NCBI GenBank assembly: GCA_038496445.1
Contig: JALMLS010000097.1
Coordinates: forward strand, 62,001-126,000
Origin: Trichosphaerium sp. ATCC 40318
Taxonomy: Eukaryota > Protista > Tubulinea
DNA length: 64,000 nucleotides
Reading direction: 5' to 3'
The translations under genes were made by a program, and so were the position numbers. The notes beneath the pieces are model-generated. The model searched no databases, was not told the origin of the DNA, and saw nothing but the letters and a program-made list of their open reading frames with translations. Shown here piece by piece: positions 1-64,000 of this stretch. The stretch's first letter is position 1, and every line of letters starts with the position of its first letter.

Positions 1-1596
1 ATGGAAGTTCGCTCTCATCAAGTCTCTCACCTCTAAGAAACGAGATTAGACAGGACTAGAGAAGCAAGAAAGCCAGTTTCAAAGAAAAATAAAACTGGTC
101 TCCAAGTAGACATTTGGTTGCGTTCTGGGTACCTGTGGTAAGCACAGATTGGTTGTTCTGAGGTTGCAATGAGGTATTGTTCACCTGCATCCTTGTTTCC
201 TGTTACTTTGTACAATTCTTCATCAAATTGCTATGGCAAAGGCGTGAGTGAACTGAAAGGGTTATGTAAACGTTTTGCTTTTGAGAAAAATATTTCAATC
301 CATTAAACCCTTCAATGTGTACCTCGAGTTGTGCTACTTCTCCCATTACATCCTTGTTCATAAAGAAAGGTGTTTGGATAGGCGTGTACTCTCTCTTGGC
401 CAAAAACTTCATTCCGTAGTTGATAAGCGCTTGGTTGAGTGCGACACCAGGTCCAGTAAGGTAGTATCCTCTGTGACCAGCTACATTAGATCCTAAATAA
501 CAATTCATATTAGCAAGTAGAACAATGACCACTACGCAGATAAACAAAAACGTAGAAACTTTTTTTTCGACTGAAAAACTCTACTATTCGCTGAGCATTT
601 ACATCAGCACCAGCGTCGGTACTGATTTGAAAACAAAAAAAAAGCGAAATAAAAAAAAAGTGAAAGAACAGCACACACTACCTCTAATAGGTTCAAAACC
701 GCCAATCATGTAAAGAATTTGATGGTGATGGTACAAACCAGGCACTTTTTTAAATTCACCCCATGTTTTTACAACATCATTATCGTGCTAGAACAACATC
801 AGCATGAGCGTCAAAACAAAAATAAAATAAGATCAAAGCATTTTGGTGTTCACGAGAAAAACTTGTTTTAAATTCGGCTGTGGGAACGCACCTCATCCTT
901 GGAGATTGGGCATGAAGGGTGTACAATATTACCGACATGGTTGAGTTTGGCTTCAAGTGCGAGTTTTGTTTCTTGTACTTTTTTAACCAACTCTTGCATT
1001 TTGGCATCTAATGCTTTGGATTCAGCGCGTTTTGCGTTGGCTTCATCCTTTTTTTTCTACAGAGATTATAGGTTAGCCAGACTGGATATTTGGGTACAAG
1101 ATAGACGCGTGTTAACGAGAAAAAAACGTACTTCTTTGAACAATTTGCCCATTTCTTTAGACAAGGCGTTTTTCTGTTTTTTCAACTGTTCTACTTCGAA
1201 TTGCTCTGTAAATGTGTCAGATTGGTGTACATAAGAAAGTATTGAAGTCCGGACGAGTTAAAAAAAATCTTAATCGTGGTTTGGCGTATGTGTAACACTA
1301 ACCTTTCCTCCATTGGGCATCTAGCGCAATAATTTCATCTACGATGGCAGGGTCTTTAAAACGCGCCTTTTGAGAATCTTTTACTACTTGAGGGTTACCT
1401 GCTCATGTGTCAGCACGTTTACGCTATAAAAATATGGTTTGTTTTTATTCTTGGCTGTTTTCGCAAGAAATAAGGCAACACGTTACTACTATAGGCGTAG
1501 GAGTTTTTACTGTCGTTCAGTTCGTAACGCACCGCCTTTTTCCTTTCGGAACAAGTTAATATCCAAGCCTGTCTTGATTTGGTTTGATTTAGACAT
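1..1596 (-). CDS. SARS: Cytosolic seryl-tRNA synthetase, multi-exon, 3' end runs off the window
   Basis: Exons encode [70 protein letters not shown] and [15 protein letters not shown], which are SerRS motifs; ATG at 1596. Confidence 0.95.
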
Positions 1597-1906
1597 GTCG
1601 TCGTTATTGGTGGGTACAGAACAGTAAAAACGCTGGCTTAAGCGAATTTTTTCAGAATAAATCTTCCTTGTTACATTTGTGCCCAATTTCTTTACTCTAC
1701 AAAAACGCCTCTTATAACGTTGTGTGCTACGCACAGAATACGGTGTAAATAGTGCTCTTCTAGCAAAAACTGACATTTTTTTTTAATTTAACAAAGGTAC
1801 ACGATTACCCGACAGGTTTTAGCGCATCATGCATGATGCAATTGGTTACCCGAAAAAAACCACACAAAATAAAACCATTTTTAGTCATAGCAAGTCACGC
1901 ACGCCA

Positions 1907-1919
1907 GTTCAGTGTACCT
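1907..1919 (+). repeat. Left target-site duplication GTTCAGTGTACCT of the non-LTR element
   Basis: Identical 13-mer at 11675-11687, immediately after the T25 tail. Confidence 0.93.
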
Positions 1920-2138
1920 GGGGGATGATGACAACTCACCTTTCCGTGGTATCCCCTAATAACAACGCTATGAGCTCGTATAACATAAATACGTTGCAAT
2001 GGATCACATTGGGACTTGGTTTCGCGGCTACTAACAAACCAGGTTATACGGAGACGCAATCGTTGGCCGAGAAGTTGTCCGCGGGACCAGGTACAGTGAT
2101 GTCCCCGCGTAAACAAAAAATTCGCTCGCAAAGAGTTG
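1920..2138 (+). ncRNA. HDV-like self-cleaving ribozyme (putative) at the retrotransposon 5' end
   Basis: P1 GGGGGAT(1920-26)/ATCCCCT(1951-57) with a first G-U pair; P3 ACC/GGT; L3 TTTCCGT; P1.1 TT/AA; P2 CAACTC(1932-37)/GAGTTG(2133-38) preceded by C-A-A-A (C2129). Starts at the first base after the TSD. Confidence 0.72.
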
Positions 2139-5100
2139 AAAAGGCTGCCAAGCTAACTAATATGGCTGAGGAGAGGTCTCAGAATACACCTCAAGGCAAA
2201 ACCGGTGGTTGGGCAGAAAGACTTAAATGGTCGCCCAGCTGGTGCCACACGGCTCAGGCTACGTGTCGTGATATAAAATACGAGCAGTATAATTCAAACT
2301 CCCATATTTTACTCTGGCTTTTATGGTTTTTAAACCTCATTGTATCAACAACAATATCAATACTAAATAAAAACAAAGTTATTTTTCTCCTAATAATTTG
2401 TATTGGTTTTTTGCGCGCGCATAAAGTTGAAATCACGTTCCTCGAACCGGTGGATATAAATTTCTCACAAAACACTGCAAATCAACATCTCCTTACACCT
2501 AACACTTATAGAGGACATCAAAACGCAATAACACAGAGCACAGAATTCCAGGTAAATCTTAATTTTTATTCAGTGATTATTACGAAATTAAAAACACAAA
2601 AACCTCTTTGTTTTTCCTGTAATCGCTCAGAATCCCATTCACAGATCAAGGATTTGCACCACAAAAGTCCATACCTCGCAAAACATCACAAAGCAACAAG
2701 CATGGCCGCTCCAAAGAACACCTACTTTCAAGACAAGAAACTCAACCGTCGCTACTTTGAAAACTTAACGAAAGAACAAGCTGAAGCAGAACTTGCACTC
2801 ATCACAAACCCTGTCCTCAAAGAATCCTACCGAAACTCTTTAACAGCCATCCTCAAGACCAAAGAACAAGAAGATGTACTGAAAAGACTCAACTCAGCAA
2901 CTGCTATAGCTCAATCCATCATACTTGAACGTAATGCAGATGGAACCTTAAAAGCAGCTATTGAAGATGAACCTGAACTCATGGACTACATGAAAGAACA
3001 AGATGCCTTTTTCGCAGAAGAAGAGGAAGAAGCAACCGACTCACGTTTCAAGATCCAATGTGTAGACCATTTCTCCAAATTAATGGTTTATTCTGGCTCC
3101 TTTGTTTGCGCTTCAATGGCTCTAGCAACAAATTCTCCTAATCCATGTGAGCTTGCATTAGCATCAATGGAAAAAGAAAGATTGGCACAAATAGGAAGTC
3201 TAGTCAAGGGCTGTTTCTTCGAATGGAACAATTGTACTTTTCTCATTTATGGAACCGACTACACCAAACTTACAGCAACGCAAACCATTGACTTGGCAAA
3301 AGAAATTCAAACGCACCTCAAGATCGCAAAAAACCCTTGTCGTATTCACCAAGTTTTCCTTCCAACCTGTGAAGACATGGCTGATACCACCTGCCAAAGG
3401 AATTTTTTTAAATTCATCTACAACTGTGTTGTTAACCGCAAATGGGTAATCCAACTACCTGAAAAATTCTTAACCACTACTATCACTAACGCTTGGCCAA
3501 CCAAATATATCCCTTTTGTCGAACATACAAGAGACTTCGAAAACAGGAACGGCAATGTCAAAGTCTTTGAAATCACGCTCCATGTCTTGGAACAAAAAAA
3601 TCATGTAATCATGGCTAACTCAAGCGGTATTAACAAGCTCAAATTGATGATTAATGGCAAAGCGACTCTCTTCCCAATCAGATGTAATGTTCCCTTTGCT
3701 CGAAAAATTTACATGGGTAAACTAAGCTCCAAACATGCAGCTCACGATGTAGCAAGAATGCTCGCATACACTGGTGTACGTTGTCCTTTTAATTATTATA
3801 TTTCCTCTTTCAAAAAACTAATACCTTTCAGATCTTTGTCCACTCCGTTGTACACGATTGTTCAGCCAATGGAGGCTCAAGAACTGATAACTACATCATT
3901 GAAACTCGCAACTCCAACCAAAAAAGTGACCTCATCAATGCATACCTCTACAAGCACTTTGTACTTGAAGTTGGAAATAGATCCACTGGCGTTTTCTTCT
4001 CGGATGAAAGAATCATCAGATAATATAACAAAGACACAAGCTGACGTCTTCATACCCAAATCCCTCTCACTAATAAATTTCCTTGTTGTTATGTCTTGTT
4101 TCTTGTTACTTTCACTGTTCATACAAGCTTTCAGTTTCACAGGTAACTACATAAGGAAAACGATAAACATAATTTACTTCTCTTTGTTGCTCTCTCGTAC
4201 TCGTCTCCAAAACAAACTCTCTCACAAACGAAACTCCAAAAGTAAAAAGCTTTGTCCTACAAAAAAACTCTCTCTATCTTCACTCTCAATTTTCTTTCTC
4301 CTTCTGTTCCTTTTACTTTCGTGTACATGTAAGTTTACTATTATAAAAAGAAAATATACCAGTACAAAGACAAAGTCTAGCAGAATTCGTAAACAAATAA
4401 ACATAATCAACCTTCTTCTCATCGTCTGTCAACCTCTTATCTACATACAAGCAAAATTTGTTAGTACACTAAAACACTTAGACACTACCTCCATAAAAAA
4501 GAAAGAAGTAAAAGTATTCAAGCACACCAATAATAAATCAATTACATTTAGCATTAACAATTCACGCATTCTAATAGATCCGACATCACCAACTAAAGAC
4601 CTTTATGCTAAAGCAATCAGTTCAAAATTGATAAGCCACAATGCAACTTTAATCCTTAAAACTAAACCATTACGAAAGAATACAATCCTAAACAGTTACA
4701 ATCTAAACAACTACAATGTATTATCAGTGATTGAACCAATTATCGGTGGTGGCAGATTCAAAGACGACATCAAAATTATTTCGTGGAATATTCGTGGTGC
4801 CTTTGAAAGAAAAGCAATGGAGATTGCTAGAACTTTGAAGAAACAAAAAGTTGACATAGCTTGTCTACAAGAGATACACCTGGACATCGAAGAAACCCAT
4901 AACCAGAAATTTAGAATGTTAATGAAAACACACTTCAAAAACTACGATTACTCATTCAACTTACCAACACTTCATGAAACAAAATCAAGATATGTCACTT
5001 ACAAAGCTAAAAAGATACGAAAAAAAGAAACTAACATATCAATCATACAGCGTAAAACCTTAGAAATAAATCCAAACCGTGCTAAACCTTTAGGAGGTTT

Positions 5101-8100
5101 ATTGACATTAACAAAAAAATCAATCTCACATAGAGTAAAACACATTAAAACTAAATACCCGTTTGTACAATCAATCATTGTAAACGACAGCAGTAAAAAA
5201 TATCCTACACTACTCAACAATATATATATAAGTGCATACCATATTAATTCAAAACTTGAACAACTAGAGATACTCATGAAGTCCATATCAAACCTTAGCA
5301 CCAAGCATAAATTTGCGAACAAAATATTCATCGGTGACTGGAATATGGCTCAAACAGTAGAAGATAGACAAGCCCTAATTGACAACAAACTAGTAAAATG
5401 TCACATATCTGAACTGAAATACCTAAAAATAATAAACACATTCAAGGAAGGTCTTGGTCTGTTCGATCCAGTATCCCGTTTACCCAAAGTAAAACGTAAA
5501 TTTACCTTTAGTCAAGTAGTAGTTAAAAAAAACCCAACTAGAAAATTTCTAAGATTAGAACGCATCGACTATCTACTCACATCTAACCTAAACAATATTA
5601 AAAAGTTAATTACACTCACTAACGAAAATTTGTCAGACCACAACCCCATCCTTTGTACGCTATCAAAATCAATTGATCACCAAGATGTTATAGAGTATAA
5701 ACCAAGATCAAATCCTAACCGACTAATCACAAGAAACATAGACTTAAAAGCAATACTTGCAACACTTGACACATCAGAAATACAAAAAGAATTTAACTCA
5801 GCAAAAGCAAGATCAGATGACATATCAGTAAGTAGCGAATACAACAGTTTTGTATACATGCTAACCAGAGAGATCCATACACATGTAAAGCAATATACAA
5901 AAAAGAGTAATAAACCAAGGAAACAAGACTTCAAAAATAATGGTGAATATGTACGTATCGATTCAATGATCAGAAAACTTAACAAATTACGTAAACTAAC
6001 TTTAGAAACCACGCTAAGAATCAGTAGAGTCAACACTGAAACTAATGAAATCAACAAAAGAATAACACGTGATGGTGACAACCCAAGAATACAGTTATTA
6101 CCCACCTTTTATACTAAACCGTTAGAAAGAGTAAATCTACGTGACACCATAGACAAGAATCTTAAAACATATAAAAAATGGCTACGTGGTTGCAAACACT
6201 CCATGGACATGTCAAGAAAAAGATATTATTGCAAAGCTATGACGGAATTAACATCAAGAGCGTTGTTTAAGAAAATACGAGACATAAAAAAATATGAAAT
6301 TAATAAAGGTAAAACTTCAGAATTTGTTCGTTACATTGAAGGTCAACTTAATGGTGTCAAAACCCTCTTCTTTAATCAAAACTCAATCCTACAAGTATTC
6401 TCAGAGAAGTGGAGTTCAATCTTTGCAAGTAAATACCCTCACCCAAACCAAAAACCAAACAAGTATCAAACAAAAATCCCTGCAGCGCTCACTCCAGCAT
6501 CTTTCAAAAAATTAAATAAGAAATACAACAACACCATATTCTACAACGATATTACAAAAAAAGAAATGCTAAATGCAATACACAAACTCAAGGCCTTCAA
6601 AGCACCAGGTAACACAAATCTAGGTATGGAAATATACAAAAATCTACCAACAGAGATCGAAGACATGCTCCTCACTTTATTTAACGATTGTAGAACCTAC
6701 AAAACAATACCAGATATATGGAAATCTAGCAATCTAATATTTCTCAGTAAAAAAGGTAACCAACATGACCCTACAAATTACAGACCCATAGCACTTCTTA
6801 ACTCAATGTATAAAATATACACACAAATCCTAAACAACAGGGTAGCAACATTTGTAGAAAAAAACAAGATAATGAGTGACTCCCAATTTGGTTTTTATCA
6901 AGGACGAAACATCAACATGGCACAAAGAACATATAGACATATCATAGAAAATGCCGAAGCAAACAATAAAGATATCTTTGTCATATATATAGATTTCTCA
7001 AAAGCTTACGACTCAGTCGAATATTGGGCTTTAGATCACGCTCTAAAACATCAAGGATTTGACAATGAGATACGTCAGATAATACTAAGTTTATTCAAAG
7101 AAATCAAAGCAGACATCATTTTACCTATGGGCAAAAGACCGATTAACATTGAAAAAGGAGTTAAACAAGGGGATGGCTTTAGTCCAATACTCTTTACACT
7201 TTTTGCTAATGTATTAATAAAAGAAATTGAATCAATGAACTGCGGATACCATATTCCTAACACCAATATAAAAATACCAATAATAGCATATGCTGACGAT
7301 ATAAAACTAATAGCAGACTCATATGAAAACCTTATGAAAATGTTCAATAAACTACTAGAATGGTGTGACTTCTACGGCATGAAAATCAATGTGAAAAAGT
7401 CAGCCTTTTCATACATTTGTAGAACAGACCCACAAGCTCTTTTCCCACCGCCTAAAGCAAAAAATAACCGAATATCCTACTTAAAACCAGAAGAGTCATA
7501 CAAAGACTTAGGTATTCTAATAAACCTGAGACTAGACGCCACAGACCAAACGTCAGAAATCAAAAGAAGGCATGCTAATGGACTATCCTTAATAAGATTT
7601 AAGGGCTTTAATGCAATCCAAAAGACTACCATAATTAACAGAGTCATTAACCCAGGAATCACTTTTGTAACTAACGCAATGTTAATAGATCCCAAGATAC
7701 TAAAAAAATGTGATGATAACGCAGCAGACTTACTAAGATCAGACGCCAAAATCCCATGGAGACTAAAACCTGAAAGAATCTTTTTGAAACATACTGGACT
7801 TGGACTCGAACCATTAACTGACCTACAAAACGCTGGTTTTATCAGTAACTTGATCTCAAACGGTATGAACTGCACCAACAAAACAACAAAACAAATCTCA
7901 AACGCTAGTATACGACTAGCTCACCAAAAGTTTAATCCAAACCATACAATATGCCAGGCCACACAAATTTGTAAAAGCCTTGGAATAAAGATCATACACA
8001 AATCGGATGTATCTGAAACAAGAACAGAACATAAAATAAATAGAATGGACATACAAACCTTCAAAAACAACTGTAACATAGTAAACTCAAAATATGTTAT

Positions 8101-8221
8101 GGCAACAGACGGATCAGTAACTTCGAAAGGTGCATATTTCTCAGTGGTACTCAACACGATACTCAAGTTCAACCGATCAGTCTTATTCGAACAAACATCT
8201 ACTAACGCAGAACTGGAAGCT
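1925..8221 (+). CDS. Retrotransposon read-through polyprotein, 5' part (leader, ORF1 N-terminus, hydrophobic linker, ubiquitin-like domain, APE, RT, RNase H N-half)
   Basis: One uninterrupted frame (ORF track 1829..8230). The first ATG inside the element is at 1925, but the real start may be 2702. The frame ends at the DNA-transposon insertion. Confidence 0.85.
2702..4023 (+). CDS. Retrotransposon ORF1 (coiled-coil + RRM-like), spliced: 2702-3775 joined to 3832-4023, 421 aa
   Basis: ATG 2702 (MAAPKNTYFQ). Intron GTACGT...CTAATACCTTTCAG at 3776-3831. The spliced frame completes an RRM-like pattern, KIYMGKL..HDVARMLAYTG|IFVHSV..DNYIIET..KSDLINAYL..TGVFFS, then TAA at 4021. Confidence 0.7.
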
Positions 8222-10197
8222 CAGGTCTAAAATTCTCGAGCTGTTTTTATGGTAGATACCATGAATTTGTGGTATAATTATACCATTGATTCCAATTTTA
8301 TACCACAAATTCCAGTATAATATACCATAAATCAAAGGATTTATACCATGAAACAGCCAAATTATACCATAAATATACAGTAGAAAGTGTGAATTTATAC
8401 CATATTTTTTCACCTGAAAAAATGCATTATATGGTATAATTCTACCATAAAACATGGTATAAAACACAGTATAATACCATAAAGTCTGGTATATTATACC
8501 TTAAAACTTGGTAGATTATACCACAAAACCAGGTGTATTATACCGTGTAAAAACTGTTCTAAAAATAAAAACACATTTATTAATACATCTTTTTTTTGTT
8601 TACATCCGTGACCTTTAGTTTGCCCATGTCCTTTTTTGCAGTGATCAAATAACCTTAAAAGAACAGATCGTACTTGCTGTAAGTGCATTGAATGGATATA
8701 GCATGAAACCTAAAAGAAGAGTTAGCGCCGGCTTGGTTTCTTGTACACAAAATAAATAGTCGTACAAAAATTGCTGTTTTGTTGTGATGGCAGCACTGAG
8801 AGTACCAAATGACCTGCACGGTGAAGCCAAACCAAGACTAAAACAAAGAAATGAAAATAGCTACCAACCTCATCGGAAACGAGTTCTAGTGGAATAGTAC
8901 CTGGTTGGGCGGCTAACACGTTTTGTTTTTTTTATATCACCTATTAAGCCTGTAAAACCTATGGCAAACAGCTTTAAAACAACTACTTTCTAGCATACCT
9001 TGTGTTGTGTGGGCGATAAACTGGTCAAGACTTAGTTTTATGCCCTGGCTTAGCCAATTAGTTTACATTATCACTCGTAAGGTCAACGCATGGGTGCAGA
9101 GCCTAAATGCTATCTGTTCCGGCAAATGCGGGCGTTTAGTAGGAAAAAAACCAAAAAAATCCAAAAAAATCCAAAAAAAACCAAAAAACTCGAAAAATGG
9201 GTAGGCTCTGAAACAACTTTGCCTTATAACACTAATCGTGCGGTTTAACACACATTGGGGCATATATCAAGAATGTCAAAAAAAAATAAATAATTTTGCT
9301 CCTGATTTGGTAAATGAGGCTGTATGGCGTTGATTGAGTGTAAAAATGCCCATGGAGGGGAGAAAAAAATGAGAGCCGGAGAAAAAAACCTCCAATTGGA
9401 GGTTTTTTGCGAATGGGCATTTTTCAAGCGCTACACGCGGTTTTGGTGTGTTTACCACTGTAGCGTTCTAACATGGGGTATACGGAGTGGTTTTTTCCTC
9501 AAATACCATCAATCGGAGAAAATTGTCCAATTTATCCCTAAAACGCCCGTAATTGGGGCGCGTTACCAGATTTCTCTCTTAAAACTGTTTTTCACACATT
9601 TATATGCCAATTATGTTCAATAACGGCTACTGTCAAAGCATTGTGTGGTATGGCGTTTGCATAGGTCCATATGCTATTAAATCAAGTGCAGACTAAGTGA
9701 GCTTTGACTAACTTATACTTATACGGTATAATACCACAGTATAATACCACATTTTATGGTATAATTATATGGTATAATGCACGGTATACAATACTTTAAA
9801 ATGCAGTATAATACCATGGTATAATACTGTGTTTTATGGTATAATTATATGGTATAATGCATGGTATAATATACTTTAAAATGCAGTATAATACCATGGT
9901 ATAGTACCATGTTTTATGGTATAATTATATGGTATAATGCATGGTATAATATACTGTAAAATGTGGTATAATACCATGGTATAGTACCATGTTTTATGGT
10001 ATAATTATATTCTATAAATCGAGATATGGTATAAACATGGTATAATGGCTGTTATACCATTTGTCCAAAAAACATGGTATTATACCATGTTTTACAGTAT
10101 AATTATATGGTATAATTATGGATTATACTGAGCTTGTACCATAAAAGGTGATTATACCATAAAATATGGTATTATACCATGATAATTTTCAGACCTG
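8222..10197. mobile_element. Non-autonomous TIR DNA transposon (1976 bp), CMC/EnSpm-like architecture
   Basis: Termini CAGGTCTAAAATT and AATTTTCAGACCTG (inverted, one indel). 2-bp TSD CT (8220-21 and 10198-99). Dense subterminal ATACCAT/ATGGTAT repeats in both orientations. No transposase ORF. Excision restores the RNase H frame. The superfamily call is tentative. Confidence 0.85.
9752..10010. repeat. 80-bp tandem repeat (about 3.2 copies) in the right subterminal region of the DNA transposon
   Basis: TTTTATGGTATAATTATAT recurs at 9752, 9832, 9912 and 9992. Confidence 0.9.
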
Positions 10198-10199
10198 CT

Positions 10200-11564
10200 A
10201 TTGAACTAGCTCTAAAAATAGCACCGCTAGAAGTTGACATAATGATTTTAGTAGATTCCACATCAGCTATTAATGGCATTGAGAACTGGAAAGACAAACC
10301 AATCAATGTCCAAAGAAAAGTAGATCATGCACACACATTAAATAGAATACATCAACAGCTCGAAAACAGGTATGGTACAACAACCTTTGAGTGGATACCA
10401 AGCCACACAAAAACTGATAAACAAAAACGTAACAGACCCAACATTGCAGAAAGAATTGCAACCATAGAAAAGAAATATACAAAGAAAACAGCATCTCTTT
10501 TCATTGATCTAAACGATATCGCTGATAGAACGGCAGGGATATCTAATGTACCAATATCACCATCAACTAAAATACCCATTGGCAGTGAAGATTGGGTTAT
10601 CACCCAAGCGACAGGTACAACACAAGGTAATATATTTAGGAAGCTCAAATCCAAACAACATGATAAACACGTGTTAAATTTACAACACAATGCTTCAGAC
10701 TATGGTAGAACAAGAGAAAACTTAATACTACCGCTATCATCATATTCTGCAAACTCTCACCTTGACATTCCGATAAAATTATGGCTCCTTAAGGTACGTA
10801 CAAATACATTACCTCTAAATGAATTCCAACATAAACGAAGTAAGACTAAAGGTCCCATCCAAGCTTACCAACTAAGTAACCAAATAAAGTACCCTAATGG
10901 TTACTGTACACTATGCAAAAATAGAAATATACAATGTACAGAAACCTTTGAACATTTTTGTACATGTGACAAAATAGAAACAATAAACGTGAAGTACCAC
11001 ACAAATAGGATCATAAAAGAATTCTTGAACAAAAAAACACCTTCAACTGATGCAATAGCAACATACAACAAACATGCAGGCGGTAACAATCTTTTCTGCA
11101 AATCAAAATGGCCCACAAAAAGTAAGATACCACCCTCGAACGATCAAATAGAATTAGCAAAACTTGGCAATACACAAATAAATAAAAACATGAAAGACTT
11201 CAAAGTTTCACCTTGGTACCTCACAAAAAACACCAACAAAACGACCCATTTCAGAGGATCCCAAGGATACGTTACAACTGAATTCATACAAGAATTAAAA
11301 CAAAAAACAGGGAAAAATAACACTAACCTCATTAATGCACTTGCAAGACGCTTAAACAACATGTATATCACAACCCTTTATGCCAAATATCGGACTAGAT
11401 GTCACAAAACGCATGCAATTAAAAAGACTATCGGACAACACACGCCAATGCATTATGTAAGGTGGCAAGCTAAACAACTGAAAATGAAACAGTTCTTTCC
11501 CATTACCAACGCTATACCACTATTCCCAAACATAGTTAACAATACAAATAGGATAATTACGTAA
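10200..11564 (+). CDS. Retrotransposon polyprotein, 3' part (RNase H C-half + zinc-finger region)
   Basis: IELALKIAP..ILVDSTSAI..FEWIPSH..NDIADRTA; LWLLKVRTNTLP..CTLC..ETFEHFCTC. In frame with the 5' part once the insertion is removed. Confidence 0.9.
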   Translation: MELALKIAPLEVDIMILVDSTSAINGIENWKDKPINVQRKVDHAHTLNRIHQQLENRYGTTTFEWIPSHTKTDKQKRNRPNIAERIATIEKKYTKKTASLFIDLNDIADRTAGISNVPISPSTKIPIGSEDWVITQATGTTQGNIFRKLKSKQHDKHVLNLQHNASDYGRTRENLILPLSSYSANSHLDIPIKLWLLKVRTNTLPLNEFQHKRSKTKGPIQAYQLSNQIKYPNGYCTLCKNRNIQCTETFEHFCTCDKIETINVKYHTNRIIKEFLNKKTPSTDAIATYNKHAGGNNLFCKSKWPTKSKIPPSNDQIELAKLGNTQINKNMKDFKVSPWYLTKNTNKTTHFRGSQGYVTTEFIQELKQKTGKNNTNLINALARRLNNMYITTLYAKYRTRCHKTHAIKKTIGQHTPMHYVRWQAKQLKMKQFFPITNAIPLFPNIVNNTNRIIT

Positions 11565-11575
11565 CATTTAATAAC

Positions 11576-11631
11576 ACAGCCAACCCAACGCTTCGGCGTG
11601 GCCCTATGGTGGCTAGAGGTGGGTTGGCTGT
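11576..11631 (+). other. Structured 3' UTR element of the retrotransposon (multibranch stem with a cUUCGg tetraloop)
   Basis: ACAGCCAACCCA (11576-87) pairs perfectly with TGGGTTGGCTGT (11620-31), enclosing ACGC-TTCG-GCGT and a second short hairpin. Confidence 0.75.
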
Positions 11632-11649
11632 ATAAAGATCGTTATTGAC

Positions 11650-11674
11650 TTTTTTTTTTTTTTTTTTTTTTTTT
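11650..11674 (+). repeat. Poly(T)25 3' tail of the retrotransposon
   Basis: T run between the 3' UTR and the right TSD, on the coding strand. Confidence 0.9.
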
Positions 11675-11687
11675 GTTCAGTGTACCT
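11675..11687 (+). repeat. Right target-site duplication GTTCAGTGTACCT
   Basis: Matches 1907-1919 exactly. Confidence 0.93.
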
Positions 11688-11783
11688 TCACAAACAGACT
11701 GAATTAGTCGTACGTGAAAGCCACTGAAACGCTACCCTGTACCGTGGTATGGTTTAAGAGTTTAGCTAACAAAAGTGAACAAC

Positions 11784-14700
11784 ATGTCGGAGTCACGGTC
11801 ATCTAAGAAGCATCACAAGCGTAAACGCTCCAAAGCTACAACAAAACATCCCGACCTTGAAGGAGAAACATTGTCTGTCGGCTCAAGTGGCAAGAAGGAG
11901 AAGTTTGCAGAGAGTAAATCAAACGGAGAAGCCAAATCAAAGAATGGAAGTAATCACGACAGCAGAGATCTAGGGAGCTCCATGAGTGAAAACATTACTA
12001 CGTCACAAGACAGAAGCAGCAAGAAAAGCGACAAAGCAAGTAAAAAAAGCTCAAAGCAAAACAGCTCTAAAAGTTCCCAAAACCTGGACAAGAAAGCCGA
12101 AAAAGAAGAGTCACGTAAAGCTAAAAAGAAACAAAGCCAAATGACGCTTGTAACATCAGGAGACACTACAATTCGCTTCGAAGGCGCTACCAAAGGAGTA
12201 CGTTACCAAATTATGGTTTCCGAATATCGTCAACATGTTTGTAATACAACGAATACTAATAATAATCCATTAGGACGCAAAAGTATTGCGTGTGCCTCAA
12301 GTGGAGGGATTCTTGTACAAATACACCAACCTTGCGAAAGGTACGTTCAAAATTAAGGTGTTTTTTGTTATTTTAATTTTTGACCTTGTGTACGTCGCCT
12401 GTAACATTATACTTACGTTGAGTTTGCTTTTAGGATGGCGTAAACGTTATTTTATCTTGGAGAGTGGTATTTTAATTTACTACAGAAAAAAGAAGATGAG
12501 CAATCCTAGAGATACCATTAATCTCGTATCCTTTTTTTTTTTTTTTTTTGCCAAGCTTTTTTATGAATTTATTGCAGTTGTTCGATCTTTTTTGAAAATT
12601 CTCCTTAACATTGTAAAGGCGCGAGCTGTAATAGTTCTATCTAAGAGCAGCAAGTGCGAATTTACTATTAATACAGATAATGCAGTGTTTCACCTTCGTG
12701 CAAAGGTAAAAAAAACCGGGAATTCGTCAATACTTTGACAAAAGAATCAAAAAACTTTTTTTGTTTATCAGAAAACGTGTCGACAAAAAACGAGCAAAAA
12801 ACGAACACAAACGCGATGTTTTTATGCGTCATTTTGTTTCTTTGCTCAAAACTTTATTGAGAGTAAGGTATTAATCTTCTTTTATTAGACTAGAGCTATT
12901 AAAGACAAGTGGGTTGACGCTATGACGAGATCGAAGAGTGTTATTTCTGATCTAACATCAAACGATCGTATGAGTTCATTGAGAAGCCCTATTACTGAAG
13001 GTACGTGTTTCTTTTACACGTTTTTTTTTTTTCTCGTGTTTTAAGGTGTTTGGTTTTATTTCGTGTTTTAAGGTGTTTCTTTTGCGCTTTTGTTAATGAT
13101 TATACCTATAGGAGATGCTTTAGCTTCTCTTAACGAGAAGATAGCTGAATCTAAGGATCTTGAAAAGAGCTTGGCTAAATTGTTGAAAGATTTAAATAAG
13201 CAGACAAATGAAGAAGGAAGTAGTAAGAAAAAGGGTGATAAGAAGAAGAAGAATAATGGTGATATTACTACAGTAGATGGGCATAAGTTTGTTGAAAAAG
13301 CGGAGGAATACCTCGGCGCAGCCCGCGGTTTATTGAGTGCTGCAGATGATGCATCAGCTATTTTACAAAACCATACGCAAGTATTACGACAAGTAGATCG
13401 CTTGCAGGTTGAAAAAGCCATTCTTATTGCAAAATTACGAAAGATTAAAAAGAGCGATTATGTACGTGTCTTAGCTTACTATAGGGCAATAATATCATTC
13501 TCATATACTAATATATACTTAGTATGGTAGAGAAAAAAGTAAAGGAAGGAATACAATCGATCCTGACTCGAATTCTGACGATATGTTTGTAAGCTTGTAT
13601 TTTTTTTCTTTAATATTTCACGTTTCAATGCTTATTTTGTTTTTTTCAAGAAAATGGACGAGGAAGAAGAAGAGGATGATGAAGAAGATGAAAGTATGTC
13701 TGATCCAATACAACAATATGGATCACCTCTCGACGGCAGCGATAGCGATGAATTCTTTGATGCTGAAGAGCCTTCCATGTCGTTTTATGATGCAGTTGAC
13801 GATTCTGTTCTTTTATATCGTCGTGGTTCTCAGGGATCTTTTGCAAGAGAAGTCTTGCCTAAAGAAGATTTACGTAGACAAGGTGGACCTACCATTGTCC
13901 GTTCTGTTTCTGAATCAAACTCACTTGTTGAGCGAGCTCACTCTAGGCGTATGTCTGGTACGTATTTAATAGATTGTTTTATGGGTTGTATAGCAAGAAA
14001 CATGACTTGGGTACTTATGTCGTTTTTGTGTAGAGAGTAGACAACGCAATAAGGCAATGAACTCTCCTGCACGTCATAGATCAGTCAGTGATGGTACTGG
14101 CGATGATATAGAGAGTGTTCACCATGAGTCTATGAAAACGTTTGAAGACACTATGAAAGAAGCTGGCCAGGTACTATTTAAACAAAAAAAAGCGAAACAA
14201 AGAAAACTTGATAGCTGTAGCAGCGGAAAATTTGTAACAATGTTTTCTAGTTCAATGAATTTTGGGATTTTGCTAACAAAGTTGTAGATTAAAAGGAGAA
14301 CCCAGCTCCCATACGTTGGTAAAATACAAAACAAGCCAAGTCTTCTTAAGATTCTAAAGGATGCTGTACGTTCTCTTTCGCACACGTAGTTGCTCGTCTC
14401 TACGCATCTATATTTTGGTAATTTTTGACTTTGTTCATGTTAGATTGGCAAAGATTTATCTCGTATAACTATCCCAGTACACTTTTCCGAGCCACTGTCT
14501 ATGTTACAGCGTCTTACGGAAGATGTTGAATATTCAGATCTACTCGATAAAGCAGCGGCCGAGGATGACCCAGCTAAGCGTCTCCTCTGGCTAGCAACCT
14601 ATGCTATATCTCCTCACGCAGGTAACAACAATTTCTCATCGGCCTTGTTTTATCACTTACCTCGGTTTAGCTACCCTTGACAGGACAAATAAGCCATTTA

Positions 14701-16061
14701 ATCCACTTCTTGGAGAAACATATGAAAACGTTCGCGAAGACAAGGTATGTTGTTTACTCGTTTTTATGCGCGTAGTCGAAGCAACTGAATTTTGTCCTCA
14801 ATTTTCTGACATTTTTTTAGGGATATCGTCTACTCACTGAACAAGTCAGTCATCACCCTCCAGAGAGCGCCTTTTATTGTGAATCCAAAGATTGGTATAT
14901 ATACGGTAATGCTTGGGTTAAGAATAAGTTCTGGGGTAAATCATTGGAGCTACTGCCTATTGGTGAAATGTGCGTTTAAAATTTTTTTGTTTTATTTTAT
15001 CATTTTGCGTGTTGTATGTTTTGATACTCTTGTTGACGCCCTTTGTAGTCATATTAAGATTCCAAAATATGATGATCATGTGACATTTAGTAAAGTGACA
15101 TGTTGTATCCATAATGTATTGATTGGTACCAAGTACATTGCGCACTACGGTAGAGTAAGTATCTTTTTTGCCCTTTTCGTTTAAGTTCGTATTTTTTTGG
15201 ATTCTTGGCTAACGTTTGGATAGATGAACATTAAAAACCACACCACTGGACACTATTGTAAGCTAGAGTTTGCCAAACCGTCACTATGGGGAGGCACACA
15301 ACACGCTGTAAGTGATTTTTTAATAATTTTTTTTGCCTTGTTTTTTTTTCTTAGTTTTGTATTTTTAGGTGAAAGGTAGCGTCTATGATAAGGATGATAA
15401 TATGCTATACGTTATAGAAGGAAAGTTCTCAGACAAAGTATCTGCTAAAGAAGTGCTACCAGATGGCACTGAAACGGAGCCAAAGACACTTTGGGAGGTG
15501 CGGAAAAACTAAAATGCCCGAGAGCTTTTGGATTGAGAAAAAAATCTTTAATTTGACGTCTAACCACTCTCTAATATTTTTCTATTTTCTAATATACTTC
15601 AGGTACGACCTCGACCTTCTAATGCGAAGAAGCAGTACAATTTTACATCGGTATGTCATCATCACTCGAGACAAAAAACAAAAAAATGAAAAAAACAGTT
15701 TAAAGAATTCTTGTTTTTTTCCTAACTGTTGATCTAGTTCTCTATTGAACTCAATGAGTTGACACCAGGACTTGAAGATAAGTTACCTGCAACAGATACA
15801 AGATTAAGACCAGATCAAAGAGCCATGGAAAACGGTGATATAACAGTTGCAAGTAAAGAAAAAGAGAGACTAGAAAACCTTCAAAGAGCAAGAAGAAAAC
15901 TCCGTGAAGCAAATAAAGAAGAGTGGGAACCAAGATGGTTTGTTCCAAGTGAGAATGGTCAATCTTGGGAGTACAGAGGAGGATACTGGGAATCAAGAGC
16001 ATCAGGTAAATGGGAGGGTGTTATGGAGACTATTTTTGTAGATAAAGATCAAGAAGATTGA
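11784..16061 (+). CDS. Oxysterol-binding protein family member with PH domain and FFAT motif, multi-exon
   Basis: PH domain (EGFLYKYTNLAKG|WRKRYFILESGILIYY), FFAT motif EFFDAEE, ORD motifs IGKDLSRITIPVHFSEPLSMLQR, KPFNPLLGETYE, EQVSHHPP and TDTRLRPDQRAMENGD. Confidence 0.93.
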
Positions 16062-16329
16062 TTGTTGTAATATGTTTTAAATAACCCAAGTAATAACTGC
16101 TACCCACCTCACTAATAACATAAATTTTTTTTCTCTGAATATTTGCCCTCTCCTTTTTAGTAAAAGCATCAATACTGGTTGTCAAATATATTTGATTTAT
16201 AATCCGAACCCTGGGGTTACAACATCTCTTACAATGTGAAGGTTTTTGCCTAGCAAATACGTTGAAAAACTAAGTCTGGACCAAGGTTATTTGAATCGCA
16301 TCAATTGCGATTAAATCGTTAAAATACTT

Positions 16330-17160
16330 ATGGCAGCAATACCTAGGCATGTTGAAAGAAGTGTTCGTCCTTTTTTTTGGATTGTAGCTACTTCAAATGG
16401 CACAACAGCCAACCAAGAGTTCAGAAATGGCGTAGAAATGATTAGTAAAGCTAAACAGAGTTGTTTAACGTTACATGTTCAAAAAGCATCAGGAAAGCGT
16501 TTTCCTTCTCTATTATCGCTTTCTATGGACTATTTGATAGTTAATAACATTGATACAAAAGATGTACACTTGCCACAATCACTGGAAGCTAAACTGAAGA
16601 ACAAATCGAGAGTGTTAACTTTTTTTTCGAAAGAAAAACTTGTTTCATTCATTTCTTTGCATCAAAAAAAATCACGTGGAAATTGGTCATTGTCATGTGA
16701 TCAAAATTGTCTAATTAAATGGGGTGCTGAATTAAGAGGTATTGCAAACGAAATATATAACAGAAAGAACGATACAATAATTTTTTGTCATGTTACATCC
16801 AATCTAAAAGTTTCACACTTGGAGAACAAAACTTCAATTGATAAGATTGGTTTCAATTTAGGATTTCTTGTATTTGACTCATATGTCAAGGATCTTAGAG
16901 CTATGAATATAGCTTTCTGGGGATTATATCAAGTGGGATTTCCATGGATATATAATGGACACTATGAAGAAGATAAACGTGCAACATTAGTTTATTGGCA
17001 GCAAACAATAGAGTCCGGTGCTCTTCTTTTTCCAGAGCCATACCCTCATGATTTTGCTCTTATTGTTGGTGTTCCTGGTGATGGTGGATTTGGGTCAATG
17101 TGGATGGGTCTTGATCAAGAAAAGACAGAGCAGCTACGTTCCAGAGACTTATTTTTTTAA
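16330..17160 (+). CDS. Hypothetical protein, 276 aa, intronless
   Basis: Long ATG-initiated ORF with protein-like composition; no family recognised. Confidence 0.6.
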   Translation: MAAIPRHVERSVRPFFWIVATSNGTTANQEFRNGVEMISKAKQSCLTLHVQKASGKRFPSLLSLSMDYLIVNNIDTKDVHLPQSLEAKLKNKSRVLTFFSKEKLVSFISLHQKKSRGNWSLSCDQNCLIKWGAELRGIANEIYNRKNDTIIFCHVTSNLKVSHLENKTSIDKIGFNLGFLVFDSYVKDLRAMNIAFWGLYQVGFPWIYNGHYEEDKRATLVYWQQTIESGALLFPEPYPHDFALIVGVPGDGGFGSMWMGLDQEKTEQLRSRDLFF

Positions 17161-17990
17161 GTGGAACAACAAACAAACGACTTGTCCAAGCACTGACATA
17201 GAAGTAAGTACTTATTTTGGCGTGTAAGAAATTTAATCTTGTTTTTTAACTTTCGGTACACCACTAAAAAAACTAAAAAAGAGTTGTTGCAGAAAAAAGA
17301 ATAACAGCTTCAATTGAAGTACGTTTTTGTATGTTGTAGTTGGAGCTACTCTATTCTTTTTAGTTGCAAAATAACCGCTTGTTCTATGTCATTACTTCCT
17401 GTTTCTTAGTACATATCTATTCAGTAAATTGTAATAAATAAACAATGGTTGTCACGTCAAATTTCGCACAAATTTACGCTAACGGTAGAAACGTAAGTTT
17501 CTTGTAGCGACAATGTAAATCTGTTTCAAAACACAACACACTTGGGATTCAGAATATCAACAAGATCACTAGAAATTGTTGTTGTATCGGATCGTATGTG
17601 TTGACTTGAAAGATAACAGGTGAACTTAGATTCACACCAATGGAACGTCTAAAGTCTATCACCTACCAAGAGAGTCACATATAACAACAGTCTATTCTTT
17701 ATGAGGGACTGTAAAGAAAACACACATATGTCATGCAAATCAATAACAAACACTTTGCATCAACGCTTGTATAAAACTGTAGGTGCAGTGAGATTAGGCA
17801 ACACGAATTATCCTAAACTCACACGATCACTAAAACCTCAATACGGTAAGATAACTGCCGTAGGTATAATTGTAAAGTTAAGATTGGTTGTGACTGCATC
17901 AAACAGGATCAGTGTTTAACTTTAATTACAAAATAAAGCTAAGAGTCTGCTGAGATACAAAAAATTGGTAAGTTGCAGTTAGCCACAACT

Positions 17991-20175
17991 TTATTTATTA
18001 GATGTCTTTAAAAACACCTCGCCTTCATCATTAACACTAATATAAAAATATAAGTAAAAGTGATTTAAAGTGTCGAACTTACGGGTGTGAAGGACGTGTT
18101 AGTATCAAGCCGTTATAGTTTGCATCACGAAGTGCAAATGCGAATCCAAGTAGAATTGCTGTAGGAACTACAGATACAGCAAACATGCCAAAGTTTACCC
18201 AATAATAGTGGTTATTAGGTGATACAAGTTTATCAAGAACAGGTGTCAAGAATGTACCAATACCACTGATACAGTATCCTCTGCAGTCAAAATAAATTAT
18301 CAGTATCACGTGATAAAAAAAACTACTTGAACGTCTTTTTGTGTTATCACGTGTCAATTACATGGTTTTTGGTTTTGATTTAAATTAGTATTTTGATGCG
18401 TACACAACTACGATTCTACTAAAGTTTCTTGGACAGTATTGTTGAATCAGCTGATTAGAGAAAAGAAAAGTTGACATTCTCCATAAAATAAAAAAGATAA
18501 AAGTGGCGTATTGTAAGTTTGCAATCTACCCCGTAGATATTAGCTTCAAAAGTAAATAAGAAATACGGTATCTCTACCTTAATCATAGAACAAGTAACCC
18601 ATATAAGCCCGAGGATAAGAGATAGTAAGGCACCTCTCCAAGCAGTCCGCAAACCTAAACAACATCATTTAGTTTTAAAATAAAGGTTTTACAAACACAC
18701 AAGGCAAGTAAATTCACGTGTACCGTTTACTCTTGTATAAAACATAAATCCTACCAGTGGAGCACATAATGCAAGTGATGGTAGCAATATAGAAAACCCT
18801 AATGTGAGATCATGAGCTGTATCGTCATCAGCATCAACTGTTCCAACATTTGTCACCCAATTAATCTGATCAGGTACAGTGCTCAAGTAGAAGTAACCCA
18901 ATGGTGCTGTACATATCGCATACGCCCTTCATATGAAGGCTTAATTAAGATACTCTAGAGCAGATTTTAACGAACCATGACGCAATAACGATGGGATTCG
19001 GAGCATCTTTCGAAAAAGTCTCCCAGAGTGATGGTGGTTTTTCTCCGACCACTGGTTGGTTTTCTTCTGTCAGTAAAGAATAATCGGGGTCCATGAAGAA
19101 AGCCGATGGTATAACGAATATGAACACAAGTACTCCATATCCTAAGAACACCCATCTACAAAAAGAGCAGTTCAGGAAATAGTTCGAACAGTGAACAAGT
19201 CTAGTACAAAAAAAAAGTACCTTAGCGATACTCCCCAGTCATACACTACAAGAAACAACCAAAATATAATACCACTAAGATCCCAAGACCCTGTTAGAAA
19301 TCCATTGATGTAACCTATCGCATTTGGCTTGACTACAATACAACTTAGCTGAGCAGAATTGCCGATGGTTCTTAAAGAGAATGTTTTGTACCTTTGGAGA
19401 CTGCGCCCATATAAAACTGCATGCAAGCGAGGTACACCATAGCCCCGACAAAAGTAGCAATGAGCCAACATGCTGGTAGTAACCAAGATGATATCTAAAG
19501 ACAGTGTATGTCAAATTGAAGAAGACATTGAGTGCTGTACGTAGTAAGGAACTTCTGGAGAATGAACGAAAGCCGACACAATCCAACTTGCACTTATTAC
19601 TACCCCCGCAAGTATTATGTTCCATTTGACATTTCCAAGACGCACTACAAACTCTCCAGCAAGGTAGGCTAAAACATAGAATCCACCAAAAGCAATCTGA
19701 GGCAACCTGTTGAGCGCCAAGTTCTGAGCCTGAAAAAGGGGAAAAAAAAATAAGTCACTAAAAAAAATAAAACCTAAAATCCCGTGACTCAAACAAATAT
19801 CACGTGACTGACAAAGTACGAACATCACAACAAGGTTCTAATCTTGAAGGAACACAAGTTTCTCTCCAATCATCACCACATAAATTAGCGTACACTTTAG
19901 ACTCCAGCAAGGCTGGTTTAAGCGCAGTGTAATTGGTTATTGGTCCTTTCAAGTAGATTAGGTTTTATAGTACCTTGCAACGCAAATAATTAGGAAAAAC
20001 TCATACCTGTCACCAGTATGCATATAAGTATGGCATGAGCTACCAAGAAATAAAGGCGGAAGATAAACTAGGACTGTTTTATATTTACACCTCTAAACGA
20101 CACTATCCGTGCCTTTCTTTCGGTATGCGCGTTAGCTGTGGAATAATCATCATCAAGCAAAGGTTGTGCTTCCAT
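17991..20175 (-). CDS. MFS transporter, SLC43/FMP42-like, multi-exon
   Basis: Many TM exons: GPITNYTALKPALLESKVYANLC..C..QAQNLALN, GFLTGSWDLSGIIF, YFYLSTVPDQI. Exon 1 contains an in-frame TAG at 20068-70 (micro-intron or lesion). Confidence 0.65.
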
Positions 20176-20647
20176 CACTCTTCGAGAATTACTTTACGAC
20201 TTGTCAAAAAACAGTCAGTTTAACTGAATTCGCTGGCCTCAAAGACATCCTGAATGAGTACACTAGAATCATGCAACTACAAGCATAGTAGCCACCTTAA
20301 AGCACTGGAAGGAATTGAAAACAGGCAAAAGTTTAATCACGTGATATCCACAGTGCAAACTAAATACAGCACTATCCTTGTATACCTAACTTAGATTGTT
20401 CTATGTGACGATTAAAGAGCAATATCGTCACTGAAAGTGCCAGTGCACTACCTAAAAGCGGTGTAAAGTACCACAAGACACTTGTTGTACTCATACTAAT
20501 GGTTTTGTATCAAGGTTCACGTTTTTTGCTGAAAGTCCTTAGTGAGTCTTTCCTGTATTTACAATTAATCAAGACGCGTTACGTAACCATTGCGTCACCG
20601 TATAAGAGTTTTTGAAGGAAGTTACATCAAATTAACGCCAAGTCGTT

Positions 20648-21551
20648 ATGGCTGACGGTGACGACTCACTCATTGGTAATTTCTTGGCCACTGGGATAGC
20701 TCAAGCCAAGAAAGCAGTTGAAGAAGATGTATTAGGGCATAAACGACCAGCTCTTAATTTCTACATACGAGCGCTCGGGAACATACAAAAGGCGCTTAAA
20801 TGTAAGCGTAGAGCGTTTCACGCTAAAATACAAGATTACGTAAGTTACTGATTATTTATTCAGACCAACAGGACCCACACATTAAAGAACAGATAAAAAC
20901 CAAACTAGTGACGTACTTACAACGCGCAGAGGAATTAAAAGCTGAAATTGAAGTAATGGAAATGCCAACACTCCCGTCAGTGCCTTCAGGTACACCTAAA
21001 AGTAATATTGAGACGAAAAGTAATCGTTGTGGCGCAAAGCTTTCCATTTTAGCTGAAAATCACTTTTTTTCTCCAAGTCGTGCTTGTTCTGATTCCATCG
21101 TAGCCCCAAATCATCCAACAATACCAAAAATCCCCCAAAAGCAAGGCATAACCACAGTTAATACATCACATAACGTACAACAAATGAAACGCGATTTCAA
21201 GCCAGAATTGGATCCAGGACCTCCAGCATCAAATGGACTAGGTGCAAACGATTTTTTGAAGCAAGGATTAGAGCATGCCAAGTATGCTGTTAGTCTAGAT
21301 GCAAAATATATGGTAAAGGATGCATTGCAGGCGTATATAAAGGCTCTCGAATATTTTACACTTTCTCTGAAATGTACGATTTGGAGTTGCAAACTCCGAC
21401 TTGTTGAGTTTTTTTTTTGGTTTTTTTTGTGCTTACTGTTGGGTTCGTAGATGAGAGAGATCCTCAGCGAAAGATGCTTATTAAAGAGAAAGTAACAGAT
21501 TACGTAACACGTGCTGAAACTCTGAAGAGAGTACTTGAAAGGGACTTGTAA
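20648..21551 (+). CDS. Tandem MIT-domain protein, multi-exon
   Basis: Two MIT repeats: AQAKKAVEED..ALNFYIRAL..IKTKLVTYLQRAEELK and EHAKYAVSLD..ALQAYIKALEYF..ERDPQRKMLIKEKVTDYVTRAETLK. Confidence 0.85.
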
Positions 21552-21599
21552 ATAGTAGTTTGTTACGGTTTTTTTGGGCAAAGAACAAAAACTTGGAAC

Positions 21600-24500
21600 A
21601 TGAAAAATCATTAAAAAGTTCTTCAACAGGTTGTACACTAAATAAAATTCAATTAGAAAACAACTTGAGCTATTGGTTGACTCACCTACAATTCTCTCAT
21701 AGTGTAGTTGCTAAGAACAAAATATTCCTTGGAAGAGCGCTCTGTACCAAAAACATATCCATCATAGGCACATGAAACGTTTCCTTGCCAACTAGGTTGC
21801 TTTACATGTGACTCTTAATGAACAGTTATTCAACAAGTAAGCGATACTTAAGTTACAGTGGATGTACCTTAGGATGCGTATGAGCTAGTGGAAGCAGTGG
21901 TCTCCGTATGAAATTACCTTTAAAAAACATGCAATAGCATAACGTAACAATTAAAATAAAGTGTCAAAACAAAACACAATGGAATCGTTGTGTAGTACAA
22001 TGATAAAAGTCTGTAATAGAAAACCGAAATGAAAATATAACCCGCCTTGATACATGCTAACTACTTAACACGGGTGTAAAGGAGAAACCAAACAATATTC
22101 AATATCTAATGGTTCACCAAGTAAATTATGCAAACGGTAGTGTAGATATTATGGTGCAGCGGTAACATTAGTCCCGTAGTACGTTATACCAGCGTATATA
22201 TCCTAGTGGCGTGTAGGCCACATGTGCCTTTATTCGACTATGCACATGTTATTGAAGTACAGTAGCAACAAAGAAGTAAAGACTTTAAAAAAATTACAAA
22301 GTTTTTTTATTTCAGTCCATGTAATAATCAGGTGTAAACAAAGAAAACCAGTTGATATGTAAGAATGTACACATGATACAAATAATCACTACTAAAGCAT
22401 GACCAATAAGTCTGAGACGCTGATACTTGACTTTCTTATCATCAACTAATGCCATATTTTCGCAATAAATCAACATAAAGTGAAAAAGTTGTTGCATCGC
22501 TAGCGTCAGATAGTAACCAATCAGAACGCCAATAGTCGCCCAAGATAACGCTATAAATATCGTCCATTAGGTTACAGTCTTAATGATTGGTTTTATTTGG
22601 TACGTACCCATTGAGAATATCAACACAACAAATATTTGTTGAAATGCAGTGATATAAGCAAAAACTAAAGAAGTAATAAACGAAGCCGTTGACAAGAACA
22701 TTGACTTTCGGAAATGCATATAACTAACATAATCGAGTAAGCACACAAGTATAAAGGGGCAAGAGGTTATGACAAGCCAAAAAAATGTATGTACGTACAC
22801 TACCTCCAGAATGAAACATAAAGCAAGGATTATGTGAATGATATAAATAAAAGTACATGAATGACTTATTGAAGAGCAAGGCAGTCCAGACTTGATATCG
22901 CTGAATGGAATAGCTGAAAATGATCCAATACTCCAAACAAGTGTCATTACGGTAAGAATACCATGAAATACACGAATTAAAATAACAGAAGAACAACCAC
23001 AAACACCCTACGAAGACAACAGTTAATAACAGGTTTTTTTTTGTGTTGAAGATTTCACGTGTGCGAACCTTTACGCCGTGTTTTCTCTTGTATGCAAACC
23101 CAAACATTGTTATGACCATCAAGAATGGTAACCCAGTGAGTATAGATAGCACTATAAACATTGATTCCATAGGTGTAAACTTACATGCTTCTCCATGTGT
23201 CCTATCTTGAAATAGATACTATAACAAACAAATAAGAAAAAAACTAGAGATTGCACTCATTGCTTTGTTATACCCTCGATTGCTTCTCACTTGTATAATA
23301 AAGAGCTGTGCCACTTTCCCGATTACATGGTAAATTTGGTCCATAGTACTCTCTGTAGTAATAATAATCTGCCACGGCCATTCGAAGTGGTGATAGTAAG
23401 AACCCTTTGAATAAACAATGAACACAATTTTTGATTCAAAAAAAAAAAAAAAAACCTCACCGTTTTCTAAGCCGTCGAAAACTTCAAACTGAGATAATGT
23501 TTGTTCCCACAATGTCTCTGCATTTTCTAAAGTAACGTGTAGCTACGTATTGATGAGTTGTTAAAACATAAGAAAAGGATTATTGTCGCACAGAAAACAG
23601 GTGAATCATATCGCCATAATGAGATGATACAGATAACATGACACGTGAGTCAACTGATATAACTTGTTAACAAAGGATGACATTATAAGTAATGTACCTA
23701 AAGAGAATCCTTTTACATTAGTGTATTGCGAGATGTTTGCAATAACAAGAGGTGTCTCCTCGTTAACAAAAGTGAGATCTGAAACGCGAAGAACCCTTTA
23801 AAAGGAAGTTAAAACAGGACAATAAACTCCGTTCAGAGCTACCTGTATGTTAAGTGAGATTGTATCTCTCCTTTTTTGCCTTCAACATGTGGCACTGTGA
23901 TTAGAAGAGCGTGTTCTAAAAGCTTGGTTAAGTGAACCATACGAACAAAGAAATATTCTTTTCGGCAGTTTGTTTTGTTTTACTTTACATCACGTGCTTA
24001 CCTTTTCCAAATTTTATGATTTCATGAACTGTACTTATCATATTCTTTTGTACCAGTAGTTTACCCTCATAATCCCTCGTCTCCTAAAAAGAAAGAAAGG
24101 TAGGGTCAATAAACGTTAAGCACTGTTGCAATACTCAATTTTTTTTAGGTAAGTACGTACAAGGTGGAGTGTATAATTGGGTGCGTTCACATGTCTTGTG
24201 CGCCTTTATGAGATAATTAGGAACAACCAGAAAAATCAAAGGGGTACCTATAACCAAAAGCAACATTCTCATAACGGATTCCTGTAAACGTTGTACTTTC
24301 ATAGTAACCGTGTGAGCCAGAAATACGCCGAGGATCAACAGCAGCTCCTTTTGACACGTTGTGAAAAGAAACAGATAATTGCCCTTTCAAAAATGCTCTT
24401 GCGTAATAGAGCACGTTTTCTTTTACTTCATATGCTACAAAGGCGTCCTACATTCTTAGATTAAGTCCATGGCTTAAGCAACAACTAAAAAAAAAAAAAA

Positions 24501-36551: not shown

Positions 36552-39500
36552 TTATGACTGTTCTTCGGGAATAGCACGTTGTGATCGATCTGAAATCCAT
36601 TCACCGATACGCTCTACAACATTACTTCTCATCTCAAACCCATGACCCTGTACAAAAGGTAAGAAGAAACACAAACTCGATGTCATTGGAAACAAGAATA
36701 GGATTGACGTGACGTACTTTGATGTCCACTAGCGTCTTATCCTCACTCCGGATATTATCCACAAATGATTTTGTGGCCTCATAATCACATATGTTATCCT
36801 TAGGATCATGAAAAACCAGCATGGGATGAGCCATGAGATCGGCACTATCGCATATAGCCTCCGCTAAAAAAAGGATGAATTTCAATTCACAATCTGCTTT
36901 TTCTTTTTTTTTTTTTATTAAGGATAGGGGAGCGTCTTACCTAGTCCCGGAATCTCCTCGCAAAGATGTTTTGGACTTTGAGTATTTATCACTGAGTCTA
37001 GTGCACCCAAATGTTTCAATTTGTTTAGGATTGGCTCCGGTTTATTACCATGAAGCTCCAGCAAGGGAGATATACATATAATCCCCTATTGTAAAAAAAA
37101 ATTAATCTTTTTTTCCGGGGCTTTTTTCCGACTCTGCAGTACATCCAAACAAACAAAAACTCCTTTCAAACTGGAAATAAATCCCGTCCTGATGAAGGCA
37201 GGAAATAATATGAAAAAAAAAGAGCTGTTGCTCATTGTGTTTTTCGGTTTTTTTTTCTGTGGAAATGCGATTTTTTGTTTATGTTATTTACTGTTCGGTA
37301 CCTTTAATAGATAAATAAATCGATGTCTGAAAGCTACAGACAAAGCCAATAATGCGCCATACTGTGCGCCAATAATAAACAATGGGAGTTTCGAAGCCTC
37401 TTGAGATTGTCTTATAAGTGGTAACACCATCTATCAAAAATCAGAATGAAGAAAACGTTCAACATGATGTGGCAGCTCGTAAAATTGACGTGGTGCAGTA
37501 AAATATTTTTGAACAGCAAGTATTCTAGAATTTCACGTGCATCATTAACATCATTAACAAAGTTATCAAATCGAGGTGCATATGTCCTTCTGCCTCCAGA
37601 GAAGCCAAAACCAACTTGATCATATCCGAAAACCATAATCCCGTACTCCGCAAGCGTCTTTGCTACTCCCGACACTCTACAACAATGCAAACCAAGACCG
37701 TGTACATAAAGAGCGACAGCCTTTAGTTTTTGTCCTTTGGTAGGCTACAAAAAAAAAAAACACGTGTTAGTGGCGTGAAAGTGAAATTAGCACGTGATAA
37801 TTAATGGGTTTTTTTTTTCTTCTGTTTTACCTTCCACGTGCGATAGAATAGTTTGAAGCCTTCTGATGTTATTAGATTCTTACCAGCATACTCTCCTGAA
37901 AATTGATACAATGTTTTATCATCTTTGAATTCATGTTCATTGTCTATCGAGCGGAAGATGCGTTGGTTCAAAATAATCTAAAAAATAAGTTAAAATTAGT
38001 TTTTTCTAATGTTGATTTGATAGTTATTTCTTACTTGTCCTATTTCTATGACTTGTTCTCTTGATGTAGAACTAACATGTCCGGATAACCAATTAACTAC
38101 ATCAGAACCTTCTACACAACCATGATACCATGTGCCACGCACAAGAAATGATTTTCTTTTTACAGCTTGGCATAATTTATCCAACATTCTCTTAAACTTT
38201 GAACCATTCACGTTCTTTAACAACGTTTCTCGTGTCTACGCATTTGTTACCATATTAAATAAATTGAAATTGGCTCATGGTTAAACACGCACCATTCTCT
38301 GACTTGTCAAGTGGTAGAATGCCTTTTCTTTAAATATTGGAGCACCCATAATTCGTGTGAAATATCCTCTAAATCGCAACAATTATTGTCTTTATTTTTT
38401 TTCACGTGACATACCTTGTTAATAGTGCTTGTCCAAAATGTGTAGCTTGATCCCTTGAATTTACACTAGAACATCGGTGGTTTAGCCACTCATATGCTTC
38501 CCTGCCTTTTGACGTCAACAAAGCACTGAAGAAGGAAATAGAGACGTTGAGAAAATAATTTTGAACCTACCGAGAAAAGTGCTTCTATATACAACACCTT
38601 TATACTGTCTGTTCTTTGCGATCTTCCACATATGTTGCAAGAAAGCTTTTGCATCGCTACCACCTCTCGAAAAATCCAATACACGCCTGTGATTGGGAGA
38701 ATACTGAAACGAGCTCTGAATAAAAATTAATAAGGCAAAAAGAAAAAAAACGAAAAAAAAGATTGCGCACTTGATTATCATCAGTTGACTTTGGAAGTAA
38801 AGTAACACTTAAAAAGTCTCTATTGCTTATCTTTCCATCTGTTTTACCTCTCCTTAGACTCTGAGATGACCTTGTGGCATTTGGAGAACTTGCTCTATCC
38901 AATCTTGGTCCAGGTCTTCTATTTTTTTTTCGGAATTCTTCATCAACTTCGGTTCCATCCCAATCATCAGAATCGCCCATCATAGGTTCGCCAGAAGGTC
39001 CTGCTCTAAATAATAATTATAAGACGAACACGTGCCAGAAAGGGGAAGTTCTTTAAAATCTTTACAAAGAGATAAAATATCCTAAAATGCAGCGCTCTAT
39101 GAGGTATTATTGCGTACCTTGGTTTTAATAAATTAACACGTGATAAACCACGAGTTGTTGGATTTTTTCCAGCATTTCCTGAGCGTCTATGTCGTTCTGC
39201 TATTTCTATCTTGACTTCTGTTCTTCTTTCAATATTACTCCTTGAACTTCTTCTTTGTATAAGTATTGCACTCTGTGTTCTTCCACGAATATCATCACGT
39301 GGTTCTTTTGGTTGTGGTTTTTTTGGTAAAGGCTTTGGTAAACGTTTTGGAAGTGGCTTAGGAGGCAACCTTGCTGTAACAGTTGAGGTACTGCAAACTT
39401 CCTCGTCTTCAGTCTCGCCTGATGAAGATGTTGATGACGTTGTAGAAGAATCTGATTCTTCTCCACTCAATTGCGCCCTATGCACGGAACTGCTTCTAAA

Positions 39501-40271
39501 ATACAACAAACGTGAGCAATCACCTTAAAGACAAAAAGGAATAATTGTGGCGTTCTGATTTCTTTGTGTTTTTGGACATAGATGCGATTGAAGTGCGTAC
39601 GTTGATCTTCTTGGTAGTACTTCGCCAACTGTATTACGTCTTACATCAGATTGCTCAATATTAGCTTCATTAGAAGTCCACTATTTGAGTTAATTACTCA
39701 TGAATAAAAGGGCTTGTACTGAAACAGAAATTCTAGTTCATGAAAAAAAAAAAAATACTACAATGTCCGTAATCGAGGCCAAAACGAGATTGAATGGTAC
39801 CTTTGATTTAATAAATCTCATACCAGGTGCTCTATGTACTGATTGGAAACTTTCCTCTGTTTCAAGATATTTTGGTGGTTTTGGCATTGGTAATCCTAAA
39901 AACGTTTCTCAACACGTGGCGGTTTTGCAAAAGGCAAAAAAAAAATTATTTGGCTTTTGGTTTTTTTTTACGTGATTTTTGATAGACGGTTGCTTACCTC
40001 CGTATATATTTCGTAGTGGCTCTTTCTTCTCTGGAATATTTGTAGGCGCATTGTATAGGTTTGTTAGAGCTCTTCCAGGTCTTACTGCCTGTTTAACAGG
40101 TGCTGGAGGTACTGGTGGCAATTCGGTTGGTGGAGGTCCCGAAGATACTTCAGAAGTCTCTTCATTGTTAATAATAGTGTCTATTGGTTTAATATCTACA
40201 GATTCTTCTTCGCCGCCCGATATTGAGTCTTCTCCATACCTAATCATAGGCGTGGCAGTATCCGTTGCCAT
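36552..40271 (-). CDS. Pro/Ser-rich N-terminus + DEP domain(s) + monoacylglycerol-lipase-type alpha/beta hydrolase lacking the Ser nucleophile, multi-exon
   Basis: DEP motif WYHGCVEGSDVVNWLS..SREQVIEIGQ..FKDDKTLYQF; hydrolase motifs YVHGLG, GYDQVGFGFSGG and LPLFIIGAQYGALLA. Confidence 0.75.
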
Positions 40272-40783
40272 GGCGCTTTTATTTAAGCCACGTGCAGCTT
40301 TGAGCTTTACAAACCAGTCCATTAAGTTCGCTCAAACGTATTCTTTCGGTTTACAATTCAGTATGACTAGTCGTTAGCCTACCTAAACTACACTACTCAT
40401 GTACTGCCAATTTCACGCTTTTTTTCACAATAGTTCAAAAAAAGGTGCATCTGACACGCACTCGCGTCAAACACCGTGTCAGTGCGATGAAAGAAACGAC
40501 GTGACGTATGATTAAATAGCGTATTATCGCGCTATAAAAAGTGAGCTAGTTTTAGGAACTTGTATTCGCGTCAATGTCTTGTTTCTAGCACGTGATAACG
40601 TGTTAAAAATAAAATAATGAGAAGTGGCCTGATTTCTTTGTTTGATATGTTTAATATAAGTACAATTGGCTTGTAAACGCAGGTATAAGGATGAGGCTCC
40701 AAGACGAAAAGGGGAAAAAATGGGCAGCCTCTTTTGTTCAGGTAAAAAAAAATAAAAAATTGTTTCGCGCCGATTTTTTTTTT

Positions 40784-43700
40784 TTAATAATCATCTTCAT
40801 TATTCCGCACCAAATTCTTTTGGTTCGTGTACAGAAAATGAAGTATCCTCAAAATCAGGAAGTGCTGGTTTCATTTCAAAAACAGCCAGTGATTCCTAAA
40901 CGAAAGAAAAGATCAACAAATCGCGTGAGCCAGGTTCACAAAAGATTTAAAAATATGATCAAAAAAAAAAAGATCCGGATCGGCGTACCTTTTTCAGTTG
41001 GTCGAACTGTTCATCCAGTATTCGTATTGCTGTAGATCTTTTCTCTGCTTTCTTACGATATACAGGTTCTTTGATAATGATATTCGCAAACGGTGATGTG
41101 CCACTATCGCTGGCACTATCTTTTTCGGAAGTGTTTGGCTGTTCATCTTCTTCGCTTGCACTGACGCTCTCTTGTTTAACTTGAACAGAGTCTGTAGATC
41201 GCACCAAAGAGATACGTATGAGAGACTCCATATTATCAACATTGATGGGATTTTGTTCAGAGACATTGCCTGTGACCCATCCAGAAGAATCCACACCAGC
41301 CCGGGTAGTTTTTTTTCTTCCAGTTTTTTGTTTTGTAATATAAATCACGTTTTTGGGTGAACTCGCTGTTGTCCTTGTCGTTTGAGGTGATCCAAGCATT
41401 GGGGGTCCCAACCTCGGTTTAGGTGATTTTGATCTTCTTCTAGGTGACTTAGATCGTCTTCTCGGAGACTTTGATCTCCAAGAGCCTGTGGTAGCGGCTG
41501 ACCTCTCTGAGCTCTCTAATGAAAAAATCAGAAAGAAATTTGACATGTTGCATTGACTTACCATCTTTGCCCTGAGAGACTTCATCATCGCTGATTCCAG
41601 TCAACGTGTCTTCTTCGAAGTCCTTGCTCATGTTTTGCATACTATTACTTCGCCTTAAATCCAGTGTTTTGTTTATCTTTGACGATAGTCCTTTGTCATA
41701 ACTTTTGCTAAAGTTTGTTGTTCCTTTATTCCATGTGAATTTTGGAACTTTTGTTGATTTATCAGATTTATTTTTGTTACTTGGTGCATCATCTCTGTTG
41801 CTTGGAAATGTTATTGTTCGTCTTTTGTTTTTGAATAAAGGAGATATAAGTAGCTCTTGCTTGAACGCTGGTACATCCAACAAACAGCAATGTACTTCCA
41901 AGTCATCTAAAATGTCAGTGAACAAAAGGAAGCAAGGGTTATGCATCAAAAAATAACTTTGTGTTCGCAGAGCAAATAAAAATAGATTCGGTGTTGTGTG
42001 AGTAACTTTTCTACGTACCTGTTAATGTGTATATAAAACATGTTGTATCAATGACAGTCCAATCCACGCCTAATGATAAATTTAGATACAAAAGAGAAAA
42101 AGCAATGTGTCATAAAAAGTTTTTCTGTTACACTACACTTGTTCAGTTAAACAAACTATAACTTACCTCTTATTTTTACTGTGCCATCGCCTAGCTCACA
42201 TGTCTTTTTGAACTCATATGCGCCGTTTATTGTGATACTTACTTGAACAACTTCAATAAAACCAGACTAGATTAAAGTGAGTTCAAACAGTCCCAAAAGA
42301 TACAAAGTAAAAATAACAAATCATCTTTAAAATAAAAAATATCGGCAAGAAGCGACGTTCTTTACATTAACGAATATTTTACGTCTTACGAGAGTGTTCT
42401 CAAAATAAAATTTTAACATTGACGAACACAAAAAAAAACGTACGTCCGCGTGACCAACAAGAAAACTTGTCAAGCTTGGTATGTAGGTTAAAAAAATCAT
42501 ACCAGATCCAATACTACTCGAGGATGCCTCAATATCTACAGGTGTCAACCGCGTTACAGTATAACTCCCAGCTCGAACAATTTCATTTCGTGCCTACCAC
42601 AAAAGTCACACAACACTATTACTTGTTCTGGTGGAACCAGATAATCCAAAAAATCTAAAGTATCCAAAAAATCGAATAAAATTGTACGATATCACGTGAT
42701 ATGAAAGGGGTATTAAGTGTATCCCGTACCACGCGAACAAAGAGTGTTACTTGAGATGCTTCATTAACGAGGAATATATCTTTATCAACAAATACACAAT
42801 TCCAAGCGCTAAAGAAATAAAGAGTTAAAACGAGGCACGTGATGGTACTTTAGAGCACTTTTAGATTGGGAAAATGAAAAGTGAAAAGAAAAATTAACTT
42901 CCGATAACTATGGCCAAGCCAACCTTGGTCTAGTTCACATACCCGGTTGATAATTCTTTATTATCCGAGTATACTACCTCTCGCATTGGTCCAACATCCC
43001 ATACTTTAATTAGGCCTTTTTTGTTGATTGCCATCAATTCGCTAGAAGCTTCGCTAATACCTATTCAAAAAAACCATCTTAGTCAGTACTATCGTCTCCT
43101 AAATACAAGGAATATTGCGCCATACAATGAAAAAAAAACCAAATACTCTATTTAATAAAAAAGACGTACTTATAGAACAAGTGAAAGCGTTCATATCTGT
43201 TAAAACGAAAGAACCTATAGGAAACCGGATTTGAGCAAAAAAAAAAATCTCGAAAACAAGGCAAAGTACCATTCCCTTCATTGCTCCAAACTACAATATT
43301 GAAATTTCCGTCCGAGCAGGCAATATAATTTTCTGTAGCTTCCACTCGATAAAGAGGTTTTGAATGGCTGTTCAAGTAAGTGAGTAAGAAAACTAGCCTT
43401 CGAAAACACAAAAAACAAAAAACCACAAAAATATCTGAACGTACTGCAAATATCTAACTTCTAACAAGTTTCTTATATTATACACAGCACATCCAGTATC
43501 GGTAGCCACAGCTAGAATTGCCTCGTCATCACTAGTCTCAGCGGTTGTGATATCACGTATTTTAGCCTAAAACGCCAAAATGTTACTAAAAACGAAATAA
43601 AAGGGCACGTGGCGACCAAGAGTAAAAAGGAAAGTTTACCATAAAGTGACAGCCAAAAGGAAAATAAAAAAAATCCGAGTTGTCCACTTATGTCAAAAAC

Positions 43701-44493
43701 ACTGACTTGTGTACGTACCCGTGTACCATGAAGTGATGAGAAAGGGTTCATACATCCAACAATCCTATCCACAGTGTGTACTTTTATTTTAGAGTCGACA
43801 GCAATGTACACTTGGTCGTTGAAAGGAGATACAGCAAATAATTTTAGTGCCTATAAAAAAAAAAGTTTTAGCGTCTGAGACTAAATCACGTGAACGTTTT
43901 TTACAAAAAAAACTGTAGGGAGATGTTGTGAAAACATAGTGGTCGGATAAATTGCCAAAAGAGGTTTGTCTTACCCCGGTTGTAAGACCAGTATTTGATG
44001 CTATCTTTCCTAGCTTACTGTTTATCCCGGTCATCAGAGGAGAAACTCGGTTCGCCAATTTTGATGTTATACCAGGACAGCATCTTCTCTGTGCTAATTT
44101 GTAACATCGCTTATGTGCCAAAAAGCCACAAGCTTGGAAATAATCGTTACATGTTTGTTTTTTTTTCGAAAAAAACCGAAAAAAGGAAAAAACTGACTTT
44201 GAGAAAGCGTACCAGAACAATGTAATACTTTACTGAAAGACCCTTATATTATAGTTAGTATATTATGTTGTACTTACGTCGTCAAGTATTAGTGTAAAGG
44301 AGAAAAAAAAATTCAAAACAATTTTTTTTTTTTGTTTCGAACACTTCAAATTTTTGTTCGAATGATACTTACAGATGATATCTGAACAAGCTTCGCATTT
44401 TTTAGGCCTGTTTAGCTTTTTTACTTGTAGCGCACATCTGTGTGATTTTGTAGAGCGTGGTGCAGCCATAGAGGCATCTATACTATCATCCAA
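40784..44493 (-). CDS. C1 (DAG-binding type) zinc finger + WD40-like repeats + low-complexity tail, multi-exon (start uncertain)
   Basis: KKCEACSDII..ACGFLAHKRCYKLAQRRC; repeats such as YIACSDGNFNIVVWS and KGLIKVWD. Confidence 0.65.
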
Positions 44494-44869
44494 ATTTGAA
44501 GCAAACTCCCTTTTATTTAGTCACGTGCTTTTTATTTGGTAAGACAACAAAACACCAAAAATTGCAGATTGAGCAAACGTGGAGTCAATATCGTTCAAAC
44601 CGTTACTTGGAAGGGCGCTTAAACGAAGCCTCTTACGGCTGCGTGCGCGGTAGAAGTATCGACAATACTACTTTCCCGTTCTCTTGCTTTTTACATGTTG
44701 AACCATTTCGTACATCACTCCAGATATCCCTACATTTGACATATCAAAAGTCGAAACCGGCTGGGTGCGATTAAAGCTTGTTCACTTTGAATGAGAAAAT
44801 GGCAGTCAGAAGCAAGGTATGGGGTGTAACAAGCGCTAAATCGTCACCACATTTGCCAACAATATCTAA

Positions 44870-45546
44870 TAGTTAAATGGCTCCAAATCGGAGAATTGTC
44901 ATTTGTACACCTTCCCATTGAGTTACAGCTTGATATTGTTGATATGCGATTTTTAAATATATACAAGGTGGCCATTACGATCAAAAGAAACGCCTTGGCA
45001 ACAAAGGTTTGATCAACATATGGAAAAGCATGGCAAATGGAAACAAGCACGTGCTACGCAACAATGGAATCATGGTAAGCGCAATGGGCAAACGATGGGT
45101 AGGTGATAGATTATATGTTCAGTGCACTTTTGTGAATGATACAGGGAAGGAGAGTGTGAAAATGGTACACTCTTCAAAAAATGTATTTACGAATGTTGAA
45201 CAGAAGAGTTCGCAAATATTGGTTTGGAAATGGTCTACTGGATACAGTGTATAATATAATAAGTGGTCTGAGGGAGGGAATGGGCAATTGTATGAGAAGA
45301 TGCATTATGTCAATGGGAAACTAGAAGGAGTACAAGCGCTGGTTGGACAACGGTCAGCTGGAGATACATGCCAAATACTGTAATGGAGAGTTTCACGGAG
45401 AACACAAACAATGGTATGAACAAGGGCAACTGTTCGTCCAGAAAAACTTTGCCTATGGTTGTTTAGATGGAGAGTACAAACATTGGTATAAAGATGGGCA
45501 ACAGGCCTCTCATATGCATTTTGTTAATGGCACTAGAGTAAAATAG
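44870..45546 (+). pseudogene. Degraded intronless MORN-variant repeat gene with possible N-terminal F-box
   Basis: NGQLEIHAKYCNGEFHGEHKQWYEQGQLFVQKNFAYGCLDGEYKHWYKDGQ repeats; upstream repeats broken by frameshifts and stops; LSFVHLPIELQLDIV. Confidence 0.65.
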
Positions 45547-47221
45547 TAAGTATCAAATAAATATATTCCATGTCGATACCTAGAGTTCTAGATAGTCCGG
45601 CACATTGTTAAAACACTCGTATGATATTTTGATATTACTAGTGAGCTTGCGAAAATGTGCATGTTGTAGTTACAGAGATTTTAGCTCATTTTTAATAACA
45701 AACGAGAAAAGTGCTTGTCAAACATGTCTTCTCCTTGCTTCTATCATTCATGACATTATTGGATATTATGGTGTTACACACTTGACTGTTGAAAGAGCAA
45801 AAGCGCTTTTAAAACATGGTAGTGCTCCACAACATACAAAAACCAAAGTTGCTGGCAAACATTCTGATAGTATCACCAGGTACTGCTGGCGTTCATGCTT
45901 TGTCATACTGAAATTGCAGATGAAGGGCTAAAAGCACTTGTCGGTGTTCATCCAATTTATCTTACTGACACACTACCGATGAAGTTTAAAAGCACTTTCT
46001 GGAGTTCATACGATACAGTTTTCTTTCCTTCTATCTTCATTCTTTCGTCTCATACCGCTACCGCGTGTGGCGCAAAGGCATATCGTAATGGACTAATTGT
46101 CATCATTTACTACTGGAGCTTTTTCTGTGCGCCTTTTACAAATACTTTTTCAATAGGCGGAGTACTCTGCGACATAAACCAAAGAAAGCAAATCAGCTTG
46201 TAAATATTTTGGCGCGAACTTACACGGAGCTATCTGCAATGAAGGTCTATCTACCAGAACAAGCAAGGACAGATAGTTACGCGTATTCAAAAAGCAACAT
46301 TGGGGCAGCTTCGCACAGTGATTTTTGTCCAAAACACTATTTCACAGAACCTTTCGCTTCGTCAAAAAAAGCGAAATCTAGCATAACTTTCAACCACTTT
46401 TTTTTTTCTCAGTCTGTTTGGCTTCTTTAAATACCGCTATGATCTACAATACTAATGGATAGTGAAAATAGGTGCAGTTCAAATGCTTCTACATAAATAT
46501 ATAACTCTACTACGTACTGAGTGTTCGTGTAAAGGAGTCTTAAAGAAGACATCCATGCACAATCTCTTAGCTTGGGTTTCGAGTTTTTTCGCTGTGACAT
46601 CAATGTCACAAGTGGTAGTATGCTATGACACGTCCCGTTGGTCCATCGGCAATACGCAAAATAAATACTTACTATTATTCCAGTTGCTGTACCAGCGAAA
46701 ACCGGACTTAACTTGAGCATGACTTACTACGACGAAATTTACTTCGAAATTCGAGCTTTGAGAGGTGCTATGTGGCCCTTTCAAGACTCCTACCTCCCTC
46801 CTCTTCGGGATTTCCCGAAGACTTACAACCAATTGACACGATCACCTTTCACATCCTTTTTTTTTTTGTTTTTCAAATTTTTGTATTGGTAAAGAACGAA
46901 AGTGCCTTTTAGACTTGTCAACATTTTACAGATAAAGGCATTGCCAAATGGCTCACTTACTTAATGAAGATTGAAAATATGCTTTCATGAGCATCTGATA
47001 CTAGGTGTGAAGTAGTGAAGTTAATGAAACCATTGTGATGTTTATCACTAACACTCGACGTCCCGCTTAAGTGCAAAATGTATTCCAAACGCCTTTGCAC
47101 ATTACAGCAACAGTTACCACAATTTTAATGATTGTAAAGGCGAGAACAAGGTACAGTGGATGGAAACAGATGGTACAATGAAAGGATTAAAAGGTTGATG
47201 TCCTTTATTAATAACGTTGTA

Positions 47222-48512
47222 CTAATAGTAGTAGCGAGGACGATATCTAGGTCTGTGGCAAGAACGCTTGCAAGCCTTTGCCTCCCTACGACAATAATAT
47301 TCACTATCACATGCCTCACTAGACATGCAATCATTGTACTCTTGTACGCAATCTTGTACGCAAAGATCAACTGGTGAAAGACGAGCTGCTTCTACAACAA
47401 AGTATGGTATCATGCTTCTGTCAACACCGAAGGATTGAGGGTTTTGAGGACCAAGAACATTTCCATCTGAAAAGAAAAATGAGATTACAAATACAGCAGC
47501 ATCACGTGCCTATTGGAGAAGCGAGTGGTTTCCAAAAAAATGGTGTCGCAGGATTCATATCTGGGTAAGGTTCAACTGAAATAACAACACTGTATCCATT
47601 ACACAAGCTAAACCTCCAAATGAGTACAACAATGCAAACAACTATAAAAAGAAACAAGTGACGTACTTGATTGGTGGATCAATAAAGTCAGATCCTGGGT
47701 ATGCTGGTGGGTCTAGCGGACCAGCAGTAGGTCCAGCACCATCCGAATCAGGCAGTGAAGGATCAGAGAATGTACCAAATGACTTTGGCTCGCCAGATGG
47801 ATCTACAACCCATCCCTCGTATATGAAGCCAGAAGGTGCGATTGGAACAGAAAGTGATCTGTATGGATTGCCTACTGGCGCTGTAGCATTGAAAATCCAG
47901 ATACCGAGGCAATCATCATCAGTTGCAGCAGATGTTGGTGTAGCCAAGAAAAAAGGACCACGCAAGTTTTCGCTGAAGTCTTCTCCCCAAAAAGCATCTG
48001 TATTTACGACAGCACGTGTACCAGCGGAGTTGAAATAGCCCGAAACTAATCTATGAACAGAAGGTGCTGGGTCTGGGTCTTCTCTCGGCTCGATGGTCAG
48101 ACTAAAAAAGTTTGTTAGTCGACGGAGAATAAAAAAACCCGCAAAGCTCAACCACGCTTCCATAGTCGGTAAAAAAAGCCCACGTGATGAAAAAAACATG
48201 CTAATATTTTAGTCTACATGTGGGCGAAAAAAAAATGATGACGATATAAACGACAAAGAGGAGATTAACTTACACAAAGTTGTTTCCGCGTAAGCGCTCT
48301 TGTAGAGTAATCTGCATGGTTATCATTGTGCCCTTGAGTTGTCCAGTAAATCTCCCGGTAGATACAGGGCCATCACCTGTTATAATCCATCCCTCATACA
48401 CCTCATTAGGTGCTAGAGAGCCAAGCTCGTTTGTAAAGGTATAAGATAGTTTGTATGTGTATTGAGCAGTTGATAATGCCAATAATAGGATAAAACACCC
48501 AAAAAGCTTCAT
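47222..48512 (-). CDS. Secreted protein with two bacterial-type 'anti-sigma factor'-annotated (RskA C-terminal-like) repeats and a Cys-rich tail, multi-exon
   Basis: Signal peptide; YEGWIITGDGPVSTGRF, LTIEPREDPDPAPS, FFLATPT, FIYEGWVV..FGTF, PAYPGSDF, VVISVEPYPD. Confidence 0.65.
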
Positions 48513-50496
48513 TCTTAAGAGCTGTTGCTGTTGTTATTCGAAAGCTATTAAAATCGTAAACAAGTTTTTTATGCGGTCACGTGATATAACGTTGGTTTAT
48601 TAAAATACGTCCTAAAGCCTCCACACTCATCCAAACTGTGTATTTATAGATAATGTTGATTCATACCTTCGTTTCTGTAAGGTTTTTTTCATCATCACTT
48701 CAGCTATATGACGAACTCGTAATTTCCCCTACAAAGACTCAGGAGATTGTGAATGTACTTGGCATGGGTTGATGTATAAAGAACTTTGTTACTTTACAGC
48801 ACAGTCGACACTAATTAATATCTCCCAATTGAAGTTATCTGTTTTGCGCTTTTTGGAAGTACGAGACAAGTATTCGAGTTGTAGGTAGGGTGATCACTTT
48901 TAAGCCCTTTTGCAACAGTACAAGGTTTACGACTCAAAAACACGTGGCGATCCCTTTTTTGCACGACATTGTTTAAGAAGTATTTTCTACTACAACTATA
49001 CGCCTTGAAGTTCTCTAACTTTCTTATTTATTTACATAACACAGCAACTACTAGAACTCTTACGAATAGGGAACATTCTATACTGTAGACCTAATAGTGC
49101 TGCCTCATAGAAAGCTACAATAAAGTAAGTCATTGTTTACTTTGTGTGCGTTTCACACAAAAAAGGGAAAGTTTGATTTTGGATCACGTGCCATCATGTA
49201 CACCTGAATTATTCTTTGCACTTGTTTCAACATAACTGTGTGCCTATTATTTTATGAATTTAATGATAATTTTCGGGTGATATGTGTTGACGTACACCTA
49301 TTGCAGCGGCTAATTGTTTTCCTTGTTGAAAAGAAACATGCTCATTTTTATCATCTCTTATATCTAATTTATTACCAATAACTAAAATAGGTACACCTGG
49401 TGTATGGTGGTGGGCTTCAGGAGAAAACTTAACAACACCATCAGATAAAGAACAAAAACAACCAACAACAAAATAGTTAGCGTACTTGATTTACTATCTT
49501 ATCAAAACTTGGTCTACTGGTTAGATCAAAAACAAGTACCATCACATCCTAAATAAATAAGCAACACAGTTAACAAACCTCAACACCTAAAACCACCAAA
49601 CCGAAAAGTACAAAGGGCATCGGTAATGAGCAAACAAAGTCAAAATATGATTGCCTTTTATGGGATAAATGGCACGTGATAATTTTTGGTATCGATTAAC
49701 AAATACGTACTGCGTTAATGTAAGACAATGGTCGTAATCTATCATACTCTTCCCGTCCTGCAGTGTCAACTAAGTCTAAACACCAAGAATTTTGTGTTAG
49801 TGCGAGCCGTTTTACTTTTATTTCGCACCTAACTCAACTGGTCGCCCGTATTTTGTTGAAAAGGGGTATTTGGGTACCTATGAATATTAAGATGGTTTAA
49901 ATACCTGTAACGGTGCTGTACATAATCGTGAACACTTGGAGTGTAGTCTGTATTCCATTTATCTAACGTACGGCGTTATTTAATGCTTTTTTAACGTTTT
50001 CGTGCCATCAACGAATCTATACATCAAACTAGTCTTTCCTTCGCGTCATGAGCACACTGAAATGACGTACAAGTGCCAGAAAAGGTGTTGGGGCGATATA
50101 TACATGTTAACGTACCAGCATTGTAGGGCCCTGTCAGAACTACTCTCAGAGGTGAGTTGCCTGTTTGCTTTTCCATTTCTGAGTTAAAACGGTCATAAGG
50201 GCTTGTTAGGCTAATTCAAAATCAACTTTGGTAAAATGTGTACATTTATGCTTCAGCATTTAGAGTCCTCCTCGCTGCAACACATGATTACATGCCTAAA
50301 AAGGTGATCACGAACACGTGGTTTATCCTGTCAGGTATTGTTTCCTCGTCACGTTTGTGACAAACTGGATTAAGATGCAATGAAAAGGAAAAGGAGGTAA
50401 GAATAAAACATTGAGTCGATTTGCTTTTAATGGTTTATTTTTGTTTTTTATTTGACATTTTTGAAAATTTTGTTCGCTTAGAACAATAGAGAGCAA

Positions 50497-53400
50497 TTAG
50501 AACAATAGAGCAATAAGAGCAACAACCAAAAAGAATAATGGTTGAACGAATGAAACACCGCTAGTAGAGGTAGGTGCTTGCATTCTGACATCAGCGGAAG
50601 CAGATGTTGCTTGTGAAGCAGGAGTGGTGATCTCCAAGACAGATTTCTTTGTGAAACCTGACCATTGGACTTCAATGGATTCACGCATTGTCCACCATGT
50701 AGCAGGCTCGTTAGGTCCAATGTTGATATCAACATCAGTTGGGTCGACAATACAGCAGTATACACATGGTTTGTCGCAGTCACCTTGTGGTACAACAACA
50801 CGTTGGCATACAGATGTTGGGTATTCAACAAGAGGAGCAGGTGTACCGGTGACCAAAAGTCTTTCACCGGCAGAGAATTTTGTCAAGACGAGGTCATCAA
50901 TAGCTGGGACACCTTCGCAAGCAACGTTTGTTGGGTTTGTTGCTTTGACTTCGAATCTGAGTTTCATGTCATCAGTACCAAAGAGGTATGTCTTGATGGT
51001 ATCAGACCAGTCAGATACGTAAGATGCTAGTTCAACACCACCGACAACGACTTCTTCGCGGATGTCATTGCAAGATTGGGTACCCACAATATCGACGTTG
51101 AGTTCAGCTGGTCTGGTCGTGTTGTTGACACAGAATTCAGGCCACAAGATACGAGCACCAGCATCACAAGTGTAGTGAAGGTTGGTGAAGATGTATGAGT
51201 ATCTTGTAGAGAGCATGTCACACTCATCGAAGAAAACACGGATTCTTTGTGTGCAAACTTGTTCGCCCAAAGTGGTGGTTGGGTTGGAGTCGTTGTATTG
51301 ACCATCACAAGTGTTCTCAATGACGTAGTCAACTTCCAAAGGAGATCCAGTGGATTGACGTTGGAGTTTACCAACACCAACTTCAACGAGCTCGAAAGGA
51401 GCGCGGAGACCAGTCTTAACTTCAAATTCCCTGTACAAAACGTGTAAGTAACACAATAAGGACAGTATTTGAAAAAAAAAAGCTGTTGTGGAGTGAGCTA
51501 CGTACCAAGAACCTTCAGAAGCTTGTAGGTCACCATTGGAGTCAAATAGAGGGTCAAGAGAGTACTTCAAGAGTGGGATGACAGCAGCCCATTGTACATC
51601 AGGTGGAGCAACGTAATCGACGGTAACTTCTCCAGTGAGAATCCAAGGAGTGACGAGAACGATTCTGTGTTCGTCACCAGCAAGACGAATAGATTGAACA
51701 CCGAGGGTGTGAGCAGATACGTTGTAGAATCTGTCAACAGAGAACTCGAATTCATAGACTTTGAAGCAAGTGCCGGAGGCACACAAATCTGGGTCACAGG
51801 CGGAGTTGGTAGGGCTGGCTTCAGGTTGGTTGTTCTCGGTACAGTAAACACGAGTAGCACAACCGTCAGCGACAAGATCAGCGACAGGCCATTGAGCTTT
51901 GTATGTTGATCTGCAGTCACGTGTAAAGTCAGGTTCTTTGACTGTGTAGTGTGTAGAGATGAGAGGTGTGTAGTTGCAAATCTTTGTGTCTGGTCTTGGG
52001 ATTGTAGAGTACTTCTCAACAACGTAAGGCTTGAATGTAACAGTTGTGTTCAAAGCAAAGTTGTGAGTATCTTGCATAATTGTTTCTTCCCATGGAGCAT
52101 CGATATCAAGTGTCAAAATACCGTCTCTTAGATCAGCATCAATGTTTGTGTCAAACAAAGATGTGAGAGGAGATACTTGTTGTGGAACACATGAGACACC
52201 GAGATTTTCAATTGCAGTCTCTGGAATACATTGACCTGAGGTAATAAGAGTGAGTATAAGCCACAAAAGAGTAGGAGTAAACAAGAAGAAGAAGAGCAAG
52301 AAACCGTACCGATGTAGTGTGAGGATCCCAAGACAAGATTAGGATCAAATGTTCCTCTGTGATCCCAAAAGTTATTAACCATAGCAACCGGATCATTGAT
52401 ATCCAACGTAAGTGTGTGGTTATCAATGGTAGGTATATCTCTACACTGGGTGCCGGAAATAGGTATCCTAAAGACACCAGTGCCGTCATCAACAAGAGTA
52501 TCAGATACATCATTAGAAAATCCAGTGTAATAGAACCCGACGCATGATGTTGCAGGATCGTTTGTGAATTGCATGTCATTCTTTCCTGAGTATTGGACAG
52601 CAGCGCCAGCGCTTTAAAAAACGAGTTAGAAACACATGTTTCGAGGAAAAAGGTTGAAAGATTTTTTCTGGAATTGAGCTCTCTTATTTGACAACGTACG
52701 TTGGAGCACTGTATTGATACTTTCCGGCAACTTGTGGGAAGAAAGCATCACCAAGGTCACAGTAGTCGACACAAGATGTTACGATTAAGTTCAAATCTCT
52801 TGTTGCACCAGCAGGTTGTGGTGGGTTAACAGATTGAATCCATCCCCATACAGATGATTGAGTGAGATTAGCACGGTAACCGGTACCAATAGCATGAGCA
52901 AAGTTACGAATAGGCTCGTTTGGATTTTTACCTTGGAATGAGACACTAGAAGGATAAAAATAAGTTCAAGAAAAAACAACAGAAAGCAACAAAAAAAAAC
53001 ACAAAATAAAAATGTTGAAGATTGGGAAAAAAAAAATCCAGCGACAGAAAGGGTTTAGGGCCGTACATTTGTTCGAGAGTGTTGTTGATTTTTGCCTTGA
53101 ATGTACCAGAAGCAGATGTTGACTCCCAGTTAACTGTAACAGGGTTACCACCGCTTGAACCACCAGATCTTGGTGTAACGCGCTGGAACTCGATAACGTA
53201 GTTGAGTACGTATTGTCTGGCTTGAGAAATATCCCAAGCAGTAGCAGAGTTACCGTTGTTTGAACCAACACCACCGTAGATTGTACCGAAAATGGTCATT
53301 ACTCCAGTATCGTTTGTTGCTTCCCAGTAGACACGGGTATCAGCAAGTTGTCTACCATTTTCGTGGTAGTTGCAAGAAAATACAGCCTTTTTACCATCAC

Positions 53401-53716
53401 CGAAGATACCATCGAAGCGAAGACAGATATGTTCAGGGCGGCTATCACTAAAGCGAGTAATCAGCAAAGAGTATCATTCGCCAAAAAAGAAAAAATCGGG
53501 TTTTTTAAGTTGTTCCGTACGTGGCGTCTTCAACGCGGTAAATACCGCTCAAATCTGGTGTGAATGTACCACCATGTTGGCAGTAACCATCCTTGCCAGC
53601 AAGGGCGACTGCAACAAAAAGCGCGCTCAAAATTACGATTGCTAATGAGAAGTATAAGTAAATTGCCTGTTTGGTATATGTAGGTGTTTGTAATGCATGT
53701 ACGTACCTTTAAACAT
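50497..53716 (-). CDS. Large Cys-rich cell-surface protein, signal peptide and probable GPI-anchor signal, multi-exon
   Basis: MFKAIVILSALFVAVALA after splicing; long coding exons; C-terminus STSGVSFVQPLFFLVVALIALLF*. Confidence 0.7.
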
Positions 53717-54852
53717 CGCAAGAGGTGCTGTGAGTTGTGTTGTGATTATATAGTAATGGTACTTCGAAGTACTAATTAGGAAATCTGTTCAGGTGAACTT
53801 ATTTTTTTTAAACCGAACTGCAAACTTTATTGATTTCATAGTGTAGTATACGCCTAAGCGCTCTGTTTTGTGGTATATTTTATAAGTAGTGAAAACACGC
53901 CAAAATTTGTTCTGTGTTATTTCTACAAGGCAAAATAGGTAGGAATTACGCCGTTTATGCCACGTACGAGATACTGCGAAGTAGAGCGAGCCTATTGCGT
54001 ACTATTGCGAAAACAGAAAACCAATTACTCTATTGCACTATTACGCATCTTGCACTGTTCAAAAGTATTAAGAAGAAGGGTGTAGAGGTAGATTTGTGTT
54101 CATTCCGTATTTGAGGTTACGCGAACTCATTTTTTTCTTTTCTAACGTTATAACTTACCCTCCCCACTACCGTATATTACAACTTTTGTACTATGAAGTT
54201 GTACAGTAAAGTCAGAATATTACTACGCGTAGTTTATATTATACCAAGCCATTGAGTAAAGACACCTAGACCTTACAACTATAGTTGGCATCACGTCTTT
54301 TCGCTCCTTTTTGAGCAAATGAGCAACAACATTTTTGACGCTTTTCAACATGAGTGCCTTTATGACACCATCATTGATGAATTAAATCGTGCCAAATGCG
54401 CAAACTGCGAAATCATGACGGTACAACAGTGTTGTTGATGCGATATCAAAAAAGGAAAGTTCAATCGAAAGCGAGTGGAAAACCCGACAAAAAGCACCTT
54501 TACCAGTCATTCTTCACTCGTAGTAATTCGTAAGGCTTGTGTCCTAATTTGCTTTTTACGACTGAAACCACTTATCTGACCAATCAGATGCGAGAAAACG
54601 TCGACTAAATTTTATAAAACTTGCACAAAAAAAGAAAGTGCTCAGAAAACTTCTTTTCTATTCGCAAATTACTATCAAAGGCATAGGTTACCTTTTTTTT
54701 CATGATAAATGCATTCAACGTTAGATGAACAAAAATGTATTTAAAAGAGCAAAAGACTGTGAGATTGTGAAGAAAAAAAGTTTGCAATTTTATTACTTTT
54801 TGTTTAACGAACGGTGTTTACCAACACCTCTAATATTAAACTTTTATATCAT

Positions 54853-57381
<2,529 letters not shown>

Positions 57382-57652
57382 GCTGCTACGGTGTTATTGT
57401 TTCTTCTAAGTTACTCTTACTTGTCGTTGAAGTCAATTGAATTCGTTTTGCCGGCGGCAAAGTTTTAAAAACATGAAAGGACTTGACTAATTAGCGATAC
57501 GTTCGACCTTACACACTTTAACCGCCTCTCTTTTGCACTCATTCTCTTCATATAGATTGCAAGGTGCATTATATCAGGTGTATATGCCCAAAAATTAACA
57601 ACGGATGGATCTTTATGTACAAACTGTTTTTTTATTCACATCTACAACGAGA

Positions 57653-60600
57653 TTAGAAATCCCAGGAGACTTCTTCAACGTCATCTTCCTCAAGTAACTT
57701 CTCCATCTCAGCTCTAGCTTCATTCTCACTTCTTTTCTTTGTTTCAACTTTAAGTCTCTTTGCAAGATCACGTGCTTTCTTAGATATTTTAGAGGATTTC
57801 TTACTTTCTTGCTTCATCCCCTTTCGTTCCAATACTTGTCCTGAAAGAAAATCAAAAAAAAAACGATCACTACCATGCAAATTACATACCTTTTACTCCT
57901 GTGTTGTTCAATGCGTCTTCATAGTCACATAGACCAGAAAAGAACTGACTCTGGGCAACTGTCAAAGGAGATCTTCCAAAAGACATTGAAGAAGCAATCT
58001 TGCTCAGATACGGAACAATCTCAGATGAGACAACACTTGTGCCTTCATGTAATCCGTAAAACATTTCCTCTTTGAACACATGCTTAATAAGCGCCATGTT
58101 CTCTGATGTGGCACGCCTTTGGTTCGTTTCTTTATACAATGCCTTAAACGTTAACCTAAGAACCAAACAAGTTAGCAACTTTCGTTGACGTATTTGACTT
58201 GAGAGTAATTTTTAGAATCTCTATCATGTCACGTACTTTGAAGGGTGTCTATTATGGTACATTAATCCTCGCGCAGCAATATTAGTCGCTGTTGGACGCA
58301 ACGACATCATTTCAAATTCAGCTGAAAGGAAAACCCAGTGTTAGAATGAAAGAAGAAGGATCTTGGTTGTAAACACGTACAAGCCATATAATTACAGTCC
58401 GAGAGGCACTCGGATGCTTTAGCGAGGTCTTCTATGTCTGTAAAGAATGTAGGATAATTCGAGAACAAGAAACCAAGGAATCTAGCAACAGTATTAGTCA
58501 ACCGAGAAAATAAAAGTAAAACAAATAATTGTTTTTTTGTACCTTGTAGGAGAAGTGTCTGTATGTTCGAGCACATCGTCTGGGTTTGACTTTGTAGGTA
58601 ATCTTCTGAACTCATCCAAATGTGGTACAGATGTATTAGATGTAACCATAGCATTATCATCACCTTATTACTCAAGTTACAAGGTATAGGAGAAAGCAAG
58701 AAAGTAAAAAGAAGGCAAAAACTTGGAAAAAAAAGTAAGCATTTCGAATTAAATTCGCACGTTTGTTACACAGAATCTTTCCCACGCCATGAAACACTGA
58801 AAGTTTCCTGTCTCTTGCTATTGATCTAGACAAAAAAAATTAGCACCAGAGGAACATAAACAAGGCCTGGTTTTTGGTTGTAAAGTAAGTACCCTCTATC
58901 TTTTTTACTCTGTGATTTGGTACTGCTACTAGAACAATTCAAGTTGCCTGTACAGTGCATCTGGAGTGTTGAAATAGCATTCCTTAAATCGCCATCCGCC
59001 ATTGTTGCAATCCCTTGTAGATCGCTCTCAGACACAGACAAGCGCTCACGCTAAAATAGATATGTCAAAAACAAACTAAAGTGTTGTCCTTAAAAGCACT
59101 TGAATTATACAGCTTAAAAAGCTACGTACAGCTATGATATTACGTAATACCTTGACGGTATTCACTATAGTAATTGGATTGAACCTAAGATAGGACCACA
59201 GTGAGATAAAAATGGAGAATATTTGGTAAAAGAAGAACTTAGAGATAACAATACATACTTTACAAGAACGATTTTGTAAGAGTCCAGCTCATTCGTTGGA
59301 AACAAGTTTTGAGGTAACAAAGACACATCAGCATCATCGCTCATTACAAATACTAGCACTGTACGAGATCCTACTAAGTGTCAATAAAATGATGACTAAA
59401 AAATAGATTTTGCAACTCGATTCGAAAGAAAATCAGAACATACTTTCATATAGGTAACTCAACATGATATCCTTGAAAGCATCTTTCTGTCCTTGAGTAT
59501 GAAGATATGGGATTTCCTATATTGAAAAAAGTGTAAGTAACGAAGCTTACTGTCTTGGATAAACAAGAAATTGGTTCATAAAAACAACAAAAGTTGGCAG
59601 CGAGGAATCCAGTTGTACGCACCTCTACTAGTAGTATCTTAGGTCTTGGATTAGGATCTGTTAAGTCTGGGAACTTGTGTCTCGTGACAAAATCTTTAAA
59701 GGAAGCCATCTTATTCTCCCACATGATGTCCCTAAAAACCATTAAAATATTTCTTTTTCGTCTTGAGCTGATGAATGAACTCGTTCGTCTTGTTCGTACT
59801 TTTCTTCATAGTTTTTATCCATGACTACAAACTTTATCTGTGTGGGTGTTATATATGGTACAATATCTGCATTTACACTCTTTGCTGCAAGTTTTAGACA
59901 AGTGGACTTCCCTTGCCCAGGTGAACCCATCAAACACACAATCCTGAAAGAAAAAAAAACCAATCAGCTCTAACTCCTTTGTCTTTTGTTTATTTTCTTT
60001 CAACGTACCGAGGTCGATGGAATATTGATGGAGAAAATGCATTACTTAAAGCTTCTTCTACTTCCTTGACCTTGCGGCTGTGTACAGCAACTTGATCCTA
60101 AGGGCTTGTCAATGCCAAAAAAAAAAAAAAGTTGTTAAGCAAGCGATTGACTGTTTCGTACCAGTGTCGCTGGTTCGTATTTATCAATCCAAAGAGCATC
60201 TTCTCCTTTTCTAGATTTTTGTGCCTTTGTATTCGTACGCTCTATCTTCTGAGAATTGCGTAATTGAGAAGCAGAGGATGTCATAAAATTACGCAACTCC
60301 TGAGAACTCGATTGGCTCAAGGATATGCGTTGTGATAAACTTTGTTGGCTCGCTGACAGAGAACTTTGAGAGTTTTGAGATCCTTGAGATCCCTGTGATA
60401 AGCTACAATCCCTTAATGACTGCACAGAAAGACCTAGAACCAAATCAACATATTGTCAAAACCAACTTAAAAAAAAACAGTTGTTCAAAAAAAAATCACG
60501 TGTTTTCTCAGCGATAGTGAGCTTTAATCATACCTGACCGTTTTGTGGGCTTTTCTCTTGTATTATTTGGTTTCTTTGATACCTTCATAAAGTCTAATAT

Positions 60601-61020
60601 TTTTGTTGAAGAGCGTTTCGAGGCATCTTTTGGACTGACTTTTCTTTTCTTTGTTGGACGCTTTGAAACTTTTTTTGCAGGTGGGAAATCCTCATCTTCG
60701 TCATCAGAACTTACAATAACAAGCGTTTTTGTTGGTTTTGACGCAGTTTTAGTCAATTTCCGCTTGTAGGTTTTTTTCTTCTCGCTAGATGGTGCCTTGC
60801 GCTTACGCGACTCTCTAGTAAACCACGAAGAAGAGGTTTTGAGTTTTGTGGATGGAGGTGCCGGTTTACGTTTTGTTGGCAGTTTTATTGCTGGCCCTGC
60901 GCTTTTATTGGCTTCAATAGTCTTTGGGAACGGATTGTACGTGAGCAGTTCATCATCAGAGTCAGTATCACTAAACGATAGATCCAGCGTAGAACCACCG
61001 CCTTTTGAGTATTTTGTCAT
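57653..61020 (-). CDS. RAD17: Checkpoint clamp loader Rad17/Rad24, multi-exon
   Basis: WIDKYEP, VAVHSRKVKEV, Walker A GSPGQGKST, KILLVE, GDLRNAISTLQ. Confidence 0.85.
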
Positions 61021-61300
61021 GTTTCATTTGGTTTTTGAACAAACTGTTTGAGTAAGTTAAAACAAAACACGTCAAAATATCTACGTTAACGGGAAGTGCT
61101 ACCTACAGCAAGTATAAATCTAACGTTTTGGCTTAACATTTTTTAAAGAATAACTGGAATTTTGGTCTGTAAACATTAAATTGCACCTACCAATACTCCA
61201 AGTGCTTGCGCGTTCGCTTGTGCGTTGTTGGAGACTGAACTTGACTCAGACGTCAAAAAAAAGCGTTAAATTCTTTAAACCGCCACAGTTTTAACCAACA

Positions 61301-63481
61301 ATGAACTCTCACCCAATAGTGGAGCCAAAGGATGTATGGCGCGAAGGAGAACGCGTTAAGGAGGTTCGTGCTTTTGTTTTTGATAAAGAAGAGCCAGGAG
61401 CAGATTACCACAACCAAGGAAAAGGACATTGGATCGTAGATACACGTACGTTAACAGTAACAATAGCGACACTTCCTTTCGGGATTGTAGCCCGAGACGT
61501 ACACTAAATGTCTAAGAACACAATAAAGTAGGGGCGCCTGAGTTGTTTCTTCGTTGTAAGAAGCTAATAGGACGCTTCTTTTAGTGTGGGCTATGGAAAT
61601 TGTAAAAAAAGTTTTTTGCTTTTTTGAAAATCTTTTGAGAAGCACGTTAACTGGTAGATAACCTTTTGTGAAGCAATCGCGAATCCTATGTCGACCTATG
61701 TCAAATACAAAGCTAACAGGACAACATGGGGTATAAACGCTTTGGAGACTGTAGTGGTAGAAATAGAACTTGAAAATGGTACCGTTGGTATTGGCACTAG
61801 TATTGGCACGTGATTTATTTTTTTTTCCACTTTTGTCTTTGGATTATTTTGCTTTGTTTGTCCAATTATTTTGTTCACTTATAACATTGTTATAGGCGGA
61901 GAACCAGCATGTTATATCATCGGTATGGTCTACGCTTTGACTTTAACCTTTTGCTTTGTAACTGTTAGTTAAAAAACAATTACCTTTATAGAGAAACATT
62001 TGAGCAGGTTTGTTGAAGGCAAAGACCCACGCAATATTGAGTTGATATGGGACCAGGTTACACATCAGTAAAGCTTGTCGTAGCAATCATCTGACTTGTT
62101 ACTTAGATGTACCGTGCCACCCTACCATATGGAAGAAAGGTAATTTTCCCTTGAACTTTCTAATGACTTGTCCTGACAGACGTTTTAAAAGGGCTTAACA
62201 ATACATGCTATCAGTGCTGTTGATCTTGCATTATGGGATATTCTTGGAAAGTTAAGAGGTGAACCTGTGTACGCACTGATAGGAGGCAAAACCACAGACA
62301 AGGTAAACAAACTTATAAAAAATCTTTTAAAAAAGTTGACATCCTTAACTTTGTTGTAGCTTCCTGTCTACGCTACAACTGCTAAACCACTCTTGGCCAA
62401 GAACATGGGCTTCAAGGTGAGGTCAAGAAAATGATAAGCTTTAGTACAATGGAAATATTCTTAACTCGTTTTGTTCACACCAGGCTGCAAAGTTTCCACT
62501 TCCTTATGGTCCTAACGATGGTGAGAAAGGATTCAACATGAATGTAGCACGTGTCAAGGTACGTAAAAATATACTTTCAGCTTCAACTTTTGATGTTTGA
62601 GAATATAGGAGGTCAGAGAAAGCGTAGGACCTGAGTTCCGCATTATGATTGATGTGTACATGTCTCTCACTGTTCCTTATGCTATTCGCCTTATTAAGGC
62701 TATTGCAAAGTATAACGTGTACTGGTTTGAAGAGTTTCTTCATCCAGATGATTACGAAGGTTATGCTGAAGTTAGGGTAAGAAATACTCATCACAAGGTT
62801 AATTCAAAAAATAACTCGAGATAGCGTGCTACTGGTGGCGTTATGATGCTCACATGTGGAGAACATGAATATACGCGCTATGGTTTTAGACAGCTAATAT
62901 CAAAGAAATGCTGTGATCTTCTCCAACCTGATGTAAACTGGGTTGGTGGTCTGACTGAGGTAAGGATGTACTTTCTCTTTCTCTTCCCAAACTGATTGGT
63001 TTTTTTTCAAACATCTCAAAAAAAATACATGTAGTTTTCTAACACGTGTTAATAGGCCCGTAAGATTGTTTCAATGGCAAGTGCTTGGGACTTACCTGTT
63101 ATACCACATGGATCATCAGTATTTTCGTATCACTTACAATACGCTTTTACTAACTGTCCAATGGCTGGTATGCTATTTTTTCTTTTTGTTTACCAACTCA
63201 CTTGTGTGATACGATCGTAAACTTATTTTCTCTTTCAGAGTACCTTGTAATGAGCCCAGGTGCTGACAAGATAGTACCATTATTTGGAAAGCTTTTCAAA
63301 GACGAACCTGGTACACTCTTTATTTTGAACTTGTTTCTTTCCTTGTTCTCATTTTTTTCGTGTTGTAGTACCAAAGGATGGTTACATTGTACTACCTAAC
63401 AAACCAGGATGGGGTGTAGAGTTGAACAAGGATGAATTGAACTTTATTAGACCATATCCACGCACAGAAACTAAACAATGA
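61301..63481 (+). CDS. L-rhamnonate dehydratase (mandelate racemase/enolase superfamily), multi-exon
   Basis: [85 protein letters not shown]. Confidence 0.9.
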
Positions 63482-63625
63482 GCGTATTCAAAAACACAAT
63501 AAACAGAAAATAGCACATATTATTCACTTTTACGCCGACTTTAATCCTTGTCTTACTATGCTTGCACTTTTTTCTCGTAGGCCTAACTAGGTGGATGGAA
63601 ACTAGAGTTAAACCAGTAATTTGCT

Positions 63626-64000
63626 TTATTGCGTTGCCGAAAAAACAGCAGAGGTGTTAATAGGATTCCCAGTACCAGTTCTTCTCATCTCACCGACTGA
63701 TTTTGAAGAACCAGGTATACCTCCAAAAACAAGCCAATTCTGATCGTTCAACTGTGACATAGTATGGCCACTACGACGTAAATTTATCCAACCTTCAACA
63801 TCTAGCGTATCCCAAGACATATCATCTGCATTGTAGTTAGCAAATTCTATCTCATCACGTGACAAATCATTACCTAAATGAAGGACATGCACGGCATTAC
63901 AGACTTCTGAGTTGCTCAAATTGCCATACCCGCCACACATAAGTAGTCGTTTATCGTCAAGTTGTATCAACTTATGTCTACAACAAACACTTTTAAAAAC
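63626..64000 (-). CDS. Kelch-repeat protein, C-terminal part (5' end outside the window)
   Basis: RLLMCGGYG..NAVHVL..MSW..RRSGHTM..WLVFGG. Confidence 0.75.
   Translation of the reverse strand, partial: VFKSVCCRHKLIQLDDKRLLMCGGYGNLSNSEVCNAVHVLHLGNDLSRDEIEFANYNADDMSWDTLDVEGWINLRRSGHTMSQLNDQNWLVFGGIPGSSKSVGEMRRTGTGNPINTSAVFSATQ

Follow-up and report, generated by a model that had tools for sequence, protein, structure and literature searches.

The window, a stretch of 64,000 nucleotides from Trichosphaerium sp. ATCC 40318, carries a genuine, recently inserted LINE at positions 1920-11674, just downstream of the intergenic region of a divergent gene pair. It is a young, full-length APE-type element with RNase H, recognized by its target-site duplications (TSDs), by Pfam domains (RVT_1, E=5e-35; Exo_endo_phos, E=7e-4; RNase_H, E=2e-3) and by homologues of 31-47% identity. 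No second copy was found in the window beyond 1920-11674, and the collections searched contained no close relative that includes the 5' half; the features of the element are those of one copy (n=1). They are arranged as follows.

1907-1919, +, 5' TSD GTTCAGTGTACCT, exact 13-bp repeat of 11675-11687
1920-11674, +, full-length non-LTR retrotransposon, 7777 nt of its own sequence plus a 1978-nt nested insertion
1920-2079, +, HDV-like ribozyme fold, nested double pseudoknot with a large P4 (strict descriptor, MFE fold); predicted cleavage 5' of G1920
1925-2701, +, leader, open in the ORF frame; first three AUGs (1925, 1928, 1970) in frame; codon-position bias absent
2702-3775, +, ORF1 exon 1, 358 codons from ATG 2702; orphan; coding signature in frame 2
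3776-3831, +, candidate spliceosomal-type intron, phase 0, 56 nt, GTACGT...CTAAT...CAG, 45% T
3832-4023, +, ORF1 exon 2, 63 codons plus TAA, frame mod 3 = 1 after splicing; main frame also open
4024-4340, +, spacer between ORF1 and ORF2; coding signature absent; main frame stop-free; sole in-frame AUG at 4091
4538-4750, +, candidate ubiquitin-like segment ending IIGG (PDB phmmer only); GGG at 4745-4753
4754-5650, +, AP-endonuclease (APE); IISWNIRG 4775-4798, SDH 5633-5641; Pfam match at residues 984-1253 of the ORF from 1829
6749-7465, +, reverse transcriptase (RT); NYRPIAL 6776-6796, YADD 7289-7300
8102-8221, +, RNase H N-terminal half; ATDGS, TNAELEA; aligns with P0089
8222-10199, no strand assigned, nested non-autonomous DNA transposon (8222-10197) plus one TSD copy, interrupting RNase H
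10200-11564, +, RNase H C-terminal half (Pfam RNase_H), Cys/His motif (10902-10967), C-terminal region and stop
11568-11648, +, 3' UTR stem-loop (MFE -35.1 kcal/mol, z = -4.96), then UGUAUAAAGAU box
11650-11674, +, T25 tail
11675-11687, +, 3' TSD, exact 13-bp copy of 1907-1919

A reading of the sequence alone (hereafter the sequence-only reading) had described a TSD-bounded element whose single frame becomes continuous once the nested transposon is removed, and both descriptions hold. The insert possesses TIRs (CAGGTCT[A/G]AAAATT), a 2-3 bp TSD and 80-bp tandem subterminal repeats, and excision of its 1978 nt joins ...TNAELEA to IELALKIAP..., exactly as in the uninterrupted P0089/L003 (AELEAIELAL). 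Downstream of this junction, 93% of the query aligns with P0089 at 47% identity, and the two pieces together, 2099 + 454 = 2553 aa from 1925 to 11564, are free of stops. The catalytic motifs of the element are intact, and the present copy is disabled by the DNA transposon within RNase H. The analysis concerns a single copy that already bears this insertion, and it could be supposed that the copy is decayed, its frames reflecting a frameshift mutation within ORF1 together with chance and its 5' fold a coincidence. The perfect TSDs, the 2553 stop-free codons, the intact catalytic motifs, the rarity of the 5' fold and the open leader all argue against this account, which we regard as the least probable of those considered here. 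The detectable relatives of the element are uncultured sequences, probably of fungi; a Zn2Cys6 gene adjoins one of them, L003, and the style of the host introns also points to a fungal context for the family.

The reading frame and a candidate intron in ORF1

The main frame (position mod 3 = 2) contains no stop from 1820 to 8228, and the two other frames contain 165 and 171 up to 8228. Openness of this frame extends to regions with little sign of coding. In the leader, whose composition scores ~0, 12.6 stops are expected and none is observed, and 0 of 20000 simulated sequences were open (P below 1e-4). Similarly, 12.8 stops are expected in the main frame between 3776 and 4495, yet this interval is open, including its stretches without codon bias.

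ORF1 has no homologue among 5.8e9 or 1.84e9 proteins, and Pfam is also silent. Its coding signature switches frame exactly across 3776-3831, and the new frame then stops at 4021. A frame-shifting GT-AG intron had been proposed within ORF1, and 3776-3831 is the only candidate returned from the whole element by a generic fungal-intron scan. Its GTACGT is the 5' splice hexamer of host introns, about 3-fold enriched in the window, and the junction 3775|3832 coincides with codon boundaries. The frame-score difference of exon 2 is -0.278, compared with a minimum of -0.055 among 1384 true coding windows; this outlier starts right after the candidate intron and ends at the frame-1 stop, and codon position 3 in frame 1 is 3% G and 43% C. 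These signals support a switch in which removal of the intron would end ORF1 at 4021 and its retention would keep one frame from ORF1 through to APE-RT-RNase H. The genomic copy still contains the intron and so was made from unspliced RNA, which is thus the template.

The change of frame might instead arise from a -1 shift or slippage, by ribosome or polymerase, at the A6 run at 3812-3817, which lies within the interval, and frame 1 is open from 3793. However, the run as read in frame, TTC AAA AAA CTA, departs from the canonical X XXY YYZ heptamer, no obvious stimulatory structure was seen downstream of the run, and the T-rich interval carries a complete set of host-type intron signals; slippage is accordingly an improbable substitute for splicing.

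A different objection is that the element is an ordinary two-ORF LINE, in which the intron has no regulatory role, ORF2 is translated separately, by termination and re-initiation, and the continuous frame is partly luck. AUG 4091 lies in the ORF2 frame 68 nt past the ORF1 stop, the spacer is without codon bias, and among the relatives L084 has the ordinary layout of two separate, overlapping ORFs. In L001, a leader of >3 kb, ORF1 and ORF2 share one frame that is interrupted by a single TGA, the stop between ORF1 and ORF2 being followed by an AUG. With re-initiation at 4091, only 3776-4090 would have to be open by chance. The probability of such openness is about 0.003, with another 0.024 for 4091-4340 if that interval is without coding constraint, and the 780-nt leader is open and in frame as well. 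Furthermore, retention of the intron in the copy makes unspliced RNA at least the template. We therefore consider the two-ORF account doubtful, and favor a switch between ORF1 and a fusion to pol.

The 5' and 3' ends of the element

The fold at the 5' end comprises P1 (1920-1926/1951-1957, its first pair G.U), P2 (1930-1936/2073-2079), P3 (1938-1940/1948-1950) and P4 (1963-1967/2061-2065), with GCCGAGA as J4/2 and UUUCCGU as L3. P1.1 is weak, consisting of two A-U pairs between UU and the AA at 1958-1959. The first base of L3 is U and the sixth is G, matching the bases reported to pair in HDV-like ribozymes (PMC3774820). A strict HDV descriptor, a literature-style pattern drawn up after the fold had been seen, has a single match in the two strands of the window, at base 1920; its background is 16 matches in 32 Mb of simulated sequence, about 5e-7 per nt, and it gave 0 matches in 426 kb of other loci. 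In the MFE structure P1, P3 and P4 are formed and both P2 strands are unpaired, which is compatible with the descriptor fold. The folding energy of 1920-2085 is unremarkable overall (z = -0.4), and a search of Rfam returned no HDV family at the 5' end. The layout supports a 5' HDV-like ribozyme that would cut the element RNA at its first base, and a full-length copy would begin at G1920 because the predicted cleavage falls exactly at element base 1.

At the other end, the T25 tail follows a very stable stem-loop. The 3' end of L003 is built in the same way (z = -2.9), and three base pairs of its basal stem differ by compensatory changes on both sides. Stringent-type LINEs (CR1, L2, I and similar) possess a conserved 3' stem-loop and a short simple-repeat tail, with no poly(A), and the relatives fit this description, ending at the same place in (TTTC)6 (L003) and (CCGTGTAA)3 (L084). 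The poly(T) belongs with these simple-repeat tails as one variant. Against the stringent-type LINEs a pure T25 homopolymer is unusual; no report of such a LINE tail was found in the literature, and here it is seen in one copy.

The segment ahead of APE

The sequence-only reading had further proposed that the precursor made from unspliced RNA carries a ubiquitin-like domain ending in GG, after which a host deubiquitinase would cut and free APE-RT-RNase H; a UBL protease could be considered in the same role. The segment is truly coding by codon bias. GG occurs only three times in the 2099 aa, and the GGG at 4745-4753 lies 8 residues ahead of the first conserved APE strand; a prokaryotic gene caller begins the P0002 ORF (GTG codon) about at this GG, a rough guide to the domain boundary. 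When PDB was searched with phmmer, ubiquitin variants were the sole matches (E = 0.5-0.8). The alignment covers Ub from residue 17 through G76 with hardly a gap and keeps register as far as the C-terminal GG, with about 28% identity over 60 residues and with L43, I44, F45, L50, L56, Y59, N60, I61, L67, L69 and GG kept. These E values are, however, at background level: a control segment from L001 matched TRPA1 at E = 0.93. Pfam ubiquitin-type models were silent on four different cuts of the segment, two AlphaFold runs gave low pLDDT values of 38 and 45, and Foldseek returned nothing meaningful. The segment has no homologue in the protein collections searched, and the nearest relative that extends upstream, L001, is similar only from APE onward, the BLASTP alignment opening at GR..DIKIIS. 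Additionally, ubiquitin-specific proteases use R72 and R74, and the tail EPIIGG is without the arginines of LRLRGG. No link between ubiquitin-like domains and non-LTR elements was found in the literature searched. The domain is therefore not established. A GG-ending ubiquitin-like module right before APE as a release device is possible but unproven, release of pol by a deubiquitinase is speculation, and we consider the expression model built on it unlikely.

A proposed life cycle and its relation to known systems

We favor, with a probability of roughly 0.55, a model in which the element would be transcribed by read-through rather than from a promoter of its own, and the 160-nt HDV-like ribozyme would cut the transcript at element base 1. 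Partial splicing of the 56-nt intron would then act as a gag/gag-pol-like switch. Spliced RNA would be translated into an ORF1 protein of 421 aa, up to TAA 4021, and unspliced RNA, open from AUG 1925 to 11564, would yield a fusion with APE-RT-RNase H and also serve as template. Finally, as in stringent-type LINEs, RT would recognize the conserved 3' stem-loop and begin copying within the T-rich simple repeat, poly(A) being absent. Pol may then come mainly, or even solely, from the fusion; AUG 4091 could allow re-initiation.

Of five special features on which an apparently new expression system had been claimed, the ribozyme, open frame, intron and T tail are borne out in silico and the ubiquitin-like domain is not. 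The claim of novelty is overstated, as every piece has a precedent in L1Tc, R2 or copia; 5' HDV-like ribozymes have already been described in R2, L1Tc, RTE and Baggins (PMC3774820, PMC3185411). What looks new is the putative intron switch in a LINE, seen in one copy, for which no description was found in the literature.

In the L1Tc/ingi-type LINE of Trypanosoma cruzi, a ribozyme and a single ORF occur together with a processing peptide ahead of APE-RT-RNase H (PMC5814959). As predicted for the element, its first bases hold an HDV-like ribozyme that frees it from read-through transcripts, and like the element it has a single long ORF and TSDs; it also has a short processing device, for which the element offers only a candidate, in frame and upstream of APE-RT-RNase H and a nucleic-acid-binding Zn motif (PMC5814959, PMC3185411, PMC3383444). 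L1Tc differs in its 2A peptide (DxExNPGP), NPGP being absent from the element translation, in its poly(A) tail and 77-nt ribozyme doubling as promoter, and in having no ORF1-like body and no intron. R2 likewise has a 5' HDV-like ribozyme, which cuts at its junction or close to it and contains large peripheral inserts, an ORF reaching far upstream and, as would apply to the element, an RT that recognizes a structured 3' UTR and not poly(A) (PMC3774820, PMC4908430). In contrast to the element, which has APE and an intergenic, non-rDNA target, R2 uses a restriction-like endonuclease, is specific for 28S rDNA and is without APE, RNase H and ORF1.

Ubiquitin-fusion processing is known from ribosomal Ub fusions and from ubiquitin inserts before NS3 in cytopathic pestiviruses. 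If the module were real, the element would resemble these in placing a beta-grasp ending in GG directly ahead of the enzyme to be released, but they carry near-identical cellular ubiquitin ending LRLRGG and the element only a candidate fold. In copia/BARE-type LTR retrotransposons, the balance between structural protein and polyprotein depends on splicing: unspliced full-length RNA is both polyprotein mRNA and template, and spliced RNA is Gag-only. The putative splicing of the element would be a switch of the same kind, with unspliced RNA as template. The two differ in that copia and BARE are LTR elements whose intron removes the pol region, whereas removal of the 56-nt intron of this LINE would shift ORF1 into a stop.

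Boundaries, domains and neighborhood of the element

The LINE comprises 7777 nt of its own sequence and a 1978-nt nested insertion. It is bounded on both sides by an exact 13-bp repeat, which we read as its target-site duplication (TSD) and which therefore sets its limits, bearing out the bounds proposed by the sequence-only reading. The main features are as follows, in window coordinates.

1907-1919 and 11675-11687: exact 13-mer GTTCAGTGTACCT, TSD
1920-11674, plus strand: LINE
3776-3831, plus strand: candidate intron within ORF1
about 4538-4750, plus strand: candidate ubiquitin-like segment
8222-10197: nested non-autonomous DNA transposon, terminal inverted repeat CAGGTCT[A/G]AAAATT, TSD of 2-3 bp (CT/GCT)

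The reverse transcriptase (RT) is of the non-LTR type (Pfam RVT_1, E=5e-35; motifs YADD and NYRPIAL). The endonuclease region matches Exo_endo_phos at E=7e-4, short of the curated cutoff, and aligns with the APE of P0001, the protein of the relative on contig L001, from GR..DIKIIS..CLQE onward, including an SDH motif. Homologues carrying both APE and RT number 88. The downstream piece has a weak Pfam RNase H match, and the motifs IISWN, SDH, NYRPIAL, YADD, TDGS and AELEA and a Cys/His cluster are all intact. Together, the RT, the APE, the TSD and the tail identify the element as a non-LTR retrotransposon of the APE type. Long direct repeats are absent from the window.

On the plus strand, the main frame (position mod 3 = 2) contains no stop from 1820 to 8228, where it is broken by the nested transposon inside the RNase H; by that point the other two frames have 165 and 171 stops. 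Excision of 8222-10199 in silico fuses TNAELEA to IELALKIAP, a reading identical to that of the uninterrupted relative (protein P0089, contig L003). The two pieces on either side of the transposon, which were searched separately throughout, total 2553 codons without a stop, in agreement with the single 2553-residue frame described previously. The transposon itself carries, at 9721-10033, three subterminal repeats of 80 bp in tandem; it also has numerous GGTATAATACC palindromes, the source of spurious miRNA matches in Rfam.

The best full-length protein matches are of metagenome origin and only 31-34% identical; the closest match to the C-terminal piece is a single protein, P0089, at 47% identity, and on its contig the 3' end of the element is followed by a gene opening with a fungal Zn2Cys6 motif, as in a transcription factor. 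No homologue of ORF1, of the spacer or of the ubiquitin-like stretch was detectable among 1.84 billion representative proteins, ORF1 having been searched by word index and by exhaustive phmmer of residues 33-976. The ORF1 proteins of L001 and of a further relative, L084, have no detectable similarity to that of the element or to each other. Since no homologue of ORF1 was detected, its description as an RNA-binding ORF1p is an assumption. A metagenome scan with the C-terminal alignment returned no matches, one with the RT alignment returned only distant LINEs at 24-36% identity, and a viral-contig scan returned none. The window holds no second copy of the element, and the window, protein, metagenome and viral-contig searches turned up no further copy that includes a 5' end; consequently, all claims about the 5' half are drawn from one sequence.

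L001, the relative at 31% identity, has a leader exceeding 3 kb (within 1-4907) that carries no stop in the ORF1/ORF2 frame and includes tandem repeats of about 333 bp (1070-2290). ORF1 and ORF2 share that frame, a lone TGA (4905-4907) parting them; an ATG follows it by 7 nt. The opening 97 nt of the contig are a repeat of 3854-3950.

The LINE occupies the roughly 240-bp gap between two divergent host genes, 1507-1776 on the minus strand and 11784 to about 16000 on the plus strand, where transcription could read through into it. The downstream gene starts 110 nt 3' of the LINE in the same direction, is oxysterol-binding-protein-like and encodes a PH-like exon, an FFAT-like EFFDAEE motif and KPFNPLLGETYE. 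Elsewhere, the regions 50497-52299 (minus), 35150-35617 (minus) and 20908-21447 (plus) contain a 600-residue ORF without a Pfam match, which is possibly another mobile element, an An_peroxidase exon and an MIT-domain exon.

A candidate intron and the continuous frame

Codon-position composition indicates that the main frame is coding in 2702-3775, the first exon of ORF1, and that the coding signature then moves to frame 1 (position mod 3 = 1) in 3832-4021, where third positions are 3% G and 43% C. The frame-score difference for this second stretch is -0.278 bits per codon, against a lowest value of -0.055 among 1384 true coding windows. The 56-nt candidate intron (45% T; GTACGT...CTAAT...CAG) exactly fills the space from one coding stretch to the other and is the sole return of a generic fungal-type intron scan of the whole element. 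Its 5' site, GTACGT, resembles those of the host and is followed by a CTAAT branch site and a 3' CAG; host introns in the window, including those in 12340-14250, are 60-180 nt long, T-rich and frequently begin with GTACGT, a hexamer present 43 and 44 times on the two strands versus about 13 expected (approximately 3-fold over-representation). One host intron contains a T18 run (12532-12549). Given this intron style and the Zn2Cys6 gene beside the L003 relative, the host is probably, though not certainly, a fungus. A second intron-like stretch in the element, 2552-2630 (GTAAAT...CAG), was rejected for want of a branch-site match or frame evidence, as were the GTACGT hexamers at 5951 and 10794, which lie in A-rich coding sequence without 3' signals.

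Frame 1 has stops at 3790, within the candidate intron, and next at 4021. With an exon junction in phase 0, predicted splicing would yield a 421-residue ORF1 product ending at the TAA at 4021, while retention leaves the main frame open into the APE. The frame-shifting GT-AG intron proposed earlier is thus upheld as a prediction by its splice signals, the change of frame across 3776-3831 and the stop at 4021. As the genomic copy carries the intron, its template RNA was unspliced.

Three other explanations bear on these frames. A -1 shift at the A6 run at 3812-3817 could possibly cause the frame change, but no canonical slippery site is present there. The perfect TSDs and the 2553 open codons are hard to reconcile with a mutated, dying copy. 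Finally, re-initiation at the AUG at 4091 would produce ORF2 and make a fusion unnecessary, but 3776-4090 would then be open by chance, with a P of about 0.003. The frame is also open where coding signals are lacking. The leader, 1925-2701, is without codon-position bias, and 12.6 stops are expected in it versus none seen in the ORF frame; for 3776-4495 the figures are 12.8 and none, and in neither case was any of 20000 simulations stop-free. Within 3776-4495, the frame-1 signature of the second exon gives way to no signature in 4022-4340 and to an ORF2-like one beyond about 4340. Counting from the 5' end, the element has its first AUGs at 1925, 1928 and 1970, all three in the main frame. L001, with its long stop-free leader, behaves alike, and we take the continuous frame to be a selected trait of the lineage. 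Such selection might reflect translation starting at the 5'-most AUGs of an uncapped RNA, or might serve to prevent translation from terminating prematurely on the template RNA. Over 4079-4440, the main-frame reading of the spacer gives three long hydrophobic segments of transmembrane-like character, which any ORF1-pol fusion protein would include.

Predicted structures at the two ends

Read by hand, the first 160 nt of the element follow the HDV plan, a nested double pseudoknot P1-P1.1-P2-P3-P4, with these predicted parts.

P1: 7 bp, opening with G1920.U1957
P2: 1930-1936/2073-2079, perfect 7 bp
P3: 3 bp, abutting the 3' strand of P1
L3: UUUCCGU, its U1 and G6 the conserved pair
P1.1: UU (L3 positions 2-3) pairing with AA, the two bases directly 3' of P1
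P4: about 100 nt, closed by CAACG/CGUUG
J4/2: GCCGAGA, containing the C

The U and G of L3 form a reverse wobble in HDV-like ribozymes, and the element has, as described there, a G.U at the predicted cleavage site, the L3 U and G, and a C in J4/2 (PMC3774820). P1, P4 and a P3-type hairpin all appear in the minimum-free-energy fold of 1920-2085, whose total energy is unremarkable, and the two P2 strands stay unpaired in it. A strict descriptor built from the literature features matched at position 1920 and nowhere else on either strand of the window; its background was 16 matches in 32 Mb of simulated sequence (about 5e-7 per nt) and none in 426 kb of other loci, odds that are weaker in truth because the descriptor was composed after the fold had been seen. 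It is nonetheless difficult to attribute to chance a match beginning at the first base beyond the TSD. The strict version superseded a loose descriptor that was too permissive (47 G.U-start matches in 128 kb), and an alternative fold with a small P4 (C78AA) was rejected because it had no P2. Rfam, searched over 1-13000 at E <= 10, returned no ribozyme family and only spurious miRNA-like matches on the nested-transposon palindromes; the 100-nt P4 and the A-U P1.1 depart from the curated HDV-type models. An HDV search of the L001 and L002 leaders gave nothing convincing. The HDV-like fold claimed for base 1 therefore stands as a predicted fold with a unique descriptor match, although not as a match to a covariance model. 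Large peripheral domains are already known in such ribozymes (PMC4908430).

At the other end, the 3' UTR is predicted to fold as a long stem that branches at its top (z = -4.96). Next come UGUAUAAAGAU, some 10 nt and the terminal T25. The 3' UTR of L003 has this layout as well. It shares the UGUAUAAA box and ends in (TTTC)6 (region 2001-2126); in the basal stem, three pairs are altered on both sides (C-G to G-C, A-U to U-A and C-G to U-A), compensatory changes read from two single folds, the 5' arm having been misaligned by MAFFT/RNAalifold. L084 (5583-5800) ends in (CCGTGTAA)3. The poly(T) tail noted previously is thus present, and the tails of the two relatives indicate that it is one form of simple-repeat tail in a lineage without poly(A). 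A structured 3' end with a simple-repeat tail and no poly(A) is the style of "stringent" LINEs.

The candidate ubiquitin-like segment and known expression systems

The segment directly before the APE ends IIGG and is followed by GRFKDDIKIISWN; APE homology with L001 begins at the GR immediately after it. The gene start called for P0002, a homologous protein, falls at about the same point, a rough guide only since it is a GTG chosen by a prokaryotic caller. The GG dipeptide is rare in the element protein, with 3 occurrences. In a phmmer search of all PDB sequences, ubiquitin variants were the sole matches (E 0.5-0.8), and the alignment runs nearly gap-free from ubiquitin residue 17 to G76, in register to the C-terminal GG, with most core positions retained. 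An L001 segment run as a control matched an unrelated PDB entry at E 0.93. Pfam ubiquitin-type profiles gave no match at E <= 10 with four cuts of the segment. Two single-sequence AlphaFold runs reached pLDDT 38 and 45, and Foldseek on the model returned noise. The tail of the segment is without the arginines of ubiquitin, which are what ubiquitin proteases read. Thus, of the domain proposed here the GG before the APE is present and the fold is unproven: we put a true beta-grasp at roughly even odds, and release of pol by a protease at the GG is considerably less probable. Other precursor-processing devices do occur in LINEs, and P0004, judged by its sequence, is an example: this GC-rich LINE protein has the N-terminus MHPNPGP (a 2A-like NPGP), then an OTU-protease-like DGHCGFYA, then APE-RT.

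Taken together, the earlier observations appear largely right and the mechanism drawn from them partly supported, the ubiquitin step being unproven and the element known from one genomic copy. The full reading is of a LINE lineage with a retrovirus-like expression logic built from host parts: a retained intron would choose between ORF1 only and an ORF1-pol fusion, so that pol would be made from the RNA that bears the intron and serves as template; a host UBL protease would free the polymerase by way of a ubiquitin-like module, much diverged, that ends in GG; and the RNA would be uncapped, ribozyme-cut and U-rich at its tail. We assign this reading as a whole a probability of about 0.15.

To our knowledge, the ratio of ORF1 to polymerase and the choice of the right template are understood for only a few LINE families. 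If intron retention is required for in-frame pol, expression would be coupled to the choice of template by a simple mechanism; if the ubiquitin-like module is real, it would be a third solution for freeing LINE enzymes from a precursor, besides 2A peptides and OTU-type proteases. The element brings together a 5' HDV-like ribozyme fold, an open frame across its whole length and a T-rich tail that is not poly(A), in a probably fungal lineage almost absent from databases.

Copia-type LTR elements set their gag:pol ratio by splicing, as in the switch proposed here, so that a link between expression and template through an intron is known in spirit from them; for a LINE we found no description. A literature search of incomplete coverage returned no paper on a LINE with a ubiquitin-like domain or with an intron switch, and to that extent the switch appears new; the 5' ribozyme is not, ribozymes at the element start being well known from R2, L1Tc and others (PMC3774820, PMC3185411, PMC5814959). 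With R2 the element shares both a 5' ribozyme and a structured 3' end. The closest known architecture is that of L1Tc, which has a ribozyme at base 1 and a single ORF with a 2A peptide before APE-RT-RNase H (PMC5814959); L1Tc and ingi differ in having the 2A peptide and poly(A), whereas the element has no NPGP and ends in T25.

Follow-up and report, generated by a model that had tools for sequence, protein, structure and literature searches.

The BARE1 element of barley carries a single ORF with a facultative intron of 104 nt, its spliced RNA being translated into Gag only and its uncapped RNA serving as template (PMC3735527; this element and the other systems compared here are described from excerpts of the cited articles). 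Penelope-like elements retain introns through retrotransposition, for which an antisense template was proposed (PMC3846280, excerpt), and introners are spliced from host transcripts, with approximately 5% of the classified families being derived from non-LTR elements (PMC12130899, excerpt).

Since a LINE uses its own mRNA as the template for new copies, introns are expected to be lost from these elements. Spliced LINE transcripts, the SpIREs, are reportedly formed by human L1; to our knowledge, the control of the ORF1:ORF2 ratio is understood for few LINEs. Introns in transcripts of L1, Tad, kangaroo-1, Penelope and Athena have been documented, their importance being unestablished according to the excerpted text (PMC1636488). 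HDV-like ribozymes have been described to set LINE RNAs free from host co-transcripts; they may also support the translation of these RNAs, for which cap independence has been proposed (PMC6765202, PMC4035085; excerpts). In the present study, a LINE was analyzed within a window (the whole stretch of DNA under investigation) of 64,000 nucleotides from Trichosphaerium sp. ATCC 40318, for which a sequence-only reading had proposed a retained spliceosomal intron acting as a frame switch.

Architecture and relatives of the element

The element at positions 1920–11674 is a full-length LINE of the APE-RT-RNase H type, bordered by an exact 13-bp target-site duplication (5' copy 1907–1919, 3' copy 11675–11687); all features are given for the + strand, the nested insertion carrying no strand assignment. 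As had been claimed for the unspliced frame, no stop interrupts the passage into pol: the frame is stop-free from 1823 to 8227 and, starting with the ATG at 1925, runs through APE and RT into RNase H (to 8221); prior to the arrival of the nested insertion, it would have formed a single ORF with a length of about 2550 codons. The APE endonuclease, reverse transcriptase and first part of the RNase H occupy 4760–8221 (assigned by PF03372, PF00078, the R2 and L1 ORF2p chains and alignment). A nested element of 1976 bp (8222–10197; short terminal inverted repeats, 2-bp CT duplication) splits the RNase H; the ORF resumes after 10197 and reaches 11564, the region 10200–11564 comprising the RNase H remainder (PF00075 and ORF list), a cysteine/histidine knuckle-like motif and the C-terminus. 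This insertion inactivates the LINE copy, which is now dead.

The 3' UTR (11568–11674) contains a branched hairpin, a TTGAC branch-like motif and a T25 tail (11650–11674), i.e. the sense strand of the element terminates in T25 instead of poly(A). LINE 3' tails generally consist of a homopolymer or simple repeat, mostly poly(A). Self-blastn of the window revealed a single copy of the LINE and no long terminal repeats, with repeats confined to the nested insertion. Neither the ORFs nor the 13-bp duplication show decay, and the copy is therefore young. It is flanked by divergent genes which we take, from reading their translations, to be seryl-tRNA synthetase-like and OSBP-like. The host is an intron-rich microbial eukaryote.

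The RT is of the non-LTR type (PF00078, E 1.6e-35), its nearest solved relatives being R2 and L1 ORF2p (E 3e-30 to 1e-24). The APE domain, positioned upstream of the RT, matched PF03372 under the gathering cut-off (E 2e-4) and aligned with the APE regions of the homologues; the RNase H matched PF00075 at E 0.0017, likewise under the cut-off. The combination of APE and non-LTR RT excludes membership in the Penelope-like elements, which possess a GIY-YIG or no endonuclease and a telomerase-related RT. The closest RT relatives are just 32–37% identical; scans of metagenomes for relatives gave none at first and then 80 distant loci, and a viral scan gave none. In a quick RT tree of 52 rows, which has no clade-named reference members, the element grouped with P0001, P0007, P0002, P0121 and P0122 (support 87), and this group was nested in a 12-row set (support 95); some of the relatives bear an RNase H. 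RNase H-bearing LINE clades comprise Proto1, Dualen/RandI, the I group and plant L1 (PMC4640811).

The 56-nt segment and the codon phase of its flanks

The first part of ORF1 (exon 1, 2702–3775, 358 codons) has a host-like start context and a strong codon phase and is followed by a segment of 56 nt (3776–3831) that starts with GTACGT, contains a branch-like CTAAT at 3818 and ends with TTTCAG. The coordinates and signals of this candidate spliceosomal intron had been named exactly in the sequence-only reading, as had the rank of its donor: GTACGT is the commonest donor in the host set (19 of 57 introns) and the top enriched GT-hexamer of the host DNA (83 observed vs 22.1 expected). The host set was obtained by parsing five host genes into 66 predicted introns, nine doubtful ones of which were removed by eye (n=57; median 74 nt, maximum 197 nt; eight introns of 56 nt or less). 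With a score of 20.9 bits, the segment exceeds 36 of these 57 introns (scored leave-one-gene-out) and takes rank 1 among the 2193 GT-AG pairs on the sense strand of the element. Two pairs on the antisense strand score higher (23.2 and 22.3), and when the element was codon-shuffled, 8 of 60 versions contained an equally good pair at some position; in consequence, the splice signals alone are suggestive, not decisive.

The base composition of the segment (T 0.45, GC 0.27) was compared with the host intron medians (0.40 and 0.32); its T fraction was attained in none of 4721 ORF2 windows and in 5 of 1018 exon-1 windows. An intron model was favored over coding sequence with a best-placed frame switch by 13.4 nats, and the same contrast did not exceed 5.6 for the other GT-AG pairs in the true coding parts (n=753); it lies below the lower quartile of the host introns (16.1), the host value being in-sample. 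A 3n+2 pair of such quality spans any given base with a frequency of 0.0015. By every sequence test applied, the segment thus qualifies as a candidate intron of the host type.

Excision of the 56 nt (3n+2, with no stop in the unspliced frame) would result in an ORF of 421 aa from the ATG at 2702 to the TAA at 4021–4023, the predicted exon 2 (3832–4023) contributing 63 codons and the stop, with the unspliced frame open over the same bases. The claim of 63 open codons in the spliced frame was verified, and the codon phase indeed flips to this frame over 3832–4020: its margin over the unspliced frame amounts to +14.1 nats when the model is trained on exon 1 and to +10.7 nats when ORF2 is used for training, values that were matched by 0 of 496 and 0 of 99 held-out true-coding windows, respectively (part of this gap to the null stems from stops in the control frames). 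The fraction of G at codon position 1 in the spliced frame is 0.30 over 3832–4020 vs 0.28 in exon 1. According to the change-point analysis, coding in the main frame ends at 3688–3836 and coding in the spliced frame starts at 3832–3939 (95% ranges), and these ranges bracket both splice sites. The match of intron position and codon phase exceeds chance. The C-ending codons that had been regarded as the style of ORF1 were recovered in exon 2 (two-fold C fraction 0.63 in the spliced frame, 0.54 in exon 1); this feature is, however, not specific for ORF1, as the fraction ranges from 0.47 to 0.63 in ORF2.

Both the codon-phase flip and the two open frames could also be accounted for by the loss of one base from the A6 or T4 run, be it a mutation or an error of the assembly, that fused ORF1 to an overlapping ORF2; there would be no intron, and 3832–4020 would be the true end of ORF1. 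Homopolymer runs are present within the segment; the 19 other A/T runs of at least 6 in the ORFs are, however, all in frame, and the main argument against this explanation is the combination of the 13.4 nats in favor of the host intron model with the low frequency of comparable 3n+2 pairs. A base loss is therefore regarded as very improbable. Alternatively, a programmed −1 ribosomal frameshift within 3794–3831 might reach the 63-codon frame with no splicing: the spliced frame is open already from 3794, and a stem of −16.8 kcal/mol is predicted downstream of the A6 run. The canonical A-AAA-AAC heptamer is, however, in the wrong frame, the structural protein would become the minor product, and the splice signals would be left as a coincidence. 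Although a frameshift is required for the gag of HeT-A (PMC5009743, excerpt), this mechanism is the least probable of the explanations considered for the locus.

A third possibility concerns the origin of the segment: the 56 nt might have been gained as an intron after integration, in this copy or in a DNA-duplicated ancestor, with the active elements being intron-less and their ORFs overlapping. Intron gain driven by transposons is widespread (PMC12130899, excerpt), and this LINE copy did receive another insertion. Against such a gain speak the young age of the copy, as evident from its undecayed ORFs and 13-bp duplication, and the requirement that the gained intron be stop-free as well and join ORF1 in frame with pol; furthermore, a search of the window for another copy of the 56 nt gave none. 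A late gain is accordingly held to be as improbable as the base loss.

Predicted RNA pools and translation products

The interpretation we favor, and consider rather probable, is that the LINE possesses a facultative intron like that of BARE1, which is removed from a fraction of the RNA only. The spliced RNA would encode the 421-aa ORF1 protein with its stop at 4023; the unspliced RNA would be translated into a read-through polyprotein with endonuclease and RT and would also be the template for copying. The complete insertion, with the target duplication at both ends, retains the segment, and the template was therefore unspliced if the intron is used; of the earlier proposal that unspliced RNA is the transposition template, the retention in a full-length copy has thus been borne out, and the splicing itself is a prediction. 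Pol would be produced only or mainly from unspliced RNA, and cis-preference may keep the intron in new copies. If the switch is true, the intron was kept because only the unspliced RNA makes the enzyme.

The spliced and unspliced pools might differ at their 5' ends. A putative HDV-like ribozyme (1920–2079, located by descriptor search) begins at element base 1, the target duplication and the ribozyme-like fold being flush at 1920. HDV-like ribozymes form a nested double pseudoknot (P1, P1.1, P2, P3, P4) with a G-U at position 1 and a C in J4/2; the candidate fits these features, with A-U as P1.1 and a long insert in P4. The descriptor, which was built after inspection of the sequence, had this one match over 128 kb of both strands. 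None of the HDV-like families of Rfam matched at E up to 5, and plain folding of 1920–2085 by a method without pseudoknots was no better than shuffles (z −0.4).

The leader in the ORF1 frame (1925–2701, with the first ATG at 1925) shows a weak codon phase and hydrophobic segments at 2306–2434; it is stop-free, which occurred in 0 of 4000 simulations (about 11 stops expected). The same holds true for the pre-endonuclease region in the unspliced frame (4022–4759; 0 of 4000 simulations, about 12 stops expected), which carries hydrophobic segments at 4067–4123, 4289–4345 and 4397–4453; both regions share one frame with the unspliced ORF. ATG is absent from all frames of 2326–2701, i.e. over the 376 nt before the ATG at 2702 (P 0.015), and acceptor-like sites are positioned at 2511 and 2573. 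Together with the host-like context of the ATG at 2702, this arrangement would fit a capped RNA dedicated to ORF1. In general, first-intron splicing depends on the cap, and uncapped RNA is spliced poorly. A capped RNA with 2702 as its first ATG, generated by an internal start or by splicing into 2511 or 2573, would thus be well spliced; the full-length RNA cut by the ribozyme would be uncapped, poorly spliced and translated from the ribozyme region, beginning with the in-frame ATG at 1925.

The bases 3832–4020 had further been described as dual-coding. This designation is overstated, because a coding signature is missing from the unspliced frame over these bases and this frame would stay open by chance with P ~0.09 when the peptide of the spliced frame is recoded with the codon usage of ORF1; the segment 3776–3831 is stop-free by chance with P 0.5. 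The unspliced frame over 3776–4020 is likely a translated stop-free linker and not a second folded domain. Since its openness is not significant by itself, a different expression of pol also has to be considered: the intron might be real and spliced with no functional ORF1-pol fusion, pol being translated from an ATG of its own after ribosomes re-initiate close to the stop codon of ORF1; persistence of the intron would then be due only to the escape of the template RNA from splicing. Four in-frame ATGs precede the APE (3869, 3938, 4004 and 4091), and just 17 nt separate one of them from the downstream ORF1 stop; long hydrophobic/basic extensions ahead of the APE are also seen in the related proteins P0121 and P0122. 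However, production of pol from spliced RNA combined with reverse transcription in cis would be expected to result in intron loss, yet this copy keeps the intron; moreover, the frame is unbroken from the ATG at 1925 to 8221. Separate initiation of pol is thus considered unlikely, and the facultative intron with a read-through polyprotein is retained as the preferred reading.

With respect to the predicted ORF1 protein, no homologues were obtained among 2484 candidates, among 1.84 billion representatives or in G001; the matches in Atlas were all under 0.9, and the ORF1 pieces had no match in 81 metagenome loci with distant RT relatives. The RRM-like pattern that exon 2 had been claimed to complete was not confirmed: no RRM family was detected for the separate ORF1 pieces in Pfam or Atlas, and the single-sequence models of unspliced or partial ORF1 were of low confidence (pLDDT 38.8 and 53.6), exon 2 alone being modeled as an all-strand meander (pLDDT 53.6). 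Foldseek gave no match for the models of partial or unspliced ORF1. An RNP2-like hexamer is located towards the end of exon 1, and the canonical RNP1 was not found in exon 2. A match of exon 2 to titin, the sum of weak repeat matches (6.8 to 9.8 bits for the best stretch), was rejected, and a suspected tandem-RRM internal repeat was not supported, being equally good in 1867 of 5000 shuffles, with the unspliced control behaving alike.

Possible whole-element excision and comparison with known systems

The ends of the insertion provide a second potential pair of splice sites. The T25 tail together with the CAG of the 3' duplication (ending at 11680) constitutes a strong acceptor, scoring above 49 of the 57 host acceptors and with a branch motif upstream; in the 5' duplication, the donor-like GTACCT at 1914 scores above 14 of the 57 host donors. 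Splicing from 1914 to 11680 would restore the host region plus one extra base. Both sites would be supplied in this way by 0.23% of 108,280 host 13-mers, and an equally good branch motif precedes 1.8% of the element positions (both estimates are post hoc and refer to one insertion); such an intron would be approximately 40 times longer than any in the host set (maximum 197 nt). That the LINE makes use of the host spliceosome twice, by excision of the whole element from host pre-mRNA and by splicing of the nested 56-nt intron, is therefore a doubtful extension. In this case, the ribozyme would free an uncapped RNA that acts as pol message and template and escapes internal splicing, the nested intron would yield the ORF1 protein from capped RNA, and the T tail would be a polypyrimidine tract and not the equivalent of poly(A). 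If the T tail does serve as an acceptor as well, insertion of a LINE into the 5' part of a gene could cost little in a genome densely packed with genes. Excision from host transcripts is the property of the introners, which are mostly non-autonomous (PMC12130899, excerpt), whereas the present element would be a 7.8-kb autonomous LINE whose excision is predicted from one insertion.

The earlier statement that an intron of this kind is unusual for a LINE holds in part: introns in LINE transcripts are known (PMC1636488, excerpt), but no sense intron switching between ORF1 and ORF2 of a LINE was found in the titles and first lines of the abstracts of the literature searched, with most subscription journals and the Repbase Reports lying outside its scope. 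Likewise, no T-tailed LINE was found in the excerpt of PMC2657916. According to the excerpts of PMC4035085 and PMC6765202, an HDV-like fold is located at the exact 5' end of L1Tc/ingi, R2, RTE and baggins, as predicted here; an intron-split ORF1, a frame switch or a T tail is not described for these elements in the excerpted text. L1Tc also resembles the present LINE in its APE-RT-RNase H make-up and in the size of its target duplication (about 12 bp, 13 bp here; excerpts of the same articles). The introns of TART are antisense and non-coding, whereas the candidate intron described here is in sense orientation, inside ORF1 and required to complete the ORF1 protein (PMC1636488, excerpt). Penelope-like elements differ in their RT and nuclease, and, in contrast to the antisense template proposed for them, the ribozyme-like sense 5' end of the present element suggests a sense unspliced template (PMC3846280, excerpt).

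A copia-like splice switch is thus predicted in a ribozyme-headed, T-tailed LINE; this prediction, made from a single dead copy, is partly supported by the data presented. If true, facultative splicing would set the ORF1:ORF2 ratio, and a strategy of retroviruses and copia elements would be extended to the non-LTR elements; the system would also be a compact test case for the roles of a 5' ribozyme and the cap in directing RNA to either splicing or replication. The closest counterpart is BARE1, with which the LINE shares one long ORF and a short, U-rich 3n+2 intron whose removal leaves the structural protein only, with the unspliced RNA acting as template (both predicted here). In contrast, BARE1 is a Ty1/copia LTR element with virus-like particles, and the present element possesses a non-LTR RT and an APE and no LTRs; splicing adds three residues and then a stop in BARE1, and a 63-codon exon in another frame in the LINE. 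Splicing has been demonstrated for BARE1 and is predicted for the LINE (PMC3735527, excerpt).

Further splice-site candidates and predicted terminal folds of the LINE

A second strong donor (GTAAGT) of the APE-RT-RNase H retrotransposon (LINE; 1920-11674, plus strand) was located at position 4329, within the stop-free region preceding the APE domain. Two candidate introns start from this donor: 4329-4464 (136 nt; acceptor at 4464, splice score 18.2) and the frame-preserving 4329-4577 (249 nt; acceptor at 4577, splice score 18.7); splicing of the latter, if used, would take out the last hydrophobic segment of the pre-APE region.

At the 5' end, the predicted HDV-like ribozyme (1920-2079) has an A-U pair as P1.1 and an insert of about 110 nt in P4; it is overlapped by an ORF that starts 5 nt from the predicted cleavage site. 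The 3' UTR (11568-11674) is predicted to fold into a branched hairpin (-35.1 kcal/mol), the outer stem of which covers a branch-like motif; T25 in place of poly(A) follows the hairpin.

Nested insertion and host gene surroundings

An insertion of 1976 bp interrupts the LINE at 8222-10197. Its terminal inverted repeats are of the CAGGTC type, and it is accompanied by a 2-bp CT duplication; a palindromic motif recurs in long subterminal arrays (80-nt period near 9725-10115), and the ORF listing of the window contains no long ORF within it. The insertion is probably a non-autonomous DNA transposon.

The LINE lies in a compact divergent region between a seryl-tRNA synthetase-like and an OSBP-like gene. 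The former has an upstream in-frame ATG at 1776 (minus strand), about 130 nt from the LINE, that possibly adds an organelle-targeting extension. On the OSBP-like side, the LINE lies 23 nt ahead of the GTACGT donor of a likely 5' UTR intron of this gene (11710-11765).

Elsewhere, a divergent alpha-tubulin gene (54853-57381, minus strand) contains about 14 short introns, and many host donors show no exonic consensus. A gene that we read as secreted-type heme-peroxidase-like (31950-35586, minus strand; about 12 introns) carries a long, beta-rich C-terminal extension.

Relatives of the LINE reverse transcriptase

A GIEPNPGP-type motif is absent from the matching place before the APE domain of the LINE; the related long ORFs P0121 and P0122 carry GIEPNPGP, which we take to be a 2A-like motif, directly N-terminal to APE. 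Within prokaryote collections, the nearest relatives of the RT (L081 and P0002) come from short contigs that bear an archaeal MAG label, and they look like eukaryotic LINE contamination.

Follow-up and report, generated by a model that had tools for sequence, protein, structure and literature searches.

Why does the protein of a retrotransposon carry, just ahead of its endonuclease, a stretch that resembles ubiquitin and ends in Gly-Gly? An earlier note, made from the DNA letters and their translations, raised this question for a 64,000-nucleotide stretch of the Trichosphaerium sp. ATCC 40318 genome (contig JALMLS010000097.1, positions 62,001 to 126,000; hereafter the window). A ubiquitin-derived, GG-ended domain in front of an endonuclease suggests that the single long protein of this element is probably cut in two by ubiquitin-trimming proteases.

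Anatomy of the element

The window holds one APE-type LINE copy with its proteins encoded as a single polyprotein, which contains in order a gag-like region, a linker, a ubiquitin-like (Ubl) domain, an APE endonuclease, a reverse transcriptase (RT), an RNase H and a Cys/His region (Table 1). It has the hallmarks of an APE-type non-LTR element, namely APE and RT in one ORF (Pfam Exo_endo_phos and RVT_1 matches, both within the ORF at 1829-8230), a target-site duplication (TSD) and a simple 3' tail, which is a T-run and not an A-run. The APE model PF03372 scores over its cut-off in a relative located on contig C30 (E 2.7e-9), and RNase H (PF00075) is matched in the relatives on C30 and C361. The window copy itself is broken within RNase H, where a nested insertion sits at the point at which a further copy on C80 reads NAELEAIELALK without a break. 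The first Met of the window polyprotein aligns with that of the C30 and C361 polyproteins, with N-termini that read MAAPKN.., MSANNN.. and MSSNTN.., each followed by N[L/M]T[K/R]E[E/Q]A. An Rfam search of 1700-12000 found no known ribozyme at E 0.1 or better, its only matches, miRNA-like and attributed to chance, being inside the nested repeat. The host genome is eukaryotic and ~70 Mb in size.

Table 1. Features of the LINE copy, in window coordinates.
Feature	Position	Strand	Basis
Left TSD, 13-mer GTTCAGTGTACCT	1907..1919	+	same 13-mer at 11675-11687; C80 homology begins at 1920
Whole LINE copy (5' UTR, single long ORF, 3' UTR, T-run tail)	1920..11674	+	blastn against C80 copy spans 1920-11677; TSDs on both sides
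Polyprotein start (ATG 2702) and gag-like N-terminal region, no Pfam family	2702..4060	+	end approximate
Hydrophobic low-complexity linker, still coding	4061..4528	+	boundaries approximate
Ubiquitin-like (beta-grasp) domain, ~74 aa, I-I-G-G end	4529..4750	+	profile, model and shuffle comparisons with ubiquitin
Di-glycine (ggt ggt); predicted scissile bond after 4750	4745..4750	+	shared by every lineage; codons differ synonymously
Conserved third Gly (predicted new N-terminus) and 9-aa spacer GRFKDDIKI	4751..4777	+	Gly in four lineages, Ser in P0017
APE endonuclease domain	4778..5587	+	Pfam PF03372 Exo_endo_phos, aa 984-1253, E 7e-4, below cut-off
Reverse transcriptase domain, RVT_1	6749..7465	+	Pfam PF00078, E 5e-35
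First part of RNase H (..ATDGS..NAELEA), broken by insertion	8090..8221	+	C80 comparison
Nested 1,978-bp insertion, foreign to the LINE	8222..10199		terminal inverted repeats CAGGTCT..AGACCTG; many GGTATAAT subterminal repeats
Remaining RNase H (..DSTS..PSHT) and C-terminal Cys/His region (CTLCKN..HFCTC)	10200..11564	+	sequence comparison
25-nt T-run, sense-strand 3' end	11650..11674	+	sequence
Right TSD, 13 bp	11675..11687	+	repeats 13-mer of 1907-1919

A ubiquitin-like segment ahead of the endonuclease

In-frame translation bears out a Ubl domain with a di-glycine end fused to the endonuclease. The site reads ...VKVFKHTNNKSITFSINNSRILIDPTSPTKDLYAKAISSKLISHNATLILKTKPLRKNTILNSYNLNNYNVLSVIEPIIGG, then GRFKDD, then IKIISWNIRG, in agreement with the earlier note, with a third Gly codon (ggc, 4751-4753) directly after the GG and the first APE strand 9 residues later. 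The ungapped alignment to ubiquitin 43-76 on which that note was based was recovered with 10 of 34 identities to the host genome's own ubiquitin. Among the 7,729 34-mers of four polyproteins, only the window site (10) and its C80 homologue (11) score 10 or more against ubiquitin; the next-best score of 8 is found at three sites, one of which is the equivalent GG-ended site of the C30 element. Within the 2133-aa polyprotein, host ubiquitin likewise has its best local match exactly at the Ubl site, with GG on GG. Composition-preserving shuffling of the 81-aa segment reached the Smith-Waterman score of this match, 42, in 9 of 5000 cases (p about 0.002), and shuffling of the whole protein did so in 17 of 300.

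In profile comparisons the resemblance to ubiquitin extends through most of the domain. Specifically, hhalign of window plus C80 against host ubiquitin gave P 0.0021 over 69 columns, GG on GG, and also paired DPTSPTKDLYAKAI with EPSDTIDNVKQKI, so that the upstream parallel drawn earlier holds as well. Against a profile of 21 host Ubls P was 5e-4, and a six-sequence family profile (A6) gave P 2e-4. When A6 was searched against PDB sequences the top 60 matches (E 0.003-0.05) consisted entirely of ubiquitin and variants derived from it, and profile columns 16-79 matched Ub 13-76. The window lineage alone gave a single-domain E of only 0.2-1.5, which indicates that the divergent members sharpened the ubiquitin match. 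The segment of P0017, a database relative, reached P 0.0099 alone over Ub 35-76, and the C30/C361 segment alone P 0.13-0.33. When a host-Ubl HMM was run blind over whole polyproteins, its best match was at the Ubl site in both window and C80, and language-model features (179 of 256 shared) grouped the segment with ubiquitin clusters at 0.94; the same feature atlas had no usable match for the C30/C361 segment. Neither window 4400-4753 nor the whole ORF matched the Pfam ubiquitin model in hmmscan, even with E allowed up to 1, and the genome's list of 150 PF00240 matches (6 weaker ones aside) does not include the site.

A beta-grasp-like fold, in line with what the earlier note expected, is predicted for the window segment with moderate confidence only, the AF2 model having the right strand-strand-helix-strand-strand order at pLDDT 64 and pTM 0.53. 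In a VIA-align comparison with 48,161 PDB representatives nearly all of the top 50 were Ubl domains, with 55-69 residues aligned at Z 4.1-5.3, where Z 4-5 is the range that this tool labels 'common arrangement'. Foldseek against PDB returned nothing significant (best E 0.49), and the AF2 model of the C30/C361 sister segment was unusable (pLDDT 39).

The absence of a Pfam match, the rate at which whole-protein shuffles reach the score (17/300) and sister-lineage segments that are unrecognisable alone are what would be expected if this were an AT-rich, Asn/Ile/Lys-rich spacer unrelated to ubiquitin, with a chance likeness and a GGG that is only a flexible hinge. We regard such a coincidence as very improbable: it is opposed by the segment shuffles (p 0.002), by P0017, which matches Ub 35-76 by itself, by the sister tails RLRGG, KLKGG and RIRGG, and by a profile match that grows with divergent members, spans Ub 13-76 and ends exactly at G76. 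Each line of evidence is modest and all are concordant, with the Gly-Gly that terminates the fold sitting on G75-G76 in every comparison. Our analysis thus confirms that the ~74-aa segment at 4529-4750 is ubiquitin-like, with its GG end just before APE.

Conservation of the junction among relatives

Three divergent lineages in the genome and two database relatives, P0006 and P0017, keep [I/L]-x-G-G at this place, and the conservation of GG among relatives, on which the earlier note had staked its reading, was therefore found in five independent lineages. With a slash after the GG, the tails read IIGG/G (window, C80), RLRGG/G (C30, C265), KLKGG/G (C361), TLKGG/G (P0006) and RIRGG/S (P0017). GGG occurs once per polyprotein and always at the Ubl/APE junction, in proteins with only 2-3% Gly, and the Gly codons at the junction show synonymous differences between copies. 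The Ubl domain is shown to be under purifying selection, with a dN/dS relative to C80 of 0.22 as compared to 0.11 for the gag-like region and 0.25 for the linker, where all indels are in frame. ORFs of 2663 and 2389 aa cross the junction uninterrupted, and there is no Met from GG to APE. Between the C30 and C265 copies identity is 99.96-100% but the flanks differ, and this near-identity at different loci indicates recent activity of the sister lineage.

The database relatives were reached solely via an RT search. The Ubl+APE region of the full ORF gave nothing at E 1e-3 or better among 5.8 billion proteins, HMMER with Ubl+APE against 1.84 billion representatives gave two weak matches covering APE only, and a second profile search (A5) gave only distant RT matches in which the motif is absent. 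Sequencing runs were also searched; a single run shared a small fraction of the words, and its contig coverage is confined to 3881-4047 (one 167-nt contig). Within the genome, MAFFT alone could not align the window-lineage Ubl body with the C30/C361 body, and a GG-anchored ungapped comparison of the two was not significant (p 0.18); what supports homology of the Ubl bodies between lineages is therefore their position, the tail motif and the joint profile. The 31% identity of a global polyprotein alignment was discarded as a gap artefact.

The P0006 relative has a Ulp1/CE-clan protease directly after ...TLKGG/G and before APE (Peptidase_C48, E 2e-6, over the Pfam cut-off; yeast Ulp1 match, E 2.2e-6), with the two halves of the fold in swapped order. 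A protease located at this junction points to proteolysis there as the logic of the family. A complex prediction for the Ubl-like segment and protease region of P0006 scored 0.02, which weighs neither way. Pfam finds no C48 domain in the window, C30 or C361 polyproteins, and the genome's 7 C48 matches are on other contigs (C7, C11, C23, C84).

Predicted release of the enzyme and its alternatives

The best explanation, to which we assign a probability of roughly 55%, is that host Ubl proteases cut after the GG; that a cut occurs, exactly where, and by which enzyme are all three things that we infer. In this mechanism the ~74-aa domain would be a descendant of ubiquitin with its Gly-Gly 9 residues before the endonuclease, and the cellular ubiquitin/Ubl C-terminal proteases that mature polyubiquitin and ubiquitin-ribosomal-protein precursors would also cut the LINE polyprotein after the GG. 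The cut would separate gag-linker-Ubl from an APE-RT-RNase H enzyme that starts with a stabilising Gly. Consistent with a fusion precursor, the Ubl is in frame with the downstream protein and is followed by a non-proline residue (Gly; Ser in P0017), and the host genome has polyubiquitin arrays, with head-to-tail units that read ...LRLRGGMQIF..., many USP loci and 3-4 C48 loci. Ubiquitin-specific proteases read L-R-L-R-G-G. The window and C80 tail is E-P-I-I-G-G, which lacks Arg72 and Arg74 of ubiquitin and has Ile for Leu73, and L-R-G-G-type tails are present in relatives (RLRGG in C30/C265, KLKGG in C361, RIRGG in P0017). N-myristoylation of the exposed Gly was also considered and rejected, given that the usual motif excludes Arg or Lys directly after Gly and that here one of these residues follows.

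Many integral Ubl domains are never cleaved, and a real ubiquitin-like fold could likewise stay uncut in this polyprotein, where it would help folding or solubility or dock the proteasome, a shuttle or other ubiquitin-binding partners, the GG being a relic of ubiquitin gene capture that is kept as a hinge. The structural neighbours are indeed mostly integral Ubls (UBLCP1, Dsk2, USP7, TBK1), and the EPIIGG of the window lineage is not a canonical DUB site. However, integral Ubl domains usually lose the GG, whereas these five lineages, with bodies that have diverged beyond recognition, still have the GG together with a hydrophobic residue at -3 and a small one following it, and one relative has a Ulp1-like protease at the junction. 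We consider an uncut domain unlikely, yet the most serious competitor to cleavage. A further possibility is that cleavage also frees the GG on gag-linker-Ubl for conjugation, with the product itself, the pol protein and host proteins among the conceivable acceptors. This would follow from architecture only, as the cut gag-side product would end in a Ubl fold with a free Gly-Gly, but the elements have no E1/E2-like gene, a ~680-aa N-terminal extension on a modifier would be unprecedented, and P0017 has only ~100 residues upstream of its Ubl. We rate conjugation as very improbable, slightly more so than a chance likeness. Returning to cleavage by host proteases, we judge the odds to be even that this LINE family domesticated a captured ubiquitin gene as a polyprotein cleavage signal, with most members using host DUB/Ubl proteases and at least one relative using its own Ulp1-like protease.

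Several known systems bear comparison with this arrangement. In ubiquitin-fusion precursors (polyubiquitin, eL40/eS31 fusions, FUBI-eS30, Sde2) a GG-ended fold is removed by cellular Ubl C-terminal proteases. Genes of this kind are present in the host, and the LINE shares with them a GG-ended Ubl in frame with the protein that follows, but the LINE Ubl is located mid-polyprotein with ~680 residues upstream, is highly diverged (no Pfam match) and in the window ends in IIGG. In cytopathic pestiviruses a host ubiquitin insertion is present upstream of NS3, and cellular ubiquitin hydrolases free the replication enzyme. As with these viruses, a selfish RNA-based element would have captured host ubiquitin coding sequence for polyprotein release. 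However, pestivirus insertions are recent, near-identical to host ubiquitin and sporadic in single strains, whereas the LINE module is old, diverged, under purifying selection and common to the whole LINE family. To our knowledge, host-DUB polyprotein maturation has so far come from sporadic pestivirus recombinants and not from a stable mobile-element lineage.

Among APE-type LINEs, 2A-like 'ribosome skipping' peptides are found in L1Tc, ingi and families of multicellular organisms (PMC3708506). The 2A LINEs and, if cleavage occurs, the Ubl LINE both obtain two products from one ORF without an element-encoded protease. The analogy drawn in the earlier note holds in this functional sense only, as 2A acts by an unrelated mechanism, co-translational recoding at NPG/P, and the D(V/I)ExNPGP motif is missing here, since none of the four polyproteins contains NPGP. 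Ulp1-like cysteine protease domains are described in the RLE-type LINEs NeSL and Utopia-1_TSP (PMC4640811), in a paper that mentions neither ubiquitin nor SUMO. What unites these elements with P0006 is that a non-LTR retrotransposon protein includes a protease fold of the Ubl-specific type (C48/CE-clan). They differ in that NeSL and Utopia are RLE-type with an N-terminal protease, the window element carries Ubl-GG, the putative substrate, but no protease, and P0006 has both. A full-text search of about 8.4 million papers and preprints, with subscription literature and Repbase reports outside it, turned up no LINE described as carrying a ubiquitin-like domain. We know of only a few cases in which a single-ORF LINE separates its RNA-binding protein from its enzyme, these being 2A skipping and the proposed Ulp1-like protease in NeSL.

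If the cleavage reading is true, then a retrotransposon outsources the maturation of its polyprotein to host deubiquitinases, which would be a further route, beside separate ORFs and 2A skipping, to gag-like and pol products. LINE output would then be dependent on host DUB activity and tied to the ubiquitin-processing machinery, a dependence that is directly testable. A natural, highly diverged ubiquitin would also be a probe of what DUBs need in a substrate (EPIIGG versus RLRGG). Finally, P0006 suggests that substrate and protease can travel in one element as a self-contained Ubl/ULP processing cassette.

The LINE element and its lineages

Translation of the window gave the junction exactly as the earlier note had written it, with a ubiquitin-like (Ubl) segment ending in Gly-Gly immediately ahead of the APE domain of a LINE (...VKVFKHTNNKSITFSINNSRILIDPTSPTKDLYAKAISSKLISHNATLILKTKPLRKNTILNSYNLNNYNVLSVIEPIIGG-GRFKDDIKIISWNIRG...). 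One continuous ORF crosses this GG-APE junction with zero Met between GG and APE. The polyprotein most likely starts at the ATG listed in the table, since in alignment its Met coincides with the initial Met of relatives that lack an interruption.

Features of the window copy and its surroundings (nucleotide positions in the window unless marked aa)
Feature	Position	Strand	Basis or remark
Exon-like ORF, clear seryl-tRNA synthetase-type sequence	203-547	-	
13-bp target-site duplication GTTCAGTGTACCT	1907-1919 and 11675-11687		repeat at both element ends
Homology with the copy on contig C80	1920-11677		sequence comparison
Single open frame, 2133 codons	1829-8230	+	
Most likely start ATG	2702	+	
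Linker between gag-like part and Ubl	4061-4528	+	
Gly-Gly of Ubl end (ggt ggt)	4745-4750	+	translation
Third Gly after GG	4751-4753	+	translation
APE model start	nt 4778	+	Pfam
Exo_endo_phos	aa 984-1253 of window ORF	+	Pfam
RVT_1	aa 1641-1879 of window ORF	+	Pfam, E 5e-35
1,978-bp insertion with terminal inverted repeats, inside RNase H domain	8222-10199		interrupts window copy
Weak miRNA-like Rfam matches	9726-9984		hairpins of nested insertion
25-nt T-run, sense strand, directly 5' of target-site duplication	11650-11674		sequence

The C80 copy reads unbroken (NAELEAIELALK) at the point where the window copy is interrupted. The nested insertion resembles a non-autonomous DNA transposon. It is bounded by terminal inverted repeats CAGGTCTAAAATT ... 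AATTTTCAGACCTG, has CT or GCT duplicated (2-3 bp), and contains 80-bp tandem units plus dozens of subterminal repeats GGTATAAT/ATTATACC. The exon-like ORF just upstream of the LINE insertion places a host gene close to it.

A six-frame search of the ~70-Mb host genome yielded three lineages: A (the window and C80; identity 75% across the Ubl+APE query, 67% within the Ubl segment), B (contigs C30 and C265) and C (contig C361). The ORFs of lineages B and C are uninterrupted (2663, 2612 and 2389 codons) and run in the order gag-like region, linker, GG segment, APE, RT, RNase H and Cys/His region, with Pfam matches to PF03372 (APE, E 2.7e-9) and PF00075 (RNase H, E 3e-10). The C30 and C265 copies (compared at C30 about 8733-16721) are 100% and 99.96% identical across 8 kb, their flanks are unrelated and the C30 copy has its own target-site duplication, and lineage B has therefore transposed very recently. 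A further family (loci L007-L010, APE identity 27%) lacks a GG segment, and its ORF1 and ORF2 are separate.

Several other features of these copies were observed. A 153-bp tandem duplication in the C30 gag-like region (51 aa, LWSNTEPFNV...IILAP twice) is absent in C265. The 3' end of the C30 lineage (C30 about 8625-8660) carries (AACT)n-like repeats and then its target-site duplication TAATTCTCTTATTCTT, and the window copy has a T-run, not an A-run, so 3' tails vary among lineages. Identity between the window and C80 is 94% over the first ~1 kb (1920-2945) and 77-78% thereafter (3146-8220), and the gag-like core has a dS of 0.37, compared with >1.2 downstream; these shifts along the alignment suggest that the copies are mosaics of element lineages, formed by recombination or template switching. 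The linker contains three strongly hydrophobic stretches (e.g. LSLINFLVVMSCFLLLSLF), despite which it is under purifying selection, with a window-C80 dN/dS of 0.25 and every indel in frame.

Similarity of the segment to ubiquitin

We conclude that the segment is very probably a ubiquitin-like domain (probability roughly 0.85). The reference ubiquitin was the genome's own, which departs from the textbook sequence at two positions. The top Smith-Waterman match of the entire 2133-aa window polyprotein pairs aa 941-974 with ubiquitin 43-76, and that of the C80 protein pairs 481-541 with ubiquitin 15-76. In chance tests, the window score was reached in 9 of 5000 shuffles of the 81-aa segment and in 17 of 300 shuffles of the whole protein. 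Among 7,729 34-mers, just the two lineage-A sites have at least 10 ungapped identities to ubiquitin 43-76; three have 8, one of them the equivalent C30 site. Alignment of window plus C80 with hhalign gave P 0.0021 against ubiquitin (69 columns, 29% identity, GG ending on GG) and P 5e-4 against a profile built on 21 of the genome's Ubl sequences. The Pfam ubiquitin model has no match at the segment; a host-Ubl HMM run blind over whole polyproteins placed its top domain there in both window and C80, weakly. A protein-language-model search put the segment among ubiquitin clusters (0.94, 179/256 features), and all ten of the best family-bearing matches belong to the ubiquitin clan.

Lineage A alone gave single-domain E-values of 0.2-1.5. 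The six-sequence family profile of GG-terminated segments, searched against all PDB sequences, returned ubiquitin or ubiquitin-derived variants as its best 60 matches (E 0.003-0.05, ubiquitin 13-76), and hhalign gave P 2e-4. The profile thus approaches ubiquitin more closely as diverged members are added, an argument for homology. Ubiquitin-family matches are unusually numerous in this genome (156 to PF00240); many are diverged single-unit ORFs (75-115 bits), some with tails altered or a stop codon rather than GG.

The beta-grasp fold expected in the earlier note has moderate support in lineage A, and the model for the lineage B/C segment failed (pLDDT 39). The AF2 model of window plus C80 (pLDDT 64, pTM 0.53) has elements E16-20, E23-27, H33-42, E51-56 and E73-81, with one additional strand at the N-terminus. 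Foldseek gave a best E of 0.49, with ubiquitin entries frequent in the weak rows. Exhaustive VIA-align comparison with 48,161 PDB representatives returned almost entirely Ubl domains in its best 50 (Z 4.1-5.3, 55-69 residues aligned, model residues 12-85), including UBLCP1, Get5, Dsk2, USP7, ISG15, FAT10, SUMO and ubiquitin variants.

Conservation of the GG within and beyond the genome

The earlier note had named loss of the GG in relatives as one of the observations that would refute its proposal. Every lineage keeps the GG, 8-16 residues ahead of the first APE strand, with a hydrophobic residue at position -3 and a small one directly following the GG. The tails (slash after GG) are VIEPIIGG/G in window and C80, IIRRLRGG/G in C30 and C265, and NFKLKGG/GG in C361. 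GGG occurs exactly once per polyprotein (Gly content 2-3%), and the GG-site codons differ synonymously among copies (GGT, GGA, GGC). Comparison of window with C80 gives dN/dS values of 0.07 in APE, 0.11 in the gag-like core and 0.22 in the Ubl. Lineage A retains a ubiquitin-like body and lineages B and C a ubiquitin-like tail, as would be expected of lineages that share a single captured ubiquitin as ancestor.

Ubl+APE-seeded searches gave no useful match. An RT-seeded search gave 155 LINE proteins, two of which, P0017 and P0006 from outside this genome, have a correctly placed GG motif. P0017 (ENA assembly, 1828 aa) runs ...QTIDINMRIRGG/SKTRIIHQNVNS directly into its own APE, and its segment alone matches ubiquitin 35-76 with P 0.0099. 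P0006 (2589 aa, from an 8.9-kb contig assembled out of a public sequencing run) has the junction ...KTITIHTTLKGG/GRSN, followed by a Ulp1-type protease and then APE, RT and RNase H. This protease (residues 745-1060, locus L057) matches Peptidase_C48 (E 2e-6, above cut-off), RickCE-like (E 6e-5), yeast Ulp1 (E 2.2e-6) and an Orientia deubiquitinase (E 5e-3). Its fold halves are swapped relative to yeast Ulp1 (query 48-103 to Ulp1 126-188, query 158-238 to Ulp1 32-121); the domain is either circularly permuted or made up of two partial copies in tandem.

Proposed processing at the GG

Known analogues of a Ubl-GG fusion are ubiquitin fusions in cells and the ubiquitin insertions of pestiviruses; full-text literature searches turned up no LINE described as carrying a ubiquitin-like domain. 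The LINE elements of the host genome have no protease domain. 2A-like peptides are a known analogue in APE-type LINEs (PMC3708506), whereas the Trichosphaerium LINE polyproteins have no 2A motif. RLE-type NeSL and Utopia-1_TSP carry Ulp1-like proteases at the N-terminus (PMC4640811, where ubiquitin/SUMO is not mentioned), unlike P0006, where the protease follows the GG.

The host genome contains polyubiquitin arrays, which need exactly such C-terminal processing, as well as many USP loci and 3-4 C48 loci. As the earlier note proposed for host DUBs, host Ubl C-terminal proteases would cut after the GG, releasing a gag-linker-Ubl protein and a pol protein with N-terminal Gly (Ser in P0017). Gly and Ser are stabilising N-terminal residues under the classical N-degron rules, a property that would account for conservation at the position following the GG. 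Of the indirect support for such a cut, the P0006 protease is the strongest. Counting against it, the window-lineage tail EPIIGG lacks the arginines of the ubiquitin tail; therefore the enzyme might not be ubiquitin-specific, or cutting in lineage A may be inefficient. On balance, the sequences tip slightly in favour of cleavage at the GG.

The conserved ubiquitin-derived module in this recently active LINE family is real, and its role is, judging from sequence, probably proteolytic. As an accessory module of a LINE it is new, and so is the processing logic that the proposed cleavage would provide.
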